From an uncultured Acidobacteriota bacterium (GTDB lineage Bacteria > Acidobacteriota > Vicinamibacteria > Vicinamibacterales > UBA2999): a DNA stretch of 64,000 nucleotides. The stretch covers positions 860,799 through 924,798 of the forward strand of contig CAWFCS010000013.1 in assembly GCA_963814395.1 (NCBI GenBank), written 5' to 3'. Of this stretch, positions 1 through 64,000 are shown in pieces. The position numbers were made by a program, and so were the translations under genes. The notes beneath the pieces were generated by a model that worked only from the letters and a program-made list of their open reading frames with translations, was not told the DNA's origin and ran no database searches. The first letter of the stretch is position 1, and each line of letters begins with the position of its first letter.

Positions 1-32
1 AAACCCCGACGTGCTTTCGGCTTTTCGTTCAC
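1..32 (-). CDS. 5' end of a gene leaving the window (MNEKPKARRG[F/L]...), possible prepilin leader or Tat signal
   Basis: GTG at 32 preceded by GAAGGGAG RBS on the minus strand; only 10 full codons visible. Confidence 0.35.
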   Translation of the reverse strand, partial: MNEKPKARRG

Positions 33-166
33 GGATTGCTCCCTTCGCTCAGCTACTAGCTGGGCAATCCCTGTACCAAACTTTCGCACACTGGCGCGGT
101 GGCGTATGTTGCTGAAAACAGGAGGGCTAGCGGCGCAAAGATGTCCGCAGACAACTGCCAATTCGA

Positions 167-208
167 ATTGTTTTGATTCGCTTGGGACCAAATGCGAATC
201 AAAACAAT
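167..208. repeat. Perfect 15-bp AT-rich inverted repeat
   Basis: ATTGTTTTGATTCGC (167-181) / GCGAATCAAAACAAT (194-208), 12-nt spacer. Confidence 0.85.
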
Positions 209-254
209 GCGCTTTTGACGTCTACGCTCCAGCTGAGTTGCGACGCCAGGTCAG

Positions 255-464
255 CTATTTCGGCGTCGTCGATCGCCCCGGCCGGAAGTAGTCGCAGTCG
301 GTGCAGTTGGTGACGTCGAACTCATAGCCGACGATCGGCCACAACATCGGATGGGCGCAGTACAAGAGCTGGCCGTCCATGATGGTGTGCAGGCCGAGTC
401 CGGCGGGAATGGTGGGCGTGCGCCGGCTGTACCAGCACACGCGATGGCGATCTTCGGGAGTCAC
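255..464 (-). CDS. Small Cys-rich hypothetical protein (69 aa)
   Basis: 3' part of ORF 255..788 from GTG 464: MTPEDRHRVCWY...YCAHP...NCTDCDYF; protein-like composition, divergent from the yggX-like gene. Confidence 0.55.
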   Translation of the reverse strand: MTPEDRHRVCWYSRRTPTIPAGLGLHTIMDGQLLYCAHPMLWPIVGYEFDVTNCTDCDYFRPGRSTTPK

Positions 465-524
465 GGGCGTGAACTCGCATGATACGACGAGCGCGCGCCT
501 CTGGTCGCAGGTACAATCGCGGCC

Positions 525-857
525 ATGAGTGGCGACCATTCCGATCACCCGCACCACCATCACGACGCGCCCGCTGCAGGCGGCGGCCGCATGGTGCAGT
601 GCGTGAAGTTGCAAGAGGAACTGCCCGGCCTGGACACCCCGCCCTGGCCAGGCCCGATCGGCCAACGCATCTTCGAACAGGTGTCGGCCAGGGCCTGGAA
701 GCTGTGGGAAGAACGCCAGAAGATGATCCTCAACGAATACCGCCTGATGCCCTGGCAGAAGGAAGGCCAGGAACTCATCCTGAAGCACATGGAAGAGTTC
801 TTCTTCAGCGAGAGCGCGCCGATGCCGCCGGGCTACGTGCCGCCGCGTTCGAAGTAG
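525..857 (+). CDS. yggX: Fe(II)-trafficking / oxidative damage protection protein YggX family, His-rich N-terminal extension
   Basis: MVQCVKL...GLD.PPWPGPIGQRIFEQVS..AW..W...Q.M.LNEYRL signature. Confidence 0.9.
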   Translation: MSGDHSDHPHHHHDAPAAGGGRMVQCVKLQEELPGLDTPPWPGPIGQRIFEQVSARAWKLWEERQKMILNEYRLMPWQKEGQELILKHMEEFFFSESAPMPPGYVPPRSK

Positions 858-876
858 ATTCCAGCCGGCCTGTGTC

Positions 877-2170
877 TCACGCGCCCGGCGCCTGCACCTC
901 GATCACCGGGTCGATCTGGAAGCGCAGGCGCGCGTGGGCCTCGCGCAAGGCGTTGTGCACCGCGCGGTCGTCGGGCCCTTCGGCAAAGACGAAGCCCAGG
1001 TAGCTCGCCCCTTCCGGCAGGGCCACCAGTCGCTGATCGACCTTGGCCGTGACGACCACGCCGGTCACGAGCGGCACGGCGCGCGCGTCGTCCTCCCCCG
1101 CCACGGCGCGCAGCACGCCTGAGCGCGGGAATCGGCACCATCATCACGCCCACAGCCGCGCCGGCAGGACGCCAGTGCGGCGCCGCCAGGCCGGCCGCCT
1201 GCGCCAGCAAGCACCTCTTCCAGCGGCACGCCGTGGCCGTCGGGGCCATCGAACGCCAGCGCCCGGGCGCACAAGCCCGCCGATCGGCCGCGCCGCCACT
1301 TCGAGCACCACGACCTCGCCCGAGCCGGCACGCGGCACTCCGCATGCACCGGGCCATGCCAGAGCCCGGCGGCGTGCGCGGCTCGCGTCACGGCCGGGAT
1401 GATCGCCAGTGCGTGGGCGCGCGTGCGGGCCGTGGGCGTGAGATAGACCGTCTCTTCGAAGTAGGGGCCAGTGAGCGGTTCCGGCTTGTCGAAGATGGCG
1501 AGCACATGCAGGCGGCCGTGGTCCATCACCCCTTCGAGGGCGAACTCGTCGCCGTCGACGTAGCCCTCGATCTGGATGCGCCTCGGCGGCCTCGTCGCGC
1601 AGCTCGCGCACGTCGGGCGCCGCCAGCAGCGCGCTCACGCGCGCCAGCGCCGCCCGCAGTTCGGCGGCATCGTTGGCGCGCATCACGCCGCGGCTGCCCG
1701 AGAGCACGAGCGGCTTGACCACGCACGGATACGACACGCCGTCGGGCGGCGTCGACCTGTCCGGCGGGCACCGTGAGCGCCCACGGCGCGGGCAGGCCAT
1801 GCGCGCGCTGACAGGCGCGGAAGCGCCGCTTGTCTCGGCTCGCGCGCGCGCCGGCCACCGAGTGCCAGGGCAGGCGCCGCGCCTCGGCCACGAGCGCCGC
1901 CAGTACCACCGGCCGGTCGCCCACCGCCAGCACCCCGTCGAGACGCTGGCCCGCCAGCGCCTGCAGCACCGCGTGCAACGACGCGGCCTCGTCGTGGAAG
2001 CGCACGGCCACGGCGCGGTCGCGCCACGGGTCGTCGAGCCGGTCGCAGCGATCGGTCGCCAGCACGAGCTCCACGCCGAGCCGCGTCGCCGCCTCGTCGA
2101 ACATCCGCGTCTGATAGCCCGTGGTCGTCGCGCACAACAACACGCGCGGCCGCAGCGTGACATCGGTCAT
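877..2170 (-). CDS. ATP-grasp domain protein (L-amino-acid ligase-like), frameshifted
   Basis: Joined fragments: RDKRRFR, YPCVVKPLVLSGSRGVMRAND, IFDKPEPLTGPYFEETVY, GPVHAE, LEVAARPIGG, LPEGASYLGFVFA. Confidence 0.85.
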
Positions 2171-2221
2171 CGTGTGTCCGGGCGCGTGGACTGGGCGCCA
2201 GCCTCCGTGCTCCATCGCCCG

Positions 2222-2254
2222 CCCCTAGTCCCTAGTCCCTAGTCCCTAGTCCCT
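2222..2254. repeat. Heptamer tandem repeat (CCCTAGT)x4
   Basis: cccctagtccctagtccctagtccctagtccctg between the radical SAM and ATP-grasp genes. Confidence 0.9.
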
Positions 2255-2257
2255 GCA

Positions 2258-3635
2258 CTAAAGGAGAGCCACCTGCTCTCCCGTCGGCTCCGCTCAACAG
2301 TACCAGGGCTCGGTGAGGTACGGAATCGACGCGCGCGATGGCAGCACCGGCCGCGGCCCTGGCGCGCCGGCCACATCGGCCGCGGCGCGCGCGCGAATGG
2401 CCTCGAACGTGGCGCGGCGCGGGCCGGCCCTGCGCCACGCCGGCCATCTGCATCACGTCGCGCTGCAGGGCATCGACGCGGGCGTCGGCATGGACCCACG
2501 GGATGGGTCAAGCGTGGCGGGATTGTAGGGGCCGGCCACGGCGCGGATCTCGTCGAGCGCGAGCAGGCCCGAGTCCTGCGTGACGAGCAGGCGCAGCGTC
2601 CACTGCACCGGCGGCCACGTGATCCACGAGCCCCAGTCCGTCGATGTCGTCGAGGAACGCGAGATAGCCGGTCGCCGTCGTCCACGGCGTGAAGGCCACG
2701 AACGTGGGTGAGAGGGCCAGCCCCAGCTCGTGGCAGCGGGCGGCCACGGCTTCGACATCGGCGCGCGTGTGGCCTTTGTCGAGCGCCACCAGCACGTGGT
2801 CGTCGAGCGATTCGACGGCCGAGGTGACAAAGGCGCAGCCGGTGTCGCGCAGCGCGCGGCAGCAGCGCGTCGTGCCGGCGCAGATGCTCCACCTTGATGG
2901 TCACGTCGTAGGTCAGCGCCGGCCACTCGCGGTGCAGCGCCTCGACGAGACGCACGGCATGCGTGGGCCCGTTGAAGAAATCGGGATCGGCAAAGGTGAT
3001 GTGCGTGGCGCCGAGCGCCACCTGCGCGCGCACGTCGGCCAGCACGACCTCCACCGGCACGGCGTGGAAGCGGCCCTGGTAGATGGGCACCACCGGACAA
3101 TGCCGGCACACGTGCTTGCAGCCGCGGGTGGCCTCGACCGCACCCACGACGCTGGCATGGCCGTCGGGCCAGACCAACTGCGCATAGCGGTCGAGCGCCG
3201 GCAGGCCGGCGCGGTCGGGCACCAGCGGCCGACGCCGCGCGGCCGCGGCACCGTCGGCGGCGCGGCGCGAGGCCGTGCACGCGCACAGGCCAGCGCCACG
3301 AGCTCCTGCTCGCACTCGGGCCCGAACACCGCGGTGGCGCCGGCCTCGCGCAGGCGCGCGTCGTTGAGCGGTCCGTAGAGCCCGTAGGCGCAGATCGGCA
3401 CGTCGGGCAGGCGGCGCCGCAACTCGGCGATCACCGGCAGCGCCAGACGCGTGGCGGTGTGCATCGGCAGCGACACGGCCACGAGCGTGACGCCCTGCAG
3501 CGCGTCAGCCGGCAGCCGCTCGACCGCGAGGTCGTGCACGCGCACGTCGAGCCCGGCGCGGCGCAGCCACGCCGCCGGCAACGCCAGCCCGACCGGCTGG
3601 CGGCCGAGGTCGTAGACCGAGAGCAGGAGGACCAG
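2258..3635 (-). CDS. CUAEP-tail radical SAM selenoprotein with N-terminal B12-binding-like domain, frameshifted
   Basis: N-term [30 protein letters not shown]; CxxxCxx[36 protein letters not shown]; tail [13 protein letters not shown](2296-2294)[14 protein letters not shown](2260-2258). Confidence 0.88.
2263..2281 (-). promoter_or_regulatory. Bacterial SECIS hairpin
   Basis: 12 nt after the in-frame UGA: GGAGAGC-AGGUG-GCUCUCC, perfect 7-bp stem with G-containing apical loop. Confidence 0.8.
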
Positions 3636-5142
<1,507 letters not shown>

Positions 5143-5179
5143 AGGCAGGGCGTATTGTATCCTCGCGACAGCCCGCCCC

Positions 5180-5873
5180 ATGCCGCTCGACGAGTACCGC
5201 AAGAAACGCGACTTCACGAAGAGCCCCGAGCCGGCGGGCGATGCCAAGGCCGCCGCGAGCGGCGCAGAACGCTTCTTCTGCGTGCAGAAGCACCTGGCGA
5301 GCCACCTGCACTACGACCTGCGGCTCGAACACGACGGCGTGCTGCTGTCGTGGGCCGTGCCGAAGGGCCCGTCGCTCGACTGGAACGACAAGCGCCTGGC
5401 CATGCAGGTGGAGGACCACCCCGTCGAGTACGGGTCGTTCGAGGGCGTGATTCCCGAAGGCTACGGCGCCGGCGTGGTGATGCTGTGGGACGTGGGCACG
5501 TGGACCGTCGCAGTCGCCCGACATCGACGCGGCGCTGCGCAAGGGCGACCTCAAGTTCCGCCTCGATGGCTACAAGCTGAAGGGCTCCTGGGCGCTGGTG
5601 CGCACGCGCGGCTACGGCGACAGCAGCAAGCCGAGCTGGCTGCTCATCAAGCACAAGGACGAGTGGTCGGGACCACTCGACATCACCACCTTCGCGCCGC
5701 TCAGCGTGAAGACGCCAGGCGCCGACTTGGCGGATATCCTGGCGGGCGACACGCCCGGCCTGTGGCACCGCAACCCGCCGGCCAAGACCGGCGACACCGG
5801 CAAGCTGTTCCAGCGCATCATCGCCACGGCGCTCGAACTGCGCGCCGCCCGGCCGAAGGCCAAGCGACGCTGA
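5180..5873 (+). CDS. Stand-alone LigD 3'-phosphoesterase domain protein, frameshifted near 5515
   Basis: [69 protein letters not shown]. Confidence 0.9.
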
Positions 5874-5889
5874 ACGCCGCGCGCGGCAG

Positions 5890-6474
5890 TTACCTCGCCC
5901 GCAAGGGGCGGCGCGTGATGACCACGATCTCGGCCCCGCCCATCGCCGTCTTGCCGACGGTCAGGTCGATGGCCTGAAAGCCGGCCTCGACCACCTCGCG
6001 CAGCTCCTTCTCGAGGGTCGAGGTCTTCGACGTGGCCACGAGCTTGTACTCGTATTGCACTGCCAGCGCCTGGTCGGAACTCTTCTGCACGATCGCCACC
6101 GTTTCCCGGCCGCCGAACATGCTCTCGAACACCGTCTGCCCCACGGCGTGATAGCCGGCCTCGCCCGCTTCCTGCAGTTCCTTCTGCAGGGTCGACGTGC
6201 GATTGGTGGCCAGCAGCCGGTAGCTGTAGGTGTTCTTGTCATCTTGCGCCTTCTCGAGCAGCACCACTGCCTCGCTGCCGCCGAAGCCGGTCTCACCGCC
6301 CATCACCGCCACGAAGCGATAGCCGAGCGCCCCGGCGTCCTTCAGCTCCTTCTCCATGGTCGAGGTCTTGTTGGTCGCGAGAATCTTGTAGTTGGCCGTC
6401 TGGGCCGCGGCCGGCAGGGCCGCAATCAACGCCAGCAGAGCAACGGCGACACTGACACGAAACATTCGGTTCAC
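5890..6474 (-). CDS. Secreted hypothetical protein with three internal repeats
   Basis: Signal peptide ending AAA-Q; 3x Y[KR].[LV]AT.[KR]TST[ML].KEL.....G[YF]. Confidence 0.8.
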
Positions 6475-6535
6475 GGCAACCTCCGGGGGAGTGCGGACAT
6501 CATCGGTTCGTGCGGAATGGTAGCGCACGCGGGGT

Positions 6536-8014
6536 TCACTTCCGGTAGTCGAGCGGCGGCTTGCGCGTGGCCAGCCGCGTCGTGTACGTGAAATTGGCGC
6601 CGCGTACGCGGGTGAACTCCTCGCGCGCCTTCACGACGTGCGCCGGGTCCGACAGCAGGTCGATGGTCGTGAGAGCCATGGTCTTGGCCGCAACCATCAT
6701 GCCCTTCACGCCAATCTGCGTGCCGCCGGCCGCCACCGCCTGCCAGCTGTGCGCCGAAGTGCCGGGCACCCAGGTGGCCGCCGACATCTGCACCGTGGGC
6801 ACGCGCCAGCTCACGTCGCCGGTGTCGGTGGACGCGCCGCCCACGCCGTGTTCCATCGGCATCACCTGCGAGGCCAAGTCGATGGGCGGCAGGCGTCACG
6901 TCGAACGACGTGCGGATGCCCTCGGCGAACGGTCCGCTCGTCGGGCGTGTAGGTGTAGCCGCCCACGGCCTTCAGGTGTTTCTCCATCACCGAAGCCAGG
7001 TAGCTGTTCGGCAGCACGTTCCACACCGCGCCCATGATCTCCATCTCGACCGTCGTGTCGGTGCCGAGCGCCGCGCCCTTGGCCGCGTTCTCGATCCGCT
7101 GCCACATGGCGTCGAGCACGCGCATGTCGTTGTGGCGCGCGTAATAGTAGACCTCGGCGAAGTCGGGCACGACGTTGGGCGCACTGCCGCCGCGCGTGAT
7201 CACGTAGTGGATGCGGGTGTCGGAGGGCACGTGCTCGCGCATCATGTTGACCATCGCGTCCATCGCCTCGACGCCGTCGAGGGCCGAGCGGCCGCGCTCA
7301 GGGGCCACGGCGGCATGCGACGGCCACGCCGTGGAAGCGGAACTTGGCGTTGATGTTGGCGAGCGAGCTGTCGGCGCTCACCGCATTCCGGTCGCCGGGA
7401 TGCCACGACACCACCGCATCGACGCCGTCGAACAGTCCGGCGCGCAGCATGTAGACCTTGCCGGCGCCGCCTTCCTCGGCGGGCGTGCCGAACACCTTGA
7501 TGGTGCCCGCGCGTCCGCTCGCCGCCAGCCAGTCCTTCACGGCCGCGGCCGCGGCCACCGAGGCCGTGCCGAACAGATGATGGCCGCAGCCATGCCCGGC
7601 GCCGTTCTCGACCAGCGCCTTGCGGCCGGGCGTGGCCGCCTGCGACAGGCCGGGGAGCGCGTCGAACTCGGCCAGGATGCCAATGACCGGTGCGCCACTG
7701 CCGTAGGTGGCCACGAACGACGTCGGCATGTCGGCGACGCCAGCGGTCACCGCGAAGCCGGCGGAGGCGAGTTGCCGCTGCAGCAGCGCGCTGCTCCGCT
7801 CCTCCTGATAGCCGACTTCGGCGAAGTTCCAGATGGCGAGCGCCACCTCGCCGAAGTGCGCGCGCTTGGCCTCGAGGCCGGCGATCACGGCGGCCGTGGG
7901 CGGCGCGGCCGCGGGCGCCGACTGCGCGTGGATGACCGCCGCCATGGCGAGTGCCGCCGCCACAACCGCACGCCCCAGCACTGCGCCACTCGCCCGTCGC
8001 GTCATCGCTCGCAT
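6536..8014 (-). CDS. Secreted M20D amidohydrolase (AbgB-like), frameshifted
   Basis: AEFDALPG, GHGCGHHL, GTPAEEGG, SWHP, RSALD, APNVVPD, STDTGDVSW; N-terminal signal peptide. Confidence 0.9.
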
Positions 8015-8037
8015 GTCCGTCTCCTTCGCTGGGCCGA

Positions 8038-9004
8038 TCACAGCACGCGCGTGCTGAGCACGCTCCACACCGCGTGCGACAAGCGCCGGCGATCGTGGCG
8101 GGCGATCTCGCGCGTCCAGAGCGGCGCTTCCACGAGCGTCGTGTGGGCGGGCAGGGTGCCGAGCGCAAGGGGCTGTTTGTTCTCGCGGGCGTAGTTGGCG
8201 AGCAGCGCCGAGGGCAGGCGCGCGGTGTTGAAGACCACCAGGTCGACCGGGCGGTCGATGGTGCGCTCGAGCCACGCCACGGCGTCACCGGCGGTGAAGT
8301 CCTTCATGCCCAGGCCCTCGGTGAGCAGGTTGCTCACGAACACGATCGGCCCGGGCATGGCATGCAGCGCGTCGCGCACGCCGTCCACGAGCAGCGTGGG
8401 CATCAAGCTCGTGAAGAAGCTGCCGGGCCCGATGATCACCGCGTCGAAGGTGCGCACGGCGTCGGCCACGGCCGGGATGGATGTCGGCGGACGGCTCGAG
8501 CCAGATGCGCTCGATGGCATGCCCGGCCGTTTGCCACGCGTCGACCTCGACTTCGCCGCGGCTCATGTGGCCATCGGCGTGTTCGGCGCACAGCGAGGCG
8601 CGGGTCACGCTGACCGGCCAGACCCGGCCCTGGCAGCCGAGCAGCGCGCGCAGGCCGTCGACCGCCGCCAGGAAGTCGCCGCTGTACTGCTCCATCATCG
8701 ACAGCAGCAGGTTGCCGCCGGTGTGGCCGCCGAGCTTCTTGTGCTCGAAGAGCGTAGGCAGACGCGACAGCAGCACGCGGCGCGCCTCGCCTTCGTTGCG
8801 CGACAGCGCCAGCGCGCAGCGCAGCACGTCGCCCGGCGGCAGCACGCCCAGTTCGTCGCGCAGCTGACCCGAACTGCCGCCGCTGTCGAAGGTGGTGACG
8901 ATGGCGTTGAGCCGCAGCCAGGGATTGCGTTTCAGGCCGCCGAGCAGGCTCGGCAGGCCGGTGCCGCCGCCGAAGCAGCCGATGTTGAGCTGACGCAGTC
9001 GCAT
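8038..9004 (-). CDS. yvcK: YvcK/CofD-like (UPF0052) gluconeogenesis factor, frameshifted near 8480
   Basis: FGGGTGL, DSGGSSGQLR..LGVLPPGD, GHTGGNL, IGPGSFFTSLMP, RHD. Confidence 0.9.
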
Positions 9005-9031
9005 GGCGCACCATTCTAGTAGACTGGCCCT

Positions 9032-9724
9032 ATGGCGGCTCCGTCGGCACTCGTGGCCTCACTCGTGCTCGCGGATCTGCAGGACATCTTCGGCGCGCGC
9101 CTGCACGCCTTCGTCACCTATGCACCGTCGGTGTCGCCGCGCCCCAGCCTGGCGCTCGTGCAGTCGCTGGCGCTCGCCGACCTGACCTCGTGCGCGGCCC
9201 GGGTCAAGCGGTGGCGCCAGGCGGGCGCCGCCACGCCAGTAGTGCTGACGCGACAGGAATTCGCACGCTCGCTCGACGTGTTCCCCGTGGAATTCGGCGA
9301 GATCATCGCCAACCACGAGACCCACTTCGGCGACGACCCCTTTGCCGGACTCGTCGTGGCCACCGGCGACCTGCGGCGCGCCTGCGAGGGTCAGGTGCGC
9401 AGCCTGTTGCTGCACGTGCGCGAAGACTACATGGAAGCCGCCGGGGCGCCGCGCGACGTGGTGCGGGTGGTGGTGGAATCGGCCGCGGAGTTCCGCGCCC
9501 TCTTGAGCCTGCTGGCGCGGCTCGACGCGCAGCGGCTCGAAGGGCAGGCGCTGGCGGCGTGGGCGGCCGGGCGCCTGCTGCTGGATGCCGCGGTCGTCTC
9601 CGACGTGCTGCACATCGCCCACGACGTCGATGGCAGCGGCGTCGACGCCGGCCGGCTCTTCCCCGCCTATCTGGCCGCCATCGAGCAGCTCGCGCGGCAC
9701 ATCGACGAGTGGCCCGACCGGTGA
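9032..9724 (+). CDS. Nucleotidyltransferase-fold-like hypothetical protein associated with LemA/TPM genes
   Basis: EFARSLDVFPVEF..I......GDDPF, LRRACE.QVRS.LL..RE motif; first gene of TPM-LemA run. Confidence 0.65.
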   Translation: MAAPSALVASLVLADLQDIFGARLHAFVTYAPSVSPRPSLALVQSLALADLTSCAARVKRWRQAGAATPVVLTRQEFARSLDVFPVEFGEIIANHETHFGDDPFAGLVVATGDLRRACEGQVRSLLLHVREDYMEAAGAPRDVVRVVVESAAEFRALLSLLARLDAQRLEGQALAAWAAGRLLLDAAVVSDVLHIAHDVDGSGVDAGRLFPAYLAAIEQLARHIDEWPDR

Positions 9725-10529
9725 CCCGGCCACGCACCGCCGGACGCGCCGCGGCGAGCCTCGCGATCGGGCTGCTGTGGCTCGCCAGCACGGCCCCGCT
9801 CACCGCCCAGGACCCGCCGCCGGCCCTCACCGCGCCCGTCAACGACTTCGCCCAGGTGATCGATCCGGCGTCGGCGCAGGCCCTCGACCGCCTGATCCGC
9901 GCGCTGCGCGCCGCCAGCGGCGACGTGGTGGTCGTGGCCACGGTGAAGACCTTCCAGCCCTGGCCCGACGTGCGCACCTACGCCACGAAGATGTTCGAGA
10001 ACGGCGGCCGCGGGCATCGGCGAGAAGGGCAAGGACAACGGCCTGCTCGTGCTGCTCGCGACTCGACGACCGGCAGGTCTGGATGGAAGTGGGCTACGAC
10101 CTCGAAGGGGTGGTCACCGACGGCTTCGCCGGCGAGACCAGCCGCGAGGTGATGACGCCCTACTTCCGGCAGGGCGAATACGGCCAGGGCCTGCTGGCCG
10201 GCACGTCGCGGGTCATCGAACGCATCGCCGCCGACCGGAACGTCACCGTCGAGGGCATCGAGGTGCGCGACGCGCCGAGCAGCACCCGCGACCCCGTATC
10301 GCCGAACCGCATGCTGCTGCTCTTCGTCGTGTTCTTCATCGTGCTGCCCTTGCTCAACCGCTCCGGCCGCGGCCGGAAGCGCTCGTGGCGCGGCGGCGTT
10401 GGTCCGTGGGGCGGAGGCTACTATGGAGGCTCCTGGGGCGGCGGCGGCTCCTGGGGCGGATCGTCGGGCGGCTTCGGCGGATTCGGCGGCGGCCGCAGTG
10501 GCGGCGGCGGCGGTGGCGCGTCGTGGTAG
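9721..10529 (+). CDS. TPM domain protein (YgcG family), frameshifted
   Basis: VNDFAQVI, GIGEKGKDNGLL, EVGYDLEGVVTD, TM helix, Gly-rich tail ending GGGRSGGGGGGASW. Confidence 0.9.
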
Positions 10530-10571
10530 ACGCGGCGGCCGGTTGGTTGCGCGTTCGGTGGAGGAGGAGTC

Positions 10572-11144
10572 ATGCGACAGGTAGTGATGGCGGCACTGGT
10601 GCTGGTGACGGCAACCGCGTCGAGCGGATGTTCGTACAACACGTTCGTCAGCCAGGAAGAAGCCGTGAAGGCGCAGTGGGCGCAGGTGGAGAACCAGCTG
10701 AAGCGCCGGAGCGACCTGATTCCCAACCTGGTCGAGACGACCAAGGGCTTCGCTCAGCAGGAACGCGACGTGTTCCAGGCCATCGCCGACTCGCGCGCCA
10801 AGCTGGCCGGCGCCCGCAATCCGCAGGAGACGATGCAGGCGGCCAACGAGCAGTCGAGTGCGCTGTCGCGCCTGCTCGTGGTGGTCGAGGCCTATCCCGA
10901 CTTGAAGTCGAGCGCCATCTTCGCCCGGCTGACCGACGAACTGGCCGGCACCGAGAACCGCATCGCCACCGAGCGGATGCGCTACAACGAGCGCGTGCAG
11001 GAATACAACACGTCGCGACGGAAGTTCCCCGCCAACGTCACCAACGCCATCTTCCGCTTCCAGGACTACCCGCTCTTCGAGGCTCCGCCCGAGGCGAAAG
11101 AAGTGCCGAAGGTGGACTTTTCGCGGCCGAAAACCGGACCGTAA
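10572..11144 (+). CDS. lemA: LemA family protein
   Basis: WAQVENQLKRRSDLIPNLV, EAYPDLKS, ELAGTENRI..ER.RYN. Confidence 0.95.
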   Translation: MRQVVMAALVLVTATASSGCSYNTFVSQEEAVKAQWAQVENQLKRRSDLIPNLVETTKGFAQQERDVFQAIADSRAKLAGARNPQETMQAANEQSSALSRLLVVVEAYPDLKSSAIFARLTDELAGTENRIATERMRYNERVQEYNTSRRKFPANVTNAIFRFQDYPLFEAPPEAKEVPKVDFSRPKTGP

Positions 11145-11214
11145 CCCGCTTCCAACCCTACGGCACGCCCCACCATCAAATGGGGTAACGGAGCCGAAGC
11201 GCCTGGACCGCGGT

Positions 11215-11781
11215 GTGACCTCAACTTTTCACTCCCGGCCCGAGTCGGAGGCCGACGACGTCGCCCGCGCGGTTGCGGGTGACGCGGCGGCCTTCGAGCG
11301 CCTCTACCGAACCCACGTGCCTCGCATCCTCGCCCTCGCCCGACGCATGGCCGGCGCCGACAGCGCCGACGAACTGGTCCAGGACATCTTCGTCCGGGTG
11401 TGGCAGAAGCTCGGCGGCTTTCGCGGCGAGTCGTCACTGGCCACCTGGGTGCACCGCCTGGCGGTGAACGTGATCATCGAGCGCTTCCGCACGTTGGGCA
11501 CGGCGCGCGACCGCTTCCTGGCCGATGGCGACGACGCCCTCACCCGGATGCCGGCCCCCACCGAAGCCGTGCGCGGCTGGGACGCGGGCATGGATCTGCA
11601 CGGCGCCGTCAACCGGTTGCCGCCCGGCGCCCGCGCGGTCTTCGTGCTGCACGACGTGGAAGGCTACAAACACGAGGAAATCGGCACGCTGCTCGGGGTG
11701 TCGGTCGGCACCTCGAAATCCCAACTCCACCGCGCCCGCATGTCGCTGCGTGGCCATCTCTCACGGGAGGCCCGCGCATGA
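11215..11781 (+). CDS. ECF RNA polymerase sigma factor
   Basis: GDAAAFERLY, ELVQDIF, FRGESSLATW, FVLHDVEGYKHEEIG..GTSKSQLHRAR. Confidence 0.93.
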   Translation: MTSTFHSRPESEADDVARAVAGDAAAFERLYRTHVPRILALARRMAGADSADELVQDIFVRVWQKLGGFRGESSLATWVHRLAVNVIIERFRTLGTARDRFLADGDDALTRMPAPTEAVRGWDAGMDLHGAVNRLPPGARAVFVLHDVEGYKHEEIGTLLGVSVGTSKSQLHRARMSLRGHLSREARA

Positions 11782-12506
11782 GCCTCGCTCCGCATTGCAC
11801 CGACGCGCTCTCGGCCTACCTCGACGGCGACCTCGACGCCTCGGCGGCCCGAGCCGTGGCCGATCACCTCGCGACCTGCGCGGACTGCCGCGCCGTCGTG
11901 GCCGACCTCGAACGGCTGCGACACGACGTCACACGCTGGGCCGCCGACACCGCCGTGCCGGCGGCCGATCTCTGGCCCGGCATCGCCGCGCGCCTCTCGG
12001 CACCGGAGGCCACGCTGGCGGGGACCACCGGGGCGCCATCCCGTGCCCCGGTGGTCCAGCTCGCCTGGTATCGCCGCCGGGTGTCCCTGGGTGTGCCCGA
12101 ACTGGCCCTCGCCGCCTCGGTCATCGCCGCCTTGAGCGGCGCGTTGCTCTATCAGCGCGGATCGGCACCGGTGCCCGTGCCGGGCCCGACGCCGGTGCTG
12201 GCGCAGGTCGAGCCGTTCGATGCGCCGGATGCCAGTGTGACCACGGTGAGCTTCGCCGACGCGCAATACGACGCGGCCGTGGGCGACCTCGAGCGCGTGC
12301 TGCAGGATCAGCGCCACGAGCTCAATCCCCGCACCGTGCTCGTGCTCGAGCGCAACCTGCGGATCATCGACGAGGCCGTGCAGGAAGCGCGCGCGGCCCT
12401 GGCCAGCGACCCGGCCAATCCGCTGCTGAACGCCCAGCTGGCCGACGTGCGCCAGCGCAAGCTGCAACTGCTGCGCAAGGCCGCGCTCATCACCGAAGGA
12501 GACTGA
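11778..12506 (+). CDS. Anti-sigma factor with zf-HC2 (ZAS) domain
   Basis: LSAYLDGDL...HLATCADC, single TM helix; ATGA overlap with the sigma gene. Confidence 0.9.
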   Translation: MSLAPHCTDALSAYLDGDLDASAARAVADHLATCADCRAVVADLERLRHDVTRWAADTAVPAADLWPGIAARLSAPEATLAGTTGAPSRAPVVQLAWYRRRVSLGVPELALAASVIAALSGALLYQRGSAPVPVPGPTPVLAQVEPFDAPDASVTTVSFADAQYDAAVGDLERVLQDQRHELNPRTVLVLERNLRIIDEAVQEARAALASDPANPLLNAQLADVRQRKLQLLRKAALITEGD

Positions 12507-12511
12507 CGCCC

Positions 12512-13759
12512 ATGCCCGCCCGCCCCTTGCTGCTCGCCGCCCTGTTCGCGGTGTCTGCCCCCATCCCCGCTGTCGCGCGCGCCGCCGACGCGCCGCCCGC
12601 GCCCCAGGCCAAGCCGGCGGCTGCCCCTCAACCCGCGCAACCGCCCGTGCAGGCGCGGCCGGGAGGACCGGAATCGCAGACGCCGCAATCGGATCAGACG
12701 GTGGATGTGGCCAAGGGCACCCGGCTCGTGCTGTCGAATCAAGCCGGTGAGGTCAGCGTGCGCGCGTGGGATCGTGATGCCGTGCGGGTGCAGGCCAACC
12801 ACAGCTCGCGCGAGCGTATCGACGTGCAGAACGCTGACAACACCGTGCGGGTGCGGGCACGGGCCACCTCGGGGTCGCGCGGACCCGCCGGCCTCATCGA
12901 CTTCGTGATCACCGTGCCCCGCTGGATGCCCGTGAACGTGTCGGGCACCTACCTGGCGGCCGACATCCAGGGCACGAGCGCCGAAGTCAACGTGGAGACC
13001 GTGGGCGGCGACATCACGCTCAAGGGCGGCTCGGGGGCGGTGACGCTGCGCTCGATCGAGGGCGAGATCCGCGTCGAGAACTCTTCGGGCAAGGTGCAGG
13101 CCACGACCGTGAACGACTCAATCACGATTGCCGGCGTGTCGGGCGACGTGGTCGCCGAAACGGTCAACGGCGACGTGGTGGTGTCGAACTCGAAGGCGGC
13201 GAGCCTGGAGGTGTCGACCGTGAACGGCGACGTGCGCTTCGAAGGCCCCACCGCGGACAAGGGCACCTACCGGGTCACCACCCACAACGGCGACATTCGC
13301 GTGAGTCTTGGCGCACAGGCCAACGCCACCGTGTTCGTGCGCACCTTCGGCGGCGACTTCTCGAGCGACTTCCCAGTGACGTTGCCCGACGGCATGGGCA
13401 GCCGCGACGGCAACAAGCGCTTCAACTTCACGCTCGGCGCCGGCTCGGCACGCGTCGAGCTGCAGTCGTTCCAGGGCGACATCCACGTGGCCAAGGGCGC
13501 GCTGCGGAATCGCGAGCAGGAGCGGGAAGATGCCCGCGGCCGCAAGCGCGGCGTGCTGAACTTCGAACAGCTGGGGCGCGAGGTGCAACGCGAGGTCGCG
13601 CAGGAACTCCGCCAGGAGTTCGGTCCCGAGTGGCCGGGTGAGCTCGCGCGTCTCCGCGAGTGGGCCGGAGCCCTCATCGCACCGGAGGCGCCGCCCGCAC
13701 CGCCCGCGCCGCCAGCGCCACTGGGGCCACTGGCGCCCCCTGCGCCCCGGCCGCGATAA
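12512..13759 (+). CDS. DUF4097 beta-strand-repeat (putative adhesin) secreted protein
   Basis: Signal peptide; repeated TVGGDI/SIEGEI/TVNGDV/THNGDI units; downstream of the ECF pair. Confidence 0.85.
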   Translation: MPARPLLLAALFAVSAPIPAVARAADAPPAPQAKPAAAPQPAQPPVQARPGGPESQTPQSDQTVDVAKGTRLVLSNQAGEVSVRAWDRDAVRVQANHSSRERIDVQNADNTVRVRARATSGSRGPAGLIDFVITVPRWMPVNVSGTYLAADIQGTSAEVNVETVGGDITLKGGSGAVTLRSIEGEIRVENSSGKVQATTVNDSITIAGVSGDVVAETVNGDVVVSNSKAASLEVSTVNGDVRFEGPTADKGTYRVTTHNGDIRVSLGAQANATVFVRTFGGDFSSDFPVTLPDGMGSRDGNKRFNFTLGAGSARVELQSFQGDIHVAKGALRNREQEREDARGRKRGVLNFEQLGREVQREVAQELRQEFGPEWPGELARLREWAGALIAPEAPPAPPAPPAPLGPLAPPAPRPR

Positions 13760-13770
13760 TCCCCCGGCGC

Positions 13771-14313
13771 TCAGCCGACGGTGCGCTCGGCCCGCAGCAC
13801 GGCCGCATCGCCCGGCACGGCCCGAATCACGAAGCCAGCCCTCCGCACCACGGCGCGCATGGCGTCGTTGTCGGCCAGCATCTCACCGTAGAGATGGCGC
13901 ACGCCCAGCTCCCGGGCACCGTCGACGAGCGCGTGCATCATCGCCGTGCCCAGGCCGAGCCCGTGCCAGCGGTCCACGACGAGCAGCGCCACTTCTGCTG
14001 ACCCTTCCGGCTCGGTGCGCGTCAGACGGCCGAGTGCCACGACGGCGGGCACGCCGTCGGCCGAGGTGTGCTCGGCCACGAGGGCGAGGCCCACGGCCGG
14101 GTCCACGCGGCAGGTCAGCGCGAGCCGCGTATGCGTGATTCGCTGCTCGAGCGTGCTCAGATGAAAGTAGCGCTGATACACCGACCGCGGCGACACACCG
14201 GCATGAAAGGTGACCATCAGCGGCTCGTCGGCGGGACGAATCGGGCGAATCGTGACGACCGTGTCGTCGCGCAGCCGCAGCGTGACGCCGCGGGTCGAGT
14301 CGTCCGGAGCCAT
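13771..14313 (-). CDS. GNAT N-acetyltransferase (Pat C-terminal-like)
   Basis: IRPIRPADE, SPRSVYQRYF, AEVALLVVDRWHGLGLGT, N.AM...RRAGF. Confidence 0.88.
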   Translation of the reverse strand: MAPDDSTRGVTLRLRDDTVVTIRPIRPADEPLMVTFHAGVSPRSVYQRYFHLSTLEQRITHTRLALTCRVDPAVGLALVAEHTSADGVPAVVALGRLTRTEPEGSAEVALLVVDRWHGLGLGTAMMHALVDGARELGVRHLYGEMLADNDAMRAVVRRAGFVIRAVPGDAAVLRAERTVG

Positions 14314-14359
14314 GGTGATAGCATAGCGGGCGTTTCGCACTCCCAGCACGGAGACGCGC

Positions 14360-14868
14360 ATGGCCCTCGTCGACGCCCTACTCCCCGAATTCGATCACGA
14401 AGTGGCGTCCACGCGGCGGCTGCTCGCACGCCTGCCCGACGGCCAGTTCGCGTGGCGGCCGCACCCCAAGAGCATGACGCTCGGTTCGCTGGCCACCCAC
14501 CTGAGCGAGTTGGGCTACTGGGGACAGGAAACACTCAACTCCCCCGCCGTCGACCTCGAGGCCATGACCCGCCCAGCGGGCTACGTGCAGCCGGCCACCC
14601 GCGCGGCGGTCCTCGAGGTGTTCGAGCAGAAGATGGCGGGCGCGCGCCTGGCGCTCGTAGGCAAGACCGACGCCGAACTGATGGCGCCCGTGGACGTTGC
14701 GCCGAGGCGCCGTCGAGTTCTTCACCATGCCCAAGGCCGCCGTGCTGGCGCACGTTCGTGATGAATCACCTGATCCACCATCGTGGCCAGCTCACGGTCT
14801 ACCTTCGGCAACTCGACGTGCCGCTGCCTTCGATCTACGGTCCGAGTGCCGACGAACAGCCCCTCTAG
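14360..14868 (+). CDS. DinB family protein, frameshifted
   Basis: EFDHEVASTRRLL, WRPHPKSMTLGSLATH, NHLIHHRGQLTVYLR..PSIYGPSADE. Confidence 0.9.
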
Positions 14869-14891
14869 CGCGCAGCCCCTGCCGCGCGCGT

Positions 14892-16380
14892 GTGGTCGTG
14901 GGCGGCGCCGTGGCGTTCGTGGCGCTCGCCACGCTGAATGCCGGCGGCTACCGTTTCGGCGCGTCCGACCAGGCGTTCTACATTCCCGCCATACTGCATC
15001 AGCTCGACCCCGCGCTCTTTCCGCGCGACTGGGCGATGCTCGGCGCGCAAGGCCGGTTCTTCTTCGTGGACGAGATCTTCGCCAGCCTGGTGCGCGTCAG
15101 TGGGTGGTCATTGGCCGCATGGTTCGCGGTGGCGCAGCTCGCCACGCTGGCGGTGCTCTACGCGGGCGCGCTCGCGCTCGGCCGGCAGGTGCTCACGTCG
15201 CCGTGGGCCCTGACGGCGTGGATGGCGGCGCTCACGCTACGACACCGCATCGCCAAGACCGGCGCCAACACCCTTGAAGGCTACTTCCACCCGCGCATGC
15301 TCGTCTTCGGCCTCGGCCTCGTGGCGCTCGCCGATGTGCTGCGCGGACGGCGCTGGCGGCCCGTGCTGCTGCTGCTCGTGGGCGCCACGCTGCATCCCAC
15401 GACGGCCGCCCTCTTCCTCGGACTCGTGCTCGTGGCCCTCGTGGTGGGCGATGCGCGCCTGCGCCTGCCGCTCGCGCGGCGGCGGCGCCGTGGCTGCCCT
15501 TGCCGGTGCGGCGGCGCTCGTGGCCGGCGCTACGCCCTTCGACCTCACGCCCATGGACGCCACCTGGCGCGCGCTCGTCGCCACCAAGGACTACACCTTC
15601 CCGACGGCGTGGTCAGCTCAGCACGTGGGCCACGAACCTGGCCGGGCCGGTCGTGCTGCTGGCGATTGGCTGGGTGCGCCACGGCGACGGCGCGCTGACG
15701 GTTCGTGAGCGCGGCCTGATCGCCGGCTGCCTCGCGCTCGTGGCCGGGTTCCTGCTGTCGCTCCCGCTCGTGGCGGCCGGCGTGCCGCTGGCCGTGCAGC
15801 TCCAGACCTCGCGCGCCTTCTGGCCGGTGGAGATCGTGGCCACGCTGTATCTGGTGTGGTGGCTCGTCGATCGCCCGGCGCGCATGAGCGCCGCTGCGCT
15901 GGCAGCCGCGCGCCGTCGCCGCGGTGCTCGTGGCGCTCAGCATCGTCGCGCGCGGGCTATGTCGGCTTCCTCGAGAGCCCCGACCGCGCCACCCTGGCGT
16001 TCGAGCTGCCGCGCGACGACTGGACCGCGGCGCTCCGCTGGATTCGCGACGACACGCCGACCGGCACCTACGTGCTCGCCGACCCCGGCCACGCCTGGAA
16101 GTACGGCACGGCGGTGCGCATCGGCGCGGCCCGCGACGTGTTCCTCGAAGAGACCAAAGACGTGGCGATGGCCATGTATTCGCGCGACGCGGCGCACCGG
16201 GTCACCGGGCGCATCGCGGCCACGCAGGGCTTTACCGACATGACGGCTGCCGCCCTCGCAGCGCTGGCGGCGCGCGAAGGGCTCGATGTCTTCGTGACCG
16301 AGCGCACGCTCGACTTGCCCGTGGCGCACCGCGTCGGCGGCATCACCGTCTATCGCTTCGCGCGCGACGGCGCACGCTGA
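14892..16380 (+). CDS. Polytopic membrane protein (DUF6798-like, possible GT-C glycosyltransferase), frameshifted
   Basis: GYRFGASDQAFYIPAI..LDPALFPRD, many TM segments, soluble C-terminal W.RDDTP...LADP domain; start uncertain. Confidence 0.6.
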
Positions 16381-16490
16381 CCAGCGTGTCGACGGCATGG
16401 GCGAGCGGATATCTTGCCTGCTTGCGCACCTCGGCGCGCTGCTATACTCCGGCCGTTCGCCGGGCCTCGGAGTCCGGTGGGAGGGACCCC

Positions 16491-17792
16491 ATGTCGACCA
16501 CCGCCAACGTCTCGCGCCGCTCGTTTGCCAAGCTGTTTGCCATGGGAGGCTCGGCCGCGCTGCTGGCCGACCCGTCCTTTGCGCGCGAATTCGCTGGTGC
16601 GGGAACGGGCGGTGACATCCTGCCCGCGGGTCCCTCGGCCGGTGAGCCCTTCTGGAAGAGCGTGCGCGACCAGTTCGTGATGCCGCCTGACCTGGCCGTG
16701 ATGAATGCCGCGAATCTCTGTCCGGCCTCGCGGCTGGCGGCCGACTGCCTGACACGCGAGTCGAAGAGCGTCGACGCGGATCCGTCGCCCAACAACCGCG
16801 CGCGCCTCATGCCCGAGAAAGAGAAGACCCGGGTTGCGCTGGCGCAGTTCCTGCGCGCCACGCCCGACGAAATCATCATCACGCGCAACACCAGCGAGTC
16901 GAACAACATGGTGTCGAACGGCCTGGATCTCAAGGCCGGCGACGAAGTGCTGCTGCACGAAGACAACCACCCCAGCAACCTCACGGCGTGGCGCGAGAAA
17001 GCCAAGCGCTTCGGCTTCTCGGTGGTGGTCGTGCCGCAGAGGAATCCGCATCCCGGCATGGAGTACTACGTGGACGCCTTCGCCAAGGCGATCACGCCCA
17101 AGACCAAGGTGATGTCGGTCACGCACCTCTCCAGCACCGTCGGCGACCTGATGCCGGCCAAGCAGCTGGCCGCCCTCGCCCGCTCGCGCGGCGTGCTCTT
17201 CCTGCTCGACGGCGCGCAGACCTTCGGCCTGCTCGACGTGAACCTGGCCGACATCCAGCCCGACTTCTATTCGGGCAGCGCCCACAAGTGGCCCTGCGGC
17301 GCGCGCGAGTGCGGCGTGCTCTACGTCAGCACCGCCGCGCAAGCCAAGCTCTGGCCCAGTGTCTACAGCGCGTATCCCGGCGCCGTGGGCTTCTCGAAGA
17401 CCTTCGAGAGCTTCGGCCAGCGCGACGAGGCCACGATGATCGCGCTGCGCGAAGCGCTCGACTTCCAGACCAAGGTGGGCCGCACGGCCATCGAAGCGCG
17501 CTCGCGCGCCTTGACGACGCAGCTCATCGACGGCCTGGCGAAGCTGCCCGGCATCGTGAACTGGACCTCGCCCGTGGCCGAACGGCGCGTGGCGGTCGTG
17601 TCGTTCGTGCCCGGCTCGCTCGACGCCAGCAAGCTGGCCACGGCGCTCTACACGAACGACAAGATCGGCATCACCACGCGCGGCGGCCAGGACCGGCCCG
17701 GCCTGCGCGTGTCGCCGCATTTCTACAACAGCCCGGCCGAAGTGGACCGGCTGCTGGCGTCGTTGAGCAAGTACCTCCGGACGGGGGTTTAG
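16491..17792 (+). CDS. Tat-exported class V PLP aminotransferase (isopenicillin-N epimerase / cysteine desulfurase-like)
   Basis: SRRSFAK Tat motif; TRNTSE, DGAQTFG, SGSAHKW (PLP Lys), RVSPHFYN. Confidence 0.9.
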   Translation: MSTTANVSRRSFAKLFAMGGSAALLADPSFAREFAGAGTGGDILPAGPSAGEPFWKSVRDQFVMPPDLAVMNAANLCPASRLAADCLTRESKSVDADPSPNNRARLMPEKEKTRVALAQFLRATPDEIIITRNTSESNNMVSNGLDLKAGDEVLLHEDNHPSNLTAWREKAKRFGFSVVVVPQRNPHPGMEYYVDAFAKAITPKTKVMSVTHLSSTVGDLMPAKQLAALARSRGVLFLLDGAQTFGLLDVNLADIQPDFYSGSAHKWPCGARECGVLYVSTAAQAKLWPSVYSAYPGAVGFSKTFESFGQRDEATMIALREALDFQTKVGRTAIEARSRALTTQLIDGLAKLPGIVNWTSPVAERRVAVVSFVPGSLDASKLATALYTNDKIGITTRGGQDRPGLRVSPHFYNSPAEVDRLLASLSKYLRTGV

Positions 17793-17819
17793 GGACTGGG
17801 GACTGGGGGCGAGGGACTA
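17790..17819. repeat. Degenerate GGGACT[AG] heptamer repeat
   Basis: tagggactggggactgggggcgagggacta at the aminotransferase stop. Confidence 0.75.
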
Positions 17820-17936
17820 CCCCCAAGACCACCGCGCGCTGACCCGCGCTGCGCACGGTTGCCTCGATTGCGCCAGAACGACTGGCCGTAGTGGACTTGC
17901 CCGGCGGGCTGCCGATAGAGCGGGCAAGGAGATTCC

Positions 17937-18532
17937 ATGCGTTCACTTCGTTCCGTGCTCGTTCCTCACCGCCCTGTCCCTCACCGCCGCGACGGCCTCG
18001 GCCCAGAGCATCACCTTCCCCGCCTCTGCTCCGCTCTTCGCGACCGTCGAACAGGGCTCCAGCGCCGCCCGTCCGCAGACCCGCGGCGGCCTGTGGTTCA
18101 GCGGTGGTCTGGGCGTTGGGTCGCTCGGGTGCGAAGATTGCGACGAGCGCGAGATCTCGCTCGCCGCCGATCTCGCCATCGGCGCCACCGTGAACGATCG
18201 CCTGCTCCTGGGCGCGGGCATCAGCGGCTGGTCGAAGGAAGAGGACGGCCTGACCCTGACGGTGGCCACGCTCGAAGCGCGCGTGCGCGTTCTATCCGCG
18301 CGCCGCGTCGGGCTTCTTCCTCACCGGCGGCCTCGGACTCGGCGCCATCCAGGCCTCGTTCGACGACTTCGACGAGAACGAGTCGGGCGTTGGCCTCACG
18401 CTGGGCCTGGGCTGGGACATCCGCGTGGGCCGCAACGTGAGCCTCACGCCCTACTGGACCGGCACGGCGGTCAGCGCCGACGAATCCGACGCCAACTTCG
18501 GCCAGATCGGCCTGGCGGTCACGATCCACTAG
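17937..18532 (+). CDS. Small outer-membrane beta-barrel protein, frameshifted
   Basis: Signal peptide; RGGLWFSGGLGVGSLGCEDC; amphipathic strands; ends GQIGLAVTIH. Confidence 0.7.
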
Positions 18533-19042
18533 GCTGGCCAGGCGGGTCGAGCCGCGCGGCCAGTGCGCGCGCCGACCACGCCAACGCCACGCCGGTGGCC
18601 AACGTCACGGCGTTGGCCACGACGTGCGGCCACGAGCGCTCGAGCGACGAAGGCGCCAGGCCCTGCTGCAGGTAGTAGACGTAGGAGCCGCCGGCCTGCA
18701 GGAGCGCCACGGCCGCATCGGCGGCCACCCACACCCCGATGAGCGCGATGCCCACCACAGGAGGTCATGGCGCGAGCTAGACGAGGGCAGCGGGGTGAGG
18801 GGGAACAGCGCCGTCGCGACGCGGTCCGCCGCGAACAGGCAGATGGCCGCGATCACCAGACTGCCGACGGCCGACGTGATGGTGGCGGACAACTGAGAAT
18901 CGCTCAGGGTGAACGCCTCTGGGTCCGTCAGGTAGGGCGTCACCATCAAGGCGACGTAGAGCGCCACGACGCGCAGCGCGAAGTAGACGCCGACGAGTTT
19001 GATGGCCGCAGTGCCGACATCGCGTTGCGTCATCAGCGCCAC
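18519..19042 (-). CDS. Hypothetical 4-TM membrane protein, frameshifted near 18760
   Basis: Joined ORFs 18605..19042 and 18519..18758 give four hydrophobic helices. Confidence 0.6.
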
Positions 19043-19049
19043 CGAGCCG

Positions 19050-19424
19050 CTACGACACGACCGTGATGGGCTTCAGCGTCAAGACTGGCGCGTCTTCGTC
19101 TCCATACCAAAGATGCAGCACGCCGTCCCCGGCACGCGCGCCGGGGATCGGCAGGTCCACTGCGACCGGCCCAGCCGACGGCCAGGTGGCGTCGAGCGCC
19201 TCGCACACGACGTCTTGCGCGAAGCTCAGCACGCCCTCGGCCACGTCGGCATACACCTCGAGGTCGCCGAGATCGTCGGCCTCGAGGTCGAGCACGGTCG
19301 ACACGGCCGTGCCGTCGGGCGACTCGATCGTCACCGTCTCGCCCTCGGCCGTGGCGGTGAACCCGTCGGGAAGACTCGCCGCCACGGCGGCGGCGAGCTC
19401 CTTGGCAAATGCGTCGGCGGTCAC
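19050..19424 (-). CDS. Hypothetical acidic protein (124 aa)
   Basis: GTG just after the amidohydrolase stop; ...QDVVCEAL..TWP...LHLWYGDEDAPVLTLKPI. Confidence 0.65.
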   Translation of the reverse strand: MTADAFAKELAAAVAASLPDGFTATAEGETVTIESPDGTAVSTVLDLEADDLGDLEVYADVAEGVLSFAQDVVCEALDATWPSAGPVAVDLPIPGARAGDGVLHLWYGDEDAPVLTLKPITVVS

Positions 19425-19426
19425 GT

Positions 19427-21077
19427 CTACTGCTGGGGCTGCGGCGTGGCGGGCGCGGTGCGCACCGTCGGGTACTTGATGCCGAGCTGATCCAGGTAGG
19501 TCGGATACTTGCTCGGGTCGTAGTAGAACTTCTTCATCTGCTCGCGGTACTTGGCGAGGATCTCGCTGTTCAGATGAATCGGGGCGGGCGTGTCCTTCTT
19601 GATGAAGGGGATGTACTTCACGTCTTTGGTCTGCACGTTGTTGAAGTAGTCCCAGGCCTGCTTCACGAGCTCGGGCTTGGTCAGCAGGTCGAGCACGGTC
19701 ATGGCCTGCACCTTGGCGCCGGCCACCACGCCCTTGTGGGCAATGGGCGTGGCGCTGGCGATGCCGCTCGACCAGTTGTGGCCGGGCAGCCCGGGAATGT
19801 TCGCGGGATAACGCAGCGTCACCGTGGGCACGTTCCACGACACGTCGCCGATGTCGTCGGAGCCGCCGCCCATGTTGTCCTCGATCTTCACCGGCTGGCC
19901 CATCTCGGCCACCTTCGTGGCCATGCCGGGCTGCGTGGCGATTGCCGAGCTCCTTCTGCAGCGCCTTGGCCAGCGTCTGGTCGGCCTCGCTCCACTCGGG
20001 CAGGCCCACGCGCTGGATGTTGGCGTAGACGGTTTCGGCCACCGGCTTGTTGAAGTGCTGCGGATAGGCCGTGCCGAGAATGCGCGACGTCCACTTGGTG
20101 TTGGTCATGAGCGCGGCGCCGTCGGCCATCTTGTTGGCGATGTCCCACAGCTCCTGGATGTGCGGCTGGTCGTTCTCGCGCAGGTAGAACCAGATGCTGG
20201 CGGCGCGCGGCACCACGTTGGGCTGATCGCCGCCGTTGGTGATGACCGAGTGCGATCGCTGCGACAGGCGCAGGTGCTCGCGGCGGTAGTTCCAGGCGAT
20301 GCTCATGAGCTCCACGGCATCGGCGGCCGAGCGTCCGCGCCAGGGCGCGCCTGCGCTATGCGCCGTTTCGCCTTCGAACGAGTACTCGACCGAGATCAGG
20401 CCGTTGCCGCCGCCCGCGCCCCACGACACGTTGAGGTTGTTGCCCACGTGCGTGAAGAGCGTGACGTCCACGTCCTTGAACATGCCGTCGCGCACGAACC
20501 AGGCCTTCGAGGCCACGAGTTCTTCGGCCACCCCGGGCCAGATGAGCAGCGTGCCGGGCAGCTTCTCGCGCTCCATCACGCGCTTCACGGCAATCGCCGC
20601 CACGATGTTGAGCGGCGTGCCGGTGTTGTGGCCCTCGCCGTGTCCGGGCGCGCCTTCGATGATCGGGTCGTGGTAGGCCACGCCCGGCTTCTGCGACGAC
20701 TGCGGAATGCCGTCGATGTCGGAGCCGAGGGCAATCACCGGCTTGCCGCTGCCGAACGAGGCCACCCACGCGGTGGGAATGCCCGACTGGCCGCGGGTGA
20801 TCGTGAAGCCGTTCTTCTCGAGCACGCCGGTGAGGTACTTCGAGGTCTCCACTTCCTGGAAGCCGAGCTCGCCGAAGCTGAAGACCGAGTCCACGGCTTC
20901 CTGCGCCAGCTTGGCCAGGCCGTCGACGTGTTCGGATACGCCGCGCTTCAGGGCGTTGAGATTGGCCTCCGCCGCGGTGGGCGGGGCCGGCTTGGCCGTG
21001 GGCGTCTGCGCCAGGGCCGAATTCGCGCTGAACGCCAGCGTGGCGATCGAAAGTGCAAGGGTGCGAGTGCGAGTCAT
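19427..21077 (-). CDS. Secreted M20D amidohydrolase (AbgB-like), frameshifted near 19935
   Basis: GSDIDG, GHGEGHN, PGVAEE, FTHV, AHSAGAPWRGRSA, GGGSDDIGDVSW; signal peptide. Confidence 0.92.
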
Positions 21078-21206
21078 CGTGCCGTTCCTCCAGCATGCGC
21101 CCGCGCCGCCGCGTTCGCGCGACGCCGAGGGGTGCGGTCGAATTGTAGCGGGCCCGGGTGCATGAGTTCGATGGAGAAATATGGCCGCGGCCATAAGTAA
21201 AGTGCA

Positions 21207-21245
21207 GGGACTGGGGACTAGGGACTAGGGACCCGGGCTGGGACT
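21207..21245. repeat. GGGACT[AG] heptamer repeat
   Basis: agggactggggactagggactagggacccgggctgggact in a divergent intergenic region. Confidence 0.85.
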
Positions 21246-21274
21246 GTGCCAGGCGACGCGGCATCGACCGCGAT

Positions 21275-22387
21275 ATGCTGAGCTGCATGCAGCGTGTCGC
21301 GGTCACGGTCGCCCTCGTCGCCATCGCCCTGCTCGTGGACCGGCCGCTGCCGTCGGCGCAAGAGACTCGGGTGCCCACCGCGCGGCTGGTGGCGGCGTCC
21401 AAGCTCACGCTGCCCGGCCGCATCGATTCCAACAACCCGTTCGTGTGGCACGAGGCCGACGGTGCGCGTACCCTCACCGCACTCACCTCGTGGGGCGGCG
21501 TGCCCGAGCTGGCCCGGGGTGCGTCGCTCGACCATCTCGCGGCTGATGGCGCGGCGACGTTCGAGAACCATCCCGGCCACGGGGTGTGGATGGAGGCGGT
21601 CATACCCGACGCACAGGGCGCCTGGTACGGTTACTACCATCACGAGCGCCCAGCCGACGACTGTGGCCGTCCCGACCGTCAGCTGCCCCGCATTGGCGCG
21701 GCCCGGTCCGCCGACCAGGGACGCACATGGATCGACCTGGGCGTGGTGCTCGACGCGCCGCCAGGCTCGGCGGCGTGCACGTCCACCGGACGCTTCGTGC
21801 TGGGCGGGGTGGGCGACGTGTCGGCCATGCTCGACCGCGACGCGCAGTATCTGTATCTCTTCTTCAGCCAGTACGAACGCGACCCATCCGCCCAAGGCGT
21901 GGCCGTGGCCCGCATGCCGTGGGCCAACCGCGACGAGCCGGGGGGCGCGCTGGCTGTGTGGAACGACGGCGCGTGGCTGCCGGCCTCGCCCACCTTCGGC
22001 GAGGATGCCGACACGCCCACCGGCGTCACCTATCCCATCGGCACGCCGCTCGTGCGGGCCACGCGACCCTTCCACGACGGCAACGCCGCGGCCGACGTCT
22101 ACTGGGGCCCCGCGGTGCACTGGAACACGTACCTCGAGCGCTACGTGATGCTGCTCAATCGTGCCGAGAACGACGCCTTCAAGCAGGAAGGGGTCTACGT
22201 GTCGTTCGCCTCCACGCTCGACGATCCGGGCGCGTGGTCGGCGCCCGCGAAGATCCTGAACGGCGGCGAATGGTATCCCCAGGCCGTCGGCCTCGAAGTC
22301 GGCGAAGGCACCGACCGTCTGGCGGGCGCGCGGGCCCGCTTCTTCCTCACGGGCACGTCGTCGCACGCCATCGAATTCCAGCGCTGA
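21275..22387 (+). CDS. Secreted beta-propeller glycoside-hydrolase-like protein
   Basis: Signal peptide; Asp-box SADQGRTW; GGVGDVS, YWGPAVHWN, WYPQ motifs. Confidence 0.6.
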   Translation: MLSCMQRVAVTVALVAIALLVDRPLPSAQETRVPTARLVAASKLTLPGRIDSNNPFVWHEADGARTLTALTSWGGVPELARGASLDHLAADGAATFENHPGHGVWMEAVIPDAQGAWYGYYHHERPADDCGRPDRQLPRIGAARSADQGRTWIDLGVVLDAPPGSAACTSTGRFVLGGVGDVSAMLDRDAQYLYLFFSQYERDPSAQGVAVARMPWANRDEPGGALAVWNDGAWLPASPTFGEDADTPTGVTYPIGTPLVRATRPFHDGNAAADVYWGPAVHWNTYLERYVMLLNRAENDAFKQEGVYVSFASTLDDPGAWSAPAKILNGGEWYPQAVGLEVGEGTDRLAGARARFFLTGTSSHAIEFQR

Positions 22388-22410
22388 GGCGCGCGGCCCG
22401 ACGGCCTGTG

Positions 22411-24009
22411 CTACTGACCGAGCGTGGGCTGGTATTCCGGCGCGCGCCGCGCCTTCGTCTTCTGCTCGAACGCGTAGCCGAACGCCAGCAACTCGCCCTC
22501 GGTGTAGGCACGTCCCATGAAGGCCAGGCCCAAGGGCAATCCGTGCGTGTCGCCCATCGGTACGGTGAGGCTGGGCGTGCCAGCCACCGCCGCCATGCCG
22601 TAGCCCGCACCCACGAAGTGATCGCCCAGCACGTGATCGGTCGGCCAGGTGGGCGCCATGCTGGGCGCGATCAGCGCATCGAGCTTCTGGGCGTCGAGTG
22701 CCGCCAGCAGGCCATCGCGGCCCGCCAGCGTCCTGGCGGCGGCCTTGGCCTTCACATACGCGGCATCGGTGAGTGGGCCTTTCGCCTGCGCCTGCTCGAA
22801 GATCTCCTGACCGAAGAACGGCATCGCCGTGGCCGCATTCGCCGCGTTCCAGGCGATCAACGCCGCGAGCGACGCGTGCGGCGAGCCGCTCTGCTTCAGG
22901 TAGGCATTCAGCCCGTCCTTGAATTCGTAGAGCAGCACCTGGAATTCCGCGTCGTTCCAGTCGTTGTAGGTGCGCACGCGCACATCGACCACCGTGGCAC
23001 CGGCCGCCTTCAGCGTGGCGATGGCCGCTGCCATCGCCGCGTCCACGCCAGGGTGGTAGCCCATGGCCTGGCGCAGCACGCCGAAGCGCTTGCCGGAGAG
23101 GGCGTCGGCCTTCAGCAGCGCGGTGTAGTCCGTGGCAATCTTGCCGGTCGCCGCGGCACCCGACGGATCCGCCGCGTCCACGCCGGCCATGGCGGTCAGC
23201 AGCATCGCCGCGTCGGTGACCGACCGGGTCATCGGCCCGGCCGTGTCCTGCGAGACCGAAATGGGAATGATGCCGCTGCGGCTCACCAGGCCCACCGTGG
23301 GCTTCAGCCCCACAAGGCCGCTCACCGCCGCTGGACACAGAATGCTGCCGTCGGTCTCAGTGCCCACGCCTACCGCCGCCAGACTCGCGGCAATCGAGGT
23401 GCCCGTGCCGGCGCTCGACCCGCACGGATTACGGTCGAGCACGTAGGCATGTTTCGTCTGGCCGCCGCGTGAGCTCCAACCCGAGCTCGACCTGGTCGAG
23501 CGGAAGTTCGCCCACTCGCTCAGGTTCGTCTTGCCGAGAATCACCGCGCCGGCTGCGCGCAGACGGGCCACCATGAACGCGTCGGTCTTCGGACGGTTGT
23601 CGGCCAGCGCCAGCGATCCGGCCGAGTTCACCATCCCGACCGCGTCGATGTTGTCCTTGAGCAGCACCGGCATACCGTGCATCGGTCCGCGAACTTTCCC
23701 GGCCGCGCGCTCGGCGTCTTTCTGCGCGGCATCGGCCACGGCCGTGGGGTTCAGTTCGATGACCGAGTTCAGTGCCGGGCCGGCCTTGTCGATGGCGGCG
23801 ATGCGGGCCAGGTAGGCCTCGGTGAGCGCGCGCGAGGTGAGCGTGCCGGCGTCCATCCGCGCCCGCGCATCGGCCGCACTCAGTTCCACGACGTCGAGGG
23901 CGGGAGCCGCGGGCACCGGCGCCGCCTGCGGGGTGGTCTGGTCGGAGGCTGCGGTGCAGGCCACGGGCGAGAGGACGGCAAGCACGAGAGCGAAATGGCG
24001 GACGTTCAT
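22411..24009 (-). CDS. Amidase signature family enzyme (probable lipoprotein)
   Basis: LLKDNID, GKTNLSEWANFRS, CGSSAG, GTETDGSILCP; signal peptide with VAC. Confidence 0.95.
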   Translation of the reverse strand: MNVRHFALVLAVLSPVACTAASDQTTPQAAPVPAAPALDVVELSAADARARMDAGTLTSRALTEAYLARIAAIDKAGPALNSVIELNPTAVADAAQKDAERAAGKVRGPMHGMPVLLKDNIDAVGMVNSAGSLALADNRPKTDAFMVARLRAAGAVILGKTNLSEWANFRSTRSSSGWSSRGGQTKHAYVLDRNPCGSSAGTGTSIAASLAAVGVGTETDGSILCPAAVSGLVGLKPTVGLVSRSGIIPISVSQDTAGPMTRSVTDAAMLLTAMAGVDAADPSGAAATGKIATDYTALLKADALSGKRFGVLRQAMGYHPGVDAAMAAAIATLKAAGATVVDVRVRTYNDWNDAEFQVLLYEFKDGLNAYLKQSGSPHASLAALIAWNAANAATAMPFFGQEIFEQAQAKGPLTDAAYVKAKAAARTLAGRDGLLAALDAQKLDALIAPSMAPTWPTDHVLGDHFVGAGYGMAAVAGTPSLTVPMGDTHGLPLGLAFMGRAYTEGELLAFGYAFEQKTKARRAPEYQPTLGQ

Positions 24010-24109
24010 GTGGTCGACAGCTCCAGGAAGAAGACACGCCAGTGTATCGCTGGCGAGGCTGCGCCTCAGATCCGCGGGGCGGGCGCTGCCGTAAGATCGA
24101 TCCACGCCC

Positions 24110-25198
24110 GTGCCGTCATCGTCCGATCCGTTCGTCCCCCATCCGCTCCTCTCCGGCGGTCATCGCATGACGGTGGCCGCCTGGGCATGGCCGCGCCGGT
24201 TTGCGACACTGCCTGCGCCGGAGGCGAGATTGTTCCAGGTGGCACCGGAGACACAGGTGCTCGGCCATTGCCATTGGCAGGCCGACCGCCGGGCGCGACT
24301 CACCGTGATCTGCCTGCATGGGCTCGAGGGCTCCAGTGACGGCCACTACATGCGCGGGATGGCCGCCAAGGCGTGGGCCCGCGGCTTCAACGTCGTGCGC
24401 CTCAACCAGCGCAACTGCGGCGGCACCGAGCACCTCGCACGCGGCCTGTACCACTCGGGCCTCACCGCCGATCCGCTGGCGGTGATGCAGGCGCTCGCGG
24501 CCGAGGATGCCCTGCCGCGCTTCGCCTTTGCCGGCTACTCGCTCGGCGGCAACATCGCGCTGAAGCTCGCCGGCGAGCTGGCGCCCACCGACGCGGCGCG
24601 GGTCGTGGCCGTCACGGCCGTGTCACCGCCGATCGAACTGGCGCAGTGCGTGGACGCGCTCGAGCGGCCGGCCAATGTGGCCTACCACTGGAACTTCCTG
24701 TTCGGACTGCGCGCCCGGATGAAGCGCAAGGCGCGGCTCTACCCCGAAACCTACGACCCGGCGGCGCTGGCGCGGGTGCGGAGCGTGCGCGACTTCGACG
24801 ACGCCTACACCGCGCCGCACAACGGCTTTGCCGGCGCCGCCGACTACTACCATCGCGCCAGCGCGCGGCGCGTGCTGCACCAGCTCGCGGTGCCGGCGCT
24901 GCTCATCACGGCCGACGACGATCCGTTCGTGCCGCCCGACGCGGCCCGCGACCCAGCGCTCGACGCATTGCCGCGGCTCACGCGCGTGGTCACGCCGCAC
25001 GGCGGGCACTGCGGGTTCATCGGCCGGTCGAGCGGCGCCGACGACGGCTATTGGGCGGAACACCGGGTGATGGACTTCATCGCCGCGGCGGACGCGCCGC
25101 GCGCTGACGGCGCGCGGCCCGGTCAGCCCTGCGCGAGCAGTTCGATCATGCGCTGGCCGAAGGCCGCGCCCTTGCCGGCGTCTTCGTGCTTGAAGTAG
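24110..25198 (+). CDS. YheT-family alpha/beta hydrolase
   Basis: LHGLEGSS..HY, GYSLGGN nucleophile, DDPFVP, GGHCGF; 3' end overlaps the DUF72 gene and may be frameshifted. Confidence 0.92.
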   Translation: MPSSSDPFVPHPLLSGGHRMTVAAWAWPRRFATLPAPEARLFQVAPETQVLGHCHWQADRRARLTVICLHGLEGSSDGHYMRGMAAKAWARGFNVVRLNQRNCGGTEHLARGLYHSGLTADPLAVMQALAAEDALPRFAFAGYSLGGNIALKLAGELAPTDAARVVAVTAVSPPIELAQCVDALERPANVAYHWNFLFGLRARMKRKARLYPETYDPAALARVRSVRDFDDAYTAPHNGFAGAADYYHRASARRVLHQLAVPALLITADDDPFVPPDAARDPALDALPRLTRVVTPHGGHCGFIGRSSGADDGYWAEHRVMDFIAAADAPRADGARPGQPCASSSIMRWPKAAPLPASSCLK

Positions 25199-25828
25199 AC
25201 GAACACGTCGCGGCAGCGCGTGGACAGGTCCTGCGCCAGCGCCGTCCACCTGCGGATCGCCTCGTCGTCGTAGCCTTCGTCGCGCAGCCGCAGGTACGCG
25301 AAGTCGGCCGTGGCCACGACCGGCACCGAGCGCTCCTCGGTGTCGGCCACGCACAGCGCGAAGTTGCGGGCGCGCAGCCGGGCGTAGACCTCCTCGTCGA
25401 GCCACGAGTCGTGGCGGAACTCGAAGGCGGCTGGCACGCCGTCGGGCACGGTGGCCAGGAAGGCGTCGAAGCGCGCGAGGTCGCACTTGAGGTTGGGCGG
25501 GGTCTGGAACAGCAGGGCGCCGAGCTGCGGGACCGAGCTCACGCGCGGTCTGCACGAAGAACTGCACCGAGTCGCCCACGTCTTTCAGGCGCTTGTCGTG
25601 CGTGATGCGGCGATTGGCTTTGAGGGTGAAGCGGAAGGTCGGCGGCACCTGACCGGCCCAGCCCGCCACGATCTTGGGCGTGGGCATGCGGTAGAACGTC
25701 GCGTTGATTTCAACCGAAGGAAAACGTTCGGCGTAGAAGGGCAGCATCTTCGCCGCAGACAGATCCTGCGGATAGAAACTGCCCTTCCACTCCGGATAGT
25801 TATAGCCGGACGTGCCGACGAGGATCAC
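25123..25828 (-). CDS. DUF72 (YecE-like) protein, frameshifted near 25535
   Basis: VGTSGYNYPEWKGSFYP, VEINATFYR, LFQTPP, FEFRHDSW, YLRLR, YFKHE. Confidence 0.93.
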
Positions 25829-25854
25829 GAGCGTCCTCGCACGCTCGCCCGGAC

Positions 25855-26214
25855 CTACCAGCGCGGTTCGCGCCGGCCGCCGCCGCCACCGCCGCCACGG
25901 CTGCTGCCGCCGCCGCCGCGGCCCATGCCACCGCCGCCGCCCCCGCCGAAGCCGCCGCCACCGCTGGGCTTCGGACGAGCCTCGTTCACGACGAGCGCGC
26001 GACCGTCCATCTGGAACTCGTGGAGTTCGTCGATGGCCTTCTGTGCCCCTTCGTCGGTCGCCATTTCGACGAACGCGAAGCCACGCGCCCGGCCCGTGGC
26101 CTGGTCGCGCATCACGTGCACGTTGGCGACATCGCCGGCGCGACCGAACAGCTCGGTCAGGTCTTCGTCGGTTGCACTGTAGGGAAGATTGCCTACGTAG
26201 AGTCTACGGCCCAT
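25855..26214 (-). CDS. RRM RNA-binding protein with Gly-rich tail
   Basis: RNP2 LYVGNL, RNP1 RGFAFVEM, VNEARP, GGGG-R tail. Confidence 0.96.
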   Translation of the reverse strand: MGRRLYVGNLPYSATDEDLTELFGRAGDVANVHVMRDQATGRARGFAFVEMATDEGAQKAIDELHEFQMDGRALVVNEARPKPSGGGGFGGGGGGGMGRGGGGSSRGGGGGGGRREPRW

Positions 26215-26441
26215 CGGTCACTCGCTCCTGCCGCGCTTCGGTCGATCAGCCCGACGCGCGCGACACGCCGGTGCTTCCCCGCGACCAGCTCACCAAGCAG
26301 GACGGAGGAAACGAAGTCTCACCGACCGGCACGAGCAGAGCTCCCTCAGGGACGTTAAAGTGCGCGAAGTATAGCAGACCCGGTGTCAAGCGGGCGGGCG
26401 GATGCCCAGGAGGCGTCGGCCCTCGTGGTACATTCCCAGCC

Positions 26442-27316
26442 ATGCGTCGCCTGGCCATCCTCATGCCGGCTCTGGCCATGCTGGCGTCGTGCGCGCCGGC
26501 AGCGGCTCCCGCCCAAGGCCGACCGGTATCCCATCGCCGGCCAGCTGCTGGGCGTGCAGCTCGACACCGGGCAGGTGGTGCTGAAGCACGGCGAGGTCGT
26601 CGGCTACATGGCCGCCATGACCATGCCCTTCCCCGTGGACGACCGCACGCGTCTTGCGGGAACGGCGCCCAGGCGACATCGTGACGGCCACCCTGGTCGT
26701 GGAACCGAGCCGCTACTACCTCGAAGGCCTGCAGTTCGAGGGCACGGCGCCCCTGCCGGCGGCCGCCACCGCCCGGCCCGTGGCCGAGGGCGTGCACATC
26801 CTCGCCCCCGGGGATCCGGTGCCGGCCACCCCCTGACCGACCAGACCGGAGCGGCCGTCAGCCTCACCAGCTGGACCGGGCAGCGCCGGGGTGGTCACGT
26901 TCATCTACACGCGCTGCCCCTTGCCCGATTTCTGCCCGCTCATGGATGCGCGCTTCGCCGAGATCCAGAAGGCGGCGGCCGCTGACCCAGCGCTGGCTGG
27001 CCGGGTGCAGTTGCTGTCGGTCAGCTTCGATCCCGCCGTCGACACGCCGGCCGTGCTCGCCGCGCATGCCGCGCGCGTGGGCGCGGGTCGGGCGTGGCGT
27101 TTCGCCACCGCGCCGGAGGCAGTGGTCGACCGCTTTGCCGCCGAGTTCGGCGTGAACGTGATTCGTGAAGCCGACACGACCATCACCCACAACCTGCGCA
27201 CCGTGGTCGTCGGTCCCGACGGCCGCGTGGCCGCGGCGTATTCGGGCAACGACTGGACCGCCCAGGCGCTGATGGCCGACCTGCGGCGCGCCCTCACCGC
27301 GGCCCCGCCGCGATGA
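26442..27316 (+). CDS. CusF-like copper-binding domain fused to SCO1/SenC domain, frameshifted
   Basis: H.EV.GYMAAMTMPF (CusF-like), FIYTRCPLPDFCP (CxxxxxC variant), THNLRT. Confidence 0.88.
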
Positions 27317-27329
27317 CGCGAGGCCGAGG

Positions 27330-28128
27330 ATGAGGGCGATGGTTCCCGCCGCGCCGCAGACGCTGCGCGCCGCGCTCGCCCCGGTCAGCGATCCTCCGTC
27401 GCGGGATCGCTTCACCCCGCGCCGAACGCGCGCTGGTCGACGCGCTTGCGCACGCCGGCGGCCGTGCAGGCGTGGCTGAACGCGCTGCCCTACAACGCCG
27501 AAACCGGCGGCGAGACTCTGCGCACCTTCCGCGGCGTGGTCGCACGCGGTACGGCCCACTGCCTCGAGGCGGCGCTCTTTGCCGCCGTGACGCTCGAGCA
27601 GCACGGCTATTGCGCCGCTGCTGATGAGCCTCGAGTCGGTCGACCGGCTCGACCACGTGATCTTCGTCTACCGGGGCCCAGGCGGCTGGGGGTCGATTGC
27701 CCGCTCGCGCGACCCCGGCCTGCACGGCCGGCGGCCGGTCTTTGCCACGCCGCGCGCCCTCGCACTGAGCTACGTCGATCCCTACGTGGACTACACCGGA
27801 CGCGTGCGCGGCTACGCGGTGGCGCATCTGGCCGCCATGCGCCGCTACGACTGGCGCTTCGCCACCGGCAACGTGTGGGCCGTGGAGCAACTGCTCATCG
27901 ACTGGCCGCATCACCGCATCCGCACCTCGCAACGCGCGCCACCGGCGACTGAAGCGCCGCTATCTCGCCTACCGCAAGGCGCACGGCACCAAGCCGCTCT
28001 ACTATCGGGGCCGCGATCGCTGGATGCCGCTGCCGGCGGAGTTCCGCGCCTGCTCGCCGATAGCCCCGAGCGACGGGGCGACAGTCTCGCCGAAGCCGCC
28101 ACTTATCCGCGGCGAAGGCGGAAACTAA
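27330..28128 (+). CDS. Hypothetical protein, transglutaminase/papain-like Cys-His motif, frameshifted
   Basis: TPAAVQAWLNALPYN, AHCLEAAL, LDHVIFVY, SRDPGLHGR; ends approximate. Confidence 0.65.
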
Positions 28129-28427
28129 TCGAGGTCGAAGCCGCGCAGCGGTTTCGTGACCGGCTCCTGCTTGGCCTTCTCGAGCGCCTCCTCGAAACGG
28201 CGCGACAGCGCGTCGTCGCGTCCCCGCTCGGTGTGCACCGACTGCTCGAAGATGGCCTCGCGGCGCCGCTCCTGCTCCTGCAGCACCCGCTGCGCGTTGT
28301 CGAGGGCGGGCGCATGCGGCGAGGCGGGTTCCTGGTGCGACACGACCCGGCCCAGATTGAGGTCGACGACCAGCGTCGACCCGCAGCACGGGCAGGTGAC
28401 TTCACGTTCGCTCTGCAGCATCGCCAT
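28125..28427 (-). CDS. Small CPCC zinc-ribbon-like / coiled-coil hypothetical protein
   Basis: GGAGG RBS; EVTCPCCGSTLVVD...RRFEEAL..AK..P..KP.R.FDLD. Confidence 0.8.
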   Translation of the reverse strand: MAMLQSEREVTCPCCGSTLVVDLNLGRVVSHQEPASPHAPALDNAQRVLQEQERRREAIFEQSVHTERGRDDALSRRFEEALEKAKQEPVTKPLRGFDLD

Positions 28428-28493
28428 CGCGCCTCCGGACCTGGGGACACCTGCCGTGGGCCCCGTTCGTGCAAGAGTAGTGGGTGACACCAG

Positions 28494-29234
28494 ATGCCGC
28501 AAGATGATCCCCGCCGCACGCGTAGCGTGCGGGTCGCGACCTACAACGTGCACCGGTGCCGCGGCATGGACGCGCGCACGCAGCCCCAGCGCATCGCCTC
28601 GGTGCTCGCCACGCTCGACGCCGACGTGATTGCCCTGCAGGAAGTGGTGGGGGCCAGCCAGCGGCGCCCGGGCCAGGCGGCCGAGCTGGGCGCGGCGCTG
28701 GGCATGGGCTGGGTGATGGCGCCGACCCGCCACCTGCGCGGCGCCCTCTTCGGCAACGTCGTGCTCACCCGCCTGCCGGTGCGCCAACACGAGCAGCACG
28801 ACCTGTCGTGGAAGACATGCGAGCCGCGCGGCGCACAGCGCGTCGACGTCGCCCTCGACGACGACCACCTGCTGCACATCTACAACGTGCACCTCGGCAC
28901 GTCGCTCGGCGAGCGGCGGGTGCAGGCGGGCATGCTCGCGGACCTGGTGCACGCGCGGCGGCCGCACGGACCCAGCGTGGTGCTCGGCGACTTCAACGAG
29001 TGGGCCCGCGGCCTCACCGCCGACATCCTGTCGGCGCGGCTCGAGAGCGTGGACCTGACCAAGTACCTCACGCGGAAGCGCACCTACCCCGGGTGGTTTC
29101 CACTCTTCCATCTCGACCACATCTACTACCGGGGCCGGGTCGAGGTGACGCACGTGGAGCTGGTGCGCACGCGCCAGGCGCTGATGGCCTCCGACCACCT
29201 GCCGCTCGTGGCCGACTTGAAGGTGTCGTTCTAG
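28494..29234 (+). CDS. Endonuclease/exonuclease/phosphatase family protein
   Basis: ATYNVH, IALQEV, NVHLG, GDFNEW, LDHIY, ASDHLP. Confidence 0.95.
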   Translation: MPQDDPRRTRSVRVATYNVHRCRGMDARTQPQRIASVLATLDADVIALQEVVGASQRRPGQAAELGAALGMGWVMAPTRHLRGALFGNVVLTRLPVRQHEQHDLSWKTCEPRGAQRVDVALDDDHLLHIYNVHLGTSLGERRVQAGMLADLVHARRPHGPSVVLGDFNEWARGLTADILSARLESVDLTKYLTRKRTYPGWFPLFHLDHIYYRGRVEVTHVELVRTRQALMASDHLPLVADLKVSF

Positions 29235-29255
29235 TCGGCGCCGACGGCCCTGCCC

Positions 29256-30532
29256 TCAGCGCAGCTCCTCGCCGGTGCGCGCCAGCATCACGTGCATCAG
29301 CCCCAGGTTGCGCGTGCGAAAGCCCGCTTCGCAGCTGGCGAAGTAGTACTCCCAGGTGCGGATGAACCGCTCGTCGAAGCCCATCTGCCGCACCTCGTCG
29401 AGGCGGGCCATGAAGCGCGTGCGCCAGGCCTGCAGGGTGCGCGCGTAGTCGAGCGGACGGTCCTCCACGCCCGTGACGGTCAGCCCGGTGTGCGCGGCGC
29501 TGACCGCGCAGATCTCGCGCAGGCACGGCAGCAGGCCGCCGGGAAAGATGTGCTTCTGAATCCAATCCGATCGCCGCACATAGCCATCGAAGCGGCCGTC
29601 GGGCATGGTGATGGCCTGCAGACCCACCCGTCCGCCCGGCGCCAGCGCGCGGTCCACGGCGCGGAAGAAGTCGGGCCAGAACTCGCGGCCCACGGCCTCG
29701 ATCATCTCCACCGACACGATCCGCGTGGTACTGCCCCTCGATGCGCCGGTAGTCGCGCAGCTCGATGTGCACCAGATGGGCGAGCCCGGCGGCAGCCACG
29801 CGGGCCGTGGCCATGGCGTGCTGCTCCTGCGACACCGTGATGCTCGTGACCCGGCACCCGTAGGTGCGCGCCAGATGGATGGCCAGCCCGCCCCACCCCG
29901 ATCCGATTTCGAGCACGTGATCCGAGGCGCGCGGCGCGAGCCGCTCGCCCCACTGCCGGAACTTCTCGAGCTGCGCCGCCTCGAGCGTGTCGCTCGGGCG
30001 AGCGGAACACGCCGCTCGAATAGGCCATCGTCGGGTCGAGGAAGAGCGAGAAGAACGCGTTGCCGAGGTCGTAGTGCGCGTAGATGTTGCGGCGGCTGCC
30101 GGCCGTGGTGTTCTTGCGCCGGCGATGGCGCCAGGTGTCGGCCAGGTTCGCCAGACCGGTGAACGGCGAGTCGAGCGAGGCATGCTGCTGGTTGCGGAAG
30201 GCGAGGTCGACGACCAGGGCCAGGTCATCGGCGCGCCAGTCGCCGTCGATGTAGGCGTCGCCCACGCCCAGGTCGCCGTGCAGCAGCACCCGGCGGAAGA
30301 AGCGGTCGTGGTCGATCCACACCGACGCATGCGGCTCGGCGCCGGGCTCGCCGAGCACCACCGACGCGCCGTCGGGCATCGTGACGGTGAGCCGGCCCTC
30401 GCGCCATCCGGCCAGGCCCTCGAGCACACGCGTGCGGGCGAGCGTGCCGAGGTGACGGTCGATCCAGCCAGCGGCCGGCGCTGAGGATGCGGGCACGGAG
30501 CGGTCGGCGCGGGCGCCGGGTGAGGCGAGCAT
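29256..30532 (-). CDS. cfa: Cyclopropane-fatty-acid synthase family SAM methyltransferase, frameshifted
   Basis: NIYAHYDLGNAFF.LFLD.TMAYSS, LEIGSGWGG, EMIEAVG, IQKHIFPGG, WEYYFASCEAGF. Confidence 0.93.
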
Positions 30533-30552
30533 GCGGTCTCCTGGGACGAACG

Positions 30553-31376
30553 TTACCGACGCGTGGCGCGGGCGCGCGCCGGGTCGTAGTCGGGCTTCGG
30601 GTGGTACGACAGGCCCTTGCGCCACAGGCGCAGGGCTTCCCAGTGGATGGCGATCATGACGCGCGCCGTCATGAAGGGAAAACGCGCGAGCGCGCCAGCC
30701 AGCGCGACGGTCGCTGAGGGGCTGCCGGGCCAACTGCAGCCGCGACACGAACACCGGCCGGCCCTCGCGATACAGGTCGATGCCGACATCGGCCGCGCCC
30801 TCGGCAAACGAGAGGGCGAAGCGGTAGGTGCCGTCCAGCGTGAAGAAGGGCGACACGTGGAACACCTTCTTGGCCTGCCAGCGGCCGGGCCCGTCGGCGC
30901 GCGCCGCCGGCAGCACATAGGCGTGCCGTTCACCGAAGGTGTTGTGCACGTCGGCGATCACCGCCACCGGCTCCGCCGGCGCCGTCATCCGCCGCGCCGT
31001 AGCAGAGGAAGAAGCTGACGGGATTGAAGACGTAGCCGAAGATGCGGCCGTGGGCCACGAGTTCGATACGGCCGATGCGGTCGCGCACGCCGTGGTCGAC
31101 GAGCGTGGTGAGCACCGCGGCACGCACGGCCGCGACCCGCTCTTCCGGGCTGCCAGCGGCACGCGGCACGGCCAGGCAATCGGCCGCGTCGAAGCGCACC
31201 GGCTTCCACCAGCGCATGCCGAACAACGTCAGTGCGCGATCGAGCCGCGGCACGTCGGCCAGATCGAAGCGCAGCATGAACAGCCGATAGGCGAAGGCAT
31301 GGGGACGCGGCACGAGCCGGCTGTGCGCCACCCGTCCCACCAGCACGCCGGCGCTGGTCGCGCTCGCGCTCACCAC
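30553..31376 (-). CDS. DUF1365 family protein, frameshifted
   Basis: G.V.H.R..P..HAF.Y, GYVFNPVSFF.C, V.NTFGERH.Y, KVFHVSPF, IHWEALRLWRKG. Confidence 0.93.
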
Positions 31377-32618
31377 GTCACCCCGAGCTGCGCGGCCACG
31401 AGGGCCGCCGAGCGCGCGCCGTCTTCGTGGAAACCGTAGCCGAGGTGGGCGCCGCAGAAGTAGGTGTGCCGCCCTCCACTGAGCGCGGCAAGCTGACGCT
31501 GCGCAGCCGCGGCGGGCCGGTCGAGGATGGGATGGGTGTAGCGCATCCGGGCATGCACGGAACGAGGTTCACTCGGATCGTTGAGCGTGCAGAGCATCGG
31601 CGCGACGCCATGGAGCCCCTGCAGGCGCGCCAGGTCGTAGGTGATCGACACCGGCGTGTCATCGGCGCGGCAGTCGGACATGCGCACGTTCCACGACGCG
31701 CGTGCGGCGGGCCGCTCGGGCAGATACGACGGGTCGCTGTGCAGCACGGTGGGATTCACCGAGTAACGGAAGGCCGCAAGCGCTTCACGTTCGCCGTCCG
31801 AGGCGTCGGTCAGCAGGGCCAGCGCCTCGTCGGCATGGGTGGCCATCACCACGGCATCGACCATCTGCGGCGACTCGCCCTCGGCCTCGATGCACGCGCC
31901 AGCCGCCGTGCGCGTGACGCGTCGCACCGGCCGGCCCGTGTGCACGTTGTCGCCGAGCGTGGCGGCGAGGCGCTGCACGTACGAGCGGCTGCCCCCGACC
32001 ACCGTGCGCCACACCGGCTGTCCGCTGGCCGCGAGCAGGCCGTGGTTGTCGAGGAACCGGAGGTACGACTCGGCTGGGAAGCCGCGCATGGCCGCCGACG
32101 ACGCCGACCAGATGGCGCCGCCCATGGGCAGCACGAAGTGACGCACGACCCGCTCGCCGAAGTGGTGCGCCGTCAGGAACTGACCCAGGGTCAACGCCGC
32201 CGCCGAGCCGTCGGCGAGCACCCGACGGCCGACGCGGAAGAACCGCAGCACCTCGGCCAGCATCGCGAGGTGCGCCACCGTGAACGTGCGGCGCGGCTCC
32301 GCGAACAGACCGCGCAGGCCGGCGCTCGAGTAGGCCACCTGGCACCGGTCACACCGCACACTGAAGGACATGTCGCTCGGCCGGCTCTCGACCTCGAGGG
32401 CGGTGAGCAGCGCGACGAACGTCGGGATAGGTGCGGGTGTTGAACACCATGAAGCCGGTGTCGACCGCCACCGTGCGCCCGTCCACCGTGACGTCGTGGG
32501 TATGCGCGTGGCCGCCCAGCCTCGGCTCGCGTTCATAGAGTCGCACCTGATGCCTGCGGGCCAGCAGCCACGCCGCCGTCAAGCCCGACACGCCTCCCCC
32601 GATCACGGCGATGTTCAC
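31370..32618 (-). CDS. FAD-dependent oxidoreductase (amine-oxidase fold, COG2907-like), frameshifted
   Basis: IAVIGGGVSGL, LGGHAHT, VDTGFMVFN..TYP, F..NHGLL, YTHP, GYGFHEDG. Confidence 0.93.
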
Positions 32619-32697
32619 GTCGCCGGAGATAACCCGCGACGCGGCGGGCTATTCCCGCCCGCACCACGGCGCCACTGGAGTACGCCATCATCGGGGG

Positions 32698-33507
32698 ATG
32701 ACGTTTCCGCCCATCGACCTCGTCCTCAGCCACCGCCTGGAACGCGCGGAGGCCGCCGCCAATGCCCGGTTCGTCGAAGCGCGAGCCGTGGTGTCGCCCG
32801 ACCGCGGCGCCTGCTGGCGGGACGTGCGCGGCACCTGGGCGATGTTCGACGGCGTCGGCTCACCCCTCACGCAGACCTTCTGCCTCGGGATGCGCGAGGC
32901 GGCCGACGCCGGCACGCTCGACACGCTCGAGGCGTTCTTCCTGGAGCGCGGCGCCGCGGTCGAGCATGAGGTGAGCCCGATGGCCCAGGGCGAGCCGCTG
33001 CCCCTGCTCTCGAGCCGCGGCTACGTGCCGATTGAACTCACGAGCGTGATGTTCCGCCCGCTCGAGGGCGGCTCGCCCATCGCGGCGCCGCTCGACGCCC
33101 GCGTCGTTTCCGCGCCCGAGGAAGGACCGGCCTGGGCCGACGCCAGCGCCGACGGCTGGAGCGAGTTTCCCGAGGTCGTGCCGTTCGTGCGCGAGATCGG
33201 CGCCGTCTACAGCCGCACGGCCGGCGCCCGGTGTTATGCGGTGGACGCCGAGGGCGTCATCGCCGCCACCGGCGCGCTCACCGAGCACGAGGGGGTGGCC
33301 GTGCTGGCCGGCGCCAGCACGCGTCCGGCCTTCAGGCGGCGGGGGGCACAACTGGCGCTGCTGGCCGCCCGGCTGCGCGACGCGCATGCCGCGGGGTGCG
33401 ACCTGGCGTTGATGTGCGCGCGTCCCGGCAGCGCCTCGCACCGCAACGCCGAACGTCACGGGTTCCGCGTGGCCTACACGCGCGTGAAGTGGCGACTCCG
33501 CCGGTGA
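32698..33507 (+). CDS. GNAT family acetyltransferase
   Basis: GASTRPAFRRRGAQ.ALL, S.SHRNAERHGF..AYTR. Confidence 0.88.
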   Translation: MTFPPIDLVLSHRLERAEAAANARFVEARAVVSPDRGACWRDVRGTWAMFDGVGSPLTQTFCLGMREAADAGTLDTLEAFFLERGAAVEHEVSPMAQGEPLPLLSSRGYVPIELTSVMFRPLEGGSPIAAPLDARVVSAPEEGPAWADASADGWSEFPEVVPFVREIGAVYSRTAGARCYAVDAEGVIAATGALTEHEGVAVLAGASTRPAFRRRGAQLALLAARLRDAHAAGCDLALMCARPGSASHRNAERHGFRVAYTRVKWRLRR

Positions 33508-33893
33508 CCGGCGCGGCGGCCCAGGCCTCGCGCTCGAAGACATTGTCGGCGTAGGGGTCGCCGCCGCGCACCCAGGCGGCGACACTGGCGGCCAGGTAGG
33601 CCGGCACGAAGAACGGGCCCCAGCGCTCGGCCTGCCGCACGTGCACGCGCTCGTGTGCGCGGGTGTCATCGAGCGCCGCCTGGTCGCGGCCGACCACCAC
33701 GTGTCCGAGCGCCATCGCCTGCACGGACAGGTGCGGCGCCACGGCGTCGAGCAGGCGCGCCATGCGCCGCGCCGTGGGCCTCGAGCACGCCGTCGACCAC
33801 CCGCAGCGAGGGCGCCGTCAGGGCGATCGCCGCGAGCCCGAGCAGCGACGTCGGTGCCGCCCACAGGTGGACCGGCCACGACCGCCACGTCAC
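33500..33893 (-). CDS. Hypothetical HExxH-containing protein, frameshifted; 3' end uncertain
   Basis: WAAPTSLLG, AMALGHVV, AHERVHVRQ.ERWGPFF.PAY, YADNVFEREA. Confidence 0.75.
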
Positions 33894-34722
33894 GCGCTGG
33901 CTCCCGGCGGTTCGGGCACCGACGTCGCGCGCACGTCGCCGTGCTTCATCGTAGATGCGCGCCGGCACGGGCTGCAGATTCCAGGCGAGCCCCAGCCACG
34001 CCATCGCGGCCACCACGTAGTAGGTCGGGTCGAACTCCCACCAGTAGAAGCCGTTGCGCGCCGCGCGCTGGTAGCGGTGGTGGTTGTTGTGCCAGCCTTC
34101 CCCCACGGCGAAGAACGCGGTGAGCGCGTTGTTGCGCGAGTCGTCGGGCGTGTCGAAACGGCGGCTGCCCCACAGGTGATTTACCGTGTTGATGGCAAAC
34201 GTGGCGTGCGCCAGAGTGGTCGTGGCCAGCGCGAAGCCCCATACCAGCCACGGCCATCCGCCGAGCCGCGTAGAGCGCGGCGGCGAGCAGCAGCGGCGGC
34301 ACGATGTAGTAACGCTCGAGCCACGCGATCTCCGGCACCGCGCCGAAGTCGCGCACCACGGGATTGGTGTCGGGCAGCGCGGCGTGGCGGGCGTCGTGCA
34401 GGAACCAGCCGACGTGCGCGTAGTAGAAGCCGCTCACGGCCGGACTGTGGGGATCGCCCTCGCGGTCGGCGTACTTGTGGTGGCTGATGTGGTGGCCGGC
34501 CCACCAGATCGGCCCCTTCTGCATGGCGGCCGTGCCGACGAACGCCCAGAAGAAGCGCACCGGGCGCGCCAGCTCGAAGGCGCGATGGGCGAAGTAGCGA
34601 TGGAAGGCGAGGGTGAGGCCGATGGCCCGAAGGAAGTGCGAGACGGCCCAGACGCCGACGAGCGACCAGGTGAACGGCACGGTGACGACGAGCAGGGACG
34701 ACGCCTGCACGCCCCAGAACAC
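33890..34722 (-). CDS. Acyl-lipid/acyl-CoA delta-9-type desaturase, frameshifted
   Basis: His boxes HRYFAHR, HISHHKY.D...DPHSP, GEGWHNNHH; WWEFDPTY; start approximate. Confidence 0.92.
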
Positions 34723-34733
34723 CGTGGCGGCGG

Positions 34734-34955
34734 CTAGCTCTCTTCCTCGAAGCCCTCTTCGATCGGCAGCGGACGCGTCGCCGGACGCAACGCCTCGCGA
34801 TGATCGTAGATGGGCACGTCGCGCACGTGCATCGAGTTCGAACACGCTGGTGACTTCGCCTCGACGATGACGGTGACGGGGCTGCTGCCGGAGCCTTCTC
34901 GGAACCCGAGGCGGCATCCGCAGGCGAGCGTGGCGTGTGTGAATCCCTTCAGCAT
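34734..34955 (-). CDS. Small hypothetical protein with CGC...C..H motif (73 aa)
   Basis: MLKGFTHATLACGC...KSPACSNSMHV...; fits tightly between tlpA-like and desaturase genes. Confidence 0.7.
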   Translation of the reverse strand: MLKGFTHATLACGCRLGFREGSGSSPVTVIVEAKSPACSNSMHVRDVPIYDHREALRPATRPLPIEEGFEEES

Positions 34956-34986
34956 CGAACTGCCAGGATCATACTACACGGGTCGT

Positions 34987-35617
34987 TCAGAGCAGGGCTT
35001 TGATCTCGCGTTCGAACTGCGCCTTCGGTGCCAAACCGAGATGCCGCTTGCACACCTTGCCGTCGCGACTGATCAGGAAGGACGCCGGGATGCCGTAGAT
35101 CGGTCCATAGGCGTCCTGGATGTCGTCGTGACCCAGCCCGAGCACGATCGGGTAGTTCACTTTGTACTGGTCGGCGAAGGCCTTGGCCTTGTCGGCCGGG
35201 ATCGTCGACCGAGAGACCGAGCACCACGAGGTCGTTCTTGTACTGCTGCTGCAGCTCGACGAAGCCGGGAATCTCGGCTTTGCACGGCCCGCACCAGGTC
35301 GCCCAGAAGTTGAGCAGCACGACCTTGCCCTTGAACGAGCTGAGCTTCACCTGCGTGCCCTCGAGCGACGGCAGCGTGAAGTCGGCGGCGGGCTTGGCAT
35401 CGGGCAGACACGCGGCGTCGGCCCCGCGCCTGTTCGCCCAGGGTGGACTCGTGCGCGGCCACCGGCTCGACGAACGGCGCCGTGATCGGCTCGCCGCCGG
35501 CGTCGTCGTGGCTGGTCCAGGTGAACGGCACGCTCAGGCCCAGCAGGGCCACCACGGTGCCGACGATGGCGACGCCACGCAGGCTGCGGTTCGGGGCAGG
35601 AATCGGCTGCTGTCCAT
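34987..35617 (-). CDS. TlpA/ResA-like thiol-disulfide oxidoreductase, frameshifted
   Basis: KGKVVLLNFWATWCGPCKAEIP, GLSVDD, YGIPASFLI; N-terminal TM. Confidence 0.92.
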
Positions 35618-35631
35618 GTCCTCATTCTCCC

Positions 35632-36389
35632 TCAAGTCCCACCGCCGCGGCTACGCCCGTCAGCTGCGCCGGCGCGACGAGCACGTAGGTGACGCCGTCG
35701 CTGGCTGCGCACCTCGGCATGGCGGCCGAACGCGGCGACATCCACGGCCGACGCGTCGTGCCCGGGCATCACGAACATCGACACGGCCTCGCCCTGCACG
35801 CGGTAGAGCACGTGCGCCACCAAGCCTTCGCCGTAGAGGCAACTGCGCACGCCCACGAGGCGGGCCCCGCCGCCGCTCGGACGGCGCCGGCAGCCGCACG
35901 TCCAGCCCGTAGCGATCTCGTGCAGCCGCACCTGCGCCACGTCGGCGGTCATGGGATGGGTGTGGTCGTCGCCGTCGATCATGAAGCACTTGATGTGGTC
36001 GAGCGTGAGCTGCGCGGCGAGCAGCACCGAGGACTGCCCGGTGCCCCAATAGATCGCGCCCGCTGACGGCCAGCACGACCGCCGCGGCGGCGGCCAACGG
36101 CGTGAGGCGCCGCCACCAGGCCGCGTCCGCGGCGCCGGCGCCGGCCAGCTGGCGCACGCGCGACTCGAGACCGGCCGGGGCCGGCCCGCACAGCGACGCG
36201 CGCCGGCTCGTGAGCAGGGCCCGCACCTCGCGCTGTTCCTGCGCCAGGCGGCGGCACGCGGCGCAGCCGCGCCAGATGCGCCTCGACCACCGCGGCGTCG
36301 CGGGCCGTGGCTTCGCCGTCCACGAACGGGGGCAACAACGACTCAATCTGGCGACAGTCGCTCGGCGGCGACGGGAACTCCACGGTCAT
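35632..36389 (-). CDS. Anti-sigma factor (zf-HC2 + TM + His/Cys-containing C-terminal domain), frameshifted
   Basis: C..IESLLPPFVDGE...EAHL..CAAC; TM; DHIKC...RSC...AHVLY. Confidence 0.85.
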
Positions 36390-36932
36390 GACTGTCCTTC
36401 CGTTCCTGTGCGGGCCACCGGCGTGGCCACGCGCGTGCTGAGCGCCGCGTGCAGGAGCTTCCGCCCCCGCGAGATGCGCGACATCACGGTGCCGATCGGC
36501 ACCGCCAGTGCGTCGGCAATCTCCTGATACGACAGGTCCTCGACGTCGCGCAGCCAGACCGCCTCGCGGAACGCCTCGGGCAGCGCGTCGACGGCGGCCC
36601 TGACGTCGGCGTCCTGGAGCGCCCCCAGCAGCACGGCTTCTGGCGTGCGGCGAGTCGACGACCCCGGGCCGGCCCGCCTCCATCGCGGCGTCGACCGTGT
36701 CGCTGTCGAACGACACGCGGGCCCGCGCACGATCGCGGCGGTTGTTGCGCCAGGTGTTGTGGAGGATGGTGTAGAGCCAGGCCTTCAGATTGGTGCCGGG
36801 CTGGAAGCGCTCGCGGGCGCGCAGCGCCTTGAGGTAGGTATCCTGCACCAGATCGCGCGCCGCATCGCCGTCCCGGGTCAGGCGTACCGCCGTGCCGTAC
36901 AAGCCGTTCATGAATGCGAGTGCGTCGTCCAT
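36386..36932 (-). CDS. ECF sigma factor (SigR/SigH-like), frameshifted near 36650
   Basis: LYGTAVRLT, DLVQDTYLKA, FQPGTNLKAWLYTILHNT, VPIGTVMSRISRGR. Confidence 0.93.
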
Positions 36933-36984
36933 CAGCGGTGCGCCATCCCCTCGCGCCGGACCGGTCTCGGGCGTTCAAACACCG

Positions 36985-37130
36985 GCACCTCCGACACGTG
37001 ATACGGGGGTAACCCCTCGGGCACGCCGGCTATTCCCGGCCTGGCAGACTCCACGGAACTGACGTCCCAAGTATAGGACACGAACGCGGGGACCAGTTCT
37101 TGCTTTGGTGGCGTCAGATACGGCAGGTGC
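36985..37130. ncRNA. Candidate structured non-coding RNA (family unassigned)
   Basis: Manual pairing gives a closing stem, two hairpins and a long rod; intergenic location. Confidence 0.3.
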
Positions 37131-37227
37131 AGCAGGACGGTCGCGCTCCCAGAGTAAGATGCCGGGAGCGCTGGCGGCCGGCTGCTCGATGCCGAGACGT
37201 CCACAGGACCCTCGAGGAGTTCTTCGT

Positions 37228-40200
37228 ATGCGAACCTTCACGCCGGCCCGGCTCCCCGCCCTTGTGCGGGCCACGTCGATCGCGCTCGTGCTTGCGGTGG
37301 CGGCGTGCCTCACGCCGACTGCGTCGGCGCAAACGCAGTTTGCGCCGTACTTCGGCAAGAACGCGATTCGCTACGACAACTTCAAGTGGCACACCTACCA
37401 GAGCGACCACTTCGAGATCTACTACTACCCCGAGATCGAGCCGCATCTCGAGCGCATGGCCGGCTACGCCGAGAGCGCCTACCAGCACATCAGCTCCGAG
37501 CTGAAGCACGACCTGGCCGCCAAGGTGCCGCTCATCCTGTTCCAGACGAGCGCCGAGTTCTACCAGCAGAACGTCATTCCCGGCGCGGCCCAGGAAGGCG
37601 TGGGCGCGTTCGCCGAGCCGAGCCGCTACCGCATCCTGATGCCGATGGACGAGCCGCCCGATCTGCTCTACCGGCTGATCGTCCACGAGCTGACCCACAT
37701 CTTCCAGTTCGACATCATCCCCACGTCGCTCATCCGCAACAGCACGCCGCTGTGGGTGAACGAGGGCATGAGCGACTACATGACCGGCGTGTGGCGCCCG
37801 AACGACATCATGATGGTGCGCGACGCGGCCATCGCCGACATCATCCCGAAGATGAGCAACCTGCAGGGCTACGGCGACCTCGGCAGCCCGCGCGGCATCT
37901 ACAACCTGGGGCACGCGGCCTTCGAGTTCATGGAGGCGCGCTGGGGCAAGGAAGGCGTGCGGCAATACGTCTTCGCGCTGCGCAAGAGCATCATCGGCGG
38001 CGGCGACGACGCCTATCAGGAAGCCTTCCAGATCTCGGCCGACGAGTGGGACACCGAGTTCGACCGCTACCTGAAGGAGCGCTTCAAGCCGTTCCGCGAC
38101 AAGGAACGGCCCGCCGACTACGGCCGCAACCTCGCGCCGGCGGCCGACAAGACCCGCTACTCGCAGGCCTACTCGATCGAGCCGTCGCCGTCGGGCGACC
38201 TGATTGCCGCCATGACCGGCAACTCCGGCGACCGCGAACTCGACATCGTGCTGCTCTCGGCCAAGGACGGCTCGGTGATTCGCAACCTCACGCCCGGCTT
38301 CGACCAGTCGCGCGGCTTCGAGTACATCGTGCAGCCCGGCGGCCGCTGGAACACGGTGCCGTGGATGTCGTGGTCGCCGTCGGGCGACCGGCTGGCCTTC
38401 TTCGTGCGCACCGAGAAGGACCGCTCGCTCGTGGTCGAAGACGTGATCTCCCGCAAGATCGTGCAGCGCTTCGAGCTGAACGACGTGGACGCGCCCGAGT
38501 CGCCCGACTTCTCGCCCGACGGCAAGACCGTGGCCTTCTCGGCGATGCGCGGCGGCGTCACCGACGTGTTCACGATCAACCTCGACACCAAGGCCATCAC
38601 CAACATCACGAAGGACGCGTTCGCCGACTACGCGCCCACCTGGACGCCCGACGGCAAGGCGATCGTGGTGCTCACGCGGGTGAGCGGCAACGAGAAGCTG
38701 TTCCGCGTCGACCCGGCCACGGGCACGCGCACGCAGCTCACCTTCGGCACGCACGACGAGGCCGGCGCGCAGTATCCTCGACGCCGACACGCTGGTGTTC
38801 TCGTCGACGGCGGTCGATCCGAACGAGACGGTCGATCCCGAGGTGGCCAAGAACGGCACGATCTACAACCTGTGGACGCTCAACCTGAAGACCAACGCGC
38901 TGCTCCGCTACACCGATGCGGTCAGCGGCAACCTGTCGCCGGTGGTGCTGAACGGCGGCACGGCGGGGCCGCGCATCGCCTTCGTGAGCTACTACAAGGG
39001 CGACTACAGCGTGCACGTGCTCGACCGGAAGGAGCCGCTCGGCAAGCCGGCCACGACCGAAGACTTCGGCTCGCCCGGGCCGATCGTGGACTTCCAGGCG
39101 CCCCTCACGCACACGCTCGTGGCCGACAACCAGAAGAAGAAGGGCAAGTTCGACAAGCTCTATCTCGAGGGCCGGCCGCCGGTGAACGTCGGGCCTCACG
39201 AGCGGCGGCGACTTCCTGGGCGGCACCGCGGTGGCCTTCACCGACGTGCTCGGCGACCAGCAGTTCTCGCTCTTCGCCACCTCGGTGTCGCAGTACCGCT
39301 CGTTCTCGGGGTCGTACATCAACCTCGAACGGCGCTTCCAGTACGCGCTGCAGGGCTTCTCGCAGACGCAGTTCTTCTACGGCCAGCTCGAGGGCATCTT
39401 CTACGACCCGAGCTTCAGCGGCATCATCGACCGCGATCTCGCCGTCGCCACCACCACCACCCGCGGCGCCACGGCGTTCGGCATCTGGCCGTTCAACCGC
39501 TACCGGCGCGTCGAGCTGTCGGGCGGCGTGGTGCACTACAGCGAGCAGTTCGAGGACTCCGGGCCTGCAGGAGTACTCGCAGGGCTACCAGCAACAGCAG
39601 TTCGGCCGGCAGCTGCTCAACAACGGCACGATGGTGCCCTTCGGCCTGGCCTTCATCCAGGAGACCACGGTGTTCCGCGAGTTCGGCCCGCTGGCCGGCA
39701 ACACCGTGCGCCTGTCCTACGAGGTCGCTCCCAAAATCGGCAGCACGCTCTCGCGCCAGACGGCTGACCTCGACGTGCGCAAGTACTTCCGCCTCGGTGG
39801 CTCGGGCCTGCTCGCCCTGCGGGCCAAGGGCTTCAAGAGCTGGGGCGACAATCCCGGCTACTACTACTTCGGCGGCAACTCCGAGATGCGCGGCTACGAC
39901 TATCTCTCGTTCGTCGGCCAGAACGCCGGCCACGTGAACGCCGAGCTGCGTATTCCGCTCATCCACGCCATGGCCACGCCGATTGGCATCCTGGGCGGCG
40001 TGCGCGGCACGCTCTTCGCCAACGTCGGCGGCGCCGCGTGGGCCAACGCCGGCTTCAAGGCCTACTCGCGCGAGGCCTCGATTGAACGCCCGATCATCGA
40101 CTACGCGCCCAACCCGGCCGACCCGTCGGCGTGGACATTCCGGTCTACGGCAATCCGGTGCTGGTCGAGGGCTTCCGGCTCCTCGATGCGCGGGCCAGCT

Positions 40201-40367
40201 ACGGCATCGGCCTGCAGACCTTCGCGCTCGGCTTCCCCGTCCACTTCGATTGGAGCTGGCGCACGCTCTTCAACAAGGGCTGGGAAGACGTGCAGTTCGC
40301 GCTGCAGGGCGGCAGCGCGGCGTTCCGCAAGCCGAAGTTCACGATGTGGATCGGCTACGACTTCTAA
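37228..40367 (+). CDS. Omp85/BamA-family OM protein with N-terminal gluzincin-like domain and PD40/TolB-like repeats, frameshifted
   Basis: Signal; FGKN.IRY; HELTH...WVNEG; SWSPSG/FSPDG/WTPDG repeats; GG..EMRGY; C-terminal IGYDF. Confidence 0.88.
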
Positions 40368-40371
40368 AGAC

Positions 40372-40521
40372 AGGGGCTGGGGACTGGGGGCTAGGGACTA
40401 GGGCGTGCCGCAGTCACGCCGGACAGAGACCTAGTCCTTTCTCCGCTGGAAGAGGACTGGGCCGTTGACGGCGTCGACGGTTACCCGCCCCAGCCCCTAG
40501 CCCCCAGTCCCCAGTCCCTAG
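40372..40521. repeat. Inverted heptamer-array element between convergent genes (REP/terminator-like)
   Basis: Left GGGGCTGGGGACTGGGGGCTAGGGACTAGGGCG vs right CGCCCCAGCCCCTAGCCCCCAGTCCCCAGTCCC (33 bp, 3 mismatches) enclosing inner hairpins. Confidence 0.8.
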
Positions 40522-40522
40522 C

Positions 40523-42037
40523 TCAGTTCCCGGCGCGGGTCATGCGCAGTTCGCTGCGCTCGAGGTCCATGGCCACGCGGTAGGGGCTCAGGAACTTGTG
40601 GCCCACGATGCCGCCGAGCTGGAAGCCGAGCAGCACGCTCGGCGCCCGCAGGTTGAGCACCACGACCGAGAAGTTGCGGTATTCGATGTCGAGGAACCGC
40701 AGATTGAGTCCCTGCATCAGGAACGCGTCGCGGTCCCACCCGGACGTGCCATAGACCTTGAGCGCAATCCGCCGTCCGGGCACCTGGCCCGGCCGCAGGG
40801 CATCGGCGGTGGCGCGGCTGATCGAGATCACCTCGCCGCCGGTGTCGACCACGAAGTACGCGGGCCGTTCGGAGTTGATGAGCCCGCGCACCATCGCCAG
40901 ACGATGCATGCGCAGCGGCAGCGTGATGTCGGCCTTGTCGTCGGTGAGGTGCTCGCCGATGGTGAGCATCTTGGTGCCGTAGTCGATGGTCATCGACAAG
41001 CCGAGCGCCATCGGCGAGAAGCTCTCCATCTCGCGCTTGGGGATGCCCTTGAGGGCCGGGTTCTTGATCAGCACCGGCACGTCCTTCACCTTCATGGTGC
41101 CCACTTCGAAGGTATCGAGCCGCGCCAGCTGCAGGCCGCGCAGGCCCACTTCGCCGACGCCGGCGCTGAGCGTGTAGGTGATCGGCACGACGCCGGCTGA
41201 TTGCCCGACCTGCCGTGAGATGGTGGTCTGCTCGGAGCCGGTATCGAGCACGAAGTCGACCCAGCGCCCGCCGTTGATGCGGCCCTTCACGATCACCTTG
41301 TCCTGCACCAGCTTGAAGGGCACGGTGTGCAGACGGCCGCGCGAATTCTCGTCGAGCGAATTGGCTTCGCGGCTCTTGAACGCCTGCAGGAAGCGGATCT
41401 GGGCCTTCGACCACAGCGCCTTGTCGCTGCGGTCCTTGTTGGGCAGCAGGTTCACGTAGTTGGTGTAGGCGCCAGCCGCCTCTTCGTAGCGGCGCAGCCG
41501 CTCGAAGATGGCGCCCGTGGTGTGGTGGATTTCGCCGTCGCGCGGCGCCGTGCGCAGCGCGGCCTGCACTTCGTTCAGCGCCTCGTCGAGCTTCGACCGC
41601 GACGCCAGCGCCTTGGCCAGGCCGTGCCGGCCGCGCGACATCTCGGGGGCGATGGCGAGCGCGTCGCGGAACTCGCGTTCGGCTTCGTCGAACAGGCCCG
41701 CCGACCACAACGCGTCGGCGTGAATGGTCATCGCCTCGGGGTTGCCCGGGGTGTCGGCCTTGAGCCCGGCCGCTTCCTTCTGCGCCTCCTCGAATTCGCC
41801 GACCAGCAGCGCCGTCTTCACGACGCCGATGCGGGCGCGCATCTTCAAGGCCGGATCGTCGGTGTCGGCGGCGCGACGGAACGCGTCGCGCGCCTCGTCG
41901 AAACGCGTCTCTTCGAAGAGCAGCGATCCGAGCTGGAACTGCAGCTCGGCGTCGGCCGCGCCATCGCGGCCTTCGACCGCCAACCCGACGGCAGCACACA
42001 TCGCCGCGACGAGCACTCCGCGCACGACCATCCGCAT
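40523..42037 (-). CDS. Secreted TPR protein with two retropepsin-like aspartyl protease domains
   Basis: TPR helices; FVLDTGSE and FVVDTGGE; GGIVGHKFL. Confidence 0.9.
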   Translation of the reverse strand: MRMVVRGVLVAAMCAAVGLAVEGRDGAADAELQFQLGSLLFEETRFDEARDAFRRAADTDDPALKMRARIGVVKTALLVGEFEEAQKEAAGLKADTPGNPEAMTIHADALWSAGLFDEAEREFRDALAIAPEMSRGRHGLAKALASRSKLDEALNEVQAALRTAPRDGEIHHTTGAIFERLRRYEEAAGAYTNYVNLLPNKDRSDKALWSKAQIRFLQAFKSREANSLDENSRGRLHTVPFKLVQDKVIVKGRINGGRWVDFVLDTGSEQTTISRQVGQSAGVVPITYTLSAGVGEVGLRGLQLARLDTFEVGTMKVKDVPVLIKNPALKGIPKREMESFSPMALGLSMTIDYGTKMLTIGEHLTDDKADITLPLRMHRLAMVRGLINSERPAYFVVDTGGEVISISRATADALRPGQVPGRRIALKVYGTSGWDRDAFLMQGLNLRFLDIEYRNFSVVVLNLRAPSVLLGFQLGGIVGHKFLSPYRVAMDLERSELRMTRAGN

Positions 42038-42162
42038 ACTGGCCTCCCCTTGGACAAGCGTCAACTCGTCACCGGGATGCTCATGCGCGCGCCGGCGCTG
42101 GCGCGCGCTGTCGAACCTGCAACCCGCGCGGAGCGCCCGGGGACGCTCCGCGAGCGCCTAGT

Positions 42163-42423
<261 letters not shown>

Positions 42424-42444
42424 GCCGAAATCCTCCTCGTAAGC

Positions 42445-43189
42445 TCACGCCGACGCCCCCAGGGCCGCCGACGGCAGATATCCCAGTCTGAGCGAGATGT
42501 TCCGGGCCAGATCCCACATCCCGCGATGATCGTTGGTGGCCAGCGGCGCCTCGTCGACGCCGTGGGCGAACGCCCCGACGCGCCCCACCTCCTGTGCCGT
42601 GTAGTCTCGGATTGGCGCGCACGTGCACACCAGGCGCTGCGCGCCCTCGGGGAGCGCGCCCTGGGGGCCGAGCCGCACGAGCGCGGCGTCGACCTGCCGG
42701 GCCTCGATCGGCGCGGCCTGCTTCAGGCAGCTGAGCCGGCGCGTGGCGTGCGACGGCGTCGCCGCGAAGTAGAGCGGCGCAGTGGCCAGGCATCTCGCGG
42801 CCGTAGACGGTGTGCATCGCCACCTCGTCCGGTTCCGTCGTCCAGAGGTAGGTCACCTCGCCGCGCGAGGGGATGGCGATGAACGCGCGGTACGAGGTGC
42901 GCAGCACGTAGTCGCGCACCAGCGGATAGGCATGCAGCCGCAGCTCCGAGCCGCCCAAGGCGCGGAACATCATGTCGAGCATCTTCAGCGTGAGGCTGTA
43001 GCGCGCGGTGTCGTCGTCCTGGCGCACGTAGCCGCGCCGCTTCAGCACCGCCAGCATGCGATGCGCGCTCGAGACCGGCAGGCGCAGCGTGCGCGCCACC
43101 TCCGACACGCTCATGCCGCGCGGCGCGCGGCTGAGCACTTCGCACACATCGAGCGCCTTGTCGGTCGAGGTGGTCGGCGGGCGCTCCAC
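42445..43189 (-). CDS. IclR-family regulator with atypical Cys-containing C-terminal domain, frameshifted near 42775
   Basis: [27 protein letters not shown]...GYV.QD..T.RYSL; C-term CTCAPIRDY...ARNIS.RLGY. Confidence 0.85.
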
Positions 43190-43208
43190 GCCCTGGAGTC
43201 TTTGCTGT

Positions 43209-43223
43209 TTCCACTATATGGAA
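43209..43223. promoter_or_regulatory. Palindromic operator TTCCA-N5-TGGAA (candidate IclR box)
   Basis: TTCCACTATATGGAA 20 bp upstream of the IclR start. Confidence 0.6.
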
Positions 43224-43335
43224 CGTCTTTTCAGAATCGACGCAATTTACTGTAACCGTGGCCGCCCGGACCGGTCAAGACGGCACTGTGGCGATTGACT
43301 CGGGGCAGGGGCGCCCCTACGATGGAGCGTTCGCC

Positions 43336-45483
43336 GTGTCCAACCTCTCTGGGCAGAAACTCGGTCATTACACCGTTCTCGAGCCCCTGGGCGCCGGCGG
43401 TATGGGCGTCGTGTACCGCGCACAGGACACGATGCTCGGCCGCATGGTGGCCTTGAAGGTGTTGCCGGCCACGTCCTCGGACGACCCGGAAGCGGTCAAG
43501 CGGTTCCGCCGCGAGGCCCGCACCGCGTCGAGCCTCAATCACCCCAACATCTGCACCATCTACGGGTTCGACGACCAGGACGGCCGCTGCTATCTGGCCA
43601 TGGAACTGCTCGAGGGCGAAACGCTCGACCGCCGCCTCGTGAAGGGCCCGCTCGACCCGAAGTCCCTGCTCGACGTGGCCTCGCAGGTGGCCGATGCGCT
43701 GGACGCCGCGCACAGCGAACACATCCTGCATCGCGACATCAAGCCGGCCAACATCTTCCTGACCCGGCGCGGACAAACGAAGGTGCTCGACTTCGGTCTG
43801 GCCAAGCTGGCTGAAGGGCCGCTGCGCCGGGCCGGCGCGGACAACGCGACCACGCTCGACCCCACGGTCTTCACGAGCGTCGTCGGCACCACCGTGGGCA
43901 CCGTGGCCTACATGTCGCCGGAACAGGCCCGGGCCGAAGAACTCGACGTGCGCACCGACCTGTTCTCGTTCGGCGTGGTGCTCTACGAGATGGCCACCGG
44001 GCGCGTGAGCTTTCCCGGCAACACCACCGCCATCATCTTCGACGGCATCCTCAATCGCGATCCCACGCCCGCGTCGGCCCTCAATCCACTGGTGGCGCCA
44101 GAACTCGATCGGATCATCGCGAAGGCGCTCGAGAAGGACCGCACGCTGCGCTACCAGACGGCCGCCGACCTGCGCGCCGACCTGCAGCGGCTGCGCCGCG
44201 ATTCGAGCAAGCGCGTCACCGTCGCCAGCCAGCGCCGGCGCGCGCACCGGAACCGCCGCCCACGCCGCCCTCATCGGAGCCGATGCCGGCCGCCCGGCAC
44301 AGCATGATGGCGCTGGATCCCGCCGCGGCACTCACCGTGGCCATACCGGCCGCGCCACGCTCGACGCGCGAAACGACGGCCGCACCGCCGGCGCCCGGGC
44401 CGGCGGCGCCACTGCCGGCCGCCGCCGCTGCGACTGGCGCTGGCGCGGCCGCATCCGCCCGTTCGCCGCTGGTGCTCGTCGCCGGTGCCGTGGCGGTGGT
44501 GGCGGTCATTGCCGCGGGCGTGATGACCATGCGCGGTGGCGACGCCGTGCCAACCGAGGTCGCAACCACGAGCGAGGCCCCCGCGGCGGCGCCGGCTTTG
44601 CCCGATCCCGCGATCACACCGGCGACACCAGGCCCGATCACGCCGCCCGGCGCCACGACGCCGCCGCCGCTCAAGACCGCCGCCGCCACCGGCCACGCCG
44701 AAGGGCCCGGTCACGCCACCGCCCACCAAGGTGGTCGCGCCTGATCTCAACGCCGAAGCGGCGACAGCGGCTCGAGATCGCGCGCGCCAAGATCGGCAGC
44801 AACCTGGCGGACCAGGGCATCGCCGATCTGCGCGCCGTCGTCACCGAGTTCCCCAGCGCGCCGCGGCCGCCGACGCCGCGTTCCTCGTCGCCGAGACCTA
44901 CACGCGCCTCGGCCGGGCCGACGACGCCATGGCGGCGCACGTCGAGTTCGCCAATCGCTTCGCCGGCGACGCGCGCCTGGCCGACAGCCAGTTCGCGCTC
45001 GGCGACTTGACGCTCAAGTCGCGGCAGCCCAATCGCGACGAGGCCGCGCGCGAGATCTTCGGCCGCGCCGCGGCTGCCGCGCCCGGCACGCCGACGGCGC
45101 TGCGCGCGCTGCAGGCCAAGATCGCCATCGAAGATCGCCGCCGCCTGAAGGTGCGCGAGGTCGCCGCCGGCAAAGAGGTGCCCGCGAGTCTCGCGACGCT
45201 CCGCGTGCTCGCCGACCAGTTCCCGACCTCTCCGCACGGCATGCTCGCGCTCTTCCGCCTGGGCTCCGGCTATGCCGATGCCGACCAATGGGAACTGGCC
45301 GCGCGCGCCTGGACCGACCTGGCCACGCGTTACCCCGACAATCCCAACGACGCATGGTGGCTGCTCGGCGAACTCTACGAGCGGCGGCTGCGCGACGACG
45401 GCCGCGCCAAGGCGGCCTACGCGCAGGTGCCGGCCACCTCGAAGCGCTACCAGGACGCGCAGCGCAAGCTGACGCGCCGCTGA
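43336..45483 (+). CDS. Hanks-type Ser/Thr kinase with TM and C-terminal TPR (BamD/CpoB-like) domain, frameshifted
   Basis: [41 protein letters not shown] helices. Confidence 0.92.
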
Positions 45484-45523
45484 CGCGCGGCGGCGCCACC
45501 GGCGTCTCGCGCGGGATCGAAGG

Positions 45524-46313
45524 CTAGCGGGGTTGCGGCGCCTCGAGGCGGATGGTGCCGGTGACGACGTCGATGGACACGACGTGTTCGCCCGAGCCGA
45601 TCGTGGTCTCGCCCCAGCGCGGTCCCCAGCCCGCCTTCATCATCAGCGGGATCGTCGACTGAATCGAGCCGTTCAGCGCGAGCGCCAGCACCCGCGCATC
45701 GCGCGGCGCCTCGGCCAGCGCCAGTCTGACATCGCCATTGAAGGCGCGCAGGCGCAGCAGTCCACCCGGCACCAGATGCGCCCCGGTCACCACCACTGCG
45801 CCAATCGTGGTCTCGAGCCGCAGCACACCGGCCACGTCGCTGGCGGCGATCGGGCCCCGCTGCACGCTGGCGTCGAGCCGGCCGCGATATCCGCGGATAT
45901 CGAGGCCGCCTTCGATGACCGCCACGGCGCCGCGACTGGTGGCGGGCACGGTGACGGTGATCTCGGCGTGCACGGCGGGATCGAGCGCCCCCTCGGCCTG
46001 GCGCACGATCACCTCGGGCCCGCTCGCCGGCTCGCGCACCACGATCGGCAGACGGGTGAGCGGCACGCCCTCGGGTACCTGGCGGGTGATGTCGAAGCGC
46101 ACGTCGCGCCGCGCCGGCATCGGCCACGACTCGCACGCGCGCGAGATCGGCCGTGAGCGACCACGACTGGTCGTCGCCCACCACGAACGTGTGCGACTGG
46201 CGGTCGGTGACGGCGCGCGCCACGAGCGCGGGCCGGCCGGCGGCCACGAGCAGCACGCAGACCACGGCGGCTCCGAGCACAGGGCGCCTGAGGGCGCGCG
46301 TCGCGTGACGCAT
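45524..46313 (-). CDS. Secreted DUF4097-like beta-repeat protein, frameshifted
   Basis: Signal peptide; EGGLDI, TTIGAV, FNGDV, LNGSI, VTGTI repeats. Confidence 0.65.
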
Positions 46314-46355
46314 AGCGGGCATTATAATGAGCGCGGTTTCCGTCAGCCCTTCCGA

Positions 46356-47572
46356 GTGGTTCCCGTGCGCGCGCTCTGTGCCCTCCTGCTCGTCGCAAGC
46401 GTCCGCCCCGCGGCCGCCCAACCGCCCGACGAGACGCCACCCGGCAGCCGTCGCCGACCGCGTGTCGGTGGGCGGCGAGATCACGGCCACGCTCGGCTCC
46501 GACGACCCCGGCTTCTTCAACTACGCGACCTACGCCTACGATCCCTTGCGCAACGTGCGGGTCGTCGTGGACGCCTCGCTGCGCGCTTCGCGCCAGGTCG
46601 AAGTGCTCGGCGCAACTGCGCACCGACGGCATCTCGCACGCCCGTCTCACCGCGCTCTACGTGCGCGTGCGCCCGTGGCCGCACGCGCCCGATCGACCTC
46701 CAGGCCGGACGCGTGCCGACCACCTTCGGGATGTTCGGGCGCAGCGGCTACGGCAGCGACAATCCACTCGTCGGCCGGCCGCTCGCCTACGGCTATCTCA
46801 CTTCGCTCCGGCGCGATGCCCTGCCCGCCACCACCGCTGATCTGATCCGTATGCGCGGGCGCGGCTGGCTCGCCAGCTTCCCCATCGGCAATCCCGAGGC
46901 CGCCCGCGGCCTGCCGATCGTCGATGCCGACAGTTGGGATACGGGCGTGCAGGCGCGCATCGCGCGCGGCGCCGTGGAGTGGGTGGGGGCCATCACGCAG
47001 GGTTCCTTGGGCAGCCCGCGGCTGCACGACGACAACGGTGGGCGCGCGCTCGCCACACGCGTCGTGGTCCGCCCCACGGCCGCCGTCGGTACTCGGGCGG
47101 CTCGGCCTCGCGCGGGGCGTATCTGTCGCGAACGCTTGCCGGCGACGTCGCGGCCGATGTGACCATCGACGGATTCCGGCAGACCGCGGCGGGCGTCGAC
47201 GTGCTGGTGGCGGCCGGGCGCTGGACGTTGCGTGGTGAGCTGATCCAGAGCCGCTGGACGCTGCCCGCGACGCACGACCGGGCCCTGGCGGGAGGCGTGC
47301 GGGCCACGGCCGGTTGGCTCGAGGGCCGCCTGCGCGTCTTCCCGGGCGTCGATTTGGCGGCCCGAGCCGAGCGCCTGCGCTTCTCCGAGATCGCCACCCC
47401 CTCGGCGAGGCAGCCCTGGGACTCGCCGGTGTCGCGCCTCGAGGCCGGGGTCTCGGCCACGCCCGTGCGGCACGTGCGCGTGAAGTTCGCGGTGCAGCGC
47501 AACCGCCGGCCTCTGGGCGGACGCATCCGTCACGACACGTTGCTCGCCGCCCAGGCCGGAGTGTGGTTCTGA
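46356..47572 (+). CDS. Outer-membrane beta-barrel protein, frameshifted
   Basis: Signal; GFFNYATY, LQAGR.P..FG.F, NPLVG.PLAY.Y.T; C-terminal AGVWF. Confidence 0.75.
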
Positions 47573-47574
47573 CT

Positions 47575-48256
47575 ATGCGCAGCGCGCTCCTCGCGCTCGG
47601 TCTGGCCGCAGCGGTGACGTCGGCGTGGGTGGTGCCGCTCGTGGGCCGCGCCCAGCCCGCCCCGGCCGGCAGCATTCGCGGACGGCTCGACATCCGTCGC
47701 CTGGTCGCCCTGCCGCGGCCACGGCCCGGCGTCGCCGAGTTGGGGGGGCGCTTGCCGGTGGCGGTGCCCGACGCGCGGCGCGGACTCGTCTACCTCGACA
47801 GCGCACCGCGCAGCGCCTTCGACGATCGCGAACCCGGCCGCGCTGTGATGGATCAGCGCAACGAGACCTTCGTGCCCCGCTTGCTGGCGGTCACGACGGG
47901 CACGGCCGTGGAGTTTCCGAACAGCGACCTCACCTACCACAACGTGTTCTCGCTCTCGCGCGCGCGCCGCTTCGATCTCGGGCGCTACGCCGCCGGCAAG
48001 TCGAAGGCCGTGCGCTTCGACCGTCCGGGTATCGTCCGCGTGTTCTGCGACATCCACTCGCACATGTCGGCCTTCGTCGTCGTGTTCAACCATCCCTATT
48101 TCCGTGTCACCGACGTGGACGGCCGCTACCGCATCGACAACGTGCCGCCCGGCAGCTACACCATCGTCGGGCTGGTACGAGGGTGAGGCGCGCGTGCAAC
48201 GCACCATCACCGTGGCCCCGGGCGCGGCCACTGAACTCGACCTGGTGGTGCCGTGA
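47575..48256 (+). CDS. Secreted type-1 cupredoxin + carboxypeptidase-regulatory-like domain protein, frameshifted near 48170
   Basis: DQRNETFVP, FPNSD..YHNVFS, VFCDIHSHMSA (H...C-x2-H-x2-M), TD.DGRY.I..VPPGSY. Confidence 0.85.
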
Positions 48257-50022
48257 TTCCCGGCCTGGGCTCGCTGCGCAGCCGCATCTTCCTCGCCAGC
48301 ACGCTGCTCGCCACGGCCTCGATTGGCTCGGCGCTCTACTTCGTGAGCGCGCTGCTCACGCAGCAGGTCGAGGCCGAACTGCAACGCGACCTCACCGAAG
48401 CAGCCGGTCTGGTCGACCAGCAGAGCGAGACGCTCTTCGAGACGGTCACCCGCACCGCTGTGTTGATTGCCGACCTGCCCAAGTTCAAGGCGGCGCTCGA
48501 AACCCGCGACCCGCCCACCATCGAACCCATCGCCCGCGACTATCTGCAGCAGGTCGGCGCCGACCTCGTCGTGGTCAACGACCGCGACGGCCGGCGCCTG
48601 GCCGTGGTGAGTGCGCCCGCGCAGCGCGACGATCTGACCGGCGCGGCGCTCGATCTCGGCGCCGCCACGAGCCAGGCGCCCGGCGAGGATTTCTGGCCGT
48701 ATCCAGGCGGGGTGCTGCAGGTCGTGACCGTAGCCGTGACCATCGACCTCGAGCGGCCGGAACTGCTCGGCACGCTCTCGATGGGCTACCTGCTCGACGC
48801 CGCGCGGGCCACCGACCTCAAAGGCCTGACCGGAGCCGACGTGGCGTTTGCGTTTGCCGGCGCGGTGCGTGCGTCGTCGTTCCCACTGGATCTGTTGCCC
48901 GCCGTGACGGCGTGGTTCAAGGCCGAGCCTCACGCGCCGGTCGTGCCGGTGGGCACCGAGCAGTATTCCGCGCTCGCCCGGCCGCTAGCCCGGGCCGGCC
49001 GCGCGCCGGCGCGCGACGGCCTCGTGCCCCATGCCATCGTGTTGCGCTCGCGCACCGAGCGGATGCGCACGCTGGGCACGATTCGCGCGGCCCTCGCCGG
49101 CGTGGCGCTGGCCACGGTGGGTCTGGCGGCGCTCCTCAGCTACGCGATTGCCCGCACCGTGACCAAGCCCCTCGCCACGATCACCGCGCACATGCGCGAG
49201 GTGGCCGCCACCGGCGACCTCACGCGCACCGTGGCACTGCCGAGCACGGCCTGGAACGACGAGGACGCCGTGCTGCTGGCCTCGACCTTCAACGTGCTCA
49301 CCGAGTCGGTCACGACCGCGCAGCGCGATGCCGTGCAGCGCGAACGCCTCTCGGCGCTCGGCCGCCTGTCGACGGTGATCGCCCATGAGATCCGCAACCC
49401 GCTGATGATCATCAAGGGCGCGCTGCGCCAGCTCGCGCGGCCCGAGGTGACGCCCGCCGACACCCGCGACGCCGCGGCCGACATCAACGGCGAGGTCGAC
49501 CGGCTGAACCGCGTGGTCAACGAGGTGCTCGACTTCGCCCGGCCGATCCGCTTCGATTGCGTGCCGGCGTCGATCAACGACGTGTGCCGGTCGGCCCGCG
49601 ACGCAGTGCTGGCGGCCACGCCGGTGCCCGACGTGGGCCTGGCCCTCGACCCGCACTGCGGCCACCTCACGACCGACGCCGAGCGGCTGCGCACGGTGCT
49701 CGTGAACCTGCTCACGAACGCTCGTGCCGCCGTGGAAGGGCGCCCGGCCGGCGACGGCCCCGTAGTCGTGCTGGGCACGCGGCGGGCCGGTGCGCAGGTC
49801 GTGATCACGGTGCGCGACCGCGGGGTCGGGATTCCGGCCGACGACCTGGGCCGGGTGTTCGATCCATACTTCACCACGCGCCGCACGGGCAGCGGGCTCG
49901 GCCTGGCGATCAGCAAGAACGTGGTCGAGGGCCTCGGCGGTACCATCACGGTGTCGAGCGACGTGGGCTCCGGCACCGAGATCCGGGTCGTGCTGGGCGA
50001 CTCGCCCCTGGGACGCGTCTGA
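48253..50022 (+). CDS. Sensor histidine kinase (periplasmic Cache-like domain, HAMP)
   Basis: Two TMs; AHEIRNPL, NLLTNA, DRGVGI, FDPYFTT, GSGLGL. Confidence 0.95.
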   Translation: MIPGLGSLRSRIFLASTLLATASIGSALYFVSALLTQQVEAELQRDLTEAAGLVDQQSETLFETVTRTAVLIADLPKFKAALETRDPPTIEPIARDYLQQVGADLVVVNDRDGRRLAVVSAPAQRDDLTGAALDLGAATSQAPGEDFWPYPGGVLQVVTVAVTIDLERPELLGTLSMGYLLDAARATDLKGLTGADVAFAFAGAVRASSFPLDLLPAVTAWFKAEPHAPVVPVGTEQYSALARPLARAGRAPARDGLVPHAIVLRSRTERMRTLGTIRAALAGVALATVGLAALLSYAIARTVTKPLATITAHMREVAATGDLTRTVALPSTAWNDEDAVLLASTFNVLTESVTTAQRDAVQRERLSALGRLSTVIAHEIRNPLMIIKGALRQLARPEVTPADTRDAAADINGEVDRLNRVVNEVLDFARPIRFDCVPASINDVCRSARDAVLAATPVPDVGLALDPHCGHLTTDAERLRTVLVNLLTNARAAVEGRPAGDGPVVVLGTRRAGAQVVITVRDRGVGIPADDLGRVFDPYFTTRRTGSGLGLAISKNVVEGLGGTITVSSDVGSGTEIRVVLGDSPLGRV

Positions 50023-50024
50023 CG

Positions 50025-51389
50025 ATGACACCAACCGGCCGTGTGCTCCTCGTCGATGACGAGGAGAAGATTCTGAAGACCCTGGGCCGCGCCCTGCGCG
50101 ACGAGGGGCACCTCGTGACGACCGCGTCGCGCGCCCTCGACGGCCAGCGCCTGCTCGTGGAGCAGTCGTTCGACCTGCTGATCATCGACTACCGCATGCC
50201 CGACCGCTCCGGCATGGACGTGGTGAAGGAGCTGGTGGCGGCCACGCCCGATGGCGAGCGCCCAGCGGTGGTCATGATGACCGCCCATGGCAGCGTGGAG
50301 AGCGCCGTCGAGGCGATGAAACTCGGCGCCCACGACTACCTGCAGAAGCCCTTCGAGATCGACGAACTGCTGCTCACGGCCCGGCGCGCACTGGCCGCGC
50401 AACGCGCGCGCACCGAGCTCAGCTACCTGCGCAGCGAACGCGATGCCGACTTCGACCACTACGGCATCGTCGGCCGCAGCAAGGTGATGATCGACATCTC
50501 CCGGCGCATCGAGCTCGTGGCCCAGTCGCGCAGCACGGTGTTGCTCACGGGCGAGACCGGCACGGGCAAGGAACTGGTGGCCCGCGCCATCCACGACCGC
50601 AGCCTGCAGCGGCATCTGCCGCTCATCAAGGTGAACTGCGCGGCCATTCCCGACACGCTCATCGAGTCGGAGCTGTTCGGCCACGCGCGCGGCGCCTTCA
50701 CCGGCGCGCAGTCGGCCAAGAAGGGCCGCTTCGCGCTGGCCGACGGCGGCACGATCTTCCTCGACGAGATCGCCACCCTCGGCCTGCCGGTGCAGTCGAA
50801 GCTGCTGCGCGTGCTGCAGGAGCGCGAGTTCGAGCCGCTCGGCAGCGAGCGCACCGAACGGGTCGACGTGCGGGTGATCGCCGCGACCAACCGCGACCTG
50901 CGAGCCATGGCCAACGAAGGCCGGTTCCAGGAAGACCTCTACTACCGTCTGCACGTCATCCCGATCGACTTGCCGCCCCTGCGCCAACGGCTCGACGACC
51001 TGCCGGCGCTCGTCGACCACTTCGTGCAGAAGTTCTCACAGCGGCTGGGCAAGCGCATCACCGGCGTGGACGACACCGCCATGGCGGAACTGCGGCGGTA
51101 TCACTGGCCGGGCAACATCCGCGAACTCGAGAACACCATCGAACGCGCCGTCGTGCTCACGACCGGCCCGCGGCTCACGCCCGACACGGTGTGGGTGATG
51201 GGCGCGGCGACCGCGCCCACCACGGGCCTGCCGTCCCTGCGTCTGCATCAGAACGTGGAATGGGTGGAGCGCGAGACCATCCGGCGGGCGCTCGAGCAGT
51301 CGCGGGGCGTGAAGAAGGACGCGGCCGAGCTCATGGGCCTCAGTCAGCGGGCCCTCAGCCACTACCTGTCGAAGCATCGCATCGACTGA
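50025..51389 (+). CDS. Sigma54-dependent response regulator (NtrC/AtoC family)
   Basis: REC domain; [34 protein letters not shown]; Fis-type HTH. Confidence 0.96.
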
Positions 51390-51395
51390 CGTCGC

Positions 51396-51429
51396 TTACG
51401 GCCGGGGTAAGTGATTACGTCCCACGTAA
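51396..51429. promoter_or_regulatory. Tandem TTAC-N7-GTAA palindromes (candidate enhancer/UAS)
   Basis: TTACggccgggGTAA (51396-51410) and TTACgtcccacGTAA (51415-51429). Confidence 0.65.
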
Positions 51430-51502
51430 TCCAGTCGTGTGGATGCGACGCCCGGTCACGCGAAAACCTCAGCAGATCGTCAGCTCGCGCCGCGCGCCCA
51501 CA

Positions 51503-51518
51503 CGGCATCCCGCTTGCA
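51503..51518 (+). promoter_or_regulatory. Sigma54 -24/-12 promoter
   Basis: CGGCATCCCGCTTGCA: GG (51504-5), N10, GC (51516-7), with TTGCA, about 45 bp before ATG 51564. Confidence 0.8.
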
Positions 51519-51563
51519 GTTGTGGACACCGTCTAGATACGCCGGGCGGCCGGCACGAATACG

Positions 51564-51986
51564 ATGAGATTCCTGCGAACCCTGTTGGTGTTCGTCACTG
51601 TTGCCGTGGCGGGGATGGCGCTCCTCCCTGAAGCGTTGGCATACGTCAACGCGGGGAAGGACCCCGCCACGGCATACGCGCCCCTCTCCCCTTCCACCGT
51701 GAAGACGTTCGAAGTCGTGGCCAAACGGTTCGCCTTCGAGCCCGCTGTCATCGACGTGACCCAGGGCGACCGCGTGCGCCTGCTCGTCACGTCGGCCGAC
51801 GGCGTGCACGGCGTGGGCATCCGCGCGCTCAAGATCAACACCTTCGTGCCACGCGGCGGCAAGACCGTCACCATCGAGTTCACGGCCACGGAGGCCGGCA
51901 CCTTCCCCATCGTCTGTTCGGAAGCCTGCGGCGACGGTCACGCGGACATGCGTGGATCGCTCGTTGTCACGGCCGCCGGCCAATAG
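51564..51986 (+). CDS. Stand-alone secreted CuA-type cupredoxin (COX2 C-terminal-like)
   Basis: TSADGVHG...CSEACGDGHADM = H...CxExCGxxHxxM. Confidence 0.9.
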   Translation: MRFLRTLLVFVTVAVAGMALLPEALAYVNAGKDPATAYAPLSPSTVKTFEVVAKRFAFEPAVIDVTQGDRVRLLVTSADGVHGVGIRALKINTFVPRGGKTVTIEFTATEAGTFPIVCSEACGDGHADMRGSLVVTAAGQ

Positions 51987-52009
51987 CTCACCCCAGATTC
52001 GAGACACCC

Positions 52010-52459
52010 ATGCGACAACTGCGCCTGCTAGCGTGTGTACTGCCCCTGACGGCCCTTCTCTCCGGCTGCGACGAACAGTTGTCGGATCTCACTGGCCCGA
52101 CGCCCAATCTGCAACCGACCTTCGCCAGCATCCAACGCGAAATCTTCAACACGCAGGACGCCTCGGGACGGCTGGCGTGCACGCAGTGCCATGTGGCCGG
52201 CGGCGCCGCCGCAGGCACCGGACTCTTCCTCACCGACGCAACCTCATACGCCGCACTGGTCGGCGCACAGAGCCGCCTGCGGCCGGGCGAGACGCTCGTC
52301 ATCCCCGGCGATCCGGACAATAGTTATCTCGTGCGCAAACTCGAAGGCGGACCGAACATCAACGGGCTCCGCATGCCTCGCAACACGGGACCGTTCCTGA
52401 CCCAGGGGCAGATGCTGGTCATCCGCCGCTGGATCACGGCAGGCGCTGCCAACAACTAG
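52010..52459 (+). CDS. Monoheme c-type cytochrome lipoprotein
   Basis: Lipobox LLSGC; CTQCH; VIPGDPDNSYL..KL; RMP distal Met; WI..GA. Confidence 0.88.
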   Translation: MRQLRLLACVLPLTALLSGCDEQLSDLTGPTPNLQPTFASIQREIFNTQDASGRLACTQCHVAGGAAAGTGLFLTDATSYAALVGAQSRLRPGETLVIPGDPDNSYLVRKLEGGPNINGLRMPRNTGPFLTQGQMLVIRRWITAGAANN

Positions 52460-52495
52460 GCTGCGCGCCCAGACTTTTCTTGACAGGAGCCTACC

Positions 52496-53440
52496 GTGAC
52501 CTCAATTCTCTCGACTGCCACCCTGGCGCTGGCGCTGCTCGTCGGCGCCGCCCACACCAGCACCGCTGCGCCGCAGAACAACGCCCAGGCCTCGCCGACG
52601 CAGACCGGAGGCCCGGCGCCCAATCCCGCCGAGACCACCCCTTCGGAGGCTGCCGCCGAGGCCACTGCCGCCAAGGCCGCCGCGACCGCCGCCGAACAGG
52701 AGGATGACCCGGATACCGACGTGAACCGGGCGCAGCCCGACTTCACCATCGTGGGCCTGCCGACCACGCTGCGTCTGCCGCGCCACAAGAGTGCCTTCCG
52801 CATCACCCACCGCTTCGGCCGTCCCCTGGGCGAAGGCAGCCTCGGCAGTCTGGCCGAAGACTTCTTCGGCTTCGACGGCGGCGGCGTGATCGGCTTCGAG
52901 TACCGCTACGGCCTGTTCAAGGCCACGCAGATTGCCGTGCACCGCACCAACAACCGCACCATTCAGTTCCTGCTGCAGCGCCAGGTCAAGGGCCAGGACG
53001 GCACGTTTCCGCTGTCGATCGACGTCTTCGGCAGCGTCGAAGGCACCAACAACTTCAAGGACAGCTACTCGCCCGGCCTCGGGGTCATCGTGTCGCGTGA
53101 GGTCACCGATCGCGCCGCAATCTACGCGCAGCCGTTCTGGGTGAACAACACCAACCCGCTACCGACCGAACTCGTCGACGACAACAACTCGCTCATGCTG
53201 GGCCTGGGCGCCCGCGTGCGGCTCACGGCGGGGGTCTACGGCGTGGTCGAGGTGACGCCGCGGGTCAACGGCTACGACCCGGGCAACCACCAGATGAGTT
53301 TCGGCATCGAGAAGCGGGCCGGCGGCCACAGCTTCCAGGTGAACTTCAGCAACGCCTTCGGCACCACGTTCGGGCAGATGGCGCGTGGCGGCAACGACGA
53401 CTGGTACATCGGCTTCAACCTGTCGCGCAAGTTCTACTGA
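52496..53440 (+). CDS. DUF5777-like outer-membrane beta-barrel
   Basis: Signal; FRITHRFG, FFGFDG, GFEYRYG, GIEKRAGGHSFQVNFSN, IGFNLSRKFY. Confidence 0.85.
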   Translation: MTSILSTATLALALLVGAAHTSTAAPQNNAQASPTQTGGPAPNPAETTPSEAAAEATAAKAAATAAEQEDDPDTDVNRAQPDFTIVGLPTTLRLPRHKSAFRITHRFGRPLGEGSLGSLAEDFFGFDGGGVIGFEYRYGLFKATQIAVHRTNNRTIQFLLQRQVKGQDGTFPLSIDVFGSVEGTNNFKDSYSPGLGVIVSREVTDRAAIYAQPFWVNNTNPLPTELVDDNNSLMLGLGARVRLTAGVYGVVEVTPRVNGYDPGNHQMSFGIEKRAGGHSFQVNFSNAFGTTFGQMARGGNDDWYIGFNLSRKFY

Positions 53441-53500
53441 CGGCCCCCTGTAACCTGGCGCGGCGTCGCGACGGTCTACACTGGAGCAGGAGCCCTGATC

Positions 53501-53947
53501 ATGCGACGTCTACTCTCGCTCTCGGTGGTCGGCGCGGCGCTGGCCGTTGCCATGGCGTGCGGCGGCGGGGGCGGCAGCAGCCCGACGGCGCCCAGCGGGG
53601 GCGGCGGCACGGGCGGCACGGGCGGCACGGGCGGCGGCACGGGGGGGGCGACGGCCTCGGCCACAATCACCATCGGCGCGAACGGCGTGGCCAGTCCGAG
53701 CACCGTCACGATCACCCAGGGCGGCCGCGTGACCTTCGTGAACAACGACTCGCGCAGCCACGACATGTCGTCGGATCCGCATCCCAGCCACGAAGACTGC
53801 CCGCCCATCGACCAAGTGGGCTTCCTGCAGGCCGGACAGTCGAAGACCAGCGGCAACCTGAACACCGTCCGGGTGTGCGGCTTCCACGACCACAACCTGC
53901 CGACCTCGGCCGGTCTGCAGGGCCGCATCACGGTCGTGGCGCAGTAG
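53501..53947 (+). CDS. Cupredoxin-fold lipoprotein with Gly/Thr linker and His-rich site
   Basis: Lipobox-like AMAC; PSTVTI..G.RVTFVN.D..SH; DPHPSHEDC; CGFHDH; G.I.V. Confidence 0.8.
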   Translation: MRRLLSLSVVGAALAVAMACGGGGGSSPTAPSGGGGTGGTGGTGGGTGGATASATITIGANGVASPSTVTITQGGRVTFVNNDSRSHDMSSDPHPSHEDCPPIDQVGFLQAGQSKTSGNLNTVRVCGFHDHNLPTSAGLQGRITVVAQ

Positions 53948-53956
53948 TCGTTCCGC

Positions 53957-54812
53957 TCAGTAGTCGAACACGCCGTGGCCCACCTTGCGGCCGAGGCGTC
54001 CGGCGGCCACGTGCTGCTCCAGCAGCGGGCACGGCCGGAACTTCTCGCCGAGCGTGCGGTGCAGGTACTGCAGGATGCTGAGGCGGGTGTCGAGGCCTAC
54101 GAGGTCCACGAGTTCGAACGGCCCCATCGGGTGATTGAGCCCGAGCTTGAGCGCCTTGTCGATGTCGCGGGCCGAGGCCACGCCGTCCTGCAGCATGTAG
54201 AAGGCTTCGTTGCCGATCAGCGCGTTGATGCGGCTGGTGATGAAGCCGGGTGACTCCTTGATGAGCACCGTCTCCTTCCCCATCGCCGTGGCCACCTCGA
54301 TCATCGTCCGCACGGTGTCGTCGGTGGTCTCGAGCGCCCGCACGACCTCGACCAGCTTCATCTTCTGCACGGGATTGAAGAAGTGCATCCCGCCCATGCG
54401 GCCAGGGTGATCGAGCACTGCGGCCATCTCGGAGATGCTGAGGGCCGAGGTGTTGCGACGCGATCACGGCATCGGCAGCGGCGTGGGCCTGCACCTCGGC
54501 CAGCAGCGTGAGCTTGAGGTCGAGCCTCTCTGGTGCGGCCTCGATCACCACGCCGGCGCCGCGCACGGCCTCGGCGACGGAAGTCGTCGTCGTGAGGAAC
54601 CCCATCAGCACGTCGGCGTGGTCCGCGGTGTCCTTGCCGAGTTCCACGCTTCTGGCAAAGACGGCGCGTATGACCGCGACGGCCTTCTGCAGCGCCACCT
54701 CGGTGACGTCGTAGAGGCGCGTGCGATAGCCGGCCGTGAGGGCCGCATGGGCGATGCCGTGGCCCATCGTGCCGGCGCCGAGCACCGCCAGCGGCCGACC
54801 GTCGTGTGTCAT
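53957..54812 (-). CDS. 3-hydroxyacyl-CoA dehydrogenase (PaaH/Hbd-like), frameshifted near 54455
   Basis: VLGAGTMGHGIA, IEAAPE.L.LK, NTS, GMHFFNP, HPMGPFEL.DLVGLD. Confidence 0.95.
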
Positions 54813-54836
54813 GCGGCGGCGAGCTTATCCCACTTC

Positions 54837-54848
54837 GAACGGTCGTTC
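54837..54848. promoter_or_regulatory. Palindrome GAACG-N2-CGTTC, candidate TetR operator
   Basis: Lies between divergent dehydrogenase and TetR genes. Confidence 0.5.
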
Positions 54849-54898
54849 AACGCTGTGCTAGAGTGTCGGCGCCGGCGCGGGCCGGTCGGTTCGGTCCG

Positions 54899-55492
54899 AT
54901 GCCACCCGTCGCCCATACCCTGGCCAGTGCCGACCGGCGCCTCGACATCCTGAAGAGCGCCGCCGCCGCCTTCCGGCGGCGCGGCTACCACGGCGCCAGC
55001 GTGAACGAGATCGCCAGCGCGCTGGCGATGACGAAGGGGAATCTCTACTACTACTTCCGCAACAAGGAAGAGATCCTCTTGGCCTGCCACGACTACTCAC
55101 TCGATGTGCTGCTCGCGCTGTTGCAGCACGTGCAGACCGACACGTCCGCGCCAGACGTGACGCTGCGCGCGCTCGTGCGGGCCCTCGTTCCCCTCATCCT
55201 CGATGAGCTGCAAGGCGCGGCGCTCACCCTGGACCCGCGCGCCCTCTCGCCTCCCCTGCGTCGCCGGGTGATCGCCCGCCGGGATCTGTTCGACGGCGGC
55301 CTGCGCGCGATCATCCAGAACGGCATGGACCAGGGTGTCTTCGCGGCCGGCAACGCCACTATGGTGGGGTGTGCCGTGTTGGGCGCCGTGCACGGGACCA
55401 GCACGTGGTTCGATCCGGCCGGGGCGATGACCCCCGACCAGATCGGGTGCACGTTGGCCGATTATCTCATCGGAGGCTTGCGCGGACAGTGA
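54899..55492 (+). CDS. TetR/AcrR family regulator (PaaR/KstR2-like)
   Basis: IL.SAA..F...GYHGASV.EIA..L.MTKGNLYYYF.NKEEIL; WF.P.G. Confidence 0.9.
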   Translation: MPPVAHTLASADRRLDILKSAAAAFRRRGYHGASVNEIASALAMTKGNLYYYFRNKEEILLACHDYSLDVLLALLQHVQTDTSAPDVTLRALVRALVPLILDELQGAALTLDPRALSPPLRRRVIARRDLFDGGLRAIIQNGMDQGVFAAGNATMVGCAVLGAVHGTSTWFDPAGAMTPDQIGCTLADYLIGGLRGQ

Positions 55493-55544
55493 CTGACCTT
55501 ACGTCCGTGTCGGCGAAAGATGCGAACGTCGAGACCGGCCCGCA

Positions 55545-55634
55545 AGATCAACCGATCGGTCGCCACATCCAAAAATCATCAGATCTATGCCTCTAGATCA
55601 TCCGATCACAAGATCACCAGATCACGCGATAACA
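55545..55634. repeat. Octamer-periodic GATC repeat
   Basis: GATC at 55546, 55554, 55582, 55596, 55604, 55612, 55620 (GATA at 55628). Confidence 0.75.
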
Positions 55635-55643
55635 TATCTCTCA

Positions 55644-56549
55644 GTGTCCCTGTCGCCCCTGACCTTCATCCGCCCCCGTGAACCCAAGCCCGACTGGCTG
55701 AAGGTGCGTGCCCCTGGCTCGGAGAACTACCTCCGGCTGAAGGGCATCATGCGCGACCTGAAGCTGAACACCGTGTGCGAAGACGCCCACTGCCCGAACA
55801 TCGGGGAGTGCTGGCACCACGGCACGGCCACGTTCATGATCCTGGGCGATGTGTGCACGCGCGCCTGCGCCTACTGCGCGGTGAAGCACGGCCGCCCCGA
55901 CGCGCTCGACGTGTATGAGCCGGCGCGCGTAGGTGAAGCGGTGCAGGCGATGGCGCTCAAGTACGCCGTCATCACGTCGGTGGATCGCGACGACCTGGCC
56001 GACTGCGGCTCGGGCATCTTCGCGAGCACCATTCGCGAGATCAAGGTGCGTGTGCCCGACTGCCGCGTCGAAGTGCTGATTCCCGACTTCAAGGGCGAGG
56101 AGTCGTCACTGCGTACCGTGCTCGACGCCGGTCCCGACATCCTGAACCACAACACCGAAACCGTGCCGCGCCTCTACCGCATGGCGCGGTCGGGCGGGAA
56201 GTACACGCGCTGCCTCGAGCTGCTCGACCGGGCGCGGCGCTACGCGCCCGGCATCCCCACCAAGACCGGCCTCATGGTGGGCCTGGGCGAGGAAGCACAT
56301 GAGCTCGAACAGGTGTTCAAGGACCTGCGCGAGGTGGGTGTGGCGATTCTCACCATCGGCCAGTATCTGCGCCCCTCGAACGACCACGCGCCGATGACGC
56401 GCTATTACCATCCCGACGAGTTCCGCGAGCTGAAACGCATCGCCCTCGGCCTGGGCTTCGCGCACGTCGAAGCCGGTCCGCTCGTGCGCAGCTCGTATCA
56501 CGCGCACGAACAGGCCGACGCCGCGTCCCTCGCGGCTGCCGTTCGCTAG
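55644..56549 (+). CDS. lipA: Lipoyl synthase
   Basis: KPDWLK, CEDAHCPNIGEC, CTRACAYC, ITSVDRDDL, NHNTETV, VRSSYHA. Confidence 0.97.
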   Translation: MSLSPLTFIRPREPKPDWLKVRAPGSENYLRLKGIMRDLKLNTVCEDAHCPNIGECWHHGTATFMILGDVCTRACAYCAVKHGRPDALDVYEPARVGEAVQAMALKYAVITSVDRDDLADCGSGIFASTIREIKVRVPDCRVEVLIPDFKGEESSLRTVLDAGPDILNHNTETVPRLYRMARSGGKYTRCLELLDRARRYAPGIPTKTGLMVGLGEEAHELEQVFKDLREVGVAILTIGQYLRPSNDHAPMTRYYHPDEFRELKRIALGLGFAHVEAGPLVRSSYHAHEQADAASLAAAVR

Positions 56550-56599
56550 GCCGCGCCGGCAGGCGCCGCGGGCCTGCGATACAATCCGCCCACGTTCGC

Positions 56600-59500
56600 G
56601 TGACGATGCTCCCTTTGCTGAGAGTTCTGGCCGCGTGTGTGCCCGTGCTCGCGCTCGCGGCCTGTCAACGCGACACGCCCGCAACGGCGCCGCCGGCACC
56701 CGAAGAGGTGGTCGGCGCCATCAATCGCGGCGTGGCGTACATGGGCCGCTACGATTTCGCCGCGGCGGCGGCCGAGTTCGTCGCGCTCGGGCAGCGACAG
56801 CCCGACTCGCGAGAAGCCTCGCTCAACCTGGCCATCGCCCTCATCAACCGGCAGGGTGACGGTGACGGCGCCGGGGCCGAGCAACTCCTTCGCACGGTCA
56901 TTGCGGATCCGGCCGTGGGCCTGCGCGCGCGCTACGCCCTCGGGTTGCTGCTGCTCTACGGCGGACGGGATGCCGACGCGTTTCCGCTCTTGAGCGAGGT
57001 GGCGAAGGACACGCCTGGCGATGGGTTTGCGGCGTACTTCACGGGGCAGGCGCAACTCGCTGTCTCGCCCGAGCTGGCGCTCGCGTGGTTCATGAAGGCG
57101 CAAGCCGCCACGCCCTTGTTGCGCAGCGCCTACTACGGCGGGTTTCAGGCCTTGCAGCGCCTCGGCCGGCGAGCCGACGCCGCCGCCATGCTGGCCCGCT
57201 TCGAAGGCCTCGCGGGCGATCCGCGGGCGCAGATGGCCGAGTTCAAGTACACCCGCATGGGGCCGCTGGCCATGGCCGTCACCGTGGACGCGCCGATCGC
57301 ACCGGCGGCGCTCCCCCCGGGGCCGCGCTTCCTGCCGGCGGCGCTGATCCCCATGCCCGCCACTGCGCGGTGGCGAACCGGCGGTGACGACTCCCGCTCG
57401 ATCACCGTGGCTGACATCGACGGCGATGGCCAGCTCGATGTCTTTGCCGCGCGCGTGCTCGACGGCGCCGTGCCGAATGCCGTGTTGCTCGGCGCCGACG
57501 GCGGCTGGCGGCTCGACCTCGGCCATCCCCTCGCTGCCGTGGCCGGGGTGCGGGCGGCCCTGTGGGGCGACCTCGACAACGACGGCCGCACCGACGCGGT
57601 GCTCGTGCGGGCCCGCGGTGGCTCGGCGGTGTGGCGGCAGTCAGCGCCGAACGTGTGGCGCGACGTCACGGCCAGCAGCCAGGCCCTCACGCCGCGTCTC
57701 GACGGCATGGACGGCGCGCTCGTGGACGCGGACCACGACGGCGACCTCGACATCTGGCTGACCAACGCCTCCGGCGCCAACGAATTGCTGAACAACAACG
57801 GCAACGGCACGTTCCGTCCCCTCGCGGCGCGAGCCGGCCTCACCGGCGCTGGCCGGGGCTCGATCGGCACCGCCTTCGCCGATCTCGACAACGATCGCGA
57901 CCACGACCTGGTCGTGCTCAACGCGGCGCCGCCGCACGACGTGTTCGTCAACGACCGCGTGTGGACCTATCGCCGCGCCCCAGGCTTCGCCACGTTCGCA
58001 GCGGCATCGTTGGCGGCTGTGGTGAGCGCCGATCTCGACGCCAACGGGCAACCCGAGCTGTACACCAGCGGCCCACGCGGCCTCGAACGATGGAAGCCCG
58101 ACGGCGCCGGCGAGTGGCGGCCATTCACATTGGCCGCCGCAGACACCGCAGCCACCGCATCTGCCACCGGCGTCAGGCTGGCCGTGGCCGACACCAACGG
58201 CGACGGCGCGCTCGAGCTGCTCGCGTCGCGCGGCGCCGAGTGGGCCGCCTTCGACGTCACGGCCGACGGCACCACCCCGGCCGCGGCGACATTCGCCGCC
58301 GGCGCCGGTGTTCGCGGGTGGACCGTGGCCGCGCTCGATGCCGCGCAGGGCCCGTCGGTGATTGGCGCGGGCGGCGACGGTCTGATGGCGTGGCCGCCAG
58401 GACCCGGCCGTCACCCCTACGTCACGATCGCCGTGACCGGTCGCGACAGCACGAGTGATCAGCTGCGATCGAACGTGTCTGGCGTGGGCACGCGCCTGGC
58501 CGTGCGGGTGGGCTCGCGCTGGACGGCCTTCGATACGGCGGGTGGGCACGGGGGCCCCGGCCAGAGTCTGCAACCGCTGGCCGTCGGCCTGGGCGGCGCG
58601 CCGCAGGCCGATTTCGTGTCGCTCGTGTGGCCCGACGGCGTGATGCAGACGGAGATGGCGCTGGCGGGCAGCCAGCGCCACACCATCGCCGAGACGCAGC
58701 GCCAGCTCTCGAGCTGTCCTGTGCTCTTCGCCTTCAACGGCACGTCGATGGCCTTCGTCACGGACATCCTCGGCGTCGGCGGCATTGGCTTCCTCGAGCG
58801 CCCAGGGGTCTACAGCGCGCCGTTCCCGCGCGAGCACGTGCTGTTCCCGGAAGGCAGCATCGCCCCCCGCAACGGCCGCTATGCCCTCGTGATCGGCGAG
58901 CCCATGGAGGAAGTGACCTACCTGGATCGCGCCTCGCTCGTGGCCTACGACCTGCCGCCAGGCTGGCAGATGGCCCTCGATGAGCGCAAGGCCATTGCCG
59001 AACCGATGCCCACGAGCGCGCCGCTCTTCTACCGCGAGGAACGCCGCCCCGTGCGCGCCGTCAACGACCGCGGCGAGAACGTCATGGCGCGCATCGCCGC
59101 CGCCGACCGCGACGCCGCGCCCCCCGGCGCGGCCGATCCGCGCTTCATCGGCATGACCGCGCCGCACACGCTCGAGCTGGAGTTCGCCGGGCCGCTCGAC
59201 CGCGGGCCGGGGCGACCGGTGCTGATGATCGATGGCTGGGTCGAATATCCCTACGCCCAGACGGTCTTTGCGGCGTGGCAGGCTGGCGCTGCCTTCGCGG
59301 CGCCGTCACTCGACGCGCGCGATCAGGCGGGCCGCTGGCACACCGTGGCGCCCGAGTTCGGCTACCCTGCCGGCATGCCACGGCGCATGACCCTGCCGCT
59401 CTCGCGCCTGCCCGCCGGCACGACCGCGCTGCGGCTGCGCACCACGCAGGAGATCTTCTGGGATCGCGTCAGCGTGATCTACGCCGAGCCCGCGCCGCCG

Positions 59501-59926
59501 GTCGTCACCCGGCGGATGGCGCTCGTGTCGGCCACGCTGCAGGAGAGCGGCTTTGCCGCCCGCACCACCGGACCGCAGCGCACGCCGCACTACGACTATG
59601 CGCGGCGCGCGCCGCTCTTGGATACGCGCCATCCGCGCGGCCGTTACACCCGGTTTGGGGCGGTCGACGCGCTCGTGGCCTCGGCCGACTCGGCGCTGGC
59701 GATCGTCGGGCCGGGTGAAGACGTGCGGCTCGAGTTCGCCGCGCCAGGCGACGCCGCGCCCGCAAGCTGGACGCGCCGGATCGTGCTCGAAGCCGACGGC
59801 TGGTGCAAGGACATGGACCTCTACACGAAGGACGGCGACACGGTGGCCCCGCTGCCCGGCATCGACACGCCGGCGCGGCGGCGCCTGCACGACGCCTTCA
59901 ACACGCGCGACGCGAGCGGCCGATGA
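56600..59926 (+). CDS. Large lipoprotein: TPR + FG-GAP/VCBS repeats + ASPIC/UnbV (CRTAC1-like) + C-terminal extension
   Basis: Lipobox LAAC; DxDxDGxxD repeats; SNVSGVG.R...VGLG...WPDG; SSCPVLF; DGWCKDMD. Confidence 0.9.
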   Translation: MTMLPLLRVLAACVPVLALAACQRDTPATAPPAPEEVVGAINRGVAYMGRYDFAAAAAEFVALGQRQPDSREASLNLAIALINRQGDGDGAGAEQLLRTVIADPAVGLRARYALGLLLLYGGRDADAFPLLSEVAKDTPGDGFAAYFTGQAQLAVSPELALAWFMKAQAATPLLRSAYYGGFQALQRLGRRADAAAMLARFEGLAGDPRAQMAEFKYTRMGPLAMAVTVDAPIAPAALPPGPRFLPAALIPMPATARWRTGGDDSRSITVADIDGDGQLDVFAARVLDGAVPNAVLLGADGGWRLDLGHPLAAVAGVRAALWGDLDNDGRTDAVLVRARGGSAVWRQSAPNVWRDVTASSQALTPRLDGMDGALVDADHDGDLDIWLTNASGANELLNNNGNGTFRPLAARAGLTGAGRGSIGTAFADLDNDRDHDLVVLNAAPPHDVFVNDRVWTYRRAPGFATFAAASLAAVVSADLDANGQPELYTSGPRGLERWKPDGAGEWRPFTLAAADTAATASATGVRLAVADTNGDGALELLASRGAEWAAFDVTADGTTPAAATFAAGAGVRGWTVAALDAAQGPSVIGAGGDGLMAWPPGPGRHPYVTIAVTGRDSTSDQLRSNVSGVGTRLAVRVGSRWTAFDTAGGHGGPGQSLQPLAVGLGGAPQADFVSLVWPDGVMQTEMALAGSQRHTIAETQRQLSSCPVLFAFNGTSMAFVTDILGVGGIGFLERPGVYSAPFPREHVLFPEGSIAPRNGRYALVIGEPMEEVTYLDRASLVAYDLPPGWQMALDERKAIAEPMPTSAPLFYREERRPVRAVNDRGENVMARIAAADRDAAPPGAADPRFIGMTAPHTLELEFAGPLDRGPGRPVLMIDGWVEYPYAQTVFAAWQAGAAFAAPSLDARDQAGRWHTVAPEFGYPAGMPRRMTLPLSRLPAGTTALRLRTTQEIFWDRVSVIYAEPAPPVVTRRMALVSATLQESGFAARTTGPQRTPHYDYARRAPLLDTRHPRGRYTRFGAVDALVASADSALAIVGPGEDVRLEFAAPGDAAPASWTRRIVLEADGWCKDMDLYTKDGDTVAPLPGIDTPARRRLHDAFNTRDASGR

Positions 59927-62640
59927 GCCTGCCGGCAGGGTCCCGCTACTCGGTGATCGGCGCCGGCACGCGCTGGCTGCTCTACGCCGTCTACGCGTGC
60001 GTGGCGCTCCTCACCGCTACGGCCGTGTATCTCGGCGGCGTCACCGCGGCCGAATGGGCCAGGAGCGCACGCTACCAGGGCTACGTGTATCAGTGGGTGG
60101 TGCTCACGCACCTGGCCGTGGGGCTCCTCATCCTCGCGCCGTTCGTGGCCTTCGCCGTGGCGCATCCGCTGGCGGCCCGCACCCATCCCAATCGCCGCGC
60201 GGCCCGCGTCGGCTACCTGCTCGCGGCGCTCTCTGTCGTCGTGCTCGTGACCGGCCTGGCGCTCATGCGCGTGGCGGGCCTCGAACTGCGCCAGCCGGCC
60301 GCGCGCACCACCGCCTACTGGCTGCACGTGATCGTGCCGTTCGCCGCCGCGTGGGCGTTCCTGCAGCACCGCCGCCGTGGACGTCCACTGCGTGCCGGTG
60401 CGGCGTGGGGCTGGGCCATGGCCACCGCCGCCGTCGTGCTCGTCACGGCCGTGGCCGACGCGCGGCTCAGTCGCGCGCCCGACCTGGCGGGCGCGCCGGC
60501 CACGTTCGGTCCGTCGTTCGCGCGCACGGCCACGGGGCGTCCCATCCCGGCCAGCGCGCTCATGGACAACACCTACTGCGCGGAATGCCACTCTGATGCG
60601 CACCAGGGCTGGCTCGCGAGCGCGCATCGCTTCAGCTCGTTCAACAATCCGGTCTACGCCGCCAGCGTCAAGGAAACGCGCAAGGTCATGCTGGCCCGCG
60701 ACGGCAACGTCGACGGCAGCCGCTGGTGCGCGGGGTGCCACGACCCGGTGCCGCTCTTCTCGGGCGCGTTCGGCCGGGCCGACTTCGACACCGAAGGCGA
60801 CCCCACGTCCCAAGCCGGCATCACGTGCACGTCGTGCCATGCCATCGAGCGCGTGAACAGCACCCGCGGCAACGGCGACTACACGATTGCCGAGCCGCGG
60901 CACTACCCGTTTGCCTTCAGCGAGAACGCCACGCTGCGCGCGCTCAGCCAGCAGCTCATCAAGGCCAAGCCCGACTTTCACAAGACCACGTTCCTGAAGC
61001 CGCTGCATCGCACGCCCGAGTTCTGCTCCACCTGCCACAAGGTGCACATTCCCGGCGCGCTCAACGACTACAAGGAGTTCCTGCGCGGACAGAATCACTA
61101 CGACAGCTTCATCCTGAGCGGCGTGTCGGGACGCGGCGCCCGCAGCTTCTACTACCCGCCCAAGGCCGAGTCGCGCTGCGCCGGCTGCCACATGCCGCTC
61201 AAGGCGTCTGGCGACTTCGGCGCGCAGCCCTTCGATGCAAGTGGGGCGCTCAGCATCCACGACCACCGCTTCGCCGGCGGCAACACCGCCATTCCCTTCC
61301 TGCGCGGCGAGACCGAGACGGTCGCGGCGCAGCAGGCGTTCCTCGACAAGGCCGTCACCGTCGACCTCTTCGGCCTGCGCGAAGGCGGCACGGTGTCGGG
61401 CCGCCTGCTGGGTCCGCTCGACGGCGCCACGCCGGCGCTCACGCCGGGCGCGCGCTATCTGGCCGAACTCGTGGTGCGCACGCGCAAGGTCGGCCACCAC
61501 TTCACGCAAGGCACGGCCGACTCGAACGAGGTGTGGGTGCAGGTCACGGTGAAGGCCGGCGACACCGTGATTGGCCAGAGCGGCGCGATCGGCCCGGATG
61601 GGCGGGTCGACCCGTGGTCGCACTTCACCAACGTCTACATGCTCGACCGGCAGGGCCGCAAGGTGGACCGGCGCAACGTGCAGGACATCTATGTGCCGCT
61701 CTACGACAAGCAGATTCCGCCCGGGGCGGCGCAAGTCGTGCACTATGCCTTCGACGTGCCCAAGGGCGCGGCCGGCCCAATCACCATCGACGCCCGGCTG
61801 CTCTATCGCAAGTTCGACCTGACCATGATGCGCTTCACGAAGGGCGACGACTATCGCATGGACCTGCCGGTGACGACGATCGCCGCCGACACGCAGAACC
61901 TGCCCGGCGGCGGCGCGGCGGCGTCCGCCCAGCCCGTCTGGGAGCGCTGGAACGACTACGGCATCGGCCTGCTGCTCGAAGGCAACGCCGGCAGCGACAA
62001 GGGCGAGCTGCGGCAGGCCGAGGCGGCGTTTGCCGAGGTGGAGCGGCTCGGTCGCGCCGAGGGCCCCCTCAATCTGGCCCGCGTGTACCACAAGGAAGGC
62101 CGGCTCGACGAAGCGGCGCAGGCGCTGCGGCGCGCTACCGCGGCCGGCGCGCCGCCCTGGACGGTGGCGTGGATGAACGGGCTCGTGAACAAGGAGAACG
62201 GCCACCTCGACGAGGCCATCGCCAACTTCACGGCGGCACTGGGCGCCAGCTCACCGGCGCTGACCGAACGTGGCTTCGACTTCAGCCGCGACTACGAGGT
62301 GCTGAACGAACTGGGCCAGGCGCTCTTCGAACGCGCCAAGCAGGAACGCGGTGCCACTCGCGCCGAGGCGCGGGCCGCGCGCCTGCGCGAGGCCGCGGCG
62401 GCCTTCGACCGCACGCTGGCCATCGACACCGAGAACGTCACCGCCCACTACGCGCTCAGCCTGATTCACGGCGAGCTCGGCGACCAGACGCGCGCCGCCA
62501 CGCACCGCGAGGCGCACCTGCGCTACACCGCCGACGAGCAGTCGCGCGGCCGCGTCATCGCCATCCACCGCGCGGCCAATCCCGCCGCCAACCACGCCGC
62601 CCAGTCGGTCGTGATCTACGAACTGCAGCGCGTCCAGTGA
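59923..62640 (+). CDS. Membrane-anchored pentaheme c-type cytochrome with C-terminal TPR
   Basis: About 5 N-terminal TMs; CAECH, CAGCH, CTSCH, CSTCH, CAGCH; TPR helices; ATGA overlap. Confidence 0.9.
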   Translation: MSLPAGSRYSVIGAGTRWLLYAVYACVALLTATAVYLGGVTAAEWARSARYQGYVYQWVVLTHLAVGLLILAPFVAFAVAHPLAARTHPNRRAARVGYLLAALSVVVLVTGLALMRVAGLELRQPAARTTAYWLHVIVPFAAAWAFLQHRRRGRPLRAGAAWGWAMATAAVVLVTAVADARLSRAPDLAGAPATFGPSFARTATGRPIPASALMDNTYCAECHSDAHQGWLASAHRFSSFNNPVYAASVKETRKVMLARDGNVDGSRWCAGCHDPVPLFSGAFGRADFDTEGDPTSQAGITCTSCHAIERVNSTRGNGDYTIAEPRHYPFAFSENATLRALSQQLIKAKPDFHKTTFLKPLHRTPEFCSTCHKVHIPGALNDYKEFLRGQNHYDSFILSGVSGRGARSFYYPPKAESRCAGCHMPLKASGDFGAQPFDASGALSIHDHRFAGGNTAIPFLRGETETVAAQQAFLDKAVTVDLFGLREGGTVSGRLLGPLDGATPALTPGARYLAELVVRTRKVGHHFTQGTADSNEVWVQVTVKAGDTVIGQSGAIGPDGRVDPWSHFTNVYMLDRQGRKVDRRNVQDIYVPLYDKQIPPGAAQVVHYAFDVPKGAAGPITIDARLLYRKFDLTMMRFTKGDDYRMDLPVTTIAADTQNLPGGGAAASAQPVWERWNDYGIGLLLEGNAGSDKGELRQAEAAFAEVERLGRAEGPLNLARVYHKEGRLDEAAQALRRATAAGAPPWTVAWMNGLVNKENGHLDEAIANFTAALGASSPALTERGFDFSRDYEVLNELGQALFERAKQERGATRAEARAARLREAAAAFDRTLAIDTENVTAHYALSLIHGELGDQTRAATHREAHLRYTADEQSRGRVIAIHRAANPAANHAAQSVVIYELQRVQ

Positions 62641-64000
62641 CCAATCCGCCTCCGCCACACTCGCGTGGTCGTCGCCGGCGCCGTCGTGGCGCTTGTCCTT
62701 GCCGGGGCCGCGCTCTGGCGGCTCACGAACCGGAGCGCGCCCGTCACCTCTGGGCCGGCCGCCGCCGAGCGCACGGTCGCCACCGCCCCGGCCGCGCGCT
62801 TCACCGACATCACCAGTGCGGCTGGCCTCGGCGCCTTCACCCGGGTCAACGGCGCCGACGGCGAGAAGCTGCTGCCCGAAACCACCGGGGGCGGTGGCGC
62901 CTTCGCCGATCTGGACAACGACGGCGACCTCGACGTGATGCTCGTGAACGGGCGGCCCTGGCCGTGGTCGAGTGCGAGCCGGGCGACGCCGAACGGCCAG
63001 GTCACCCGCTCCAGCATCAGCGTCTTCCGCAACGACGGCTCGGGCGCCTTCACCGACGCTACCGCCGCCATGGCGCTGGCCGTGCCCGGCTACGGCATGG
63101 GCGTGGCGACGGGCGACTTCGACAACGACGGCTGGACCGACCTGTATGTCACCGCCGTGGGCCGGAACACACTGCTCAAGAACGTGGGCGGGCGCTTCCA
63201 TGACGTCACGGCCAGTGCCGGCGTGGGCGGCAACGCCAACGACTGGAGCACCTGCGCCACCTGGTTCGATGCCGACAACGACGGCGACCTCGACCTGTTC
63301 GTGTGCCGCTACGTGCGCTGGACGCGCGCCCTCGACCAGGCGCAGGACTTCAGCCTGGCTGGTATCGGCCGCGCCTACGGCCCGCCGCGCAATTTCGCCG
63401 GCACGGCCCCCGCCTTCTACGTGAATCAGGGCGACGGCCGTTTCGTCGATCGGGCCGCGGCCGCAGGCCTCGTGGTCACTGATCCCGTCACGAAGCAGCC
63501 CTCGGCCAAGACCCTGGGGGTGGCCCTCGTGGCGCTCGACGGCGATCGCTGCGTGGATCTGGTGGTCGCCAACGACACCGTGCGCAACTACGCCTTCAAG
63601 AACCGCTGCGACGGCACCTTCGAGGAGGTCGGCACCACGCTTGGCCTTGCCTACGACGGCTACGGCAACGCGCGCTCGGGCATGGGCATCGACGCGGCCG
63701 AGGTGCGCGATGACGGCGTGCCGGCCATTGCCATCGGCAACTTCGCCAACGAGATGACCGCCTTCTTCGTGAAGCAGGCCGGCTCGGGCCAGTTCGTCGA
63801 CGAGTCGATCGCGGCCGGCCTCGGTGCGCCCAGCCGCGCGTCGCTCACCTTCGGCGTGCTCTTCTTCGACTACGACCTCGATGGCCGTCTCGATCTGCTC
63901 ACGATCAACGGACACGTCGAGGACCAGATTGCGCTCGTGCAGGCCAGCCAGCAACATGCGCAATCCGCCAGGTTGTACTGGAACGCCGGTAGCGATGCGC
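62637..64000 (+). CDS. CRTAC1-family FG-GAP protein (truncated by window end; start 62637 or 62665)
   Basis: FTDIT..AG, LPETTGGG.AF.D.DNDGDLD, YGMGVATGDFDNDG, ANDT..N, GMGID, FFDYDLDGRLD. Confidence 0.9.

Follow-up and report, generated by a model that had tools for sequence, protein, structure and literature searches.

The window analyzed here, a 64,000-nucleotide stretch from an uncultured Acidobacteriota bacterium, carries on its minus strand a gene for a radical SAM protein of the CUAEP-tail family NF040546, which is preceded by a peptide transporter gene and followed by a gene for an ATP-grasp ligase and, in the opposite direction, one for a YggX-family protein. The Atlas annotation of the radical SAM gene says nothing beyond 'radical SAM'. 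Its product consists of a B12-binding-like N-terminal domain, a radical SAM barrel and a C-terminal tail, and the reading frame ends at a TAG codon (2260-2258). The features of the locus are listed below.

525..857, plus strand: gene for a YggX-family protein (Fe(II) trafficking / protection from oxidative damage), convergent with the ATP-grasp gene (PF04362, 113 bits; NF003817 over its cut-off)
877..2170 (ends approximate), minus strand: ATP-grasp gene of the L-amino-acid-ligase type, frameshifted in this assembly
2258..3635, minus strand: gene for the CUAEP-tail radical SAM (seleno)protein, NF040546, whose profile is matched by six frame pieces
2262..2282, minus strand: predicted bacterial SECIS hairpin, 7 Watson-Crick pairs and one G-U, loop AGGUG
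2294..2296, minus strand: in-frame UGA, putative selenocysteine codon for the second residue of a Cys-Sec pair
3097..3120, minus strand: [4Fe-4S] motif CxxxCxxC (CKHVCRHC), all three of its Cys being present in every one of 92 aligned homologs
3633..3648, minus strand: Shine-Dalgarno-like GGAGAGG (3648-3642), stop codon of the transporter gene (3638-3636) and putative CTG start (3635-3633)
3636..5142, minus strand: POT/PTR2 peptide transporter gene directly upstream (PF00854 and TIGR00924 in the ortholog)

An intact ortholog from the same genus, P0002, scored 571.4 bits against the NF040546 profile (cut-off, 500), which agrees with the proposal in an earlier note on this DNA that the protein belongs to a radical SAM family with CUAEP or CCAEP tails. 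The pieces of the window copy scored 131.7, 211.9, 98.6, 13.6, 14.1 and 36.4 bits in profile order, and their total of about 506 bits is not a valid single score; the copy is frameshifted. The match extends over the whole length, and the CxxxCxxC motif (CKHVCRHC at 3120-3097), the C(U/C)AEP tail (WYC-UGA-AEP at 2305-2285) and the alternation of Cys and Sec are common to the gene and the family; there is no difference in kind, apart from which the genus uses a CTG start and the window copy is frameshifted. The cut-off was passed by 11 of 19 genomes of the genus, and a match at E <= 1e-30 was found in 14 of 18 same-genus genomes. The available text of 10.1101/2022.07.06.499078 names NF040546 as an uncharacterized CU-motif selenoprotein family, as the earlier note had said of its reaction. 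The selenocysteine tail has, then, already been catalogued, and the gene in the window is a further member of a known selenoprotein family.

The CTG start codon lies directly behind the stop codon of the transporter gene and 6 nt after GGAGAGG. All nine intact genes of the genus have CTG at this position, and other Vicinamibacteria have GTG or ATG either there or one codon before.

Reading of the in-frame UGA

The WYC-UGA-AEP tail and a 7-bp hairpin beginning 12 nt downstream of the UGA, from which the earlier note had proposed a hidden selenocysteine, are both present on the minus strand, with the TGA at 2296-2294, the stem GGAGAGC/GCTCTCC and loop AGGTG at 2281-2263, and the hairpin region doubling as coding sequence for GEQVAL. 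The stability of the hairpin is within chance compared with 200 shuffled sequences (z = 0.14) and was dropped as stand-alone evidence. Across this 70% GC genome, a loose rule for apex plus stem was satisfied at 63 of 126,545 TGA triplets and a strict-register rule at 6 of 126,549, and positions 1-8000 of the window gave zero matches to Rfam. Since a hairpin of this kind is not by itself unusual in DNA of 70% GC, the case for selenocysteine rests on comparison.

Comparison was made with the best 80 of at least 570 GTDB stretches, which are mostly acidobacterial and include nine from this genus. Among these 80 loci, 48 have CU tails, 29 have CC, one has UC and two end before the tail, so that the UGA is aligned to TGC or TGT in 29 of the 78 tail-bearing loci, and the expected alternation of Cys and Sec at this position is borne out. 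A stem, scored as present when at least 4 bp formed in a fixed register, accompanies all 48 CU forms but none of the 29 CC forms in this best-80 set. In 40 Chloroflexota loci it was found in 18/19 Sec forms versus 4/21 Cys forms, and these four, which are close relatives, may keep a relic hairpin. Stem position 6 in the 48 CU loci of the best-80 set is C-G in 33, G-C in seven, A-U in three, G-U in one and unpaired in four, and both-sided, compensatory changes occur at several stem pairs among the same loci. Within the genus, TGT-TGA and the identical hairpin register recur in 12/12 genomes whose tail was recovered. Acidobacterial Sec forms continue after AEP with the fixed sequence EQ(V/L/G)AL, and Cys forms vary at this place, which suggests that the RNA constrains the peptide. 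A preference for TGT over TGC in the codon ahead of the UGA was considered as a general recoding signal and rejected: it is found in 48/48 acidobacterial CU loci of the best-80 set and in only 2/13 Chloroflexota loci, and is thus specific to the lineage.

Residues E446 and P447 are invariant in 92 sequences, so that the sequence after the codon is conserved, and both positions of the pair are always Cys or Sec, with Sec coming first in one locus, L110. The contigs of relatives from four public runs show no alternative letter at positions 2294-2296. On a tree built by a quick method from 104 of 110 loci after removal of the tail (four loci without the start motif and two truncated ones were omitted; 92 of the 104 sequences also served for fold prediction), the Sec/Cys label changes 11 times, at least six of these changes being forced by strong branches. 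Additional tail cysteines occur in 10/21 Cys forms and 1/19 Sec forms of Chloroflexota.

The machinery for selenocysteine was found in part. The genome contains selA (519 bits), selB (309 bits) and tRNA-Sec (66.4 bits), each over its cut-off, and ARAGORN also reports a tRNA-SeC(tca). These components of the set named in the earlier note are therefore present, whereas selD was not found in the 76%-complete assembly by profile search or by tblastn with SelD of the genus, the best match reading as ThiL; selD is present in 16/18 genus mates. The earlier note likened the CAGGU apex of the hairpin to the SECIS of E. coli fdhF; in the selD SECIS region of relatives, a GCAGG stretch occurs in 4/6 loci. 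In Chloroflexota, selA accompanies all 22 genomes with the TGA form, but also 38/42 other genomes with the radical SAM gene and 188/251 genomes overall, and this background makes its co-occurrence a weak discriminator.

Of 120 database homologs of the radical SAM protein, 115 end at WYC, and in Thermomicrobium roseum the RefSeq protein stops at WFC, though UGA-AEP comes next; these truncations are stops set by gene callers at the UGA. Compared with the closest intact ortholog, L041 (91% nucleotide identity), the window gene contains ten 1-nt insertions, to which the earlier note made no reference, and zero deletions. If the insertions, together with 11 indels in the ligase gene, the missing selD, the WYC ends in databases and the failure to find reads of the organism itself among public runs (none containing more than 15% of words, and no RNA run being listed), are taken at face value, the UGA would be a true stop or the window copy a pseudogene, and the selenoprotein would not be made in this organism. 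Such a conclusion is highly improbable: every one of the ten indels is a +1 insertion, 90 of the 121 substitutions fall at third positions, 83 synonymous codon changes are set against 27 non-synonymous ones, and new stops have not arisen. The insertions are absent at these places in contigs of relatives that are roughly 96% identical (public runs), and neighboring genes are likewise frameshifted in this assembly. In view of all this, the insertions are probably errors of assembly rather than marks of decay. The gene-caller origin of the database truncations and the occurrence of selA in 22/22 Chloroflexota TGA genomes (background, 188/251) likewise argue against termination at the UGA. Taken as a whole, the sequence comparisons indicate that the UGA is very probably read as selenocysteine.

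The ligase partner and the alternating YggX and NfuA genes

The ortholog of the ATP-grasp gene has the domains PF13535, PF18603 and PF18130 (ATP-grasp_4, LAL_C2 and ATPgrasp_N), each over its cut-off, and its closest solved relative is the L-amino acid ligase 3VOT (E 5.6e-33). These three domains are also those of known L-amino acid ligases (BL00235/3VOT; BacD; RhiM/RhiC of rhizocticin), but the scores of the gene fall well short of the cut-offs for BacD and DdaF, and no dedicated exporter or resistance gene is conserved with it. Ligases such as BacD and RhiM/RhiC make dipeptides from unusual amino acids. The ligase gene is adjacent to and co-directional with the radical SAM gene in 72/75 loci, a count that derives from the best 80 of at least 570 GTDB loci and omits five with less than 600 nt downstream; in the other three of the 75, it is 1.35 kb off in one, and elsewhere in the genome, with 44% identity, in two. 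Among 251 Chloroflexota genomes at least 85% complete, in which kin are not independent, 62 have both genes, two the radical SAM gene only, 16 the ligase only and 171 neither, which means that 62/64 genomes with the radical SAM gene also have the ligase. When five of the ligase-only genomes were rechecked, one proved to have a radical SAM fragment at a contig end, and four had no family-level match. The ligase is thus very probably a partner of the radical SAM enzyme.

A second recurrent neighbor is YggX, which is encoded in 71/80 loci (best 80 of at least 570 GTDB) and lies within 1.5 kb in 26/30 Chloroflexota loci, one of them partial. A strong YggX match was obtained in 46 Chloroflexota genomes, 43 of which have the radical SAM gene; in another of them, a fragment of this gene lies beside YggX at a contig end. 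When ten of the 21 Chloroflexota genomes having the radical SAM gene and no strong YggX match were examined, nine showed an NfuA-like gene beside the radical SAM-ligase pair, and seven of the ten a DUF169 gene. The NfuA-like genes score below the NfuA cut-offs, while the NifU domain is over its cut-off in the two that were scanned with Pfam; the 110 other loci gave zero NfuA matches. YggX and NfuA thus apparently alternate as interchangeable neighbors. According to the available text of PMC8593673, NfuA is a stress-resistant carrier of Fe-S clusters, and its exchange with YggX suggests that YggX serves the cluster of the enzyme.

Other neighbors appear to be matters of lineage. The POT transporter gene occurs in 60/80 loci (best 80 of at least 570), reading the same way as the radical SAM gene in 26 and the other way in 34, and in 0/30 Chloroflexota loci within 1.5 kb; with its varying orientation and its absence from those 30 loci, it was rejected as a core member and regarded as a lineage neighbor. 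Genes for a molybdopterin oxidoreductase (46/80) and for what we take to be a LigD phosphoesterase-like protein (62/80) and a YvcK/CofD-family protein (46/80), counted in the same best 80 of at least 570 loci, were set aside as synteny of Vicinamibacteria. In one Chloroflexota lineage, the radical SAM-ligase pair lies directly upstream of lipB, followed by lipA-aceE in L161 and L165. A de novo clustering of ORFs in the flanks was swamped by shadow frames.

Relationship with ArsL and a possible reaction

The second-best family of the ortholog was ArsL (NF040542), the radical SAM enzyme of arsinothricin biosynthesis, at 246.8 bits and below the cut-off of 450, and the next family scored 37 bits. 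ArsL shares with the ortholog the order of domains, a sequence identity of about 30% across 86% of the length and a vicinal Cys-Cys pair near the C-terminus. At 96 positions, conservation within the family reaches 95% or more; both ArsL sequences have the same residue at 54 of these, the tail Cys-Cys among them, a match that the aligner placed across a gap. The other 42 differ, as in PMHT versus PLFD and FFNGPTH versus (F/W)F(N/S)(A/T)(K/R)YH, motifs that follow strand two of the N-terminal domain and the FADPD strand, and on account of these differences the acceptor pocket is probably unlike that of ArsL. Ahead of the tail, the present family has some 45 additional residues, and in the tail itself Sec replaces the second Cys and a third is missing; the third Cys of the ArsL tail RCCLKC is found in 0/48 CU forms (best 80 of at least 570). 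The family forms a separate clade, its partners are YggX or NfuA instead of ArsM, aquaporin and GNAT, and tblastn with the cluster proteins of Pantoea and Priestia placed none of ArsR, ArsM, aquaporin, GNAT, CobW and CMD at any of the 110 loci, 30 of which were represented by 1.5-kb flanks. The arsR/arsM-like matches of the genome lie about 92 kb away.

An ATP-grasp gene also occurs, in an arsenic context and together with an ArsR-family gene, in all five ArsL plasmid clusters opened, which represent two cluster types and were taken from 36 non-CUAEP matches. The two ArsL-cluster ligases compared are only 20-26% identical to that of the window, and the pairing is therefore parallel and not orthologous. 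Searches of the PDB by sequence and by fold gave no ArsL structure. The sole solved structure matched by sequence, and also the top fold match (TM about 0.7), is that of the diol dehydratase AprD4 (6FD2), which differs in its low identity (19-20%; 29 bits versus a cut-off of 500), sugar substrate and lack of a Cys-Sec tail. The AlphaFold model of an ortholog from the present family is confident (pLDDT 92.9), with a value of 81 for residues 431-440; the PYLTEPW stretch is moderately ordered and the end flexible.

The reaction of ArsL breaks SAM at its C-gamma-S bond and attaches the aminocarboxypropyl (ACP) group to As(III) (10.1101/2024.02.01.577332). In the available texts of 10.1101/2024.02.01.577332 and 10.64898/2026.04.29.721666, it is the only known CxxxCxxC radical SAM enzyme that releases an ACP group. 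Its RCCLKC tail binds As and is essential for formation of the C-As bond while dispensable for SAM cleavage (10.1101/2024.02.01.577332), and the available text of 10.64898/2026.04.29.721666 gives the tail the same role. The literature is split on the need for the third Cys: single Cys-to-Ala changes abolish activity in the available text of 10.64898/2026.04.29.721666, whereas an 'MCCA' mutant, a notation left undefined, is the most active on methylarsenate in that of the review PMC13598754.

Capture of a metalloid by the Cys-Sec tail, one of the roles suggested in the earlier note, gains a precedent from ArsL, which is the closest characterized family and binds As(III) with its Cys-Cys tail. 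By this analogy, the species bound by the tail is likely a trivalent, thiophilic metalloid, with (organo)arsenic or antimony compounds as the most plausible candidates, and a tail with two ligands where ArsL has three would suit an organo-As(III) or another two-coordinate acceptor. ArsL-like ACP chemistry in the family of the window has, in our estimation, slightly better than an even chance. L-amino acid ligases cap unusual amino acids as dipeptides, according to the available text of PMC13579937, and a scheme in which ACP transfer precedes ligation is favored because the ACP product is an alpha-amino acid, the usual substrate of this type of ligase. In the whole scheme, to which we give a probability of roughly 0.4, SelB would bind the hairpin and insert selenocysteine; YggX, or NfuA in other lineages, would supply or repair the [4Fe-4S] cluster; the two-ligand Cys-Sec tail would fold back and present the acceptor, a tail-bound thiophilic metalloid; cleavage of the C-gamma-S bond of SAM would yield methylthioadenosine and an aminocarboxypropyl-metalloid amino acid; and the ligase would cap this amino acid, giving a dipeptide that could be stored, exported or serve in detoxification. 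Against the scheme stand the zero ars genes in 110 loci, the tail without the third Cys of ArsL, and, in this 76%-complete assembly, the missing selD and the frameshifted window copy.

The single-copy, syntenic inheritance of the gene on chromosomes in a quarter of the sampled Chloroflexota is more reminiscent of stress or housekeeping metabolism than of an antibiotic cluster. This distribution and the missing ars genes keep three other readings alive, the first of which treats the Cys-Sec pair as a redox swinging arm. Animal thioredoxin reductase carries a C-terminal Cys-Sec redox pair, and an arm of this kind might deliver electrons to the cluster or assist product release while the radical chemistry acts on an ordinary organic substrate, for instance the dipeptide of the ligase or an amino acid. 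The absence of arsenic genes from 110 loci and the presence of only two chalcogen ligands would fit this idea, as would the flexibility of the last tail residues in the AlphaFold model (pLDDT 65 and 51). The linked YggX and NfuA genes also point to conditions of oxidative stress (available text of PMC8593673). The ArsL tail, however, serves substrate binding rather than electron supply, no reductase or thioredoxin partner was identified among the recurring neighbors, and the added tail cysteines of the Cys forms fit avidity for metal better than a two-electron pair. We therefore regard the redox arm as rather unlikely.

Alternatively, the acceptor of the ACP group might be sulfur or selenium carried by the tail as a persulfide, selenide or sulfinate-type group, giving a (seleno)homocysteine-type amino acid from which the ligase would make a thiol or selenol peptide. 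An ACP radical of ArsL was trapped by dithionite as homocysteine sulfinic acid (10.1101/2024.02.01.577332), and the link to NfuA recalls the sulfur-inserting lipoyl synthase (available text of PMC8593673), as does the position of the gene pair directly upstream of lipB, but the linkage to lip genes is limited to one Chloroflexota lineage. A wide vertical distribution without ars genes would be natural for such a pathway; on the other hand, a SelD homolog occurs in 0/110 loci, and the Cys forms work without Sec, a selA match being missing in 4/42 Chloroflexota radical SAM genomes without the TGA. Transfer to sulfur or selenium is, on balance, unlikely.

The N-terminal domain raises the possibility of a class B radical SAM methyltransferase, dependent on cobalamin, whose methyl acceptor would be a tail-bound metal or metalloid, for which the CU-bearing mercury methylase HgcA offers a loose parallel. 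The N-terminal piece of the window copy scores 27.4 bits on PF02310 (B12-binding), below the cut-off of 32.1, and P0002 has no PF02310 match; TsrM and OxsB are among the fold neighbors, and His59 of PMHT is invariant here and missing in ArsL. The best fold match is nevertheless AprD4, which to our knowledge binds no cobalamin. Moreover, where Gly-Gly is typical of cobalamin pockets, this family and ArsL have Tyr/Phe-Gly, and a methylated product would leave the ligase without an amino-acid handle. ArsL, with the same N-terminal domain, is active as purified, and cobalamin is not mentioned (10.1101/2024.02.01.577332). In favor of methylation, the available text of 10.1101/2022.07.06.499078 discusses the CU motif as a heavy-metal signature. 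Methylation by a class B enzyme is, in our judgment, quite unlikely.

ACP transfer to a metalloid followed by ligation thus stays our preferred reading. The available text of 10.1101/2022.07.06.499078 makes no mention of the ligase/YggX/NfuA module, CUAEP and NF040546 do not occur in that of the 2026 review of prokaryotic selenoproteins (PMC13188914), nor does ATP-grasp in that of PMC8552651, and arsinothricin appears in PMC13149037 in the references only. A published description of a module of radical SAM enzyme, ligase and YggX or NfuA was not found in the literature covered, which was without most subscription journals. The ligase, the YggX/NfuA partners and the relationship with ArsL together mark an uncharacterized, widespread and directly testable pathway. 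A tentative and, as a whole, doubtful extension of the preferred reading would be a vertically inherited pathway of Acidobacteriota and Chloroflexota, in which a selenoenzyme transfers ACP to a metalloid or chalcogen held by Cys-Sec, the ligase converts the product into an undescribed organometalloid dipeptide, and YggX acts as an NfuA-equivalent Fe-S maturation factor with the enzyme as its client.

Records that end at the UGA, as do 115 of the 120 homologs and the one RefSeq protein, are without the probable substrate-binding residue, and clones based on them would give a truncated enzyme. The interchange of YggX and NfuA offers a direct test of the role of YggX. NF040546 is a sister family of ArsL, and whether its reaction yields MTA or 5'-dA would tell whether ACP release is widespread among such enzymes. 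From the partnership with the ligase, in turn, one would expect an unknown small molecule in roughly one in four of the sampled Chloroflexota and in most genomes of the genus to which the window belongs.

Tail variants and a further selenoprotein candidate

In an Anaerolineae member of the CUAEP/CCAEP-tail radical SAM family, the tail reads WY-UGA-C-AEP (L110:8345-8350), which places selenocysteine (Sec) in the first position of the pair, not the second. Some Cys forms from Chloroflexota (loci L128-L131, L134, and L143) have long tails with additional CC pairs at the end. A SECIS-like stem is retained in L128-L131 despite the Cys form, and its persistence suggests that the change from Sec to Cys in these loci is recent. 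Elsewhere in the source genome (G000), the following feature was found:

G000:C26, offset about 87,390, minus strand: selenoprotein candidate carrying CPF-UGA, and a hairpin whose apex is CAGUU

This gene, whose product we take to be an AhpD-like protein, is likely a second selenoprotein gene of the genome.

Boundaries of the radical SAM gene and integrity of the region

Two features flank the coding sequence of the radical SAM gene in the window:

3633-3648, minus strand: CTG start and Shine-Dalgarno-like site
2223-2254: 7-mer tandem repeat of 4.6 perfect copies, in the gap that separates the ligase gene from the radical SAM stop

The CTG start immediately follows or overlaps the transporter stop in the window copy and in all nine intact genes of the genus (9/9), an arrangement that may limit or couple translation. 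Comparable G-rich short repeats lie 3' of the radical SAM stop in several relatives, and in the contig comparison such repeats draw in numerous unrelated contigs. Within positions 1-14000 of the window, frameshifts interrupt several genes, namely the ligase gene, the POT transporter gene, and those at 5072-5977 and 8038-9004, whereas selA, selB, and yggX are intact; this pattern would fit local errors in the assembly consensus.

Neighboring genes

A small unannotated reading frame lies convergent with yggX:

255-464, minus strand: ORF of 69 aa in which four cysteines are conserved (C, C, CxxC)

It was seen in 32 of the 120 loci, all from the acidobacterial set; it has no Pfam match, and its Atlas neighbors are hypothetical Acidobacteriota proteins. 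Two weaker YggX-family matches (G240:C1:1262942-1263166 and G123:C103:15512-15754) each contain one in-frame TGA; this codon may either be the terminal stop or point to a Sec form. In a single Chloroflexota lineage (L161, L165, and L167), lipB is located directly downstream of the ligase-radical SAM pair in the same direction, followed in L161 and L165 by lipA and aceE.

Gene content of ArsL plasmid clusters

Five clusters encoding ArsL with the RCCLKC tail were examined (L120, L121, L171, L172, and L173), all plasmid-borne, from Priestia (two), Bacillus cereus, Pantoea, and Klebsiella. Every one contains an ATP-grasp gene adjoining a small CMD-like or hypothetical gene, together with genes for an aquaporin and a GTP-binding protein. 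No description of a peptide form of arsinothricin from ATP-grasp-bearing ArsL clusters was found in the literature searched. The gene content shared by the five clusters, including the ATP-grasp gene, suggests that arsinothricin or its precursor is a peptide product in the hosts of these plasmids.

Follow-up and report, generated by a model that had tools for sequence, protein, structure and literature searches.

Described systems and the eight-gene locus

To our knowledge, the known electron routes across the outer membrane hold their haems inside a wide barrel, and conduits of the MtrAB/PioAB type use a large one. Cyc2 couples one haem c to an outer-membrane barrel modelled on the OprO/OprP porin fold (PMC8406198), MtrAB, PioAB and MtoAB combine a barrel with electron carriers in one operon (PMC10654088), and FoxE of Rhodobacter ferrooxidans (5mab) is a dihaem protein whose haem domains bear CxxCH and a conserved Met (PMC10654088). 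In Myxococcus xanthus, the CorSR/curA system couples sigma54 two-component control to a His-rich cupredoxin and a single monohaem cytochrome c; it also has a Cu-ATPase and a multicopper oxidase, with no barrel listed (PMC3707914). The BcnA/LcoA pair sets a YceI lipocalin and the membrane protein cytochrome b561 against lipid peroxyl radicals in the envelope (PMC9113575).

Within the 64-kb stretch of DNA analysed here (the window), eight real, co-oriented genes were found at 46356..53947 by sequence and profile matches (Table 1), exactly as the initial annotation had placed them. The co-occurrence check proposed with that annotation came out in its favour: the full eight-gene order was found in 11 of 16 same-genus genomes carrying g6, so the grouping exceeds chance, and among the other five, four were interrupted by contig ends and one lacked the sensor half. 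It had also reported no catalytic subunit, and CoxI, NosZ and multicopper oxidase indeed gave no match within the window; matches to all three were present on other contigs of the same genome, where two CoxI loci and one clade II NosZ are possible electron acceptors in trans. Its statement that no characterised system has this layout agrees with the literature and searches made: DUF5777 was not named in the literature searched. The papers listed for DUF3034 and for Leptospira LIC11213/LIC11211 held nothing bearing on the cluster, which we regard as a conserved, unstudied module of Acidobacteria.

Single extra bases interrupt g1 and g2 in the window (46452, 46611, 46681, 47087, 47094 and 48172). 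All six were absent from near-identical contigs of runs X1 and X2, and four from those of X4, so these frameshifts are assembly errors. Gene decay was ruled out, given the absence of the extra bases in X1/X2 and intact g1 and g2 in 23 relatives.

Table 1. Genes and regulatory elements of the cluster, with coordinates in the window
Feature	Coordinates	Strand	Description
TATAAT	46323..46328	+	Likely -10 box (sigma70 type) for the sensor operon, from sequence
g1	46365..47572	+	Predicted 16-strand OprO/OprP-type porin; five single-base assembly errors
g2	47575..48256	+	Type-1 (blue) cupredoxin with CarboxypepD_reg-like domain; one assembly error near 48172
g3	48253..50022	+	Cache/HAMP histidine kinase, His378; HisKA and HATPase matches
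g4	50025..51389	+	NtrC-type sigma54 activator: receiver Asp55, GAFTGA at 223, HTH_8
Tandem palindrome	51396..51429	+	TTAC-N7-GTAA-N4-TTAC-N7-GTAA; predicted activator binding site
Sigma54 -24/-12 promoter	51502..51518	+	GG 51504, GC 51516; between g4 and g5
g5	51564..51986	+	Stand-alone CuA protein, likely signal peptide
g6	52010..52459	+	Lipoprotein with a single haem c of His/Met type; homologue of one FoxE domain
g7	52496..53440	+	DUF5777 protein; predicted barrel of 12 strands, plugged at the N-terminus
g8	53501..53947	+	His-rich cupredoxin-fold lipoprotein, lipobox Cys20

Sensor genes and promoters

The g1 product is a barrel without a Pfam match; a sequence search returned 631 matches, none of the 120 listed belonging to a Pfam family, and a PDB sequence search returned none. 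The model of an intact relative (L064) is a 16-strand OprO/OprP-type porin and aligned to OprP with Z 26.6 and rmsd 3.3 (301 aligned residues). The type-1 copper ligands of g2 are H122, C158, H161 and M164, and the motif H..C-x2-H-x2-M was present in 27/27 g2 sequences, while its CarboxypepD_reg match was weak, as were the dCache and HAMP matches of g3. At two further places in the same genome, g2-type cupredoxins lie upstream of HAMP-bearing membrane sensors, and g2 likely provides a redox or copper signal to kinase g3. The kinase and g4 make up an NtrC-type sigma54 two-component system, with a HisKA kinase and a receiver/AAA+/HTH activator carrying GAFTGA; both scored below the curated NCBIfam cut-offs for orthology to ZraSR (ZraS 170 vs 479, ZraR 389 vs 760 bits) and AtoSC (AtoS 188 vs 646, AtoC 457 vs 714 bits).

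The -24/-12 promoter between g4 and g5 was kept in 43/46 loci, compared with 4.8% of shuffles, and is followed only by g5-g8. Upstream of it lies the palindromic site typical of NtrC-type control, here predicted from sequence, which is the sole tandem TTAC-N7-GTAA double site in the genome (76% complete); there were six single sites, two of them here, and thus no second double site that would indicate a wider regulon. The activator pattern was detected in 37/121 genomes (one match with the reversed control), and 30 loci bearing it had a sigma54 promoter in 24 cases and a barrel gene in 16 within about 1.5 kb. The initial view of the locus as two halves, sensor and output, thus agrees with a conserved promoter and activator site at their junction. 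Its description of the whole locus as sigma54-controlled stands for g5-g8 and fails for the sensor operon, where a sigma54 promoter preceded g1 in 0/26 loci and such control was ruled out; similar -10 boxes, judged by eye, lie upstream of g1 in many of these 26 relatives.

We propose that the kinase receives its input from g1 and g2: a small solute would enter through the porin and change the state of g2, in redox or in copper; g2 would signal to g3, and phosphorylated g4 would then bind the tandem site and open the sigma54 promoter. The four genes switched on would form an outer-membrane station for one-electron transfer, in which a predicted haem-holding barrel would pass electrons to the cytochrome and CuA proteins, a reading that we hold tentatively and rate a little short of even.

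Electron carriers of the output operon

The CuA motif of g5 (His, then Cys-x3-Cys-x3-His-x2-Met) consists of H82, C118, E120, C122, H126 and M129, and the full ligand set was found in 32/34 homologues. In g6, the lipobox Cys20 is followed by CxxCH at 57-61 and an invariant Met122, the CxxCH and conserved Met being shared with FoxE. The g6 profile matched FoxE with E 2.5e-10, each FoxE domain scoring only about 20 bits in a fold common to PSCyt1-type domains. Asp-Glu directly follows the lipid Cys in 36/49 g6 sequences; in E. coli this pair keeps lipoproteins at the inner membrane, and such a signal fits poorly with direct contact between g6 and the barrel. None of the other output genes was found alongside distant g6 relatives (L095-L133), and DUF5777 was absent from all five genomes with such relatives (0/5), which indicates that the g6 domain is used elsewhere too.

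The FoxE match might point to energy-yielding oxidation of Fe(II) or Mn(II) in the manner of Cyc2 or FoxE, as might the cytochrome-barrel fusions described below, which share the domain order of Cyc2, and the porin fold of g1. However, g6 carries one CxxCH, a lipid anchor and a match to one FoxE domain, with no FoxY/FoxZ-like gene alongside, whereas FoxE is dihaem. Cyc2 is a 16-strand porin with an N-terminal CxxCH; here the 16-strand porin is haem-free (CxxCH in 0/98 g1-family sequences), and the haem protein is instead the partner of an unrelated 12-strand barrel and can be replaced by CuA. The Cyc2 motif AXPXFAR[Q/K][T/Y], as given in PMC8406198, occurred in 0/98 g1 and 0/49 g6 sequences. 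With a barrel present in 84/301 Acidobacteriota and 64/151 Bacteroidota genomes sampled, phyla mostly known as heterotrophs, we consider such a metabolism quite improbable.

For g8, the initial annotation of a His-rich cupredoxin lipoprotein survives in its fold, lipobox and His residues but not in blue-copper ligands: in a weak alignment (E 8e-5), Asp130 and Leu139 occupy the plastocyanin Cys and axial Met positions, so that by its ligands g8 would not be a blue-copper protein. A conserved His cluster and the Cys100/Cys126 pair form a motif found in 28/28 sequences, and g8 would act as an exchangeable metal-binding surface partner. This His/Asp cluster, standing where a type-1 site would otherwise be, could suit an operon for copper or iron uptake, storage or tolerance resembling curA, in which g2 senses copper, g8 binds it and the barrel is a channel; a SCO/CusF gene upstream of one cluster (L087) and PcoB among the g7 fold matches (rank 17, Z 11.9, rmsd 3.6, 171 aligned) point the same way. 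Yet the multicopper oxidase and Cu-ATPase of curA are lacking from the cluster, as is any efflux gene, and it has two barrels, a CuA protein and a type-1 partner instead; synthesis of a CuA protein spends copper, and conserved His, Met or Cys residues are lacking from the lumen in the aligned barrels, the conserved His pointing outward. Copper handling, raised at the outset, is thus not favoured, and the operon as a whole seems very doubtful in that role.

The DUF5777 barrel and its lipid-facing wall

The constant part of the module is the DUF5777 barrel, and its carriers are optional and interchangeable. The class contributed 53 barrel loci, of which 34 had CuA, 26 the His-rich lipoprotein and 11 the cytochrome, and two contained all eight genes; nine had none of g5, g6 and g8, only 19 had a haem motif within 2-3 kb, and seven had a CuA domain fused to the barrel, as also seen in P0123, P0125 and P0126. 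A CxxCH domain was fused in 13/40 Acidobacteriota loci and lay fused or within 2 kb in 24/40, compared with 3/40 on the opposite strand; five of the 16 loci without it carried a Cx4CH domain. L164, L165 and L173 carry a fusion of the g6-type domain itself with the barrel, and tandem double barrels occur in P0121 and L216. A haem motif accompanied 23 of the best 30 Bacteroidota barrel loci (2/30 on the opposite strand). Bacteroidota genomes had the barrel in 64/136 cases with CoxI and 0/15 without, an association confounded by kinship and genome size. The conduit first envisaged thus keeps its link between barrel and carriers, seen in natural fusions, and loses its fixed porin-cytochrome-cupredoxin set.

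The g7 protein matched DUF5777 (PF19089) with 98.6 bits (gathering cut-off 23.1; atlas 0.98), and a PDB sequence search gave no match. By fold its nearest matches were KdgM, FapF, NanC and COG4313 (4pr7, 5o65, 2wjr, 4rl8; Z 16.8-18.8, rmsd 2.2-3.5), which share its predicted fold and size, FapF and COG4313 aligning over the plug too, but are only 7-13% identical with no profile match. Lower Z-scores were obtained with LpxR (15.4; rmsd 3.3, 174 aligned), with OMPLA (12.8) and with autotransporter barrels (13-16); Foldseek ranked OmpF first with low TM-scores, the best TM being those of FapF and NanC. With its predicted 12 strands, g7 probably lacks the width of an Mtr- or Cyc2-type conduit: whereas MtrAB/PioAB hold a decahaem cytochrome in a large barrel, the cluster has a single haem motif, no multihaem wire and a plugged barrel unlikely to sheathe a cytochrome. 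A porin-type conduit, as initially suggested, is at odds with the strand number, with an unconserved lumen (1.8-2.8 bits of entropy) and with loci where the barrel is the only recognised output gene (L244, L250, L265).

Conservation lies on the wall instead. Outward positions had entropies of 0.87-1.47 bits on strands 12, 11, 1 and 3 versus 2.3-2.6 bits on strands 4-6 and 8-10, inward and outward being assigned from strand alternation, not coordinates. First and last strands of outer-membrane barrels tend toward conservation for assembly, which accounts for part of the low entropy. His105, Asp127, Arg150, His278 and Arg311 are invariant in g7; across 60 distant barrels, His105 and His278 are the sole invariant His columns (59/59 and 60/60), the Arg columns are kept in 60/60 and 59/59, and all four residues occur together in 58/60 barrels from two phyla. 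These His/Arg pairs are predicted to face membrane lipid at both ends of the barrel rather than the pore, a difference from KdgM, FapF, NanC and COG4313.

Such a wall could also be a lipid-facing enzyme site in the style of LpxR, OMPLA or PagL, or a groove that displays the adjoining lipoprotein or fused domain at the surface. The fold matches to LpxR, OMPLA and autotransporters, the spread of the conserved face across the strand 1/12 seam, the lone barrels and the varied small domains filling the lipoprotein slot are in keeping with this. LpxR-type deacylases bind metal through His and acidic residues in an outer cleft, which His105/Asp127 could fit, the relation being a fold match only; OMPLA and PagL are serine hydrolases with an invariant Ser-His pair on the lipid face. 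Against a barrel of this kind, the alignment has no invariant Ser or Cys column that could supply a nucleophile, the partners are mostly redox carriers in two phyla, and His/Arg pairs occur at both faces, which leaves it a slender prospect.

What the invariant pairs, their lipid-facing register and their position at both barrel ends favour is a haem-holding barrel, and the residue pattern of g7 would fit that of a dihaem membrane cytochrome b, with two His-ligated b haems, one per membrane face. His105 and Arg150 near the outer face would hold one b-type haem, and His278 and Arg311 near the periplasmic face the other, a barrel dimer offering the simplest arrangement for both. A reductant or radical, located at the surface or within outer-membrane lipid, would donate electrons that pass inward, first to g6 and g5 and from there to NosZ or haem-copper oxidases of other loci, guarding the envelope redox state; both substrate and direction are inferred.

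The opposite direction is suggested by quinol-oxidising neighbours, namely cytochrome c7 and molybdopterin-oxidoreductase genes just downstream of a barrel pair in L067 and a cytochrome b/c fusion upstream of one in L189. Quinol-derived electrons would then reach the barrel by way of the cytochrome and CuA and be used to reduce either an external acceptor or lipid peroxyl radicals, with the barrel in place of cytochrome b561 in an outer-membrane counterpart of BcnA/LcoA. The Cu/Zn SOD and SCO genes upstream of the cluster in L087 and a YceI gene adjoining a Bacteroidota barrel (L204) would agree with such a role. However, LcoA is not a barrel, our cluster lacks quinol oxidase and YceI genes, the supporting neighbours are single loci, and electrons normally enter oxidases at high potential through CuA and His/Met haem c. 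We therefore regard outward flow as unlikely.

That DUF5777 is a beta-barrel cytochrome b, probably a dimer with two b haems on its lipid-facing wall, which wires the outer membrane without a multihaem pore protein, works with swappable CuA, haem c or copper lipoproteins and is switched on in Vicinamibacteria by a porin, a blue-copper protein and a kinase, appears to us appreciably possible, though less than probable. If true, a lipid-facing haem in a narrow barrel would be a new class of conduit, unlike any described barrel. Acidobacteriota and Bacteroidota are abundant phyla of soil and water, and a beta-barrel cytochrome b would represent an unrecognised extracellular electron route in a quarter to two-fifths of their sampled genomes, while the blue-copper partner g2 may reveal how redox signals from outside reach a kinase.

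The eight-gene cluster and its distribution

All eight co-oriented genes proposed in the initial annotation were found, with their ligands and motifs located in the sequences: a sensor half (g1-g4: porin barrel, type-1 cupredoxin, histidine kinase, sigma54 activator) and an output half (g5-g8: CuA protein, monohaem c lipoprotein, DUF5777 barrel, His-rich cupredoxin-fold lipoprotein). Frameshifts are numerous in the window, also outside the cluster, and six single extra bases break g1 and g2; near-identical contigs from sequencing runs X1 and X2 lack all six and X4 lacks four (X2 and X4 come from other studies, X1 may be the source sample), and g1 is uninterrupted in 23 relatives. Matches to g6, whose nearest relatives are Acidobacteriota or Vicinamibacterales records, were obtained in 31 of 61 genomes searched and in 16 of 18 within the genus. 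Cluster conservation, the check suggested initially, was borne out, with all eight genes in the same order in 11 of these 16 genomes; contig ends cut four of the others, and g1-g5 are absent from one (at L035 in genome G006, g6-g8 are retained at the same site). The two genes flanking the cluster also surround it in relatives L039, L046, L047, L049 and L050, which suggests vertical inheritance.

A barrel-anchored survey, which removes the g6-centred bias, matched DUF5777 in 51 of the 151 class genomes searched and yielded 53 barrel loci, excluding the window and split matches in genomes G248 and G538; four loci are cut at the 5' end. Among the 53, g5 was present at 34, g4 at 31, g3 at 30, g1 and g2 at 27 each, g8 at 26 and g6 at 11, with all eight genes at two loci and none of g5, g6 and g8 at nine, indicating that the barrel is constant, the carriers are swapped and the sensor half accompanies the barrel about half the time. 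The eight-gene form is mostly a trait of this genus.

The cluster would work like a minimal barrel-carrier conduit, but it fell outside Cyc2, Mtr/Pio, Fox and curA when tested for their defining features (Cyc2, PMC8406198; FoxE, PMC10654088; curA, PMC3707914). A further system compared was BcnA/LcoA (PMC9113575). The earlier statement that no characterised system shares this layout held within the literature searched: DUF5777 was not found there (main texts, few of them from subscription journals; a description under a locus tag could exist elsewhere), and titles and abstract openings on Vicinamibacter with porin-cytochrome, on barrels with haem b, bis-histidine and YceI, and on Acidobacteria with cupredoxin and CuA yielded nothing on this system. 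The cluster is real and conserved, and undescribed in the literature searched.

Sensor half and sigma54 promoter

The predicted fold of an intact g1 relative was a 16-strand porin (pLDDT 87) closest to OprP (Z 26.6) and OprO (Z 26.3; rmsd 3.3, about 300 aligned), and CxxCH occurred in none of 98 g1-family sequences. The type-1 ligands of g2 were kept in 27/27 homologues. Four g2 paralogues are encoded in the same genome, two directly upstream of HAMP-bearing membrane proteins, one of which carries an HD output domain, and a third after a barrel-like gene; the cupredoxin-sensor pair is thus coupled to differing outputs in this genome, and this supports the proposed sensor half.

Sigma54 control, originally ascribed to the whole cluster, was upheld between g4 and g5 but not before g1, where a TATAAT box was present (similar boxes, by eye, at many of the loci) and the sigma54 site absent (0/26 loci). 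At 43 of 46 distinct loci a -24/-12 element lay no more than 230 bases from the g4 stop codon (shuffles, 4.8%). Upstream of it in the window stands the genome's only double TTAC-N7-GTAA site, a tandem palindrome that g4 is predicted from position to bind. Across the order, 37 of 121 genomes carry the exact activator-site pattern (one match for the reversed control). At 30 such loci, a sigma54 promoter was nearby in 24 and a barrel gene lay no further than about 1.5 kb away in 16; most of the others lead, by eye, to genes for small lipoproteins of the blue-copper or His-rich kind. At L277-L280, L284, L286, L290, L297, L298 and L300, site and promoter precede CHRD-like, blue-copper or His-rich lipoproteins (by eye).

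Barrel, carriers and proposed direction of electron flow

Features and their coordinates in the window, elsewhere in its genome and at loci of relatives
Feature	Sequence	Position	Description
Ferredoxin gene	window	42163-42423	flanks cluster
Tandem palindrome	window	51396-51429	TTAC-N7-GTAA, twice
-24/-12 element	window	51502-51518	between g4 and g5
g6 lipid anchor	window	52067-52075	Cys-Asp-Glu (36/49); Cys-Gly-Gly in g8
Lipoyl-synthase-like gene	window	55587-56549	flanks cluster; named by eye
Two TPR-protein genes	window	56600-62640	TPR/FG-GAP/ASPIC-UnbV lipoprotein, then membrane-anchored multihaem (c554-like) TPR protein
Solitary g8 paralogue (L275)	contig C6, same genome	281664-282050	
CoxII/CoxI pair	contig C10, same genome	105166-110632	with Rieske-like, cytochrome b-like and octahaem genes after it
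Cytochrome and barrel pair	L067	2742-6643	directly 5' of genes for cytochrome c, cytochrome c7 and molybdopterin oxidoreductase, an arrangement like alternative complex III
SOD, SCO and Haem_bd genes	L087	2910-4302 and 11576-12043	Cu/Zn SOD and CusF-SCO 5' of sensor half, Haem_bd 3' of barrel; also L089
Barrel operon	L189	6901-11344	with cytochrome b/c fusion
Haem domain fused N-terminally to barrel	L199	6803-8065	resembles Cyc2 haem region by eye; defining motif absent
Haem domain fused N-terminally to barrel	L202	7211-8425	as L199
Barrel operon	L200	5871-9621	with octahaem and two monohaem proteins

AlphaFold models g7 (pLDDT 92.5) as a 12-strand barrel with a plug at its N terminus, and the best fold matches are KdgM, FapF, VhGalP, NanC and COG4313 (Z 16.8-18.8, 7-13% identity); a barrel of this modelled size is unlikely to sheathe a cytochrome. 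DUF5777 was present in 84 of 301 Acidobacteriota genomes (including G082) and in 64 of 151 genomes of a Bacteroidales record's phylum. At 40 loci picked from the 84 for spread over families, a CxxCH domain was in frame with the barrel at 13 and either fused or within 2 kb at 24 (opposite strand, 3; background, 9.5%); the best 30 Bacteroidota loci had a haem motif within 1.5 kb on the same strand at 23 and on the other at two. A g6-type domain is fused to the barrel at L164, L165 and L173, and nine longer homologues comprised three CuA fusions, one double barrel and five apparent read-through artefacts. At L172, L192, L196, L197 and L201 the fused CxxCH domain, of about 160 residues, has no Pfam match and looks Reeler-like by eye.

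Among the carriers, g5 has a complete CuA ligand set (32/34 homologues), and the g6 profile matches both FoxE domains (E 2.5e-10 overall, about 20 bits per domain), with CxxCH in 44 and Cx4CH in five of 49 members and an invariant Met. The description of g8 as a His-rich cupredoxin lipoprotein was retained in part: it aligns weakly with plastocyanin, but Asp replaces the Cys and Leu the Met; its Cys pair, a putative disulphide, and its His cluster, part of a putative metal site of His and Asp, are both kept (28/28). g6 and g8 may be sorted to different membranes.

As initially noted, the window lacks a catalytic subunit (no CoxI, NosZ or multicopper oxidase matches); the same genome (5.95 Mb, 76% complete) has CoxI on contigs C10 and C28, a Sec-type NosZ, also on C10, and six matches to Cu-oxidase_3. 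CuA and haem c are carrier types that normally feed oxidases, which favours inward flow, and we counted for it the Bacteroidota co-occurrence (barrel in 64 of 136 genomes with CoxI versus 0 of 15 without, kinship and genome size confounding). The same station could run outward, as the quinol-side neighbours at L067 and L189 would fit. The cluster probably serves envelope electron transfer in one direction or the other; that it is an outer-membrane station passing electrons inward, through CuA and haem c to oxidases encoded elsewhere, we consider a little short of an even prospect. SOD, SCO, Haem_bd, CHRD and YceI neighbours, each at single loci, were counted for an envelope-protective purpose; YceI and OB-fold neighbours of the Bacteroidota barrel were Pfam-confirmed at one locus.

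Conserved, predicted lipid-facing wall of the barrel

We aligned 60 distant barrels, 29 from Acidobacteriota that share less than 40% identity with g7, after removal of 10 closer rows, and 31 from Bacteroidota. His105, Arg150, His278 and Arg311 (full-length numbering) were invariant where aligned, all four occurring in 58 of 60 rows and the two misses being gapped. By hydrophobic alternation all are in lipid-facing register: strands 1 and 3 carry His105 and Arg150 at their outer ends, and strands 11 and 12 carry His278 and Arg311 at their periplasmic ends. Near-invariant Phe residues share this face, whose counterpart, the lumen, is variable except for a small number of Arg, Glu, Asn and Gly residues. 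Two b haems with propionates toward water are expected to leave a His and an Arg at each membrane face. With one His per level on one wall, a dimer would be the simplest way to bis-His ligation, and double barrels exist (P0121, L216). The same residues could instead hold a single haem between His105 and His278, or form an enzyme site. We tentatively predict, as a possibility still on the doubtful side, that g7 holds haem on its lipid-facing wall; if haem on the wall is the true reading, it would be categorically new.
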